Both the position numbers and the translations under genes were made by a program. The notes under the pieces were generated by a model. It did not search any database, was not told where the DNA came from, and saw only the letters and a list, made by a program, of their open reading frames with translations. Positions 1-40,502 of a stretch of DNA of 40,502 nucleotides are shown one piece after another. Numbering within the stretch: the first letter of the stretch is position 1; every line of letters starts with the position of its first letter. The DNA comes from a virus (lineage: Duplodnaviria > Caudoviricetes): positions 1 to 40,502 of the IMG/VR virus record IMGVR_UViG_3300028370_000002; one strand, written 5' to 3'.

Positions 1-46
1 TCGTCCGACAAGCCCTTTGTGGAGACGCTCAGAGTGTGGGCGAAGT
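1..46. repeat. 46-bp direct repeat of the window end (circular assembly overlap)
   Basis: 1-46 is identical to 40457-40502 and the tape-measure reading frame continues across the join. Confidence 0.95.
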
Positions 47-2525
47 TGTCAAATGTGCTTCCTGCGATACCGAGCGCATCTGCGGAGGCCAGAACGCTGG
101 CTTGTAGACCTCCAACAACATTCGTAAACGCGTCGCTTGTTTCCTTACTTGCTGCGGTGATGCTGGTGCGCACCCTTTTTGACAGGCCCCAGAACCGCTT
201 TGTTTCAATGGTGCGGAAAGTCTGCACCAAGCTGTCCATGCCGTTGACAGTGACTTTCAAGCCCGCGTCGAGTTCTTTGGTTTTCTTTTTGAAGAAGCTG
301 AACACGCCAACGATGGCAAGCAGTGGTAGGGCAACAGCACCCGCAGCCATTGCAAACCCGCCAAGGCTGGCCGTAGCGCCTCCCAGTGCTGTTCCAATAG
401 CACCAAACCCGCCAGCAAGCCCACCAGATGCCAGACCGCCTAACACGTTGCCCACGCCGCCAAGGAAGCCTGCACCGTTCGCAAGTCCGGCAATGCCGCC
501 GCCCGTACCAAAGCCGCCCACAAGGCCGCCCAGCAAGCCGCCCCCGCCGCCACCTGCGCCGCCAATCGCCTGTGCAGCAACCCCGCCAGCGCCTGCACCG
601 CCGCCAGAGAACCCAAGCCCGATCATGATGCGGTTGCGCACCGCCATGCTGATCATCTGCGCCAGCATGCTTTTGAAGCTGTCCAGAACCGACCGCACGA
701 AACCCTTGAAGTCGCTGAAACCGCGCATGACAAACTCGCCGAAAGCGTCTGACACGCTGCCGATCCCGCTCAGCAGCACCCCGCCCAACTCACGCCCCAT
801 TTCAACGGCAGATTTCGTGCCGTCTGCCATCGCCTCAGCAAACCCGCCCGCAAACGTGGTGGCTTCCTCGATTGCAGCCGCTGCCTTGCCTGCCGATCCA
901 CTGCCCGATCCGGTTGTGCCGTCGCCGCCGATGTCTTCTAACGTCTTGCTCATGGCAGCGGCAGCGGCAGCAGCGTCATCAGTCTCGGCAGATGTTCCTG
1001 CCATCGCATCACGCAGCGCCCCTACGCTTGCAAGCGGTGCAGTTAGGCTACTGCCGAGCGTTTCCATCGCGCGGGACGCCCTTGTAGCTGCGAACTCTGC
1101 TTCTCGGACTGCTACATCCATGGGCGCGCCACCTAAGGGGCCGTCTGAAATTGCGCCGATCCTAGCACCGGATAGATTTGTCCCGAACAGACCATTCAAC
1201 CCTTGCGCGACCGACCATGTGAGGTCTTGGAACCCTTGAAGCATGGATCGCAGAGCATCCAAGAAAAACGATGACATTGACGCAGATCCGGCCTGCACTG
1301 CCAGCGGCACAAGCCCGAACGCGGAAGACACGCGCCCGAACACTTCGGTCGCAACGTTACCAAGAAGATTGAACGCGACACCCGCACCTCCGACCGCACT
1401 GACCAGCCGCCCAAACATTGCGACCAGATACCCTGCCCCGACAATCAACGCGCCGATGCCCGTTGTTATGAGCGCGGTCTTGAGAAGCGCCAATGCGGCA
1501 GTCAGAGAAAAGGTGGCAATCACCGCCGCGCCCATCGCCACAACGTAAGGCCCCACAAATACCGCAGCAGCAATGCCAGCGCTGTATGCAATGACATCAA
1601 TGTTTTCAACCACGGCCGTGATCACGGGCAACAGCATGGTCAGCGCGTTTATGCCCATCTCAGCCGCCGCAAACAGCGCCGTGCCGATAGACTGCACCGC
1701 CGCGAAAAATGCCGGATTGGCCACAGCCGTCGTCAGTCGCTCAATGGATGCGCGCAGGTTTTCAGACCCCGGCCCGGACAACTCAAACAAGTCACCAAAG
1801 GCGTTGCGCAGGGATGCCAGCGCGCCACCCAGCGTGTTGCGCGCAGCCTCTGCCGATCCGCCGAACTGCCGCTCCAACTCCGCCAGGATGATTGTCTGCG
1901 CGCCGATTGTATCGTTGGCATCCACCATGCCTTTGACCATTTCTTTCTGCGCCTCGGTGAACTGGATGCCTGACCGGGCCAGCGCCGTCATGCCCAAAAC
2001 AGGATCGTTCAACGCCTTGCCGACTTGCAGCGCCGCCGAGTTCAGGTCAGTGCCCATCGCCGTTGCCAAGTCCAGCGTGGCTTTGGTTGCCGCGTCAAAC
2101 TGGTCGCCCTTAATCTGCGTGAACGTCAGTAGCAGACCCTGCATGGCGTTGATGGTTTCATCGCCAAAATTTGTGACCTTTTGAAGCGCCGCCGCGTGCC
2201 TATTCAGGTCGGCCACGCTCTTACCCGCCGCCCCGCCAGTTGACGCAATGGCCGCGCCAAGCTGCGCCTGTGCTTTCTCATTCGTCACCGTGGCGTCGAT
2301 GAAGCGGTTAAGCTGCGAACTCAGCGCGGCGATGCTGACCACGGCGGCCAGTGCGCTTGCAGCCGCAACGGCCAAGCCCTTACCCATACCCGCAAACGCA
2401 CCTTGCGCACGGCCTGCGGATCCACCAGCCCGGTCACCTGCCCCGGCAAACCTGTCAAGATCACCGCTGGCTGTCCGCACGTCCCGGCTGTCAACCTTCA
2501 GCCCGACCGATGCCATGTCATCCAT
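1..2525 (-). CDS. Tail tape measure protein, N-terminal part (continues through the circular junction to 39709; about 1090 aa total)
   Basis: ATG at 2525 (MDDMASVGLKVDSRDVR...); Ala/Gly-rich helical ORF directly after the tail chaperones, in frame with 39709..40467. Absent from the ORF track because it runs off the window. Confidence 0.92.
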   Translation of the reverse strand, partial: MDDMASVGLKVDSRDVRTASGDLDRFAGAGDRAGGSAGRAQGAFAGMGKGLAVAAASALAAVVSIAALSSQLNRFIDATVTNEKAQAQLGAAIASTGGAAGKSVADLNRHAAALQKVTNFGDETINAMQGLLLTFTQIKGDQFDAATKATLDLATAMGTDLNSAALQVGKALNDPVLGMTALARSGIQFTEAQKEMVKGMVDANDTIGAQTIILAELERQFGGSAEAARNTLGGALASLRNAFGDLFELSGPGSENLRASIERLTTAVANPAFFAAVQSIGTALFAAAEMGINALTMLLPVITAVVENIDVIAYSAGIAAAVFVGPYVVAMGAAVIATFSLTAALALLKTALITTGIGALIVGAGYLVAMFGRLVSAVGGAGVAFNLLGNVATEVFGRVSSAFGLVPLAVQAGSASMSSFFLDALRSMLQGFQDLTWSVAQGLNGLFGTNLSGARIGAISDGPLGGAPMDVAVREAEFAATRASRAMETLGSSLTAPLASVGALRDAMAGTSAETDDAAAAAAAMSKTLEDIGGDGTTGSGSGSAGKAAAAIEEATTFAGGFAEAMADGTKSAVEMGRELGGVLLSGIGSVSDAFGEFVMRGFSDFKGFVRSVLDSFKSMLAQMISMAVRNRIMIGLGFSGGGAGAGGVAAQAIGGAGGGGGGLLGGLVGGFGTGGGIAGLANGAGFLGGVGNVLGGLASGGLAGGFGAIGTALGGATASLGGFAMAAGAVALPLLAIVGVFSFFKKKTKELDAGLKVTVNGMDSLVQTFRTIETKRFWGLSKRVRTSITAASKETSDAFTNVVGGLQASVLASADALGIAGSTFDNFAHTLSVSTKGLSD

Positions 2526-2530
2526 GCAGA

Positions 2531-2896
2531 CTACCCCCTAAACGGCTGCGGCGTGTTTTTGCCATTCGACTCAAACAATTCACTGGCGTAAACCCCGCTC
2601 ATTTTTTGTAGCCATTGCGCTTCGTCGCCTTCAAACCTCAGCCCCACATTCGCGGCCCATGCCTGAATTTCTAAATGGGACAGGGCCACCGGCCCCGTCC
2701 CGCCTTGCATGACCGGCCCGACATCCATCAGCCATTCCGCAAGATAAGAACGAAATGGGAGTTCAGGAAAGTCCGGTTCTTCATTTGCCCGCTCCAAAAA
2801 ACTCCACCGCGTCTGCTTTATGTCCTTTGGCTGTGCGCATAACCAAGCGTGTTGTCGCGCCCAGAGACAAAGCGCCTCTAGGCTTGTGCGAAAAAA
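2531..2896 (-). CDS. Tail assembly chaperone, frameshifted C-terminal extension (lambda gpGT-like)
   Basis: The -1 frame is open from the slippery site (FRTSLEALCLWARQHAW...) into ORF 2531..2797; lies between chaperone and tape measure genes. Confidence 0.75.
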   Translation of the reverse strand, partial: FFRTSLEALCLWARQHAWLCAQPKDIKQTRWSFLERANEEPDFPELPFRSYLAEWLMDVGPVMQGGTGPVALSHLEIQAWAANVGLRFEGDEAQWLQKMSGVYASELFESNGKNTPQPFRG

Positions 2897-3330
2897 TTGG
2901 CCCGGTCCTTCAAGAACTCAGTCACTTCGTCAAGGATCGACGGATATTTCCGGTAAATGGCGAACGCCGCGTCTTCCGAAAACCCCACCGGCTTACCGTC
3001 AAGGCTCAGGTTTTCCCACCCGATTGTCTGGTCGACGGCTGTTTGAATGATACCATCTTGCCCTTCGTCGATCAGCGCACCAAGTTGCGCCTCGGTCATT
3101 TTGGCGAAGTCCATCTTGCCGCCGCGCCGCTTCAGGATGCTGGTTGTACGCTTGCGTGCCTTGGCCTTTGCCGCTGGCGCGTCCATGCCAATCAAATTGA
3201 TGCGCATAGGCTTGGTCAGATCGGGCGTGCCGTCCTTGCCTGTGACGTATGCCGGCGCGTCTGTGCGCAGGTTGGTCAAGTGCAGCCAGGCGCCGGCCTC
3301 TGCCGCTGATACTGAGTCGAAACAATCCAT
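2878..3330 (-). CDS. Tail assembly chaperone (gpG-like)
   Basis: 150 aa between tail tube and tape measure genes; ends DRANFFAQA over a slippery sequence. Confidence 0.8.
   Translation of the reverse strand: MDCFDSVSAAEAGAWLHLTNLRTDAPAYVTGKDGTPDLTKPMRINLIGMDAPAAKAKARKRTTSILKRRGGKMDFAKMTEAQLGALIDEGQDGIIQTAVDQTIGWENLSLDGKPVGFSEDAAFAIYRKYPSILDEVTEFLKDRANFFAQA
2890..2896 (-). other. Programmed -1 ribosomal frameshift site T TTT TTC
   Basis: AAT TTT TTC near the 3' end of the chaperone gene; the -1 frame has no stop before 2531. Confidence 0.75.
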
Positions 3331-3354
3331 GGTTTATATCCTGTTGGTTGTGGT

Positions 3355-3393
3355 TAAAAGTCGGGGGATGCGGTCAACCACGTCGCACCCCCC
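3355..3393 (-). terminator. Probable intrinsic terminator after the tail tube gene
   Basis: GGGGGTGCG...CGCATCCCCC stem followed by GACTTTT on the minus strand. Confidence 0.55.
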
Positions 3394-3415
3394 TAGCCTG
3401 CGGGGAGGTGCAGGA

Positions 3416-3859
3416 TTACGGCGCGGCGACCTCAACGTCGGCGCGCGTGAACTCGATGTTGCAGCTTGCCATGTTGACGGACCCGACCGACTGACCGCGC
3501 GGGAAGGACATGACCTTGCCCATGATGTAGCGGATTGTGCCGTCGCTGCGGGTTTCGCGGAAGCTGATTTCATTCTTGGATGCCAGCGCGGCAAGCAGGA
3601 TGATCTGGCCAGCGTCGGCGGAATCATAGCCGAGCGGAATAGTGATTGAACCGTAATTCAACTCGCCGTGGAACTTGTTCACAATGCCGGTCTTGAGCGG
3701 GGTAAACGTGACCGCAGAATAGGCCGCGCCAAATTCTGGAACTTCGGATGCTTCACCCACTTCGGTCCACGTCAGCGCGACGTATCCGGCTGCGTCAAAG
3801 GTTGCTGGGGTAGCTGCCGAGACGGACAAAAACCCGCCGATGCCTTCAGTAAGTGCCAT
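3416..3859 (-). CDS. Major tail (tube) protein
   Basis: 147 aa with typical tube motifs (WTEVGEASEVPEFGA, KFHGELNYGSITIPLGYD); synteny. Confidence 0.85.
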   Translation of the reverse strand: MALTEGIGGFLSVSAATPATFDAAGYVALTWTEVGEASEVPEFGAAYSAVTFTPLKTGIVNKFHGELNYGSITIPLGYDSADAGQIILLAALASKNEISFRETRSDGTIRYIMGKVMSFPRGQSVGSVNMASCNIEFTRADVEVAAP

Positions 3860-3898
3860 GATATTTTCCTTTCATGGGGTGGATAGGCGGGATGCCTA

Positions 3899-4120
3899 TT
3901 ACAGGACTGGGACAAGACCCGATGTAAACTCGACCAGAACTTCGCCGTCAGCCTCAGTGGCGTCTGCCACCGTGCCGGAATAGGTGACACCGTTAGGCAT
4001 TGCAAATTGCAACACGTCGCCAATCTTTGGCGTTTTGCCGTTGTAGATCATGGCAGGGGTTGTGCCGGTTGGCGTGGGCATTGTAACGATGCGAGCGCCT
4101 GTGATCGGTTTGGTTTTCAT
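3899..4120 (-). CDS. Hypothetical protein
   Basis: ATG at 4120 just after the upstream stop with an AAGGA Shine-Dalgarno; 73 aa. Confidence 0.55.
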   Translation of the reverse strand: MKTKPITGARIVTMPTPTGTTPAMIYNGKTPKIGDVLQFAMPNGVTYSGTVADATEADGEVLVEFTSGLVPVL

Positions 4121-4122
4121 GG

Positions 4123-4560
4123 CTACGGATTCCTTTGAAAGATTGCGCTGCAACGGATCGACACGTTCTTGCGAAAGTATGCGCCGTCGATTGCGCCCGG
4201 CTGTGGGTCGCCCATATCTGTCACCTGAATTTGACCGTCTCCGGCGGATAGTATCAGGTCAATGGGGAATTGGTCAATGATGCGTTGCGCCTGGTCGTCG
4301 GCTTCATCCTCGAACGTGCCCTCTTGCACAAAGACCGCCACAAACAGCCGAACGACCATCCGGCTTGACTTTGACAGCCCGAAACGCTCAGGCGGGGTAG
4401 TGGTAAAATACGCCAACCAATACGGTGGCTCAGGCGTGACGTATTGCAGCGACGGCGTGTCATAAACACCCGGCGCATTTTCACCCCATACAATCGACGG
4501 GGCGGACGGCGTGGCGGCCAGGCGCGTGCGCAGGGCAACTTTGATTTCCTTGTGGTTCAT
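4123..4560 (-). CDS. Tail terminator / tail completion protein
   Basis: Start MNHKEIK overlaps the upstream stop (ATGA); size and position before the tube gene. Confidence 0.7.
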   Translation of the reverse strand: MNHKEIKVALRTRLAATPSAPSIVWGENAPGVYDTPSLQYVTPEPPYWLAYFTTTPPERFGLSKSSRMVVRLFVAVFVQEGTFEDEADDQAQRIIDQFPIDLILSAGDGQIQVTDMGDPQPGAIDGAYFRKNVSIRCSAIFQRNP

Positions 4561-4958
4561 CCGACCCGCGCCTTTGCTTTTGCAATAGATGCCCGCACAA
4601 TCGCGGGCCATTGATCGACGGCACCCTCGACAAAGTGTGCGCCGGGACGGCCATTGCGGCCATTGTTTACCGCCGCAGCGTATTCAGCGGTCCAGGTGAA
4701 GGTTGCCAGATCGCCGCCCTTCATGTTGCCAGCGACCATGATGTAGGATTCTTCACCTTCACCCGACGCACCGCCCGCGATTGACGATTGCAGGCTGTTG
4801 CGCAAGTTGCCTGTGATAACCGGCATCCGCCCGCCTTTATCACGGGGAACCTGTGCCACGGCGATGACGGATTGCGTGGCGTCTTTCAGCACAGCGTCGA
4901 TCCGGCGTTCGGTCTTGCGGACCCACTGATCAAGCTGGGCAAAAGTATAACGGACCAT
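4557..4958 (-). CDS. HK97 gp10-like neck/tail completion protein
   Basis: Motifs PVITGNLRNS, AEYAAAVNNG and GAHFVEGA. Confidence 0.75.
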   Translation of the reverse strand: MVRYTFAQLDQWVRKTERRIDAVLKDATQSVIAVAQVPRDKGGRMPVITGNLRNSLQSSIAGGASGEGEESYIMVAGNMKGGDLATFTWTAEYAAAVNNGRNGRPGAHFVEGAVDQWPAIVRASIAKAKARVG

Positions 4959-5995
4959 CAGGTCAACCTCGCAAAGAAATCAATTCTCAAATCTTGGTAG
5001 CATCGGCAAAGAATGGTTTCGCTAGGTGGTGCGCCCATGCTTGAATCGCCGGGAAACATAAGTAGCGCACCGCCAACATTGAACGCCTCGCCATACGCAA
5101 CCACCTGTCCGTCTGCCGCTGCGTGCGTCTCGCGGGTTTTGCCGTCGCCCGTGCTATCCCAAGCCCGAACCACGTCCTGCGCCTGAACATCATTGTTCGG
5201 GTTTTCGATCAACTGGTCCAGCGCCTCTTGCCGCCCGGCGTTCAACGCCTTGAGCGTTTCAGTGCGTGCGATTGTTTCGCCGCGCAACGCCAGCAGCCGA
5301 TCCGAATAGCGACCGGCCATGCGGTCAATGTCTACCTGTGCCACAGGTCTGCCGTCAGCCATAGCCCGGCGCACGATCCCGTCAAAGCGTTTGTCGCGCC
5401 GCGTGCGCGTGAAGTAGTTTGACATCAGGGTCGGATCCGACAGTTCACCACGCATATTCTGCACATAGCCTGCCTGCGTGCTGTGCAGCCCCACCAGACC
5501 GCCTTGCCGCGTGCCGTTGGTCATGCGCCCGCCAATGTCCAGCGCGGTGCGCAGCGGCCCCGCGCCTGCCTCCAGCCCGCCGCGGATCGTCTGGGCGATG
5601 AGAACCCGCGTATCGTCCAGCACCTCAGTCACCAGCCGCGACCCAAGATCCCGCGCGATACGTTCGGCCCGCTCATTCCGGCCCCCGAATGACTGCACAA
5701 CGCGACTGGCAATTGGCGCGCGACGGGTGGCGTGTTGGAACGCGCCCATCTGATAATTGCCGCCAGCCGCCAGCGCCGCGGTGATTGCCGTATCGGTGCG
5801 GAACATATCTGCGGCGTCGAACCGTAGCGCGCGGAATGCCGCGTCAACATCACCGCGGGCAATGGCAGCTTCAAGCGCCTTCATATCCGCTTGGCTTTGG
5901 ACCTGGCGCATAGCCGCGACAAACTCCGACTGGACGCCGGGCCATGTCTCATCCAGCAGTCTCAGGAAATTTTGGCGGGTGTCGCGGGTTGTCAT
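4958..5995 (-). CDS. Head morphogenesis / minor head protein (MuF, SPP1 gp7-like)
   Basis: TIARTE, WDSTGDGKTRETH, FPGD and CRC motifs; likely start MTTRDTRQ at 5995 with an AGGGG SD. Confidence 0.8.
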   Translation of the reverse strand: MTTRDTRQNFLRLLDETWPGVQSEFVAAMRQVQSQADMKALEAAIARGDVDAAFRALRFDAADMFRTDTAITAALAAGGNYQMGAFQHATRRAPIASRVVQSFGGRNERAERIARDLGSRLVTEVLDDTRVLIAQTIRGGLEAGAGPLRTALDIGGRMTNGTRQGGLVGLHSTQAGYVQNMRGELSDPTLMSNYFTRTRRDKRFDGIVRRAMADGRPVAQVDIDRMAGRYSDRLLALRGETIARTETLKALNAGRQEALDQLIENPNNDVQAQDVVRAWDSTGDGKTRETHAAADGQVVAYGEAFNVGGALLMFPGDSSMGAPPSETILCRCYQDLRIDFFARLT

Positions 5996-5999
5996 TTTG

Positions 6000-6163
6000 C
6001 TAGACCCCTGCCAACACCATTGAAACGATAATAGAACCAAAACCCATGATTAAGTAATGGGTTTTTCATGGCCGTTGCTCTGTATTGATAGGACAAACAT
6101 CGCAATGCCAAACAGCCCCCCGACCAAAGCCAGAATCATCTGTCCATAAAGCATATAATCCAT
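6000..6163 (-). pseudogene. Small two-transmembrane protein gene split by a -1 frame change at an A5 run
   Basis: MDYMLYGQMILALVGGLFGIAMFVLSIQSNGHEK then, in the -1 frame, THYLIMGFGSIIVSMVLAGV*; AT-rich segment. Confidence 0.4.
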
Positions 6164-6364
6164 CTACTTCGCACCCTCCAAGGGCGGCTTGACGGTTAGC
6201 TTCATCACCTCACCAACTACCATGAAGTCGATTCCGCCGTGAGGATGCCCGTTCAGCCTTTCCAGAGCGTCTGAAACACTTTGAGCGGCGGAGGCGAAAC
6301 GCTCCATTGAGAATGCCGCTGTGTCCAATGCCTTGGCGTCGATGTATTTTTGCAGGTCGTCCAT
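6164..6364 (-). CDS. Hypothetical protein
   Basis: MDDLQKY start preceded by GGAG. Confidence 0.6.
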   Translation of the reverse strand: MDDLQKYIDAKALDTAAFSMERFASAAQSVSDALERLNGHPHGGIDFMVVGEVMKLTVKPPLEGAK

Positions 6365-6398
6365 TAGGAGTCTCCATTGGTTGTGGTGTCGCGGGTTG

Positions 6399-6602
6399 TC
6401 ATTCAATCCTCACCGATTCCATGCACAGTATCAGCGCCTCATCCGGCGTGAAACCTTGCGCGATACTGGCATCATAATGCAAACGACGCACCTTTGCCAG
6501 CAGATGCGCTTTGCGCGCTTCGCCGGGCAGTGCATTTTCCGCAGCGACAAACAGCGCTTCGGTGTTGGCTGCGTTCATCATGCGCTTGGCTGCGTCGGTC
6601 AT
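6399..6602 (-). CDS. Hypothetical protein
   Basis: ATGA overlap with the upstream fibre gene; 67 aa. Confidence 0.6.
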   Translation of the reverse strand: MTDAAKRMMNAANTEALFVAAENALPGEARKAHLLAKVRRLHYDASIAQGFTPDEALILCMESVRIE

Positions 6603-7213
6603 GTGCGCCGTTCTACAGTGACTTGGCTTTCGCCTGCTATTTGGTTAACGGTGCCAGGTCCCCCGCGCTCTTCACCCTGAACGCGGATAACATCTCCGTC
6701 AGACACAGCGAACGTAGCACTCATATGTGACGATGACTCATTATGGCCGGTGCCATTCCGGATGTAACCCGTCTGTCCCACGCCACTGACCTTAGTATTA
6801 TTATTTGTAATCCAGATACCGACGTTTGTTCGCACTGTTGCCACGCCATCAGGTAAGCGCTGAGATATGTGCGCCTGCACAGTTACAACCCCATCAAAGT
6901 TGACCGTGATGCTGTCACTGGCCAAAGTGTAATCCGCATCTGTCGCATCGTTTGTGCCGCCGAAGGGGATATTCGCAGCGGTGCTTGGGTTGATGTCTGT
7001 GGTGGTATCGGTGTTGCGCACTTGGCAGAATGAGAAGGTGCTGCCGCCTCCCTCGCCTTCCTTTGCCATTGCCTGATACGTTCCGATTGTCTTTGCAACA
7101 GCTAGGCGGTCTTCGTCTGTGATGACATAAATCTGCCCAACGAGAAGGCCATCAGCGGCGGCTAGTGTGTCAAGATCAGCGCGAGTCCCGCGTTTGTGCT
7201 GAACGTCTGGCAT
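6599..7213 (-). CDS. Fibre/appendage protein with an N-terminal QxKRG module and a beta-rich (C1q/TNF-like) C-terminal domain
   Basis: MPDVQHKRGTRADL...GQIYVITD, a Gly linker, then a beta-strand-rich domain (SDGDVIRVQ). Confidence 0.6.
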   Translation of the reverse strand: MPDVQHKRGTRADLDTLAAADGLLVGQIYVITDEDRLAVAKTIGTYQAMAKEGEGGGSTFSFCQVRNTDTTTDINPSTAANIPFGGTNDATDADYTLASDSITVNFDGVVTVQAHISQRLPDGVATVRTNVGIWITNNNTKVSGVGQTGYIRNGTGHNESSSHMSATFAVSDGDVIRVQGEERGGPGTVNQIAGESQVTVERRT

Positions 7214-7666
7214 TTAGAATGTCCCGCAGTCTACCGCACCAACGGCAAGCGTGACAAAGGCATCACCAGAATCTTTTGTCATAACCATTGATGTGTTCAT
7301 TTGCAGAATGCCGTCCGTGCCGTCCGTGCCCCAGATGAATCCTGCCGTGCCACCGTCCACGACGGCAACAAGTTCGTCTGTTGAACCCGCAGGGATATTT
7401 AGCGCCGTCTTGAAAGCGTCAAATGTGATCTTCTTTTCCTTGACACCCGTGGCGCTGGCATCGTGCATCAGAACTAAGTCAGCAGCCCCAGTGACTGCGC
7501 CGATTGCGTCAAGGGCGTCAATGGCTGGCACGACAGGAACCATTGTCGTGGCGTCTGTCGGAAAGTGCGCTGTCTGGCGATCCGTTGTGACGAATATCTG
7601 ACCAGGCAAGAGGGCCGATGAAGGGAGGTTGGCGAAAAGTCCGCGTTTCTGCTGAACTGATGGCAT
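7214..7666 (-). CDS. Fibre/appendage protein with an N-terminal QxKRG module
   Basis: MPSVQQKRG...GQIFVTTD, paralogous to the neighbour's N-terminus; ends AVDCGTF. Confidence 0.6.
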   Translation of the reverse strand: MPSVQQKRGLFANLPSSALLPGQIFVTTDRQTAHFPTDATTMVPVVPAIDALDAIGAVTGAADLVLMHDASATGVKEKKITFDAFKTALNIPAGSTDELVAVVDGGTAGFIWGTDGTDGILQMNTSMVMTKDSGDAFVTLAVGAVDCGTF

Positions 7667-7685
7667 TGGGATAGTCCTTTATATG

Positions 7686-7868
7686 TTAGTTGAAAGTGCC
7701 AAGGTCTAACGCGCCGTTTACAAAAAGGCCCGCTGAGCTTGTGGTTAGGAGATTGCCTGCCTGTGGGTCGATGGTGAGCGTAGATGTGCCATCCGCGCCC
7801 GGCGGCCCCTGAATACCAACAATCACAACGACAGGTGGCGCGGCCTGCTGGATTACGACGGCGGTCAT
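7686..7868 (-). CDS. Small fibre-associated protein with short collagen-like triplets
   Basis: GIQGPPGADG; ends ALDLGTFN; ATGA coupling. Confidence 0.55.
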   Translation of the reverse strand: MTAVVIQQAAPPVVVIVGIQGPPGADGTSTLTIDPQAGNLLTTSSAGLFVNGALDLGTFN

Positions 7869-8221
7869 CGCGTGACCTCCTTGCTGAGAATCACAAGACC
7901 CTCAAGCCAACGGGCTGCGCTGGTCGCGCTTGTTACGAATTCCAGATCATAAACGCCATCCGTCAAGATCGTTGCGGTTTCCGCTGCGGTCAGCGTCATT
8001 GTCACAACGCCAGTCGCGCCGCCAAACGCCAGCCGATCGTTTGCCGTGGTCAACTCCATGATGATGTCGGCTGATTCCAAGGTCTGGCGAATTTGCATAC
8101 GCCCGGTCAGCCCCGTCAGATCGACAGGCGTTCCGCCCGCAGTTTGCAGGAACGTCACGACCTGTAAAAAGTCAGAGCCTTGGTAGATTTTCAGATCAAC
8201 GCGTGCCGGAACAACTGTCAT
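7865..8221 (-). CDS. Virion structural protein (beta-sandwich adaptor, BppU N-terminal-like)
   Basis: DLKIYQGSDF, PVDLTG, RMQIR, VYDLE and LEG pattern typical of fibre anchor domains; start MTVVP at 8221. Confidence 0.6.
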   Translation of the reverse strand: MTVVPARVDLKIYQGSDFLQVVTFLQTAGGTPVDLTGLTGRMQIRQTLESADIIMELTTANDRLAFGGATGVVTMTLTAAETATILTDGVYDLEFVTSATSAARWLEGLVILSKEVTR

Positions 8222-8598
8222 TTTGCCACCTTCACCAGCCAGGATATGACAAAGCCCGCCGAGTCCATCGGGATAACCTCCTGCACGGGCCAATTCACGC
8301 CTTCGATCGTCAGCACGTCCGATGTGGATGGGGCAATCGTCACGGCGTGGTTCGCCAATGAATAAACCAACTCACCCGCGCCCAAAGCCAGCCCGGTCCG
8401 CTGCGTGTATGCCTTGGATGACGGTTTGGCGACGAATACGTGATTAACAGGCGCGCCGGGTGTGGGGTTCCATGCGGGCCCTGTGGGCTGCCCTGGCCGG
8501 GTTATGGTCACATAGACCGGCCCAAGCCCGTCGCCCGCATCACGCCCCGCCTCAGCGTAGGCCAGTGCGACTTCAGCGGCTATTGCGGCCCCGCTCAT
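8218..8598 (-). CDS. Head-closure (stopper) protein
   Basis: Size, position after the adaptor gene, ATGA coupling. Confidence 0.6.
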   Translation of the reverse strand: MSGAAIAAEVALAYAEAGRDAGDGLGPVYVTITRPGQPTGPAWNPTPGAPVNHVFVAKPSSKAYTQRTGLALGAGELVYSLANHAVTIAPSTSDVLTIEGVNWPVQEVIPMDSAGFVISWLVKVAK

Positions 8599-8981
8599 AC
8601 CAGCCTCGGGCCGGTTGAACCGATGCCAATGCACTGGCGCAGCATGGTTTCAATTTTGGTGGATCTTGGAACGGACGCGCCGCCCTTGCTGGCATCGCCC
8701 GTCACCTGCCATTTGATATCACCCACACCGACAAGAACTTTCTGATCGGCAGGCGTGAATGTCTTGGTCCAGATGCCTGGTGATGCCACCTCAGCAATCG
8801 CAGCCTCATAGGTGGCTTCCACGACGTTCGCGCTGTCAACGGTGCATGTCGATCCGTCCAGATAGGTAAATTGGATGTAGTCGGACGCCCGCACCAGCGC
8901 CTGCAAAGTCGCGGCGGTGTCAGCGATTACCGTGCCGCGCGCCCCGGCATATGCGATCAGTGCTGTGACGTTGCCGATCAT
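8595..8981 (-). CDS. Head-tail adaptor protein (DnaT-like structural family)
   Basis: ALVRASDYI, VVEATYEAA and VGDIKWQ motifs; GGAG SD before ATG 8981. Confidence 0.7.
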   Translation of the reverse strand: MIGNVTALIAYAGARGTVIADTAATLQALVRASDYIQFTYLDGSTCTVDSANVVEATYEAAIAEVASPGIWTKTFTPADQKVLVGVGDIKWQVTGDASKGGASVPRSTKIETMLRQCIGIGSTGPRLV

Positions 8982-9003
8982 CTTGTGACGCTCCAATGAA
9001 TGA

Positions 9004-9024
9004 GCGGGCCATGACAGCCCGCCC
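9004..9024 (-). terminator. GC-rich hairpin downstream of the capsid genes (attenuator or mRNA stabiliser)
   Basis: GGGCGGGCTGTCATGGCCCGC, identical to 28490-28510 on the plus strand; no U-tract. Confidence 0.4.
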
Positions 9025-9029
9025 GATGG

Positions 9030-9212
9030 TTATTTTTTGCCGCTTGGCATGACAGGCTGTGCAACCGGCACAAGCCACCCGCTTTCGATCCACCCGGTCA
9101 CGCCCTCATTCTTTGCCAGATCGGCAGGAATGGAAACGTCGCCACCGAGTTTGACCTCAGTGCCGTCTGGCAGGACCAGCGTGCCAGGGTATGTGCTGGT
9201 GTGCTTTGTCAT
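9030..9212 (-). CDS. Small capsid-associated hypothetical protein
   Basis: 60 aa directly after the major capsid gene. Confidence 0.6.
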   Translation of the reverse strand: MTKHTSTYPGTLVLPDGTEVKLGGDVSIPADLAKNEGVTGWIESGWLVPVAQPVMPSGKK

Positions 9213-9214
9213 AG

Positions 9215-10114
9215 TTACAAACCCGTACCATACCGCACTGCCGATGGTGTGCGGATGCTGACAGGTGCAAAGCGGAATGCGCCATATGTCCGCACCTCAA
9301 GCCCTACGGCCTGAGGTGAGAGGAACATCAGCGGCATAGGCATATGCAATTTCACCACCGAAGGATCGTTCCGGTAAACCACCATGCGGTTGACCAGATT
9401 GTGGTCTGCCATGATGTTCAACGGCAGACCGGTCTGCGCGGTGTAGACGTTGGCGCGCCGGATGAAGTCCAGAACGGTCGTGTCGCTTTCTGCGGCAAGC
9501 TGGCGGGTGGCCAGATCCCCGAACTGAGCGATCGGCAGCACAATGGTATCCGCCACCTGCGTTCCCAGGCTTCCCGACTGAACGCCGGTCAGCAGGCCGT
9601 TGACAAATGCGAGGATTGCCTGAGGCGTGGACAGTGCGAAGGTCGCCGCGCTTGCCACCGACGTGATGCCCGTAGTGTTGAAGAACCCTTCAATCCCCAG
9701 TTCAGCATTGCCGATGAGCGCCGTGCTGTTGACCAGCATCTCATACGCCATCCGCGCCGCATTGGCCGCCTCAGTGGGCAGATTCATGCCCGTCTGTGCA
9801 GCCGCGCCAATTTCCTCAATCGAATAGGAATACATCACGCCCGCCATGTTGACGGTCTGTTCAAACTTGCCGGTCGTCACATCAACGCGAGGGATGTCGT
9901 CGCCCTTGCCGTTGATGAACTTGGCGCGCCCGACCGAATCCTGGGTAAAGAACGTGACGGATGCGGCGAACTGGTTTGCCGACGTGTCCACCTGCATAAG
10001 GCGCGGGTAGAGGATCGTCGGATACGGCTTGCGCATCACCTCGGCTTCGATGTGGCTGCGCTGCGAAATGACGTAACCCAGTGCTGCGGGTGCGTCCATG
10101 ATTTCAATAGGCAT
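9215..10114 (-). CDS. Major capsid protein (DUF2184 / HK97 fold)
   Basis: 299 aa; DDIPRVD, YSYSIEE and MVVYRNDP motifs; synteny. Confidence 0.9.
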   Translation of the reverse strand: MPIEIMDAPAALGYVISQRSHIEAEVMRKPYPTILYPRLMQVDTSANQFAASVTFFTQDSVGRAKFINGKGDDIPRVDVTTGKFEQTVNMAGVMYSYSIEEIGAAAQTGMNLPTEAANAARMAYEMLVNSTALIGNAELGIEGFFNTTGITSVASAATFALSTPQAILAFVNGLLTGVQSGSLGTQVADTIVLPIAQFGDLATRQLAAESDTTVLDFIRRANVYTAQTGLPLNIMADHNLVNRMVVYRNDPSVVKLHMPMPLMFLSPQAVGLEVRTYGAFRFAPVSIRTPSAVRYGTGL

Positions 10115-10125
10115 TGTTTTGATCC

Positions 10126-10572
10126 TTAACCCAGATAGACGCGGACAAGATCGCCGTCAGCGCCTGCCGTTTCAAATTTAGCACCGGCAATCGCGACAAT
10201 ACCCGCAGCAACGGCCCGTGCGCCAATAACGCCAGTGGCGACCGTGAATGTGACGGGACCGGCAATCGTGACAGCCCCGTCAGCAACGACCCAAACCGTG
10301 CCCTTGCGCAAGATGCCCGCCATTTCGTCCACGACATATTCGTCATCGACCCGGCTCTTGTCAGCGATTGCGATACCCTCGAACCCAACCCCTCCAAGGC
10401 GGCAAGTGCCTGGTGTGGTGCCGCTGGCACCGACCGCACGCCCGAATGGGATCACGGCAGTGGTGACCCGCTTGGACACCACGTCTTTGACTTGCTGGCC
10501 CTCGGCAATCATGCCTGCGTAGCCAAGGGGCATGACAGCAACAGCCGCCCCGAATGCGTCTTGAATAGGCAT
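10126..10572 (-). CDS. Head decoration / cement protein
   Basis: GYAGMIA, IPFGRAV and KGTVWV motifs; lies between protease and capsid genes. Confidence 0.75.
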   Translation of the reverse strand: MPIQDAFGAAVAVMPLGYAGMIAEGQQVKDVVSKRVTTAVIPFGRAVGASGTTPGTCRLGGVGFEGIAIADKSRVDDEYVVDEMAGILRKGTVWVVADGAVTIAGPVTFTVATGVIGARAVAAGIVAIAGAKFETAGADGDLVRVYLG

Positions 10573-10575
10573 GAT

Positions 10576-11691
10576 TTACGCTCCTTTGCCAACAGATTGC
10601 AGATAGGCTGTGCCAAGGCCCTTGACGTATTCGGCACGCGCGTCGGTCGCAACCGTCACGCCGGTTTTCAGCGCGTCGGCCACCGGATCACCCTTGGCCG
10701 CGTCCTCTGACAGAATGTCAAAGCGCGCATCGACATAGGCGTCAGACTTGCCGGTGATTGCTGCATCGCCCAGAACCGCCACGACTGCGGCTTTGCGGAT
10801 GGCAGCGTCAGACAGGCCGGTGGTAGCAACGTCCTTGGCGATTGCCTTGGCCTTGCCGATCAGATCAGCCCGGGCCGCAACCTTGGCGTCAAGATCCGCG
10901 TCGGACAGGATCGACTTGGCCATGTCGGCAATCTTGGCGTCCTTGGCCGCCAGTTCGGCGTCCTTCTTGTCCATTTCCTCAGCAGCCTTCTTTTCGGCAG
11001 CGGTCATGTCCTTCATCAGCTTTTCAAGCGCCTGCGCGCCTGCGTCGGTCGTCACGACGGAAAGGCCGTCGATCTGGACTGTCCGCGTCTGGATGGCGTC
11101 TGCCATGATTACGTCCTTTTCGTCTGTGATGGGGGATGCGCCCCACCGCGCTACAGTGCTTGGTTGACTGTCACCGATTCTTGCCAGTGGGCCAGCGCGT
11201 CCGGCTGCCACAATAGCAATGTGGTTTCCCACGATGTTTGTTTGCCGCGCCTGATACGCGGTCCCGTCCGGCGCGATCCCGTCGCCCCATACCAATTCCG
11301 AGGTATACCCTACGCTCAATTCGCGCTTGCCGTCCTGCACTTTGCGGATCGTGGCGGCGTCGGTCAGCTTGATCCCGATCCGCAGATACTCGCCGTCGCG
11401 CAAAACTTCCTCATTGGTGGTGCCGACCGAAACCATACGGGCCGTGTCAGCCGTGACCAGATCGGCGGGGTGGTCATCAGTGACCGGCAACAAGCCGAAG
11501 GTTTGCAGGCTGGCCTTGCGGAACACCTCAGACTCGTCGCGGTAAACTGTCACCTTTTCCAAATCGGGACGGTCCAACTCAGAGCCGAGATAGTCTTGCG
11601 TGCCGATCCGGGCGGTGCGAACATTGGCGACAAGATACCCTTCGTCTGTGACCCGGGCACCTGCAAGCGTGGCGACGTCTGTCATTTTCAT
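10576..11691 (-). CDS. Prohead protease-scaffold protein (DUF2213-like)
   Basis: ARIGTQDY, PVTDDHP, RELSVGY and NHIAIVAAGRAG motifs, then a coiled-coil scaffold tail. Confidence 0.85.
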   Translation of the reverse strand: MKMTDVATLAGARVTDEGYLVANVRTARIGTQDYLGSELDRPDLEKVTVYRDESEVFRKASLQTFGLLPVTDDHPADLVTADTARMVSVGTTNEEVLRDGEYLRIGIKLTDAATIRKVQDGKRELSVGYTSELVWGDGIAPDGTAYQARQTNIVGNHIAIVAAGRAGPLARIGDSQPSTVARWGASPITDEKDVIMADAIQTRTVQIDGLSVVTTDAGAQALEKLMKDMTAAEKKAAEEMDKKDAELAAKDAKIADMAKSILSDADLDAKVAARADLIGKAKAIAKDVATTGLSDAAIRKAAVVAVLGDAAITGKSDAYVDARFDILSEDAAKGDPVADALKTGVTVATDARAEYVKGLGTAYLQSVGKGA

Positions 11692-12977
11692 TCGTCTGAC
11701 TCCACCACGTTAAAAAACTCTTTCACCTTGCCCTCCAGCCCGGGAAACGCCCCGCTTTCAGTCAGTGTGTTTACAATTGTATCAGCAAGTGCCTCTTCTG
11801 GCAAGATATCCATGTCGAACAACACTTTTACGCTGTCAACCAGAACCTTGCCCATGTCGGCCCGTTCTTTTGCAGTCGGCTGGAATAGCGGACGCCACGT
11901 CCAATGCAATTCAGGCGGGCGATTGCCCAGCGCCGAACGGATCAGGCATTCGTTCAGGATTTCCATTGCTGGATCAAGATCGAGCGTCTGCATGACGCGG
12001 ACCCGATCAAAATAAACCTTCTCATCGCCCGCGCCGGTAGCGTTCATACCTGCCGCCGCAATGCCGAATAGCCGGGTCATCGGAACGCCCGCCGCCGCCG
12101 ATACCATCTGCATGAAGCGGTCGATGATGTCAGGCAGCGTGGCGAAGCTGGCGGTTTTCTGGTCGTATGTGTCCTCGGCGTCCATCAGCAGCGCGCCGTT
12201 AATGCCCTTCCCGCGCGCCGTCAGGCTGGTCCGGGCAAGGACCACAGCCTCATATTCCGAGCCGCCGCTGCGCAGCCCCTCGTTGAATCCATTGATGCCG
12301 ATCACGTCCACCTTGGCTTCAAACACCAGCGATGCGACGTTGGCGATTGTGGCGTCAAGATTCCGCACGGCGCTGATCGTGGCGTTCAGCGTACTGTCAC
12401 CCCATCCGGGATGTGCGGAATATCTGTCGTCCGGCACTTCCTCGCCCATTGCAATGACAAGGCGGCTCGGGTGGATTTCAACAGACGCGCCGGTAGCCGG
12501 ATTCATCCGATACATGATCGGTTTGCCAAACCCAGGCAGGCGCGGGTCGCGTTGGATTTCACCGGCGGTAATTTCCGACCGATTTAAGACGGCAAGATAT
12601 TGCAGCCCACCCTTGCCGATCCGGGCCGGATCCAGTGGCTTCGATGCGTCCAGGTCGCGCGTGCCGATATAGATGGCAGCGCCGCCGAACAACCGGGCGC
12701 GTTTGAGGTTTTGCATCGTCTTGCCCTGCAAACCCAGCCGCTTTTCCTCAGCCTCGATTGCTGTGATTTGTTCCGCGTCGGCCTGCCATTCCCGCCACTC
12801 GCGGGTCGCATCCTCTGCGGGCAGATCCACCACGTTGCGCGCAATCGCGCTGGTGCGGTACATGGCGACAAGCTGGTCATCGGCAATCGTGGTGTTGTGA
12901 TAGTAACTGTGCGCCGCCTTGTCCCGGTCTGTGCCGAGATTGGCGACGATGTTGCGCAGGCCGTCCATGATACTCAT
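11688..12977 (-). CDS. Portal protein (DUF1073-like)
   Basis: Follows TerL with ATGA overlap; ARNVVDLPAEDATR, IHPSRL and PMTRLFG...GMNATG motifs. Confidence 0.88.
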   Translation of the reverse strand: MSIMDGLRNIVANLGTDRDKAAHSYYHNTTIADDQLVAMYRTSAIARNVVDLPAEDATREWREWQADAEQITAIEAEEKRLGLQGKTMQNLKRARLFGGAAIYIGTRDLDASKPLDPARIGKGGLQYLAVLNRSEITAGEIQRDPRLPGFGKPIMYRMNPATGASVEIHPSRLVIAMGEEVPDDRYSAHPGWGDSTLNATISAVRNLDATIANVASLVFEAKVDVIGINGFNEGLRSGGSEYEAVVLARTSLTARGKGINGALLMDAEDTYDQKTASFATLPDIIDRFMQMVSAAAGVPMTRLFGIAAAGMNATGAGDEKVYFDRVRVMQTLDLDPAMEILNECLIRSALGNRPPELHWTWRPLFQPTAKERADMGKVLVDSVKVLFDMDILPEEALADTIVNTLTESGAFPGLEGKVKEFFNVVESDE

Positions 12978-14386
12978 ATTGTTCCAGCCCATGAATTGTT
13001 TACGCCCGACAGCATATCAAACGCGCGAGTCGCAGCGTCGATCTGGTCTTTGAACTTGCCCATCGGGAACGTCGCAGCTTCGTCCAAAAAGTCACCATTC
13101 CAATCGCCTGCCACAATGTCCACGTTTCCGGCTTCAACCTGTGCCGCCAGGGGCATTGCGCGCGTTTCTTTGTCGCCCGTTTCAGGGCTTGACGTGTAAC
13201 TGTAACCCATCAGCGCGGATTTGAGAAGATGTAAAGCCCATGATTTACCGGCGGATCCAGGATCCTGCGGAATTGAGCCACGAACCGCCCGCCCATCTGC
13301 CGCCGCCGTGCTGCCCAGCAGCCGTTCAACCCCCGCAGCGTTTACCCGGTCTTTGACAACATGAGCGATACATATGCGATTGTCCGGGCCGATTCCCAGC
13401 TTGACGCCAGCCGTCCGTGCCGCTCCGGGATCATCGGTTGCGGCCAAGTCCCATCCCCTCACCCACCGATAGCCCGCAGGCTCCGCTTGGATAACGCGAA
13501 AGTCTGACCGCTTGAACATGCCGCCGCCGCGCGGTGCAGGGCGTTGTTGAAGCTGACCGGCGCTGGCGTAGATGCCCATGGTCTTTTCAAGGTCCGCCAC
13601 TTGGTCCTCTGGGAACCGATCAGGAAACAGCAATTCGCCTTCGATTGTTCGCGGGTCGGTGTAGAACGGCGTGGAACATCGCCGGTCCGATTCAAACCGC
13701 ATCGGCAGGCACAGGTGGGTGTATCCCAGACCAATCGCCACGGCGGAAACGTCGGACTCGTGCAATCGCTGCATGATAATCACAATCGCGGATTCATCGT
13801 TATTTACACGGGACGGTAGGGCTTCCCGGAATGTCGTAACGCCTGTGGCAAGTTTCTGGACGCTGTTGGCGTCCGCAACGCTGTGCGGATCGTCGATCAG
13901 AACCCTATCGCCGCGCGATCCGGTCATTCCCTCGAATGCCATGGCTTCCCGGAACCCTGTCTTGTCATTTTCAAAACGCAGCTTGGCGTTGTTGTCCGCC
14001 ATCAGGTTCATTGGCCAGCGTGATTGATACCAGTCCGACTGAATCAGGCGACGGCATTTCATTGCGTCCCGGACGGCCAAGTCTTGTTTGTGCGCCGTGC
14101 CAAGGAACCGCATGTGCGGCTTGGCCTGCGCGCCCCATTCCCAAGCGGGCCAGATCACGCCGGTCAGCAGAGACTTCATGGTGCCGGGCGGCACGTTCAT
14201 CAGCAGGCGGTTGATGTCGCCCCGCGTGACGGCTTCCAGGTGCGCACAGATAGCGTCCAGCGCCCAGCCCCATTTGAGCGGCGTGGACGGCTCCAAGACG
14301 TGCCAGGCGCGCCGTGCAAAATATGCCAGTGATCGGCGGCACAGTTCTTTTTCGGCGGCAATGATGTCAATCGGTGTCAGTTGCAT
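12974..14386 (-). CDS. terL: Terminase large subunit
   Basis: Walker A-like NVPPGTMKS, Walker B LIDDPH, coupling motif IMQRLHE, nuclease WDLA and DQIDA; likely start MQLTPID. Confidence 0.93.
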   Translation of the reverse strand: MQLTPIDIIAAEKELCRRSLAYFARRAWHVLEPSTPLKWGWALDAICAHLEAVTRGDINRLLMNVPPGTMKSLLTGVIWPAWEWGAQAKPHMRFLGTAHKQDLAVRDAMKCRRLIQSDWYQSRWPMNLMADNNAKLRFENDKTGFREAMAFEGMTGSRGDRVLIDDPHSVADANSVQKLATGVTTFREALPSRVNNDESAIVIIMQRLHESDVSAVAIGLGYTHLCLPMRFESDRRCSTPFYTDPRTIEGELLFPDRFPEDQVADLEKTMGIYASAGQLQQRPAPRGGGMFKRSDFRVIQAEPAGYRWVRGWDLAATDDPGAARTAGVKLGIGPDNRICIAHVVKDRVNAAGVERLLGSTAAADGRAVRGSIPQDPGSAGKSWALHLLKSALMGYSYTSSPETGDKETRAMPLAAQVEAGNVDIVAGDWNGDFLDEAATFPMGKFKDQIDAATRAFDMLSGVNNSWAGTI

Positions 14387-14780
14387 CGCCAAGCGCCACA
14401 ATTTCCGCCAGGGCTTCAGGTGACAGGCGGGATACGTCCAGCGCGGCCTTGGGCGACATGCTGCCGTCCTCACTGATCAGGTTCACGTCAGCCGTTTCAC
14501 GCCACCGGGCGCGCGTCTTGAGCCAGAACGTCATGGACGCCGTGTCGCCGCCCTTGGCTTTGTTGAACAGCGCGCCGCCGATTGTGGCGTTTGCTTTCGC
14601 CATAGATAGGTCCAACTCGTCGCGGTAGTGCAGCCGCAATGTCTTTTTGTCGATACCTATCACGCGGGCGATCATGTCCTGTGTCGTGCCGACCGTCGCG
14701 TGAAGCTGCACAAGCTGGCGCTGCGCATCGGTTGGCGCGTGCTGTTTGCGGCCACAGGGTTTTTTAGGCATTCCATCCAT
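14367..14780 (-). CDS. terS: Terminase small subunit
   Basis: HTH (IARVIGIDKKTLRLHY) and ALFNKAKGGD...FWLKTRARW; overlaps the TerL start. Confidence 0.85.
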   Translation of the reverse strand: MDGMPKKPCGRKQHAPTDAQRQLVQLHATVGTTQDMIARVIGIDKKTLRLHYRDELDLSMAKANATIGGALFNKAKGGDTASMTFWLKTRARWRETADVNLISEDGSMSPKAALDVSRLSPEALAEIVALGDATDTD

Positions 14781-14786
14781 GCGTTA

Positions 14787-14815
14787 AATATAGCGCGGGT
14801 AATTATGGTTGACAA
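14787..14815 (-). promoter_or_regulatory. Sigma70-like promoter for the packaging/structural operon, probably leaderless
   Basis: TTGTCA-N17-TATATT-N6-ATG(terS); no SD upstream of the ATG. Confidence 0.6.
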
Positions 14816-14837
14816 GGTGGACAATAGCGGGTAATAA
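14809..14837 (+). promoter_or_regulatory. CAATA-repeat promoter, copy 1
   Basis: TTGACA-aggtggaCAATAgcggg-TAATAA followed by GGAG SD and ATG 14862. Confidence 0.75.
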
Positions 14838-14861
14838 GGGTGTAACAGAAGGAGACACACC

Positions 14862-15029
14862 ATGACCAAAGAGCAATACGCCGACCTGAACGCCACGATC
14901 TTTGATTTTCAAAAGAAGATCATGCTGCATGACATCGCCAGCATGGACCCTGAGGTCCGCGCCACGATGGAAGCGGTCGAGGCTCAACTTGACGCCCTGC
15001 GCACGGGCAAGCTGTTTGAATTGCGCTGA
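14862..15029 (+). CDS. Hypothetical 55-aa protein (not in the ORF track)
   Basis: AAGGAG SD; MTKEQYADLNATIFDFQKKIMLHDIASMDPEVRATMEAVEAQLDALRTGKLFELR*. Confidence 0.7.
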   Translation: MTKEQYADLNATIFDFQKKIMLHDIASMDPEVRATMEAVEAQLDALRTGKLFELR

Positions 15030-15053
15030 ACACACCGGCAAGGAGCCAAGACA

Positions 15054-15254
15054 ATGACCAACCCACATGAAACATTTTGCCTCGCAACCGCTACACATTT
15101 TGTAGCGGTTCGGGGCCGGGGCCAGCAACGCACCCGCAAGGATTGCGCAACGATGGACGACGCCAAGGCATACGGTGCAGCCTACGGCGACAAGCGCACG
15201 ATGGTTTACGCGGTCAATGCCTTGGGCAACAGCGCCCACATCTGCAACGTCTAA
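15054..15254 (+). CDS. Hypothetical 66-aa protein
   Basis: AAGGAG SD; leader ACACACCGGCAAGGAGCCA is also found at 32091. Confidence 0.7.
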   Translation: MTNPHETFCLATATHFVAVRGRGQQRTRKDCATMDDAKAYGAAYGDKRTMVYAVNALGNSAHICNV

Positions 15255-15955
15255 CCCCTGGCTGGCCCCGTCACATTCCAGAACAGCACAAGCCCGGCAC
15301 CGTGTCGGGCTTTGCACATTTTCCAAGCCTTCGCGTCATAGTGCGGATCGCTCGGGAATGGCGGCTGATCCTTCAGGGCCTTGGAAAATGGTATCCCCGC
15401 CTTGTGGATTGTCGCCCCCAGAACATCCGCTGATGAAAGCGTGCGCCCCACCTCCACAACGTGCCGCCGGGCTTCTGGCCAAGCCTTTGCAAGCGCCCGC
15501 GCCAAAACGCCTGAACCGCTGGCGCACCAAACTTCGTCCGGTTGCAGGCCGCTCATGCGCGCTGCCTCTGCGATCTTCTCAATCGCCTCGGGCATGTTCA
15601 CGCCGAAAGGTGCGAGCCTTGCGCCGGTCCTTGCGCAATACTCTCTCGCGCGCGCCTGCACCACCGTCAGATAGCCCGGCGAAACCTGCATCACCTTTGC
15701 GCCGACCCGCTTGGCTTCCAGCGCCCTTGCGTGTGGCGTGGCCCTCTTTGCCACAAAGATTGTCGCCCGCTTGCCTAGCGCCGCTGCTGTGTGCGCCAGT
15801 GCCGTCTGCGCGCCACCCTCGCATGGAGAGGCGTAAACAACCTCGTCGGCATCATCAAACAACGCGGGCAGAAAGCGCGCTTTGGTGCCGCCAAGGAATA
15901 GATCATCACGAATGACATGGATTCCGCTGTGGACCGTAACGACCGGCGGCGTCAC
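15251..15955 (-). CDS. PLP-dependent enzyme, fold type II (ACC deaminase / D-cysteine desulfhydrase-like)
   Basis: RDDLFLGGTKAR (Schiff-base Lys region), ASGSGV phosphate loop, DPHYDAKAW and VLFWNV; GTG start at 15955 overlaps the MTase stop (GTGA). Confidence 0.8.
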   Translation of the reverse strand: MTPPVVTVHSGIHVIRDDLFLGGTKARFLPALFDDADEVVYASPCEGGAQTALAHTAAALGKRATIFVAKRATPHARALEAKRVGAKVMQVSPGYLTVVQARAREYCARTGARLAPFGVNMPEAIEKIAEAARMSGLQPDEVWCASGSGVLARALAKAWPEARRHVVEVGRTLSSADVLGATIHKAGIPFSKALKDQPPFPSDPHYDAKAWKMCKARHGAGLVLFWNVTGPARG

Positions 15956-17400
15956 AGTTCTTCGCCTAAATCGCTGTTTTCTGTCTCGGGCTCTGGAATG
16001 TGAACCTCTACAACACCGCACGCCTTTGTCGCCTTGGCCCCGTCGCCTTTGACAAACACCAGCACGTTTTGGTGCGTCTTGCCGAGCTTGCGGCTTGCTG
16101 TGAATTGCCGACCAGCCCTCATTGCTGTGGAGCCGATCATCGTCAAAAGGATAGCCTCGTTGTAATAATTCATCCCCGCTGCCTTGAACGCCTCGACCGT
16201 ATCGCCGACAAAGTTGTAATAGTTGCCTTTTTTGTCTCGCACATCACCGACTACAAAGCAGGCAAAACGATCCTCCTTCAGTCTAGCACAGGCCTTGGCG
16301 ATAATTTCAAAGTACACAGGCTTAAACTCATCATACTTCAGCGTGGAAAGGTCGCTGGGGTCGTCGCTGTAAACCTCAAGATCAGCATATGGCGGGCAAC
16401 CGATAATAAAATCAGCATCTACGTCCGCGCATATCCGGTCAATGTTTCTGCTGTCGCCAGTATGCCATACAGGAGGGGTGTCGGGACAAAGGTCATCACC
16501 CTACACCCTGTTCGCCGCCACCTGTTCATCGCGTAACTCAACTCCAATGTATTGACGCCCCAAACGTGATGCTACAACGCCGCGCACCGATCCGCCCGCG
16601 AACGGGTCAAGGATTGTGCCGCCTTGCGGGCTGAACCAGCTATACGCTAACTCGCACAGAACGGGGTCGAAGATGCTTGTTCCGGATTGCACACTGACAT
16701 TCGGGTTATTCAATATGAACTCATCCATATTCACTTTGCGACCAATGCTGTCCTCGTAAGCATTCTTAGCTTTGTAAACTGTGGGGCTTTGGCTGCTTGT
16801 TGCATAAGCAAGCTCCCCATCCCTACCAACTTCACTTTCTATTCCAAGGGCCGTCCAAGCCTCCTTTCTGCTTTGCCACCAGCCTTCACGAGCATTCAAA
16901 ACCGAAAAGGGTGCAATGCCAAACTTGTCAGCAAGGCTCATGGTTGACGGATTGTCGCCCTCGCCGGGCAAATTAGCCGCCTCGGCCAGCATGTCAATCG
17001 CTTCAATCTCACCCAATTCAAACCCGGTCAGCGTCAGGTCAAAGCCCGCCGCTTCCAGATCCTGCAACTCGATCTTGAGCAGGTCGTTGTCCCATCCGGC
17101 ATCCAATGCCATGCGGTTATCTGCCAGCACATAGGCGCGGCGCTGCGCCTCGCTCAGGTGTGCGGCGTCAATCGTCGGCAGCGTATCAAGCCCTAGCTTC
17201 TGGGCCGCCATGACGCGCCCGTGGCCCGCCACAATGCCGCTCTGCCCGTCTGTGATGATCGGGTTGAGAAACCCAAACTCGCGGATCGAGGCGGCAATCT
17301 TGTCGACCTGCGCGGGGCTGTGAGTCCGGGCATTGCGCGCGTACGGTATCAGGCTGGCGGTCGGAACCGTCTTATATTGGGGAAATTTCGGTGCAGGCAT
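15952..17400 (-). pseudogene. ParB-like domain fused to a SAM-dependent DNA methyltransferase-fold domain, interrupted by one in-frame TAG at 16501-16503 (482 codons if read through)
   Basis: ParB N-terminus (PYARNARTH, IVAGHGR, LADNR); motif I DPFAGGS; after the TAG the same frame continues GDDLCPD...GDS...CPPY...FVVGDVR...HQNVLVFVKGD and joins ORF 15952..16317. Confidence 0.85.
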
Positions 17401-17681
17401 CACAGATTGGTCCCCCTTTTGCGCGGTTGTGTAACTGGCACACCCTTAGCCGCGAATGCCAACATGCCGTCAGTAACACGATTGTCGGGGTTGATACCAG
17501 CCAGGTCAAGCACTTCACGGCCATTCCGCGAGTTTGCCCACAGTGCCAGGGTTTTTAGTGCCCGGCCTTTTTGATTTTCGGGCTCTCTTGCGGCATGGTG
17601 AATTGCATCATTGATTGAGGTTAGCACTACGGCAGACCACAGGGCCCGCATCCGTGCGGCTTGTTCCGCGTTATCGGTCAC
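17400..17681 (-). CDS. Hypothetical protein
   Basis: 93 aa, coupled to both neighbours. Confidence 0.65.
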   Translation of the reverse strand: MTDNAEQAARMRALWSAVVLTSINDAIHHAAREPENQKGRALKTLALWANSRNGREVLDLAGINPDNRVTDGMLAFAAKGVPVTQPRKRGTNL

Positions 17682-17983
17682 GCCCGGCCCCCCGCCAGAA
17701 CGGCCTGCACACGCTCCATGTCCGGCTCAGGCCCTAACAGCAGCCGGACGGCCTGTGACAGGGCGTCCCGCTGCTCTGCGACATCAGACAGCGCGTCACG
17801 CTCCGCCTCAAGCGCGGCATAGTCCTCGGCGTCAATTGCCTCATCCTGCCAGTGGCGCAGCTCGTCCAGTTCATCCCAGACCCATGCCAGCGTGGGCCAG
17901 CGTTCCCGGTGATGTGACGTGTCGTCCGTGTTCAGGCGGGCCACTGCGGCCAGGCTGTCAAATCCGTTGTGGGGCATCTGCAT
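17678..17983 (-). CDS. Hypothetical acidic coiled-coil protein
   Basis: GGAGG SD; first gene behind promoter copy at 18010-18038. Confidence 0.7.
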   Translation of the reverse strand: MQMPHNGFDSLAAVARLNTDDTSHHRERWPTLAWVWDELDELRHWQDEAIDAEDYAALEAERDALSDVAEQRDALSQAVRLLLGPEPDMERVQAVLAGGRA

Positions 17984-18009
17984 GGTGTTCCTCCGGTTGC
18001 GTTTGGATG

Positions 18010-18038
18010 ATATTGCCGCCTATTGCCGCCATATGCAA
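18010..18038 (-). promoter_or_regulatory. CAATA-repeat promoter, copy 2
   Basis: TTGCAT-atggcggCAATAggcgg-CAATAT. Confidence 0.65.
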
Positions 18039-18050
18039 GCGGTTTGTGCT

Positions 18051-18349
18051 GGCCCAGACTCTAAATTTGTTTGGGCCGTTGATAAGTCTTTGATTTGGTT
18101 AGTTAATTTTTCATATTGTCTATCTTCGGCCCGGATGGCCCGGATAGTGAGTAGTATCCTTATGGTGGGCAAGAATGCGACCAATGTATTTGTAGCAATT
18201 ATAAACCCTTACATTTATCGTACACATACGTAACACTTCATTTGTTTGGGCCATTAGGACCATAGTGTATAAAACTTAAGAAATTCAGTCATTTAGTTAC
18301 GGCCCGGATGCCTGAAAAGTCCGGGCCACTGGCCCAAACAGTCCGGGCC
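18051..18349. repeat. AT-rich intergenic region with dispersed GGCCC(GGA/AAAC/AGA) repeats in both orientations; candidate replication origin
   Basis: GGCCCGGAT at 18128, 18137 and 18301; TCCGGGCC at 18320 and 18342; TTTGTTTGGGCC at 18066 and 18241; GGCCCAAACA at 18331; directly downstream of primase-helicase. Confidence 0.55.
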
Positions 18350-18357
18350 GCTACCAT

Positions 18358-18391
18358 AAAAAAGCCCCGCCACAATTTAATGAGACGGGGC
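18358..18391 (-). terminator. Intrinsic terminator after primase-helicase
   Basis: GCCCCG...CGGGGC stem followed by TTTTTT on the minus strand. Confidence 0.65.
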
Positions 18392-18408
18392 GTTAATTTA
18401 ACGTTAAT

Positions 18409-21015
18409 TTACTGGCCGGGCATTTTAATCACTGTTGACCGGACCGGGCCGCCGTCACCCAATCGTTGCGCTGCGTCATACAGCGCCATAATGCTTGCGG
18501 GGTCGGTGCCCGTATGATCTGCGATATGATACAGGCGGCATCTCATCGGTGCCTTGGGGAAGTTATGAAACTCTGAAGGAGACCTGTGACACCGAGTCGA
18601 ATGGCGATATCCAACCTGTTCAAGCTGCCGCGCAAGATACGGGCCGCCCGGCACCTTGAGGTCTTCGGACTCAAGCAGATCGCGCACCGCGTTGAGCGAT
18701 ACCCATCCGCCCCTGAAGCCGACCGCCCCTTCTCTTACAGCCGACCGGATCAGCCCCGCCGCCGCCCCATCGCCAGCGTGCATCGCCTCAGCCGTGCTGG
18801 ACGTGACAGGCGCACGGGACGGGGCCACATCAAGCGCCAGGTGGCCCAGATAGCCCCGCACCGCCTCGGCTCCGCCCGCGCCCCACCAGTCATAATAGGA
18901 TCCCCACCAGTCGCCTGTGCTGCCCTTCCACCATTCGGGATAGAACGCCCGCGCGGCTTCGTCCTCGGTTTGCAGGGCTGAGATGAAATGCGCGTAGCGG
19001 CGTTCGCCTGGCGTGGCCAGCATGCAATGCAGATGGTTCGTGGTGAATATCCAGTTGGTGAAGTTTTGCGCGTCGTAAGAGCCTTTACCTTTGCCGTGAA
19101 TGTGCGCGTCGTCATCTGTGATCCACGGCTTGATTTTTTCAGACAGCACCGACAATTCGCGCTTGCTGTGGTCGCCTATCTCGTTGACGACGATCAGCGT
19201 CTTGCGGTCCATGTAGCCGTTGAAGTCGGTGGCAATCACGTCAGGCGACGGATGCGCTACATTCTTGCGCCCGTGACAATACGCAACGGCTTGGGAAATC
19301 GTGCCCTTGCCGCACCCCGGCGTGCCCTGCATGACCGGCGACCAGCGCAACATCACGCCCGGCCGCTGCACCAGATGCGCCAGAATTTGCAGCAGCGTGT
19401 GCTGGTCTGATGCGTCCGGGAAGTTGGACCGGATGACGTGCAGGAACGGCTCAATCGCATCAGCACCGACCGGCGCTGCGGGCGCTGCATGTCCTGGCTC
19501 GTAGACGTTCCGGATCTTGCGCCCCTTGTCGTCGTAAAGATCAACGCCCGCCAGCGGGTCGTATCCTGTCGCGTGATAACTGAGCGTGTCGGGATGCTCC
19601 CACCAATAATCTGCCGCCAGCTTGGCGCGGGCGTTGCCTGTCGCCTTATCCTCGATCATGATCGGCGGAAGCTGCGCCATGGCATCTCTGAATTGCGTGC
19701 GACCCTGGGGTTGCATCCCGCCCCTCGCATCCACCGCCACCGCCTGCCCCGCCTCATTTCGAACAATGAAGTAATAATTCAGCTCCGCATATTCCGGTGT
19801 CTGCAACGCAACGGCACCCTTGGCCGCCAGAAAAGCCGTGACAGCCCGCTTTACCGCCGCCTGCATTTTTACTTTGATGCGATACTCCTGACAGAACTCC
19901 ATCACAGTCTCGCGGTCGGCAGGCGACAGCCGCGCAATTTCATCGGCCAGCAACTCCGCGGCTGTCAGTGGGTTGTCCTTAATCCGCGCACAGATCAGAT
20001 CGACCACGCTTGCCGCTCGTGGCGCGGTCGGCATCCCCTGCCCCGGCGCGGTCGGCATCATACCTGCTGGCACATGCGACGGCCCCGGCATGTTCAACAG
20101 GCGGTGTCGCGCACCAATGCCAGCCACGTCTGCCCCGGCCTGCTTGGCATGGTAGCCTATCGTCCCCATGCCCGATCCGCCATTTTTTCCGGGCGTGAAA
20201 GATGCAAACCGCTTGCGCAATTCTTTGGGGTCGTAATGCCTGCTGCGGCTTGACCACGCATCGGCAACTTGTAACCCGTCATCGCTGCCCCCGGATACGT
20301 CTACGATGGCCGCGATGATGCTGTGCCAGTGCTTGTCGCCACCTTGGCTGTCAGCTTCTAGATCGGGGCTAACCCACGTCAGCAATTCCTCCACCTCAGC
20401 CAAACTGGTGGGGGTTTCCCGGCGCGGCGTGGGCATCACAGGCGCTTCGACTGTCAAACGGTTGTAGAACGCGCCTGCATCGTGCGATGACGTGTGAACC
20501 ACACGGGACATGTGCGGCGCGCTACCGGGTTTCAGGTGCCAGAACCCCGGCAGCCGCATCACGCGCGGCAAGTCTTTGACGGCTGGATCACCGTCGAATT
20601 TCTTGATCAGCGCGGCCTGTAGCGGTGTGAATTGTTCAAGCGTCACATCATTAACAAGCCAATATGCATGCCATTTGCCCGGCGAACTTTCGACTTCGAT
20701 GTGCGGGGTTTGCCATTCCCGGACAGGCTCGATCGGTGCGCCGTCAAGATCCAGCCAAAGCGCACGAACCCGTGTGATGTTTTCGGCTTTGCGGCCTGTG
20801 CCGTCCGTCGCGTTGATGGTAATATACACTCCAGCGCCACGGCTTTGCAGATCGGTCAAACTGTCGGCATGATCAGCAAGCGTGCCGTGAAACACCCGCG
20901 CCATTCGGTTATCTTTCCGGGCCGAGTCGTCGTCAAACGTCTGGAACGTGAAATAAGGTGCATCAGGATCGAGCAACTTGAGAAATGCGGAGGCCTGCGC
21001 CAGATCGGGGGTCAC
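18409..21015 (-). CDS. Primase-helicase (RepB'-like AEP primase, PriCT-like domain, SF3/DUF5906-like helicase)
   Basis: WLDLD, ESSPGKWHAYW and DLPRVMRLPGF primase motifs; Walker A GTPGCGKGT, IVVNE and IFTTN. Confidence 0.88.
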   Translation of the reverse strand: MTPDLAQASAFLKLLDPDAPYFTFQTFDDDSARKDNRMARVFHGTLADHADSLTDLQSRGAGVYITINATDGTGRKAENITRVRALWLDLDGAPIEPVREWQTPHIEVESSPGKWHAYWLVNDVTLEQFTPLQAALIKKFDGDPAVKDLPRVMRLPGFWHLKPGSAPHMSRVVHTSSHDAGAFYNRLTVEAPVMPTPRRETPTSLAEVEELLTWVSPDLEADSQGGDKHWHSIIAAIVDVSGGSDDGLQVADAWSSRSRHYDPKELRKRFASFTPGKNGGSGMGTIGYHAKQAGADVAGIGARHRLLNMPGPSHVPAGMMPTAPGQGMPTAPRAASVVDLICARIKDNPLTAAELLADEIARLSPADRETVMEFCQEYRIKVKMQAAVKRAVTAFLAAKGAVALQTPEYAELNYYFIVRNEAGQAVAVDARGGMQPQGRTQFRDAMAQLPPIMIEDKATGNARAKLAADYWWEHPDTLSYHATGYDPLAGVDLYDDKGRKIRNVYEPGHAAPAAPVGADAIEPFLHVIRSNFPDASDQHTLLQILAHLVQRPGVMLRWSPVMQGTPGCGKGTISQAVAYCHGRKNVAHPSPDVIATDFNGYMDRKTLIVVNEIGDHSKRELSVLSEKIKPWITDDDAHIHGKGKGSYDAQNFTNWIFTTNHLHCMLATPGERRYAHFISALQTEDEAARAFYPEWWKGSTGDWWGSYYDWWGAGGAEAVRGYLGHLALDVAPSRAPVTSSTAEAMHAGDGAAAGLIRSAVREGAVGFRGGWVSLNAVRDLLESEDLKVPGGPYLARQLEQVGYRHSTRCHRSPSEFHNFPKAPMRCRLYHIADHTGTDPASIMALYDAAQRLGDGGPVRSTVIKMPGQ

Positions 21016-21701
21016 GGCGTCTCACCATGCTCAAAGCGGGCGGATCGGGCTGCTTCATACGCATTTAGAATGCGAGGTGATCTGAAAGCCCTACCTTTGG
21101 AAATTACCCCGACTTCAATAATAGCAGACATATCAATATCATATTCCATCACTAGCTGTTCACTAATCATGAGTCCAGATTTATCAAAACCCCAATCATC
21201 CAGACAAAGTGTTTGAATGTCCAATCCTGTTCCATCTGCATATTCGCAAAACCCAAGCAACCTTATTGAATTAAATTTACGGGCTTTTTCAATAAACTCG
21301 TAATTGTAATTAATGTGTCCTATAGGGTAGTTGCACTCACCCTTAACACCCATTTGCCTGATAACAGGTCCACCCAATGCTGGGCTTTTAAGTCCGTAAG
21401 GTTGTATGGGTGCCCCAATGTTGCCACATGCCATGTACACAAATTGACCCGTACCATATGCCAACGCCTCGCACTTTCTAATTTCGTCAGTCGTTGGCAT
21501 CTTGCCTTTGATTTCAAGCCATGCATTAAACTCCTTTAAAAAGAAGTCCGGCAGATACCAGCCCGCATCGGTTTCAAAACCTTCAGGCTCATAGTCCCAA
21601 GTCAGGCCAAGCGCATCAAAGAAGACGGCCCACCTCGCCTCAAGGCGGCTCCGAAATCGGTAGCCAGCATAGCGCGTCTCAATTGCTTTGATATTATTCA
21701 T
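21012..21701 (-). CDS. PD-(D/E)XK-family nuclease-like phage protein
   Basis: FRSRLEARWAVFFD, YEPEG, YLPDF and EIKG motifs; likely start MNNIKAIET at 21701. Confidence 0.7.
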   Translation of the reverse strand: MNNIKAIETRYAGYRFRSRLEARWAVFFDALGLTWDYEPEGFETDAGWYLPDFFLKEFNAWLEIKGKMPTTDEIRKCEALAYGTGQFVYMACGNIGAPIQPYGLKSPALGGPVIRQMGVKGECNYPIGHINYNYEFIEKARKFNSIRLLGFCEYADGTGLDIQTLCLDDWGFDKSGLMISEQLVMEYDIDMSAIIEVGVISKGRAFRSPRILNAYEAARSARFEHGETP

Positions 21702-21780
21702 GGAAAAAGCCCTTATGTGGGCCAAGCCTTGCGCTGCATCGCGCGTCATGTTATCTAAGGCTCAGCGTTGTGACAGATGC

Positions 21781-21809
21781 ACCCTACCGCCTTGCACCTC
21801 GCATGGCAA
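21781..21809 (-). promoter_or_regulatory. Possible sigma70-like promoter for the nuclease-primase operon
   Basis: TTGCCA-N17-TAGGGT immediately after a hairpin. Confidence 0.4.
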
Positions 21810-21837
21810 GCCCCGTCCATTAAACCGGACGGGGCTT
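21808..21837. terminator. 11-bp-stem hairpin after the TetR-like gene
   Basis: AAGCCCCGTCC-N8-GGACGGGGCTT. Confidence 0.6.
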
Positions 21838-22049
21838 TACTTATCCAGCAGCACCCGCACGGCATCGCGCAGATCAGGCATCAAAAAATAATGCTTCACC
21901 GTCTCTGGGCTTGTCGGCGGCACGCATTTGTTGGCCACGTCTTGCCGCGACCATGAGTCGATACAGCCCGCATCTTGCGTCAGGGCAACGGCGGCCCGCA
22001 GGATCACTTCGCGCCGACCCTCCGGCGACATTCTTACTCTGCTTGACAT
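21837..22049 (-). CDS. Stand-alone TetR-like HTH DNA-binding protein
   Basis: RMSPEGRREVILRAAVAL...SRQDVA...SPETVKHYF resembles the TetR N-terminal domain; 70 aa. Confidence 0.65.
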   Translation of the reverse strand: MSSRVRMSPEGRREVILRAAVALTQDAGCIDSWSRQDVANKCVPPTSPETVKHYFLMPDLRDAVRVLLDK

Positions 22050-22052
22050 CGG

Positions 22053-22574
22053 TTACGCTCCTTGTGCCGCGGCACGCATACACGCGATCTGGTGCAGGCA
22101 ATCGTCTCGCGCATTGTGATAAGTGTTGGCGCGGTCAACCTTCCGCACGTCAAACTCGTGGACATCATAGAAGGTCCGCGTGTCGCGCACGGCCCAGAAT
22201 TTCCAAGGCGGTGGAAGTTTCAGAACGCCGTAGAGATGTTCAAGAATTGGCGGGTCGAAGTTGTTGCCCTGCGTCCACGTCACGCGCGGTTTGTGTTTGG
22301 CGTAAAACTGGTCGAGCTGTGCCAGCGCTTCTTGCACCTTGACAGGGTTTTCAGTTGCGCTTTGCCACGCTTCGGGGCTTTGCGACTTCCACCACTCGAC
22401 GGTTGACGGATTCTCTTTCAGCCCCATCATTTTTTGGAGCGTCTGGTCCAGCACAACGTGCATGTGATCAACAGGTGTCATTGCGCCTTTTTCAAACGCC
22501 ACAGCCCCTATCGACAGGACGACGCAGCCCGCGCTTGTCCCAAGCGTTTCTATATCCAGCATCATTTCAGTCAT
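22053..22574 (-). CDS. DEDDh 3'-5' exonuclease
   Basis: LDIETLG, GNNFDPPIL, RDTRT and HNARDDC motifs. Confidence 0.85.
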   Translation of the reverse strand: MTEMMLDIETLGTSAGCVVLSIGAVAFEKGAMTPVDHMHVVLDQTLQKMMGLKENPSTVEWWKSQSPEAWQSATENPVKVQEALAQLDQFYAKHKPRVTWTQGNNFDPPILEHLYGVLKLPPPWKFWAVRDTRTFYDVHEFDVRKVDRANTYHNARDDCLHQIACMRAAAQGA

Positions 22575-22594
22575 GCAGTTGCTCCTTTGCGCTA

Positions 22595-22623
22595 CTATTG
22601 CCAGTTATTGACGGTTGTGTCAA
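22595..22623 (-). promoter_or_regulatory. CAATA-repeat promoter, copy 3
   Basis: TTGACA-caaccgtCAATAactgg-CAATAG followed by AAGGAG SD. Confidence 0.7.
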
Positions 22624-22627
22624 ATGC

Positions 22628-23077
22628 TCACAGCGTCACCGCCACGCCCAGCGCCTCAGCCTGTGCAAACAACCACCTGCGGCACTCAGGCCAACCGTCA
22701 CCAATCAGCACATGCGGCGCGTGATGCTTGACCCACATATATGCATCCAGCCGATCGGCAAAGCGCAGCCTCTCATATTCGTCCGGCGTCAATTCGGGCA
22801 GTCCCGGCCAGATACGATCCAGCGCGGCCCGCTCTTGCTCGTGGATAACCGTTGCACCCTTTGTGGTGGACGGCACGTCCCCGACCACGGATTCCCCGTC
22901 ATCATGCACCAGCGCCCAGTGCAGCAAGGCCTTGGAGGCATCAGGCCACAACTTGATGATGATGCGCGCCACCCGCCCGCCGTGGCCCGCCAGCGTGTCA
23001 ACGGTCTGCGCCAGATCCGGGTTGGTGTGCCAGCGCCGGACAAAGCTGGCCCTGAATTGTGATTGTATGTCAGTCAT
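22628..23077 (-). CDS. HD-domain phosphohydrolase (YfbR-like 5'-deoxynucleotidase family)
   Basis: RRWH, H...HDDGESVVGDVPS and ADRLDA motifs. Confidence 0.78.
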   Translation of the reverse strand: MTDIQSQFRASFVRRWHTNPDLAQTVDTLAGHGGRVARIIIKLWPDASKALLHWALVHDDGESVVGDVPSTTKGATVIHEQERAALDRIWPGLPELTPDEYERLRFADRLDAYMWVKHHAPHVLIGDGWPECRRWLFAQAEALGVAVTL

Positions 23078-23631
23078 AGGTTAGGCCTTTCCAAAGGTGT
23101 GTAACGACACTGAAGCGCGGGCATTGCGTCCCAGACTGTCCAGCAAAATTCCATTGTCGGTGACTTGCCTCGATCTAGCGCCATAGCGGGCCGCCACAGC
23201 ATCGGCATAACCGCTGCCGGTCCAGTCTCAAGGAACAGCGCGTGCCGACTCTTTGCGTGCCAGAACGTGCCCTTCAGCAGCAGGGCAAACGGCACCTTCA
23301 TCGCCCTGATATATCTGATGAACTCAACCGCCAGTGCAAAGGGCGGATTGGTGATGACGGCACCGCAAGGCCGGGGCATGGTGGCCAGCATGTCCACGCC
23401 GCCTGTGCCGTATCCGGTGTGTCGGATGTCTGTGCTGCACACCGCGTGGCCGTGCGCCTTCAGCACCTCACTAATTGCCCCAAGACCGCAAGCGGGTTCC
23501 CAGATCACCCCAAACACCGGCCACGCGCGCAACAGCGCCACCGTGCATTCTGGTGGCGTCTCATAAAAGTCCGACGCATGCCTTGCGTGTTCCGCCGACG
23601 ATCCGCCGATGATGGTTTTTCCCGGTATCAT
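23074..23631 (-). CDS. DNA N6-adenine (amino) methyltransferase
   Basis: DFYETP, motif I EPACGLG and motif IV TNPPF. Confidence 0.85.
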   Translation of the reverse strand: MIPGKTIIGGSSAEHARHASDFYETPPECTVALLRAWPVFGVIWEPACGLGAISEVLKAHGHAVCSTDIRHTGYGTGGVDMLATMPRPCGAVITNPPFALAVEFIRYIRAMKVPFALLLKGTFWHAKSRHALFLETGPAAVMPMLWRPAMALDRGKSPTMEFCWTVWDAMPALQCRYTPLERPNL

Positions 23632-25256
23632 TGGCGTGTCGCCTCCATAATATTGTCCCTCAATTCCAGTGCCGCCCGCTCGGACAGCCCCTGTGCAGTC
23701 ATCACATCAGTCCCAAACCGATACAGGAACCGAGCCTGCATGGCCGTGTCGTCATCACCCGCCGCCAGCCGCATCCCGCCCCACCGCTGCATTGCATCGG
23801 ACAGTGACGCCTGAGCCGCCTGGTTTCGCCGGTGCCGGGCGCGGATCCCCGCCGCCACGATCTCAGACGCGCCGTAAGGTATGGCAGGTTCAGCCGCTTG
23901 GATCTTGGCCGCACCGGCGCGCAGCGTTGCCAGCAATTCCAGCGACATCTCGGACAGCACGCCGTCCACCTGATCCGGCGATGACCGCCCCGCCGGGACG
24001 TGCGCTGCGCCGCAATACGGACAGGCAAACACGACGGCTTCATACGTCAGCAGGCATTCCGGGCAGACCCTGACCGGCACCGCGTCGGGATTGCCATTGG
24101 CTTTGCGCGTCTCGTCTTGCCAGAGCGTCCAGGTGCGCGGCGTATCAGGCAGGCCGTGCTTGGCAGCCATGCGGACCACGTTGCCCACATGGTCGATGAT
24201 GATACCGTGAGTCTTGCCTGCAAACGGTCGCAACGCTCTACCAAACTGTTGCACGAACAGCCCGAAGCTGGCCGTTGGTCTGGCCATGATAACCGCCTCA
24301 CACGCTGGCACGTCAAAGCCCTCGCCGAACAGATCGACGTTTGTCAGGATTCGCGTCTCGCCCGATTCAAACCGCGCGACTTGCTCCATCCTATGCCCGT
24401 CGTTGTTTGTGCCGTCCAGCGCCGTAGCAGGCACGCCACGCGCCCTGAATTGTTCTGCAATGTCCTTGGCATCCTGCACCCCTGACGCGAATACAATCGC
24501 CTGCTTGCCGGGAATATGCGTCATGTAGCTTTCCACTACATCGCCGATCAGTTCCGCCTTTTGCGCGCCCTTGGCGGAATTTGCCGTAAACTCGCCGGTC
24601 TTGCCGATCTGCAAAAGCGCCTCGTTGATTCCAGACTCAGGGGCAAACACGCGATAGTCGCACAAGCTGCCAGCGTCGATCAGTTCGCGCATGCCCGGAC
24701 CTTGAACCAGATCGTGAAACAACCCGCCCTGACCGGCGTGCAGTGATTTGTTATCGCCCCTGCACGCCGTAGCCGTGACGCCCAGGCCTTTAGCATTTGG
24801 AAACAACGCCGCAGCAATACCCCACTTGTTATCCTGCCGCCCGTGGTGCGCTTCATCCAGCGTCCAGCGTCGGATCCCGTTGGCCCACGGATCGCCAGGC
24901 TTGAAGCGGCGGATCAGCGTATCAACACCAGCCACGCTGACTGAGGCGCGCGGATCGTAAAAATTGCGTCCCGTGGCAGCAATGTGCAAGCGGATGCAAA
25001 AATTTATAACCGACTGGGGCGCGATGATATTGTGATAAATGCCGGTCAGCGCATATGTTTTGCTGATCTGTCCGACCAGTTCCTGACGATGGACAATGGT
25101 GCAGGACCGTTCCCCATCGGCGTTCAATTTGCTGAAGGTAACTGTTTTTCCCGCACCTGTCGGCATAACGGCTAGCACGTTGCGCGCCCCGCTATCCCAC
25201 TTGGCGCGGATGTCGTCGATCAGTTGCGTCTGGTATGGTCTGAGTGTGAGTATCAT
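23628..25256 (-). CDS. Superfamily 2 DEAH helicase with C-terminal zinc ribbon
   Basis: LRPYQ, PTGAGKT, DEAHH, TAT, EGFDVP, QQFGRALR and CPEC...CPYC. Confidence 0.92.
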   Translation of the reverse strand: MILTLRPYQTQLIDDIRAKWDSGARNVLAVMPTGAGKTVTFSKLNADGERSCTIVHRQELVGQISKTYALTGIYHNIIAPQSVINFCIRLHIAATGRNFYDPRASVSVAGVDTLIRRFKPGDPWANGIRRWTLDEAHHGRQDNKWGIAAALFPNAKGLGVTATACRGDNKSLHAGQGGLFHDLVQGPGMRELIDAGSLCDYRVFAPESGINEALLQIGKTGEFTANSAKGAQKAELIGDVVESYMTHIPGKQAIVFASGVQDAKDIAEQFRARGVPATALDGTNNDGHRMEQVARFESGETRILTNVDLFGEGFDVPACEAVIMARPTASFGLFVQQFGRALRPFAGKTHGIIIDHVGNVVRMAAKHGLPDTPRTWTLWQDETRKANGNPDAVPVRVCPECLLTYEAVVFACPYCGAAHVPAGRSSPDQVDGVLSEMSLELLATLRAGAAKIQAAEPAIPYGASEIVAAGIRARHRRNQAAQASLSDAMQRWGGMRLAAGDDDTAMQARFLYRFGTDVMTAQGLSERAALELRDNIMEATRQ

Positions 25257-25262
25257 GCGCTA

Positions 25263-25291
25263 TTACTAGCCCGCGCCGCGCCGGTAGTAAA
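25263..25291 (-). promoter_or_regulatory. Sigma70-like promoter of the helicase operon, probably leaderless
   Basis: TTTACT-N17-TAGTAA-N6-ATG; no SD. Confidence 0.5.
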
Positions 25292-25306
25292 GGACAATAA
25301 TAGGTA

Positions 25307-25335
25307 TTTACAACCTCACCCGCATCGGTTAAACA
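25307..25335 (+). promoter_or_regulatory. Divergent sigma70-like promoter for the plus-strand replication block
   Basis: TTTACA-N17-TAAACA in the strand-switch intergenic region, upstream of AGGAG SD and ATG 25364. Confidence 0.5.
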
Positions 25336-25363
25336 AATAAAACAAACCAGAGGAGACAGGTTA

Positions 25364-25546
25364 ATGACAGACAATATTCCCCTTACAGACGCCCCACGGG
25401 CGCTGCGGGCACACGGACTTTCCACGACATACCAACGCCTTTGGAGGGCCGTTGTGAATGGCGAAGTGCCTGCCGAACGTGTCGGAAAAAAGTGGCACGT
25501 CCGCGAAGCGGATCTGCCGATCATCGCTCAAATTCTTAAAAAATAA
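25364..25546 (+). CDS. Small excisionase-like (HTH_17/MerR-type) DNA-binding protein
   Basis: YQRLWRAVVNGEVPAERVGKKWHVREADL winged-helix pattern. Confidence 0.7.
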   Translation: MTDNIPLTDAPRALRAHGLSTTYQRLWRAVVNGEVPAERVGKKWHVREADLPIIAQILKK

Positions 25547-25568
25547 CAACCCAAACCGGAGAAATACC

Positions 25569-26180
25569 ATGCAGATTACCTTTGACCCCCACAACGCCCA
25601 GGAATGCGCCACGATTGCCCTCTTGCTTGGCACCACTGCCCAGCCTGACACTGCCCAGCCCGAGACGGCACCGGCACAGCCCGAGACGGCACCGGCACAG
25701 CCCGAGACGGCACCGGCACAGCCCGAGACGGCACCGGCACAGCCCGAGACAGACTGCCACGGTATGGCCCATGACGACACCATCCACAGCACGCCGGCCA
25801 GCAAGAACGCTGACGGATCGTGGCGTGCCAAGCGCGGTCAGAAAGAGGCGTATGATGCGGCCATTGCAGCCGCTACCGGCAATGATGCACCAGCGCCAGC
25901 CGCACCGCAGGGGATGCCCATGCCGCAACCGGCCAGCGCCGCTCCGGCAACACCACCCGCCCCGATCAACTATAAGACAATGGCGGAACGGTTCATGGCG
26001 AAAATGGCTGACCCTGATGGCCTGCCCGCCGAATACGATGCGATCTATGCAGCCCTGTCTATTGGCTATGACGATCTGGAAACCAACCAGACCAGCATCG
26101 CCCGGCTCTGGCATTACATGGACGCTGTGGACAACGGCGATGACCATGACGGATGCGTCCGGCACGCTATGAGCGCATGA
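25569..26180 (+). CDS. Hypothetical protein with AQPETAP repeats
   Basis: GGAG SD before ATG 25569; low-complexity Ala/Pro linkers. Confidence 0.75.
   Translation: MQITFDPHNAQECATIALLLGTTAQPDTAQPETAPAQPETAPAQPETAPAQPETAPAQPETDCHGMAHDDTIHSTPASKNADGSWRAKRGQKEAYDAAIAAATGNDAPAPAAPQGMPMPQPASAAPATPPAPINYKTMAERFMAKMADPDGLPAEYDAIYAALSIGYDDLETNQTSIARLWHYMDAVDNGDDHDGCVRHAMSA
25656..25750 (+). repeat. 21-bp coding tandem repeat, 4 perfect units plus 11 bp
   Basis: CAGCCCGAGACGGCACCGGCA repeated head to tail with no spacers. Confidence 0.95.
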
Positions 26181-26189
26181 TCCACACCG

Positions 26190-26214
26190 GGCGGGCCGCA
26201 ACAGTCCGCCTTTT
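26190..26214 (+). terminator. Probable intrinsic terminator
   Basis: GGCGGGC-cgcaaca-GTCCGCC-TTTT. Confidence 0.55.
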
Positions 26215-26232
26215 ACATATGACAGGGGAGAT

Positions 26233-26580
26233 ATGAAGATGACAGACGACGACAAACTGCTGGCCAGCCTGACGGAATTTACGCCGGGGACGTGGAAACT
26301 TGACCCTGTTAAAGGTGATTGGATGGGCGGCTTTTACAGCGGAGAAACCTCAGTTTGCACCTTTGGAGATGCACGCGATTACTACCCAACAGAAGGGGAA
26401 CCTCCAAACTATGCAAATGCACAACTGATCGCCGCCGCCCCCGACCTGCACCGCATTGCGACCGAACTGGCGGCAGAAAACAAACGGCTGCGGGCGGCGT
26501 TGAGCGTCGTACATAAGTGCAGCAACTGTTCAAGCTCACGAGGTGTTGCTCGTGCAGCACTGGGAGACACACGCCAATGA
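26233..26580 (+). CDS. Hypothetical phage protein
   Basis: TPGTW...ANAQLIAAAPDL pattern common in small phage proteins; GGGGAG SD. Confidence 0.7.
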   Translation: MKMTDDDKLLASLTEFTPGTWKLDPVKGDWMGGFYSGETSVCTFGDARDYYPTEGEPPNYANAQLIAAAPDLHRIATELAAENKRLRAALSVVHKCSNCSSSRGVARAALGDTRQ

Positions 26581-27647
26581 CAATTAAAACCCTCCCCAGC
26601 GCCGCCCACCGCTGGACGAAATGCTCCGCCGCGCCATTGTTTGCCAGCCGCGCCGGACCGCAACCGACCAGTGACGCCGCGCGGGAAGGCACGTGTGCGG
26701 CATGGGTGGCCGAGTTGCTGCTGACCGGAGACCTGCCGGTGGCGGTCGGCATGACCCATGAAAACGGATGGGAAGTCGACGCTACCATGATCGGCCATAT
26801 GCAGGATTATGCCGAAATCTGCCGCGCGGATGGCGGTAAAATGTGGGTGGAGGAACACGTCACGCTTTCGCCCACAATTGCAGGCACGCCCGATTGCGTA
26901 ACGCTGGCGGACGGCGTGCTGACCGTGCGTGATCTGAAATACGGCTTCCGGCTGGTGGCACCTGATGCGCCGCAATTGATTATCTATGCTGCTGCGATCT
27001 TGATTGCCCCGCCCGGCCCGGTCCGCACGATCCGCACCGAGATTTACCAGCCGCGCGGCTTTCACCAAGACGGCCCGCGCCGTTGGATCGACTGGACGCC
27101 CGATCAGATCCGCGCCAATGCCGCATGGATCATCCAGCGCGCAGAGGAATGTTACAAGCCTGACCCCATCGCCACGCCAGGCGATCACTGCCTGTATTGT
27201 GACGGGGCGGTGGGTTGCGTGGCGCTGCAACAGACAACCGCCACGGCTCTGGCCATTGCCGAGATGACCGGCCACCGCGACCGGACCCCGGCAGAAATGT
27301 CTCAGGCATTGCATTTTTACCGCAACGCGTTGGAAATTATCAGCGCAGCGGCAAAGGCCACCGAGGTTGAAGCAGAGGCGCGGGCCAAGCGTGGCGAACG
27401 TCTGCCAGGGTGGTGCATTCTGCCCCGGTTGGGTAACACGCGCGTCAAAGCATCACCCGCAGCCATCAAGGCACTGACTGGTAAAGATGCGACCAAGACC
27501 GTGCCGATGAATGTTGGCGACCTTAAACTTGCGGGCTTGACCGAGGCGCAATTATCTATTATTACCGAACGACCAACCACCGGCCACAAGCTGGCCCCGC
27601 TGGATCAGGACACCCTGGCCCGGCAACTCAACAGGAGCGCAAAATAA
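26577..27647 (+). CDS. Cas4-like PD-(D/E)XK exonuclease (DUF2800-like)
   Basis: PSAAHRWTKC, EGT, GTPD, DLKYG, QLIIYA, IYQPR and HCLYC...C motifs; ATGA start overlap at 26577. Confidence 0.8.
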   Translation: MTIKTLPSAAHRWTKCSAAPLFASRAGPQPTSDAAREGTCAAWVAELLLTGDLPVAVGMTHENGWEVDATMIGHMQDYAEICRADGGKMWVEEHVTLSPTIAGTPDCVTLADGVLTVRDLKYGFRLVAPDAPQLIIYAAAILIAPPGPVRTIRTEIYQPRGFHQDGPRRWIDWTPDQIRANAAWIIQRAEECYKPDPIATPGDHCLYCDGAVGCVALQQTTATALAIAEMTGHRDRTPAEMSQALHFYRNALEIISAAAKATEVEAEARAKRGERLPGWCILPRLGNTRVKASPAAIKALTGKDATKTVPMNVGDLKLAGLTEAQLSIITERPTTGHKLAPLDQDTLARQLNRSAK

Positions 27648-28480
27648 TGTCACGCCACACAGAATACGGAAATTCACCAGTCGGACGCCTTATCTCGGGC
27701 GATCCGTGGACCAAGCAGACCACCGATGCCAATAACCGCCCAATCCCAGAGGACAAACAATCGTTCTGGTTCGCCGTGGCGATTGAAAAGAACGCCCCCG
27801 GCATGAATGAAATGCTCAGCTTGATGTTCAAGGCGGCGCAGGCCGGATATGGGCAGTCCCCACACATTATGGCCCAGATCAACATGGGGCTGGCCGCCAC
27901 GGCATTTAGCTGGAAAATTGCGGACGGCGATGAAATGCGCGCCAACCCCACAACCGGCCAGCAGGAACTACGCTGGAAGCACGGTAAAGGATGCTGGGTT
28001 GTCAAGTTTTCGACCACGCTACCCATTGCATCGGCCAAATATCAGGGTGCTGTGCCGACCTATTGCGACCCCAGCGAAATCAAGCGAGGGTATTATGTCA
28101 CAGTGCCGTTCTCGACATCTGCCAATGGCAACATGGACCACACCGCAGGGGTTTATCTGAACCCCCAGACGGTTTGCCTTGTCGGTTTCGGCCCGGAGAT
28201 TGCCGGCGGCCCATCACTGGAGCAACAGCTTGGCGCAGGACCGGGCGCGTATATGCCCGCAGGCATGACCCAGACCCCTCAACTGCCGGGCGGTTCTGCA
28301 CCGGCCCCGTCAGGTATGCCCGCACCGTCAGGTATGCCCGCACCGGCACAGGCACCGGTGGGAAACGGTTCTGGAATGCCGACGCCGCAGACCAGTATGC
28401 CAAGTGGGGAGACTACATCCCCTACTAGCTACGGCGGTTATATGGCACCTGCAACGGGCGGCGGTATGCCAGGCGCGTAA
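27647..28480 (+). CDS. Single-stranded DNA-binding protein (DUF2815-like) with a Pro/Gly/Met-rich tail
   Basis: Lies between exonuclease and polymerase; SPVGRL, IKRGYYV and GVYLN motifs. Confidence 0.7.
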   Translation: MSRHTEYGNSPVGRLISGDPWTKQTTDANNRPIPEDKQSFWFAVAIEKNAPGMNEMLSLMFKAAQAGYGQSPHIMAQINMGLAATAFSWKIADGDEMRANPTTGQQELRWKHGKGCWVVKFSTTLPIASAKYQGAVPTYCDPSEIKRGYYVTVPFSTSANGNMDHTAGVYLNPQTVCLVGFGPEIAGGPSLEQQLGAGPGAYMPAGMTQTPQLPGGSAPAPSGMPAPSGMPAPAQAPVGNGSGMPTPQTSMPSGETTSPTSYGGYMAPATGGGMPGA

Positions 28481-28486
28481 CGGATC

Positions 28487-28517
28487 ACAGGGCGGGCTGT
28501 CATGGCCCGCCCTGTTT
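28487..28517 (+). terminator. Hairpin terminator after SSB
   Basis: ACAGGGCGGGC-tgtcatg-GCCCGCCCTGT-TT. Confidence 0.6.
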
Positions 28518-28688
28518 CAAGGTTGCTGCGTGGCAACTCTCCTGAGACGGATAGACAAAGCATGGCCGGACTTAATCCACGCTAGGAATGGCCCAAGCCA
28601 CCATGGCAAAAGGTAGAACCGCAAATCCTGACGGGTGGCAGGCGGTGACAGGAGGGAAAGACCCCACAACGCAACAGGGAGACACACC

Positions 28689-28892
28689 GTGACACAATTC
28701 AAACCCGGCGACCGCGTAACGCACAATCCGACCGGCGAGGAATGGAATGTGGGCAGGGTATATGGGTCCTATGTGGACTCTGTAGGCTGCACACGCCGCG
28801 TCCTTGCCAGCGACTGCACGCTGATTTGCGGCTGCACCACGTCAGACGAGCGGGAAGCCTGCACCAGAGCGTGCGAAGCGGTGGTGCTGTGA
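28689..28892 (+). CDS. Small Cys-rich hypothetical protein
   Basis: GGGAG SD before GTG 28689; FKPGDRV start; stop overlaps the polymerase start. Confidence 0.6.
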   Translation: MTQFKPGDRVTHNPTGEEWNVGRVYGSYVDSVGCTRRVLASDCTLICGCTTSDEREACTRACEAVVL

Positions 28893-30829
28893 CACCGTGG
28901 AACGATTTCCCCTACGATCTGGAATCCTACCCGAACGTATTCAGCGCAGTAATCGTCCATGCGGCCAGCGGCACGGAATGGATATTTGAAGTATCCGACC
29001 GGGTGAACCAGTCCCGTCAGTTGCTGAATTTCATCCGCACCATGGGGGCGCGTCCCGGCAACCGGATGGTAGGCTATAACAACGTAGGCTATGACTATCC
29101 GCTGTTGCACGCCCTGTTGAGGTTCGACTCATTTACCGCGGCAGATGCTTATCAAATATCCATGGGCATTATCGAGACGCCATGGAATGACCGATTCAAA
29201 AATAACGTCTGGGCGTCCGACATGATCGTGCCGCAAGTCGATCTGTTCAAAATCCACCATTTTGACAATCAAGCCCGCATGACCAGCCTGAAACAAATCG
29301 AAATTGCATTACAGTTGCCGCACGTTGCAGACATGCCCTTTCCGCCCGGCACGGTCCTGACGCCCGACCGGATCCCGCAGTTGCTCGGCTACAACCGGCA
29401 CGACGTGGCCGCCACGCTGCAATTCTACCGGCAGTCGGCGGCGGCCTTGGCGTTCCGTGACGAAATGTCGGCCGCGCTGGAACAAGACTTGATCAACGCC
29501 AGCGACTCGACCATCGGCTCGAAAGTGTTCATATCCCGCCTCAACGCCGCCCAGCCCGGCATCTGCGGCAAGTCTGGATCGTGGCGGCAGACACCCCGCG
29601 CGCGCATCCCGCTGGCCGACTGCATCTTTCCCTATGTGCAATTCCAGACACCTGAGTTCAACCGCGTGCTGGACTATCTGCGCGCCAAGACGATCACCAA
29701 GACAAAGGGTGCGTTCGACGACCTGACGGCCACCTGCCACGGCCTGACGTTTGTGTTCGGCACCGGCGGCATCCACGGCGCGCAGGACGGCACCACATGG
29801 CGCAGCACGCCTGACAGGGTAGTGCAGGGCCGGGACGTGCGCAGCTACTATCCAAACCTTGCCATTGCCAACCGCGTCTATCCGGCGCACCTGTCCGACG
29901 TGTTCTGTGACATCTACAAGGACGTTTACGACCAGCGGATCAGCCTTCCCAAAAGCGATCCGCGCAACAAGGCCCTGAAGCTGGCCCTCAACGCAACCTA
30001 TGGCAACTCGAACTCGAATTATAGCCCGTTCTATGATCCGCTCTACACGATGACAATCACGATCAACGGACAGTTGTTGCTTTGCATGCTGGCGGAACGG
30101 CTGGCGGCCATTCCGTCGCTCGAACTGATACAGGTCAACACGGACGGGATTGAATACATTGTTGATCGGGACAGGGTGGCAGAGTGTGACGCGGTGTCTG
30201 CCGAGTGGGAAAAGCTGACCGGGCTGGAATTGGAGTCTGAGGATTATGCCAGCTTCCATCAAAGGGACGTAAATTCATACCTGGCGATTGACGCGCGCGG
30301 CGGCGTGAAATGCAAAGGCGCGTTCGAGTATCAGCACGGTCTGGGATACGGCGACGGCTGGCACAAAAACCAATCATGCAAGATCGTGGCCATGGCGGCC
30401 GAAGCATATCTGGTGCGCGGCGTGCCGGTGGCCGATACCGTGGCGGCCTGTGACAACGCTTTCCATTTCATGCACACCCTGAAGGCCCAGCGCGGCGACA
30501 GGGTGATGCTTGGCGGTGATCTGTCCGACTATGACTGCCAATGGACGCCACCAGACGCCAAGGGGCGACCCGTCAAGCGCAAGATGCATAGCGGCGGGGT
30601 AGCACAGCAGCGGACGGGGCGGTTCTATGTCACGGCGCAGGGCGGCGCGCAGTTGTGGAAGATCATGCCGCCCCTGCCCAAGCTGCCATCGCACGACCGG
30701 CCCCAGGCGATCCTGAAGGGTGAGACGGTGCTGATGTGTAATGATTTGCACGACTTCGACTGGTCATTGCTGGATCGGGGTTATTATGCGCGGGTCGCTT
30801 GGGACCTGGTTCTCAGCACCGGCGGGTGA
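28889..30829 (+). CDS. Family B DNA polymerase with 3'-5' exonuclease
   Basis: ExoI YDLES, ExoII GYNNVGYD, ExoIII YNRHDV; motif A DVRSYYP, motif B KLALNATYG, motif C NTDG; GTG start at 28889 (GTGA overlap). Confidence 0.92.
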   Translation: MTPWNDFPYDLESYPNVFSAVIVHAASGTEWIFEVSDRVNQSRQLLNFIRTMGARPGNRMVGYNNVGYDYPLLHALLRFDSFTAADAYQISMGIIETPWNDRFKNNVWASDMIVPQVDLFKIHHFDNQARMTSLKQIEIALQLPHVADMPFPPGTVLTPDRIPQLLGYNRHDVAATLQFYRQSAAALAFRDEMSAALEQDLINASDSTIGSKVFISRLNAAQPGICGKSGSWRQTPRARIPLADCIFPYVQFQTPEFNRVLDYLRAKTITKTKGAFDDLTATCHGLTFVFGTGGIHGAQDGTTWRSTPDRVVQGRDVRSYYPNLAIANRVYPAHLSDVFCDIYKDVYDQRISLPKSDPRNKALKLALNATYGNSNSNYSPFYDPLYTMTITINGQLLLCMLAERLAAIPSLELIQVNTDGIEYIVDRDRVAECDAVSAEWEKLTGLELESEDYASFHQRDVNSYLAIDARGGVKCKGAFEYQHGLGYGDGWHKNQSCKIVAMAAEAYLVRGVPVADTVAACDNAFHFMHTLKAQRGDRVMLGGDLSDYDCQWTPPDAKGRPVKRKMHSGGVAQQRTGRFYVTAQGGAQLWKIMPPLPKLPSHDRPQAILKGETVLMCNDLHDFDWSLLDRGYYARVAWDLVLSTGG

Positions 30830-30850
30830 CAGGGAGAAAACACCCGCCGG
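30819..30850 (+). terminator. 10-bp-stem hairpin over the polymerase stop
   Basis: CCGGCGGGTG-N12-CACCCGCCGG; no U-tract. Confidence 0.4.
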
Positions 30851-30911
30851 GCTCAGAGATGCCACACAACACGGACACTGTGCACTATTTTTCGGATCGT
30901 GTAAATAGTGG

Positions 30912-30940
30912 TTGACTTGGTAGACAATAGGTGGCAATAA
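30912..30940 (+). promoter_or_regulatory. CAATA-repeat promoter, copy 4
   Basis: TTGACT-tggtagaCAATAggtgg-CAATAA. Confidence 0.8.
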
Positions 30941-30974
30941 GGATGTAACAGAAACGCAACCTGGAGATACCGAC

Positions 30975-31157
30975 ATGACAACCTTTTACCACGCACACGT
31001 CGCAGGATTCATAAAGCACGCGGACAGCGTTGCCGAAGTCCAAATATGGCTCGACAGCCTGCGCGGCAGGGTGGTCGGTGAAACTTTGAAAGTGTGGCGT
31101 GTTGTCGATTGTGTAGCAGATGCCACACCCTGCATCCACGGGCCGGTGGCTGCATGA
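30975..31157 (+). CDS. Hypothetical protein
   Basis: GGAG SD; first gene after the promoter. Confidence 0.7.
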   Translation: MTTFYHAHVAGFIKHADSVAEVQIWLDSLRGRVVGETLKVWRVVDCVADATPCIHGPVAA

Positions 31158-31351
31158 CCCACCACACCGAACGCCCCTGCGCCGCCGCCGGGCTGACCTC
31201 CTACCGCTATGGTAGCATCATGATCGGCGCGACCAGCACGCGGGACGCATTGAACGAGGCTGACCGGTCGCTGACCCAATGCGCCGCGTCGATCGATCAA
31301 CTGGAAATCTGGAACGCCCTGACCGGGCTTTATGAGAAGGTGAAGTCATGA
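31154..31351 (+). CDS. Hypothetical protein
   Basis: ATGA-coupled start MTHHTERPC. Confidence 0.65.
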   Translation: MTHHTERPCAAAGLTSYRYGSIMIGATSTRDALNEADRSLTQCAASIDQLEIWNALTGLYEKVKS

Positions 31352-31518
31352 GCGATATTTACACAGACAACGGATATACTGACCGCGCCGAATACCTTGA
31401 CAGCCTTGCCGAGGAATACGGAATGGACATCAACGTGGTTCAGAACCTTGCTGAAATACTCGGCCCAAACGAGGATTTTGACGGGTTGGTGACGACGTTG
31501 CAGGACCACGCGCCATGA
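31348..31518 (+). CDS. 56-aa highly acidic protein (not in the ORF track)
   Basis: MSDIYTDNGYTDRAEYLDSLAEEYGMDINVVQNLAEILGPNEDFDGLVTTLQDHAP*; ATGA overlaps at both ends. Confidence 0.75.
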   Translation: MSDIYTDNGYTDRAEYLDSLAEEYGMDINVVQNLAEILGPNEDFDGLVTTLQDHAP

Positions 31519-31688
31519 CCCTCAGCAAATTCCGCGGCAAGCTCTACGCCCTCGCCAAGATCCTCGGGGACGTGCAGGCTGTAACGCACAAAAACCCCAC
31601 CAAGGCCATCCCGAAGCGCATTGGCCGCCGTATCGCCGGGAAGATCACGGGCCGGATTATGGGCTCCATATTTCCACCGACCAGATAG
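31515..31688 (+). CDS. 57-aa highly basic protein (not in the ORF track)
   Basis: MTLSKFRGKLYALAKILGDVQAVTHKNPTKAIPKRIGRRIAGKITGRIMGSIFPPTR*. Confidence 0.7.
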   Translation: MTLSKFRGKLYALAKILGDVQAVTHKNPTKAIPKRIGRRIAGKITGRIMGSIFPPTR

Positions 31689-31699
31689 GAGACACCGCT

Positions 31700-31867
31700 A
31701 TGAAACTCACACCCGACGAAATGGCAGAAGCCGTCAAAAAGATAGTGACCGACAACGGTGACATTTTGACAGGACTGTCATTCGACACGCTTTTCGGCAG
31801 CCATTCATACAGTACCATTGTGGCAAGGAGAATGGATGGAACAGCTATGGTGGTTTTGAAGCCATGA
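31700..31867 (+). CDS. Hypothetical 55-aa protein (not in the ORF track)
   Basis: AGGAG SD; MKLTPDEMAEAVKK...VVLKP*. Confidence 0.65.
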   Translation: MKLTPDEMAEAVKKIVTDNGDILTGLSFDTLFGSHSYSTIVARRMDGTAMVVLKP

Positions 31868-32061
31868 CACACCTTTACCAGATATGCCACAACGCGCGCC
31901 GGATGGACCGGCACAGTGAGGCGGAATTGTGGTCGCGGTTCAAAGCGGTCCGGCCCCAGGACGCTTGCGCTGTCACACCGGCCCGCCCTGCACCGCACCC
32001 GATGCCTGAACAAATCGACGCGGCGCTTGAATGGGCGCGAAATTACCTGTTGACTCGGTAG
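31864..32061 (+). CDS. Hypothetical protein
   Basis: ATGA coupling. Confidence 0.6.
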   Translation: MTHLYQICHNARRMDRHSEAELWSRFKAVRPQDACAVTPARPAPHPMPEQIDAALEWARNYLLTR

Positions 32062-32078
32062 GTAATAGGTGGCAATAA
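32050..32078 (+). promoter_or_regulatory. CAATA-repeat promoter, copy 5
   Basis: TTGACT-cggtaggTAATAggtgg-CAATAA. Confidence 0.8.
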
Positions 32079-32114
32079 GGGTGTAGAGAAACACACCGGC
32101 AAGGAGCCACCGAC

Positions 32115-32288
32115 ATGACCCTGACCACCCTGATCGCAGCCGCCCACACCGACCTGAACGAACTGATTGTTTCGAGGGTTAACCGTTGCAACCTGCTGGA
32201 GCTTGAAGTAGCAGCTCGCGCCGCCGGTGCATGGGAAGTGGCCCAAGAATTGAATTACGTTCGCAACACCAAGGTCAGCAGTTATTGA
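32115..32288 (+). CDS. Hypothetical 57-aa protein (not in the ORF track)
   Basis: AAGGAG SD; MTLTTLIAAAHTDLNELIVSRVNRC...KVSSY*. Confidence 0.65.
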   Translation: MTLTTLIAAAHTDLNELIVSRVNRCNLLELEVAARAAGAWEVAQELNYVRNTKVSSY

Positions 32289-32352
32289 GCCTGACACACA
32301 CGGGCGGCGGCGTAACAGCCCCGCCCACCACAACCAAACCGGAGCCAAACAA

Positions 32353-33024
32353 ATGAAAACCATCACACCCACACCGACCCCGACCACGTTTTTCCTGCCC
32401 GCCGATGATCTGCGCGCGGCGTTCCAGTGCATCAGCACCGAAGGGATCCGCTACTATCTCGGCGGCGTGCTGATCGAGGCTGACAAGCTGGTCGCGCTGG
32501 ACGGACACCAGATGCTTACGATTGACCTGCCAGACGGATGCCACGTCGGCACGGAATGTTTCACGCAGGGTATGGACGCGCCACGGATGCCCGGAGCCAC
32601 CGGCACGCCTCAAGGCGCGGGGTTCATCCTGTCATGTGACGCAACCGACAAGGCGTTCAAAGCCAAGGCGTCTGGCGGCGACCTTTGGGTCTACGGTGAC
32701 ATCGAAACCGGGATACTGCAATTTGTGATCAACCACGGCAAGGGCTGCGAAATGGCCCGTGTTGGCGTACTGGAATTTACCGTGATCGACGGCACGTTCC
32801 CGGAATGGCGGCGCATGGTGGCCAAAGGCGACGGGGGCGCTGCCAGCTTGTGCTACGATCCTGCCGTGCTGGGCAAGCTGATCAAGGCCGCCGACGTGAT
32901 CAACAAGGGTCGCCCGATCCGGCTGACCGGGGGTGCAGGGGCAGGCGATCCGATCCGGGTGGATTTTGTAGCGTCTGCCCGCCTGCGCGGCACGCTTATG
33001 TCGGTGCGGTGGACGGGCGCATGA
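32353..33024 (+). CDS. DNA polymerase III beta-clamp-like protein (short form, about two domains)
   Basis: RYYLGGVLIE, VALDGHQM, IDGTFPEWRRMV and C-terminal TLMSVR correspond to DnaN middle and C-terminal domain motifs. Confidence 0.75.
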   Translation: MKTITPTPTPTTFFLPADDLRAAFQCISTEGIRYYLGGVLIEADKLVALDGHQMLTIDLPDGCHVGTECFTQGMDAPRMPGATGTPQGAGFILSCDATDKAFKAKASGGDLWVYGDIETGILQFVINHGKGCEMARVGVLEFTVIDGTFPEWRRMVAKGDGGAASLCYDPAVLGKLIKAADVINKGRPIRLTGGAGAGDPIRVDFVASARLRGTLMSVRWTGA

Positions 33025-33566
33025 CCCTAAGAGACTGGCAAGCGCGGTGGGGCTACCACGTCCCCGCACAGGCCCTTGCCGAACTGACGGCTATCCTGAG
33101 CCCCGCTATGCCCTCGCCCGCCCCCACGGCCCGTCACAGTGAGGCGGCGGGGGCGGCACAGGTACGTCTTGCGGCGGGCCGGGCTGGTGTGCCGATCTGG
33201 CGAAATAATAACGGCGGCTGCACCGACCAGACAGGCCGCCTGATCCGGTTCGGGTTAGGCAATGAATCGCCCGCCTTGAACGCGCGCTGGAAGTCGTCCG
33301 ACCTGATCGGGATCCTGCCCGTGGTGGTGCAGCCGTCACACGTTGGCAAAACGCTTGGCGTGTTCCTGGCGGTTGAAACCAAAAAGCCCGGATGGCACCT
33401 GACGCCCGGCGACAAGCGCGGCCAGGCGCAGGCCGCTTTCCTGCAATCTGTCCGGGGGTTCGGCGGTGTCGGTGGATTCTGTTGCACTGCTGACGATTTT
33501 ATAGGGTTGACGCGGGAGACAATAGGTGGCAATAAGGGTGCAGAGAGACACACCAACCGGAGTTAA
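33021..33566 (+). CDS. VRR-NUC-like nuclease (putative Holliday junction resolvase)
   Basis: SE...WRNNNG, SSDLIG, AVETK and Q..FL..V...GG motifs; ATGA start at 33021. Confidence 0.78.
   Translation: MTLRDWQARWGYHVPAQALAELTAILSPAMPSPAPTARHSEAAGAAQVRLAAGRAGVPIWRNNNGGCTDQTGRLIRFGLGNESPALNARWKSSDLIGILPVVVQPSHVGKTLGVFLAVETKKPGWHLTPGDKRGQAQAAFLQSVRGFGGVGGFCCTADDFIGLTRETIGGNKGAERHTNRS
33507..33535 (+). promoter_or_regulatory. CAATA-repeat promoter, copy 6 (inside the 3' end of the nuclease ORF)
   Basis: TTGACG-cgggagaCAATAggtgg-CAATAA. Confidence 0.8.
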
Positions 33567-33570
33567 GATT

Positions 33571-34032
33571 ATGACCGAACAGCGATACGAAATAAACGCC
33601 GCTGCCATTGCAACGCCAGATGAGATTGCAGACGCGGAGGCTAATGTTGCGGAGGCAATGGCTGCGCGCGACAGTATAATGAGTCAGTTAGACGATGAAA
33701 TAGCCAATCCTCACCGGGGTTCTGATTGGCTATTACGGGCGCGGGTTGCGTTTGCACATGCCAAGAAAGATTTAACAATCGCCCGCGCGGATTTGAAAGC
33801 GCTTAAAAGTGACAAGCGTTTTGAAGCGGCAAACTGGAACCTGCAAAACCAAAAAGAAAAGCACAAGCTACAAATTGCGCGAGTGCAAGCAGCCGTAATG
33901 TGTGAGGGCGCGGGATTAAAGGGAGTTATACATTGGGTGTTTGAAAACTACCCTGAGCGGATAGAAGAAGTTTTCGCTGCAAGAAACGCCGCGCAAGCCG
34001 ACTTCAAAGCAAAGCAGGAGGCAGGACAATGA
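33571..34032 (+). CDS. Hypothetical coiled-coil protein
   Basis: GGAG SD before ATG 33571. Confidence 0.7.
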   Translation: MTEQRYEINAAAIATPDEIADAEANVAEAMAARDSIMSQLDDEIANPHRGSDWLLRARVAFAHAKKDLTIARADLKALKSDKRFEAANWNLQNQKEKHKLQIARVQAAVMCEGAGLKGVIHWVFENYPERIEEVFAARNAAQADFKAKQEAGQ

Positions 34033-34073
34033 CCCGCGCCGCACACACCAACCCAACCAAAGGAACCAACCAA

Positions 34074-34418
34074 ATGAAAACCATCGTTACCACGCTTACA
34101 GCCGCTACGCTTGCCCTTGCAGGATGCGCAACGGCACCCGATCAGATCGCCCCCGCATACGTTAGCCCGACCGCATACACAGGTCAGACATGCGGCCAGC
34201 TTAACGCAGCCGCTGTGCAGCTTAACGCGCGTCTTGCTACGGCGACCGGACAACAGACACAGCAGGCGAACAACGACGCGGCAATGACTGCCGTCGCATT
34301 GGTATTGTTCTGGCCCGCCGCATTCTGGATCGGCGGAAACGACCAAGGGCCCGCAATCGCACAGATGCGCGGCGAGGCTGAGGCAATCCGCGCCGCAGCA
34401 ATCGCGCAGGGGTGCTGA
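34074..34418 (+). CDS. Lipoprotein
   Basis: Signal peptide II MKTIVTTLTAATLALAG-C; AAGGA SD; second hydrophobic stretch. Confidence 0.75.
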   Translation: MKTIVTTLTAATLALAGCATAPDQIAPAYVSPTAYTGQTCGQLNAAAVQLNARLATATGQQTQQANNDAAMTAVALVLFWPAAFWIGGNDQGPAIAQMRGEAEAIRAAAIAQGC

Positions 34419-34419
34419 T

Positions 34420-34734
34420 ATGACCCATGCCGACCGCACCGCCCTTGCCCAGAAATGCTACATCGTCTGCCCTGAGTGCGTAGGCACATCCGGCAACGCG
34501 CGCAGCTATGACTACGTGCGAGGCGCATCCGCTGTGATGGCGACCAGACAGTATACATCGGCAATCGCGCGACGCTCGATGCAATATCAGAGGAGAAACA
34601 CACATGAGATTCAACGCACAAGAGACGGCATTATGATCCGCCGCATCCTGACCGACGCCATCGGCGCCGCTTGCGTCATCGCCCTGCCGTTCGTGTTTTT
34701 GTACATCGCGTATGGGTTTGGGGGTGCTCAATGA
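34420..34734 (+). CDS. Hypothetical protein with a CxxC motif and C-terminal TM segment (may be two small genes)
   Basis: CPEC motif; hydrophobic C-terminus; internal SD-like sites. Confidence 0.45.
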   Translation: MTHADRTALAQKCYIVCPECVGTSGNARSYDYVRGASAVMATRQYTSAIARRSMQYQRRNTHEIQRTRDGIMIRRILTDAIGAACVIALPFVFLYIAYGFGGAQ

Positions 34735-34934
34735 GCATCTTAGCCACCATCCGACGCATCATCCGGCCCGTGCCGAATCCCCGCCGCAATCCGACAATCA
34801 ACTATCTCGATCACCTGCGCGACGTGCCGCCGTACATGCAGCGACACCGCGACGAGATAGCGGATCTTGATCACGACGCACACATTGCAAAGCTGGTGCA
34901 GATGCGCCGCGAAATGAGGGAGACGAAGCAATGA
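34731..34934 (+). CDS. Hypothetical protein
   Basis: ATGA-coupled start MSILATIRR. Confidence 0.55.
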   Translation: MSILATIRRIIRPVPNPRRNPTINYLDHLRDVPPYMQRHRDEIADLDHDAHIAKLVQMRREMRETKQ

Positions 34935-34985
34935 CAATACTCACCCGCAATACTGCCCTGCTCCGCGCTGCGATCGGAGACTGAG

Positions 34986-35231
34986 ATGGGCACTGGACAC
35001 CTGCCTGTAGGCAAGCCCACCGCATACCGTCAGCAGCCCACCATGCGGCTCTACAATCCTGCCACGTGGCGCTGGCTGCACCAAAGCGGGGCGGGCGAAA
35101 CGGCAGACGTAAACTACTCTTGGAGCGGGTACGCACACCAAGCCCGAAAACTGCGAGAGGCATCGACCGAATGGCCGTACCGGCGCGCTGGAATGAATGA
35201 AGGCAAGATTGAACAGGAGACAAAGACATGA
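34986..35231 (+). CDS. Hypothetical protein
   Basis: GGAG SD. Confidence 0.55.
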   Translation: MGTGHLPVGKPTAYRQQPTMRLYNPATWRWLHQSGAGETADVNYSWSGYAHQARKLREASTEWPYRRAGMNEGKIEQETKT

Positions 35232-35407
35232 CACCGACAGAACTAAAAGCGATCGCTGAAAAGCTACATTACGCCATCCGGCCAAACGAAAGCCAATGCT
35301 ATGCGCTGCTAAATTACATCACGGCGCTGGAAGCGCGGGTGCAGGCGGCGGAAGGCGATGAGAACGTGACTGAAAGCTGCCGAAACGTAACGCGGATTGG
35401 CGATTAA
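35228..35407 (+). CDS. Hypothetical 59-aa protein (not in the ORF track)
   Basis: AGGAG SD, ATGA overlap; MTPTELKAIAEKLHY...RIGD*. Confidence 0.6.
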   Translation: MTPTELKAIAEKLHYAIRPNESQCYALLNYITALEARVQAAEGDENVTESCRNVTRIGD

Positions 35408-35610
35408 ACGTCATTGCCCTTAGCGCACCAGACGCGCTCAAAAACAATCACCGCCTCAACACCGGCGGCAACGGATAGCATGGTTTCGCGCCATGGCCGT
35501 GCTATCCCACGGCACTCCTCCATCGTCAGATAAGGCCCGCGCCTGTCCCTGTGACACTCTATGTCTGTGGCGCTGGTTTGCAGGCACAGTACGGCGATCG
35601 CCAGCCACAT
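35404..35610 (-). CDS. Hypothetical protein, possibly exported, last gene of the lysis block
   Basis: Hydrophobic N-terminus and four Cys; coupled to the o-spanin stop. Confidence 0.5.
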   Translation of the reverse strand: MWLAIAVLCLQTSATDIECHRDRRGPYLTMEECRGIARPWRETMLSVAAGVEAVIVFERVWCAKGNDV

Positions 35611-35810
35611 CAGAAGTCACCGCATCCGGCGTCGATGGTGCCTATCAGCGCCGCGCCGGATGCCTTGGATAGCGCACCGCCATCCGCGACAAGAGCCGCC
35701 GCATGAGCCGTCCGTAGCGCCGCGCTACCACTACAGATTGCGCTTTGATTTTGCACGGTCGCGCAACCACTTATCAACATCAGCGCCATGAGTGGGAATA
35801 TCAACTTCAT
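35610..35810 (-). CDS. Outer-membrane spanin (Rz1-like lipoprotein)
   Basis: Lipobox MKLIFPLMALMLISG-C; overlaps the 3' end of the Rz-like gene. Confidence 0.72.
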   Translation of the reverse strand: MKLIFPLMALMLISGCATVQNQSAICSGSAALRTAHAAALVADGGALSKASGAALIGTIDAGCGDF

Positions 35811-35970
35811 CCATCCTGCCCCTTGTTTTGATGTATTCATCAACCGCTCGCTTTTCCGCCTTGCTGGTGGCGTCCTTGCGCCCGCGTAGGTAAGCGGTCA
35901 CCACCCCCGCGATCAGCGCACCAGCGGCGAGGATATAGGGCAGCGCATTGCCTATGATCAGGTCAATCAT
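35731..35970 (-). CDS. Inner-membrane spanin (Rz-like)
   Basis: N-terminal TM helix followed by a charged helical tail. Confidence 0.68.
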   Translation of the reverse strand: MIDLIIGNALPYILAAGALIAGVVTAYLRGRKDATSKAEKRAVDEYIKTRGRMDEVDIPTHGADVDKWLRDRAKSKRNL

Positions 35971-36049
35971 CGCGCAGCAACAAAAACACAGCGAGGACGT
36001 ACATAGCGACGACTCCCGCTAGGAATCCTCCCAAAAATGCCCAGATCAT
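35963..36049 (-). CDS. 28-aa single-TM peptide (not in the ORF track)
   Basis: MIWAFLGGFLAGVVAMYVLAVFLLLRDD*; start overlaps the holin stop and stop overlaps the spanin start. Confidence 0.55.
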   Translation of the reverse strand: MIWAFLGGFLAGVVAMYVLAVFLLLRDD

Positions 36050-36243
36050 GTTGCCCAGCCTTTAACTTTTGCCCAGCGCGATGATGCGAATGTGGTAGCC
36101 ACTACCGCCAAACCGCCGCCGACATTCAGCAGGCTGTCGATGTTGATTGTGAGGTTCCCGGTTTCGGGATCAAAGGTGCCGCCGATGTAGGTCGCCAATG
36201 GCACTGCGAGAACGTAGATGATCATTCGGATGGCAAGAAACAT
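36046..36243 (-). CDS. Holin-like membrane protein
   Basis: 65 aa, two hydrophobic segments and a basic C-terminus; directly after the endolysin; AAGGA SD. Confidence 0.6.
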   Translation of the reverse strand: MFLAIRMIIYVLAVPLATYIGGTFDPETGNLTINIDSLLNVGGGLAVVATTFASSRWAKVKGWAT

Positions 36244-36244
36244 T

Positions 36245-36853
36245 TTATTTTCCTTTGAAAAACTGCGTGATTGCAGCGAAGATAGATGCCCACGAGGTTT
36301 TTGCAGGCGCATCTTGTCGTTCACTTTGCGCTGGTTTCTGCACCACAACGGACGCAGGCTTAACGAGCACGGATACACGATCGCGCAGGTCGTCACCGAT
36401 TTTGTGCGGATCTCCCGTAGATCGCATTCCCGGCAACCACATTATATCCCACTTGTTGCGTTGCTTGATGCCCAGCGTTGATTGCACCTCAGCGTGGGTC
36501 AGGACAGTTTCGCGCGTCACTGGGATGCCATGGGCGCGGCAAAGGCGCGCCACCTCGCCAACAAGCGCCACAACCTGAACCGCAGTGATCGGGGACGGGC
36601 CGGGGCTGAATGGTCGCTCTTTTGCCCCGCGCATCCCCGCCATAGCAATGCCGATTGCACCTGTGTTTGCCCCCCGCGTGTGTGCGGCATAGGTGCTGCC
36701 ATCGTTTGGATTGCGGATCGGGTTATTGGCAGAAAACGGATGATTGCCCATCACAATATTTCCGTCGCCATCCACGATGATGTGATAGTGCCGCTTGTCT
36801 GTGGCGTTTGCTTTGTTTCCGCCGGCTGTCCAGTGGATGATGATACGATTCAT
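36245..36853 (-). CDS. Endolysin, N-acetylmuramoyl-L-alanine amidase (Amidase_2)
   Basis: IIIHWTAG, YH, AHTRGANTGAIGI and LTHAE zinc-amidase motifs. Confidence 0.88.
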   Translation of the reverse strand: MNRIIIHWTAGGNKANATDKRHYHIIVDGDGNIVMGNHPFSANNPIRNPNDGSTYAAHTRGANTGAIGIAMAGMRGAKERPFSPGPSPITAVQVVALVGEVARLCRAHGIPVTRETVLTHAEVQSTLGIKQRNKWDIMWLPGMRSTGDPHKIGDDLRDRVSVLVKPASVVVQKPAQSERQDAPAKTSWASIFAAITQFFKGK

Positions 36854-37179
36854 TGGAACCACTCCAGAATTGAATTCTTAAAGAAGACGACCACGAACGT
36901 CGCCAGCGCGCCGATAAAACCCATGACGATCATCACACCGGCCAGCTTGCCGCGCCAAGAGGTTACCAGATCCGTGACCGGTTCAATTTTATCCAGCCGC
37001 CGCAACACATTGAGTTGATCGTGCCGAATGTCAGTCAGTTCGGCACTGGTGGCAAGCCGTGTCCGCTCAGTCTCGGCCTGCGCGGCCTTGCGCTCATGCC
37101 TGTCCTCCTCCGCACGCCTATCCATGCGCTCAACTATGGCGGTCAGGGCTGCAACTTGGGTGACTACTGTGGTCTGCAT
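36850..37179 (-). CDS. Coiled-coil protein with C-terminal TM (holin/antiholin-like)
   Basis: One hydrophobic helix near the C-terminus; immediately upstream of the endolysin. Confidence 0.55.
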   Translation of the reverse strand: MQTTVVTQVAALTAIVERMDRRAEEDRHERKAAQAETERTRLATSAELTDIRHDQLNVLRRLDKIEPVTDLVTSWRGKLAGVMIVMGFIGALATFVVVFFKNSILEWFQ

Positions 37180-37428
37180 TTATTTTCCTTCAATCTCGTA
37201 GATCAGGGCATTGGCGTCATACATATCCGCCAGAAATGCCCGTTCGCAATGGCCGGGATTGCGCTGCCAGAAAAACACTGCGTCAATGATGCCCTCTCGC
37301 CTGCGCGCTTGCCTATGCATTCGCGCGCTCACGCTCTCGTTGGGGCCTGTTTTGGTCAGATCCCGCGCTGTCATCACGTTGGCAAGCTGCGACAGCGCCG
37401 ATCCGATCATCACCACCCGTTGCATCAT
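37180..37428 (-). CDS. Hypothetical phage protein
   Basis: SQLAN...PNESVSAR...IDAVF...HC pattern; coupled to neighbours. Confidence 0.6.
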   Translation of the reverse strand: MMQRVVMIGSALSQLANVMTARDLTKTGPNESVSARMHRQARRREGIIDAVFFWQRNPGHCERAFLADMYDANALIYEIEGK

Positions 37429-37697
37429 GCCCGCACCTGTGCCGCCGCCGTGAATAGCGCGTCCATTTGCTCCGGCGTATAATTCAGCAGATAGCCAAAA
37501 AACGCAATGTTTTCGCTATTGCGTTGCCAATCCCCGGCGTGGTCGATGATGGCTCGCTCCTGCCATGACGCCGTCTCGCGGTAGGTCAGCACCTTGCCCC
37601 ACTCGACTTCCCCGAGCGTCAGGATGCCCTGCAATGGGCTGCACTGCATGGCGGCGCGGGCTTGGGCGGGGTCGGGCCTGTTGATCTTGATAATCAT
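37425..37697 (-). CDS. Tail-fibre-associated hypothetical protein
   Basis: Position after the fibre gene; ends EQMDALFTAAAQV. Confidence 0.55.
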   Translation of the reverse strand: MIIKINRPDPAQARAAMQCSPLQGILTLGEVEWGKVLTYRETASWQERAIIDHAGDWQRNSENIAFFGYLLNYTPEQMDALFTAAAQVRA

Positions 37698-37912
37698 GCG
37701 CCAACTCCATCGGTTAGATCGGCTTCGTCAACAGTCCAATGGTTGCGCCATTTCCGGTCGGTTGGAACGTCTGCAACGTCCACAATCTTGTATGGTCTGC
37801 CCGTCGGCACGTCTTTTGCCGCGATTTCCTCAAGTGTCAGTCCGCAATCTACGGGTCTGACAATTACCACGCCGCCGTCGTCGTTTTGGTAGATGATGCA
37901 TTTGTCTAGCAT
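37694..37912 (-). CDS. Putative tail fibre assembly protein
   Basis: EEIAAKDVPTGRPYKIVD...PTDR.WRNHW pattern; follows the fibre gene. Confidence 0.6.
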   Translation of the reverse strand: MLDKCIIYQNDDGGVVIVRPVDCGLTLEEIAAKDVPTGRPYKIVDVADVPTDRKWRNHWTVDEADLTDGVGA

Positions 37913-37922
37913 TGTCCTGCTC

Positions 37923-38810
37923 CTAACGGAAAATTGAAACCATTATCACGGGCGCATCAGCGAGAAGGTCACTGCTAGCATCGACTAGCGCAAGTCGAAA
38001 TGAACCAACAAGATTTGTGATCTGATACGCGTTTATGTTGTTCTGGCTGGCGTTTGGGAAAGTGTTAAACCCAAAACTGATATTTGCTACGTAATCCGCA
38101 TTAGGCATTGCTGTCGCAAAGTTGACCCGATAGTCACCTGTGCCAAAATCCGATATGCTCGACACATTCCCGGCGGCCCGAACTGATGCCGCGCCATCCC
38201 CATTAAAATTCACCCACGCGCGGCAGGCGAAAAGCGGGGCGACGCCCTGAGGCGCGAGAACAGCACCATTTAAGTTAATGCCGCCGCTGGAAGAGATAAT
38301 CACGCGCCCCGTACCCACGTTTTCTACAAATAGATCCCCGTTTGTACCGGGAGCACGCCCTACACGCGCGCCAAAAACACCCGAGTTAGCCTCACCGTAT
38401 GCATGAAAGTCTATGAGTGACGCTCGATCACCGCTCGCGCTGCGGCCTAAGTCAAGACTCGAAAGACTTTCGCTTTGAAGGGATTGCAGGCCTAAAGTAG
38501 CCCGCTGCGCCTCCGGGTTTGCATCATCCAGCAAGGCCCAGCCCGCCGCTGTCACGTTGGCAAACTCAACGCCATTGCCTGAAGCGTTCACCCGCAGCGC
38601 GTCAAGTTGTCTTCCGGTCAACGGGGGTAAATTGCCCGCAATAAGTGCTGCCCGCAGCTGATCCGCCCACGCCCCAAACGACGCCAAATCAGGCGCGAAT
38701 TGCAGCGCCTGCCAGTCAAGAAACGCATCAACATTCGTGTCAAACGCTGTCTGCGCCTGACCTTTGTCCGGGATCGTGCCGGGGTATTGTCTGATTACTG
38801 GCGCGGTCAT
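37923..38810 (-). CDS. Tail fibre / receptor-binding protein
   Basis: GWALLDDA...QRATLGL fibre repeat; C-terminal RAWVNFNG...NVSSISDFGTGDYRVNF domain. Confidence 0.78.
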   Translation of the reverse strand: MTAPVIRQYPGTIPDKGQAQTAFDTNVDAFLDWQALQFAPDLASFGAWADQLRAALIAGNLPPLTGRQLDALRVNASGNGVEFANVTAAGWALLDDANPEAQRATLGLQSLQSESLSSLDLGRSASGDRASLIDFHAYGEANSGVFGARVGRAPGTNGDLFVENVGTGRVIISSSGGINLNGAVLAPQGVAPLFACRAWVNFNGDGAASVRAAGNVSSISDFGTGDYRVNFATAMPNADYVANISFGFNTFPNASQNNINAYQITNLVGSFRLALVDASSDLLADAPVIMVSIFR

Positions 38811-39712
38811 AGCGTCTCCACTTCAAGTTGTACTTTTGTTATGCCGCGCACGTCTGCGACTGTTTGGCACGAACTGACGAAACCATAAGCTAAAAATTCA
38901 GGATTGTCATCAGGTCCGGCGAACACCGCTGCCACCCCGTCCAGATCATCAATTGTTCGCCAGAAAGGCGCGGATGCGTAGCTATCCAAGTGGACGCGAT
39001 AGCCAACGCGCGATGCGGGTGTGCGGCGCAACAGCGATGTCAGTGTGCCTTCGGTTTTCTTTACGGACCGGCTGCGCAGGCCTCGCGTGGATGCCACTTC
39101 GACAACGCCATATGCGTCAGCCAATCCCATCGCAATCGTGCTGACCGCCGCCGTTGATCCTGTGTTTGTAATCGTGACCACAACGGTTGCGCCGATTGGG
39201 ATGTTCAGCTCAAAATTGGTATATGTCCGCTCCAAAGACTGAGGCGCAAAAAACCACCGAAAAAACGATCCTTCGTATGGCGTCGCGTCGGGCACGTCAT
39301 GCGTCACGTCCGCAACATCGCCCGTCGTGTCCAGCGTGCCGACGATCCTGATTTGGGTCGCCTGCAATCCGAAAAACACCATGGCCGACAATCGCGGCAA
39401 GCCCTCCAGCGTGTAAGTGATACTGTCCGCGCGGCTTGTTATCGTGTCGATCACGCGGAACTTATCCGCGCCGAATTGCAGATCGAACGCCGCGTAACGA
39501 TTAGCCGGTCCAGCGTCAAACCACTCAGTCGATGCGACCAGTCCAGGCTCTTGCGTTGTGCTGGCGGCCGATACCTCGAACAACCGCTCACCCACCCGTC
39601 GCACGTCGCCCAAGTTATAGGTGCCCGCCGTCCATGCCGTTTCCAGCGCAACGTTGGTGCTGTCGATGTTGGTTTCGGTTATCGCAAAAGGTTCAATGAT
39701 CCGCAGGGTCAT
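38807..39712 (-). CDS. Distal tail / baseplate protein
   Basis: 301 aa, beta-rich, coupled to the tape measure stop. Confidence 0.6.
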   Translation of the reverse strand: MTLRIIEPFAITETNIDSTNVALETAWTAGTYNLGDVRRVGERLFEVSAASTTQEPGLVASTEWFDAGPANRYAAFDLQFGADKFRVIDTITSRADSITYTLEGLPRLSAMVFFGLQATQIRIVGTLDTTGDVADVTHDVPDATPYEGSFFRWFFAPQSLERTYTNFELNIPIGATVVVTITNTGSTAAVSTIAMGLADAYGVVEVASTRGLRSRSVKKTEGTLTSLLRRTPASRVGYRVHLDSYASAPFWRTIDDLDGVAAVFAGPDDNPEFLAYGFVSSCQTVADVRGITKVQLEVETL

Positions 39713-40502
39713 AGGGTCTGCTCCAACTGGAATGCCAGCGTGTCGTCTGCCGCGTCGGCACCGCGTCCAGTGTTGCCCGCCGTGATTTCGGACGACGACA
39801 CCAGCCGCTCCATCGACACGTTAAGCGCCCGCAACTCTGCGCGCAACTCTGCATCGGACTCGCGCGGCGTAAACGACTGGTTATTGCTGTTCCTTGACAA
39901 GGCGCGGGTAAAGTCTTGCCCGGTTGCGAACAAATCCTCATTGACCAGCGCTCGCAGACTATCCCCCAACGCGTCGGCCCCTGCGCTGATCTCGGCAAAG
40001 GCGGGCGAAAGCTGCATCAGTGACGCCACCAGCCTGCTGTCTCCCAGCGCGTCCGCTTCATCCACAAGCGCCCGGAATGCAGCCCGCGTGGACGGCAGAG
40101 TGTTGATGCCCAGCGCCAGCATTTCAATGGATAGCAATTCAGTCGCGCGCGCCACCCGCTCCGCATCGGTAAAGAAATTCTGGTAGTATGATTGCGACAC
40201 CGCGTTGAAGTTTTCCAGCGACCCGAACAACTGGACAAACGCCGCCGCCGCCCCACCGCCCGCAAGCGACACGTCGTAAAGGTTCATGCGGAAGTTGCCC
40301 ATCCATCCGTTGACCGCCACCAGTGACTGCGCCAGCCGTTCCAGTGTAGCCGCCGAACCCTCTCCTGTGATGGCAAACCTTGCCAGCCCGCCGACCATCC
40401 CGGCCATTGCGTCCGCCATGCCTAATAGTGCATCCTGAATGGCCTTTTGCGCAGCCTCGTCCGACAAGCCCTTTGTGGAGACGCTCAGAGTGTGGGCGAA
40501 GT
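39709..40502 (-). CDS. Tail tape measure protein, C-terminal part
   Basis: In-frame continuation of 1..2525 across the 46-bp overlap (...VSTKGLSDEAAQKAIQD...). Confidence 0.9.
   Translation of the reverse strand, partial: FAHTLSVSTKGLSDEAAQKAIQDALLGMADAMAGMVGGLARFAITGEGSAATLERLAQSLVAVNGWMGNFRMNLYDVSLAGGGAAAAFVQLFGSLENFNAVSQSYYQNFFTDAERVARATELLSIEMLALGINTLPSTRAAFRALVDEADALGDSRLVASLMQLSPAFAEISAGADALGDSLRALVNEDLFATGQDFTRALSRNSNNQSFTPRESDAELRAELRALNVSMERLVSSSEITAGNTGRGADAADDTLAFQLEQTL
40457..40502. repeat. 46-bp direct repeat of the window start
   Basis: Identical to 1-46. Confidence 0.95.

Follow-up and report, generated by a model that had tools for sequence, protein, structure and literature searches.

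The amino acid hypermodifications of DNA described by Lee et al. (PMC8989533) start from 5-hmdU and draw on free amino acids. In that account, gp52 of Pseudomonas phage M6 and gp226 of Salmonella phage ViI decarboxylate amino acid-thymidine adducts within DNA, a reaction that needs a free primary amine. Outside DNA, microcin C is aminopropylated by MccD, which has a methyltransferase fold, together with the PLP decarboxylase MccE, and the same source presents Tyw2 as a Rossmann transferase that moves a 3-amino-3-carboxypropyl (acp) group onto a tRNA base (PMC10491745). DNA modification linked to packaging was proposed by Aravind for ParB-terminase loci, as cited in PMC4738411 and PMC8256090. 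A fusion of a transferase to a PLP domain has also appeared in print, in the paper on Erythrobacter phage R6L, under the name of a CcrM-like methylase (PMC5463345).

The window analyzed here, a stretch of 40,502 bases, is a complete phage record with direct terminal repeats and genes for head, tail, polymerase, primase, and lysis functions. The phage occurs in lake metagenomes, with no RNA run among the runs listed as carrying it, and the bacterial genomes that hold relatives of its PLP gene are alphaproteobacterial for the most part, which suggests an alphaproteobacterial host group. The features listed below all lie on the minus strand.

17400-17681, minus strand: DUF6280 gene (E 1e-17), whose stop overlaps the transferase ATG
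15952-17400, minus strand: ParB-fused CPPY transferase with an amino-methyltransferase fold, 482 codons from ATG at 17400 to TGA at 15952, with a TAG at codon 300
16954-17379, minus strand: ParB-like N-terminal domain of the transferase, about residues 8-149 (phrog_620, E 2.5e-49; ParB_N)
16579-16608, minus strand: motif I, DPFAGGSVRG, with a conserved arginine common to the sister SPPY family (DPxxGxxxR)
16501-16503, minus strand: in-frame amber stop TAG at codon 300, in place of a conserved Gln
16387-16398, minus strand: motif IV, CPPY (here GCPPY)
15251-15955, minus strand: fold-type II PLP enzyme, intact, 234 aa, a predicted decarboxylase like M6 gp52 (phrog_7093, E 1e-53; PALP, E 2e-10)
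15881-15883, minus strand: Lys25 of the PLP enzyme, the predicted Schiff-base lysine, invariant and aligned with K36 of M6 gp52 and K92 of ViI gp226 (residue numbers from PMC8989533)
14367-14780, minus strand: terminase small subunit (terS), followed by terL (12974-14386) and portal (phrog_309, phrog_38, and phrog_146)
23074-23631, minus strand: separate NPPF DNA methyltransferase (phrog_799, E 2e-43), whose motif I, EPACGLGAIS, is without the arginine

An earlier note on this DNA had described a ParB-like domain fused to a SAM-binding methyltransferase fold, and domain searches of the frame agree: ParB_N covers residues 25-77, and N6_N4_Mtase and phrog_498 match with E values of 1e-11 and 2e-135. 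The CPPY motif lies exactly where it had been placed, the 234-aa PLP gene starts at a GTG that overlaps the transferase TGA, and the motifs given for the PLP enzyme (RDDLFLGGTKAR, ASGSG, and DPHYDAKAW) are all present. The pair is upstream of terS as claimed, but not directly so, because 470 bases with two small ORFs on the opposite strand and a promoter-like site (14815-14787) lie between the PLP gene and terS; such sites number 3, against 2.1 expected by chance. The NPPF methylase at 23074 is likewise real, but it says little about whether the CPPY protein has a different role, since phage R6L encodes five methylase-related proteins (PMC5463345).

The transferase belongs to a family of 1,934 clusters (E up to 1e-30), with about 700 viral stretches. 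CPPY is kept in 148 of the 150 best representatives, and motif I reads DPFAGGSVRG in 134 of 148. The core has the Rossmann fold and motif I of N6A/N4C DNA amino-methyltransferases, and its CPPY falls outside the set [DNSH]PP[YFW] given for these enzymes (PMC4738411). Structure prediction for the read-through core gives a class I Rossmann fold without permutation (pLDDT 91.8), whose closest folds are the tRNA m2G methylases Trm11/TrmN/Trm14 (Z 17.5-18.5), led by the Trm11 family (Z 18.5, rmsd 2.6, 183 aligned). MccD ranks 20th with Z 14.9 and 9% identity, tied with many methylases, and Tyw2 is absent among the 50 fold matches listed, which leaves room for kinship. Among solved proteins, N4C/N6A DNA methylases come nearest in sequence. 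Compared with 2ZIE, the transferase has TSIFDP for HPAPFP in motif X and AGGSVR for AGTGTT in motif I, residues that are at least 90% conserved in 86 family members and occupy positions that we take to bind the methionine arm of SAM. Judged from sequence, motifs X and I thus depart from those of canonical methylases.

Of the candidates scored, 1,391 are homologues of the PLP enzyme, which tree and profile comparisons place with M6 gp52 and not with ACC deaminase. Both it and gp52 are held in phrog_7093; BLAST aligns the two at 26% identity over 212 residues (E 3e-12), and they have in common the ending PFP..P.YD.KAW...FWN. In a 32-row tree, the 15-row clade of the window enzyme is sister to gp52 and its Rhizobium phage homologue (95/95), and the AcdS/DcyD branch (97/99) excludes it. 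A profile of this clade, built without M6, finds gp52 at E 2e-14, against 3e-4 to 0.1 for six cellular enzymes; ACC deaminases score 0.04-0.1. Direct comparison with ViI gp226 gives no significant similarity, NCBIfam gives no match to ACC deaminase or D-cysteine desulfhydrase, and PDB sequence searches return nothing meaningful, the L21 matches being taken as chance. The predicted model is fold-type II (pLDDT 90.8), with D-cysteine desulfhydrase and threonine deaminase, and also ACC deaminase, as its nearest solved folds. The fold of the ACC-deaminase-like enzyme proposed earlier stands, but the deamination, elimination, or replacement attached to it is less likely than decarboxylation, because the enzyme groups with gp52 (2e-14 versus 0.04-0.1).

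A survey of gene neighborhoods, which had been suggested as a check, bears out the linkage of the two genes. The transferase is present at 134 of 150 loci anchored on PLP homologues, a set that includes near-duplicates (dereplication at 85% left 59 transferase rows linked to the window PLP clade, 9 of them fused proteins), and three terL queries matched in at least 42 of the 70 loci that had full flanks. The transferase combines a ParB fusion with a position at terminase genes, the two marks of ParB-Tls methylases. Sixteen PLP loci are without it: four lie at contig edges, most of eight others inspected are truncated or sit beside transposase-like genes (labels assigned by eye), and in one of these eight, L154, the PLP gene looks like an intact orphan. 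Searches with tblastn for aGPT, 5-HMUDK, and radical-SAM partners found them at none of the 150 PLP loci, and ORF scans of the window found no other amino-acid donor family.

The dependence does not run the other way. Anchored on the transferase, 38 of 80 loci have a PLP gene and 42 have none, 5 of the latter with less than 1 kb downstream; among 29 cultured-phage records with the transferase, only 4 have a PLP partner. No PALP or AdoMet decarboxylase was found in the 42 records behind the PLP-free loci (5 of the 39 viral ones at least 90% complete), and at those inspected by eye the transferase mostly adjoins terminase-like genes directly. In a weakly supported tree, transferases with and without PLP are intermixed (two starred mixed pairs), and no alignment column clearly separates them, the largest frequency difference being 0.48. 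The intermixing fits a PLP gene that is an optional add-on and gives no signature of acp transfer.

Fusions join the two domains in single proteins. The PLP domain of Pam4 and of Erythrobacter phages R6L and ZS04 lies within the Rossmann fold, in the loop that holds the stop in the window, and it is inserted within the transferase fold in 8 of 17 longer homologues. Nineteen PLP fusions occur among 150 transferase representatives (14 inserted and 5 C-terminal), 17 of them with a second, Pam4-like PLP clade, whose profile gives its best scores to ViI gp226 and M6 gp52. An Asp_Arg_Hydrox domain is added in four fusions, and at nine loci a gene of that size stands between transferase and PLP genes (2 of 2 tested matched Asp_Arg_Hydrox). 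Nine transferase representatives carry a cysteine-rich domain, named CxxCxxCC after the one tested, from a family that we take to include the flagellin lysine methylase FliB. Intact versions are available in cultured phages, with PLP in R6L, ZS04, Pam4, and Mae-JY30 and without it in B054 and HCTV-2. We found no description of the transferase-PLP pair in the papers searched. The pair is a real, conserved, and apparently undescribed candidate module for hypermodification, and the coupled two-step route put forward in the earlier note is, as a prediction, well supported by linkage, fusion, and homology.

One longer homologue (P0127) has its PLP domain fused to a different ParB transferase, with DPCHGWGGR and TSPPY motifs. 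Comparison of this sister GWGGR/SPPY family with the CPPY core shows homology at E values of about 1e-9 to 1e-10, and the ninth residue of its motif I is the arginine seen in the CPPY proteins. Among its 120 members listed, a GNAT-like domain is found in 4 inspected (3 with Pfam matches) and a cysteine-rich domain in 4; a PLP gene occurs at 10 of 80 sister-family loci, directly downstream in L251 and fused in L312. A scan with one sister-family domain alone returned no locus. PLP, hydroxylase, GNAT, and CxxCxxCC partners are common to both families, so CPPY, to which the earlier note drew attention, is neither the distinguishing mark nor the key signature. The motif-I arginine, absent from all four ordinary methylases with a recognizable motif I (a small control), may mark the transferases that take tailoring partners, more than the cysteine does.

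These observations lead us to a mechanism for intact copies of the pair that we regard as evenly poised between right and wrong. In a first step, the ParB-fused transferase would move the acp arm from SAM onto an exocyclic base amine in DNA, with A-N6, C-N4, or G-N2 as candidate acceptors. In a second step, the PLP enzyme would decarboxylate acp to a positively charged 3-aminopropyl group. In phages without a PLP gene, modification would stop at the acp base, and tailoring by decarboxylase, hydroxylase, GNAT, or CxxCxxCC domains would be optional. For a decarboxylase that works on DNA-bound amino acids, some donor must supply the amino acid, and the only partner found consistently binds SAM and has a base-amine pocket. 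An acp group would suit the decarboxylase, since it has a free α-amine and a carboxyl, whereas a methyl group has neither. The one-way dependence of the two genes, with the transferase at most PLP loci and no other donor, is likely that of a tailoring enzyme. Two separate PLP clades, both apparently tied to M6 gp52, fuse into the transferase; Asp_Arg_Hydrox and GNAT partners would also suit an amine-bearing chain, and MccD/MccE offers an analogous precedent for pairing a methyltransferase fold with a PLP decarboxylase. The departures from canonical methylases in motifs X and I also count in favor of acp transfer. A role in packaging is suggested by gene position and by the proposal of Aravind mentioned above. 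Against this mechanism stand the transferase loci without PLP (42 of 80), the few PLP partners in cultured phages (4 of 29), transferase folds closest to ordinary N-methyltransferases with MccD only 20th, and a PLP enzyme only 26% identical to gp52, with eliminases as its nearest solved folds.

Extended to both families, the same reasoning gives a broader proposal, whose chance we put a little short of even: a large unrecognized class of phage "methylases", defined by the motif-I arginine, comprising CPPY and GWGGR/SPPY members and spanning over a thousand viral contigs, would use SAM as an amino-acid donor on DNA bases, not as a methyl donor. Interchangeable tailoring domains, which would be the two PLP decarboxylase clades, a 2OG-Fe hydroxylase, GNAT, and CxxCxxCC, would then build acp-, aminopropyl-, hydroxy-, and acetyl-aminopropyl bases at packaging without a modified nucleotide pool.

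The best placed of the alternatives, though unlikely, is that the transferase is an ordinary packaging-linked amino-methylase with C for S/D/N in motif IV and that the substrate of the PLP enzyme is some other product of the locus. The transferase has N4C/N6A methylases as its sequence matches and m2G methylases as its fold matches, half of the transferase loci have no PLP gene, and DNA modification during packaging is predicted for ParB-terminase methylases (PMC4738411). Such a methylase would, however, leave unexplained why members of two PLP clades were inserted repeatedly within the transferase fold, why intact orphan PLP genes are nearly absent, and why no other amino-acid donor is found.

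We consider it quite unlikely that the transferase adds acp and the PLP enzyme then carries out another fold-type II reaction, whether deamination to a 2-oxo acid, γ-elimination, which could even remove the mark, or replacement. The best structural matches of the PLP enzyme are eliminases and deaminases, and the YD/YE position beside the conserved Tyr is also found in ACC deaminase (DPVYEGK). Against this reading stand the placement with gp52 by both tree and profile, the ending common to the two, and the lack of any phage decarboxylase of the gp52 family among the fold matches.

Very doubtful, in our view, is a reverse order leading to the same product, in which the PLP enzyme would turn SAM into dcSAM and the transferase would hand over the aminopropyl group, drawing on host dcSAM in phages without the PLP gene. 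That order would account for the optional PLP gene and may hold for MccD/MccE themselves (PMC10491745), but the nearest characterized PLP relative acts on DNA-bound amino acids. A SAM decarboxylase as replacement partner likewise finds no support in the surveys: AdoMet decarboxylase occurs in 0 of 42 CPPY records and in 1 of 80 sister-family records, where it is about 4 kb from the transferase and not adjacent.

Least probable is the transfer of acp or aminopropyl to another acceptor, such as the DNA backbone phosphate, RNA, or a packaging protein: MccD does alkylate a phosphate, that of a phosphoramidate (PMC10491745), and the top transferase folds are tRNA enzymes, but base-amine methylases have the same xPPY pocket at motif IV (PMC4738411), DNA is indicated by the ParB fusion and by the position at the terminase, and the PLP relative acts on bases.

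Whichever product intact copies make, the copy in the window is interrupted. The amber stop, which the earlier note mentioned only as something to repair, is indeed present but proves central, because it falls between the SAM-binding half (motifs X, I, and II) and the catalytic half (motifs III and IV), in a loop that in relatives holds an inserted PLP or CxxCxxCC domain. Four contigs (X1, X2, X8, and X9; depth 63, 52, 15, and 384) carry the TAG with no other letter, which rules out an assembly error; they come from 2017 lake runs, maybe of one campaign, X1 and X2 are possible sources of the window DNA, and contigs drop rare variants, so a minority allele at codon 300 would be hidden. Gln occupies this position in 195 of 202 spanning loci, and the four rows with a stop all come from two contigs identical to the window at the transferase gene. 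A salt-lake relative (X18), 95% identical over 1,171 bases, has CAG at codon 300 as the sole difference in 241 bases.

Several ways around the stop can be set aside. Genome-wide recoding of TAG is ruled out, with an internal TAG in only 1 of 22 genes checked and two genes ending in TAG; no tRNA was found in the genome, and the PLP gene itself stops at a TAG after 234 aa, a length typical of its homologues. Re-initiation to a split enzyme is rejected for the lack of any in-frame ATG, GTG, or TTG between the stop and motif IV. A host suppressor may allow low read-through. We saw no decay downstream of the stop: against five relatives, synonymous changes still exceed non-synonymous ones by about 2:1, so the TAG is probably a recent nonsense allele. 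Its product would comprise the ParB domain and the SAM-binding half without the catalytic half. With the stop present in each of four deep contigs and CAG in a relative of 95% identity, the transferase copy in the window is probably null and the gene pair inactive here. Virion DNA of this phage is thus probably the wrong place to look for the product, the transferase being cut by a real amber stop. As the stop-bearing phage reaches a contig depth of 384 in one run, the product is not needed for propagation there; such a high-depth natural loss-of-function allele suggests that the mark is conditional, not essential, and the window phage would offer a natural null next to a 95%-identical intact relative. 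Palindrome avoidance, considered as evidence on restriction shielding, is uninformative, since the observed/expected ratio for 6-mer palindromes is 0.45 both in the window and in the hypermodified control M6.

If the proposed mechanism is true, a route of one or two proteins would build a side chain from SAM on ordinary DNA, and the DNA methylase fold would gain a new reaction. A methylase annotation would then be wrong for many phage genes, and the route could supply a simple enzyme for attaching primary amines to DNA.

Each known system resembles the locus in part. ACC deaminase and D-cysteine desulfhydrase are like the PLP enzyme in fold (TM by query 0.70-0.79) and have similar RDD..GG.K and Y-x-x-K motifs, but the window enzyme is about 95-105 residues shorter (234 versus 328-339 aa) at 16-20% identity, and they form a separate tree branch and score only E 7e-4 to 0.1 with its clade profile. 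The methylases of ParB-Tls loci match the transferase in their ParB fusion, unpermuted amino-methylase fold, and position before terS/terL; the passages of Iyer et al. (PMC4738411) that treat them describe predicted N6A methylases and mention no CPPY and no PLP partner. Tyw2 and Trm11/TrmN/Trm14 have the Rossmann fold in common with the transferase and act on a nucleobase, but they are tRNA enzymes without ParB. MccD/MccE provides the same combination of a methyltransferase-fold acp transferase with a PLP decarboxylase to yield aminopropyl, the likeness to MccE being one of description and MccD a generic fold match, and its substrate is a peptide-adenylate phosphate, unlike the proposed DNA base. 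M6 gp52 stands closest to the PLP enzyme, with the same PHROG (phrog_7093), a sister clade (95/95), an aligned catalytic lysine, fold-type II, and a phage origin. The substrate of gp52 and ViI gp226 is made from 5-hmdU by a kinase and the amino acid:DNA transferase aGPT, neither of which was found in the window or in 150 related loci; unlike gp52, the window enzyme has as its partner a SAM-binding methylase fold beside the terminase.

The transferase core (15952-16950) has a GC content of 0.52, lower than that of the ParB part (0.61) and of the PLP gene (0.63). Sequence comparison with the related locus L003 reveals a near-identical ParB part but a diverged core, the window's version differing in GCPPY, MIGSTAMRAG, and a longer variable insert. 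This divergence beside a near-identical ParB part suggests that the window's core is a swapped allele, possibly one with another target sequence.

The ParB part seems to be joined to other cargo in many relatives. In two salt-lake metagenome runs (X12 and X18), summed contig depth, which is not equivalent to copy number, is far higher over the ParB-like (16900-17400) and terS-like (14400-14800) parts than over the transferase core, and a joint in contigs from these runs departs from the window at 17182. On the other side of the PLP gene lies another stretch:

14862-15254, + strand: two small ORFs separating the PLP gene from terS

The second ORF belongs to phrog_21360, and its stop overlaps that of the PLP gene. 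In other contigs from the lake metagenomes, part of this interval is missing or has different sequence in its place (joint from 14844 to 15029), which makes it a variable slot.

The window's copy is not alone in having an interrupted transferase frame. Stops or breaks also occur in the relatives L011 (4352-6004), L029 (1088-2647), L004, and L019; most of them fall in the variable segment that links ParB to the core, and some of these loci may represent natural two-gene forms, as in Mae-JY30. Proteins P0140 and P0157 each carry two CPPY transferase domains in tandem. On the large viral contigs L311 (2309-9503), L318, and L322, GWGGR-type transferase genes form tandem arrays of three or four, with an M6-like PLP gene among them.

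The NPPF methylase has its own neighbor:

22628-23077, − strand: HD-domain protein adjoining the NPPF methylase

This protein weakly matches the dATP triphosphohydrolase family phrog_7076 (E = 1.5e-5); scans of the window's ORFs yielded no PurZ-like family. Across the window (1-40502), 6-base palindromes (O/E 0.45), GGCC, and GTAC are strongly avoided, and GANTC occurs 65 times against 95 expected.

The Erythrobacter phages carry a further gene:

L035, 4389-5432, and L036, 1-939: PAPS-reductase-like gene, ~1.4 kb upstream of the PLP-transferase fusion

PAPS-reductase-like genes are likewise found in other DNA-modification loci.
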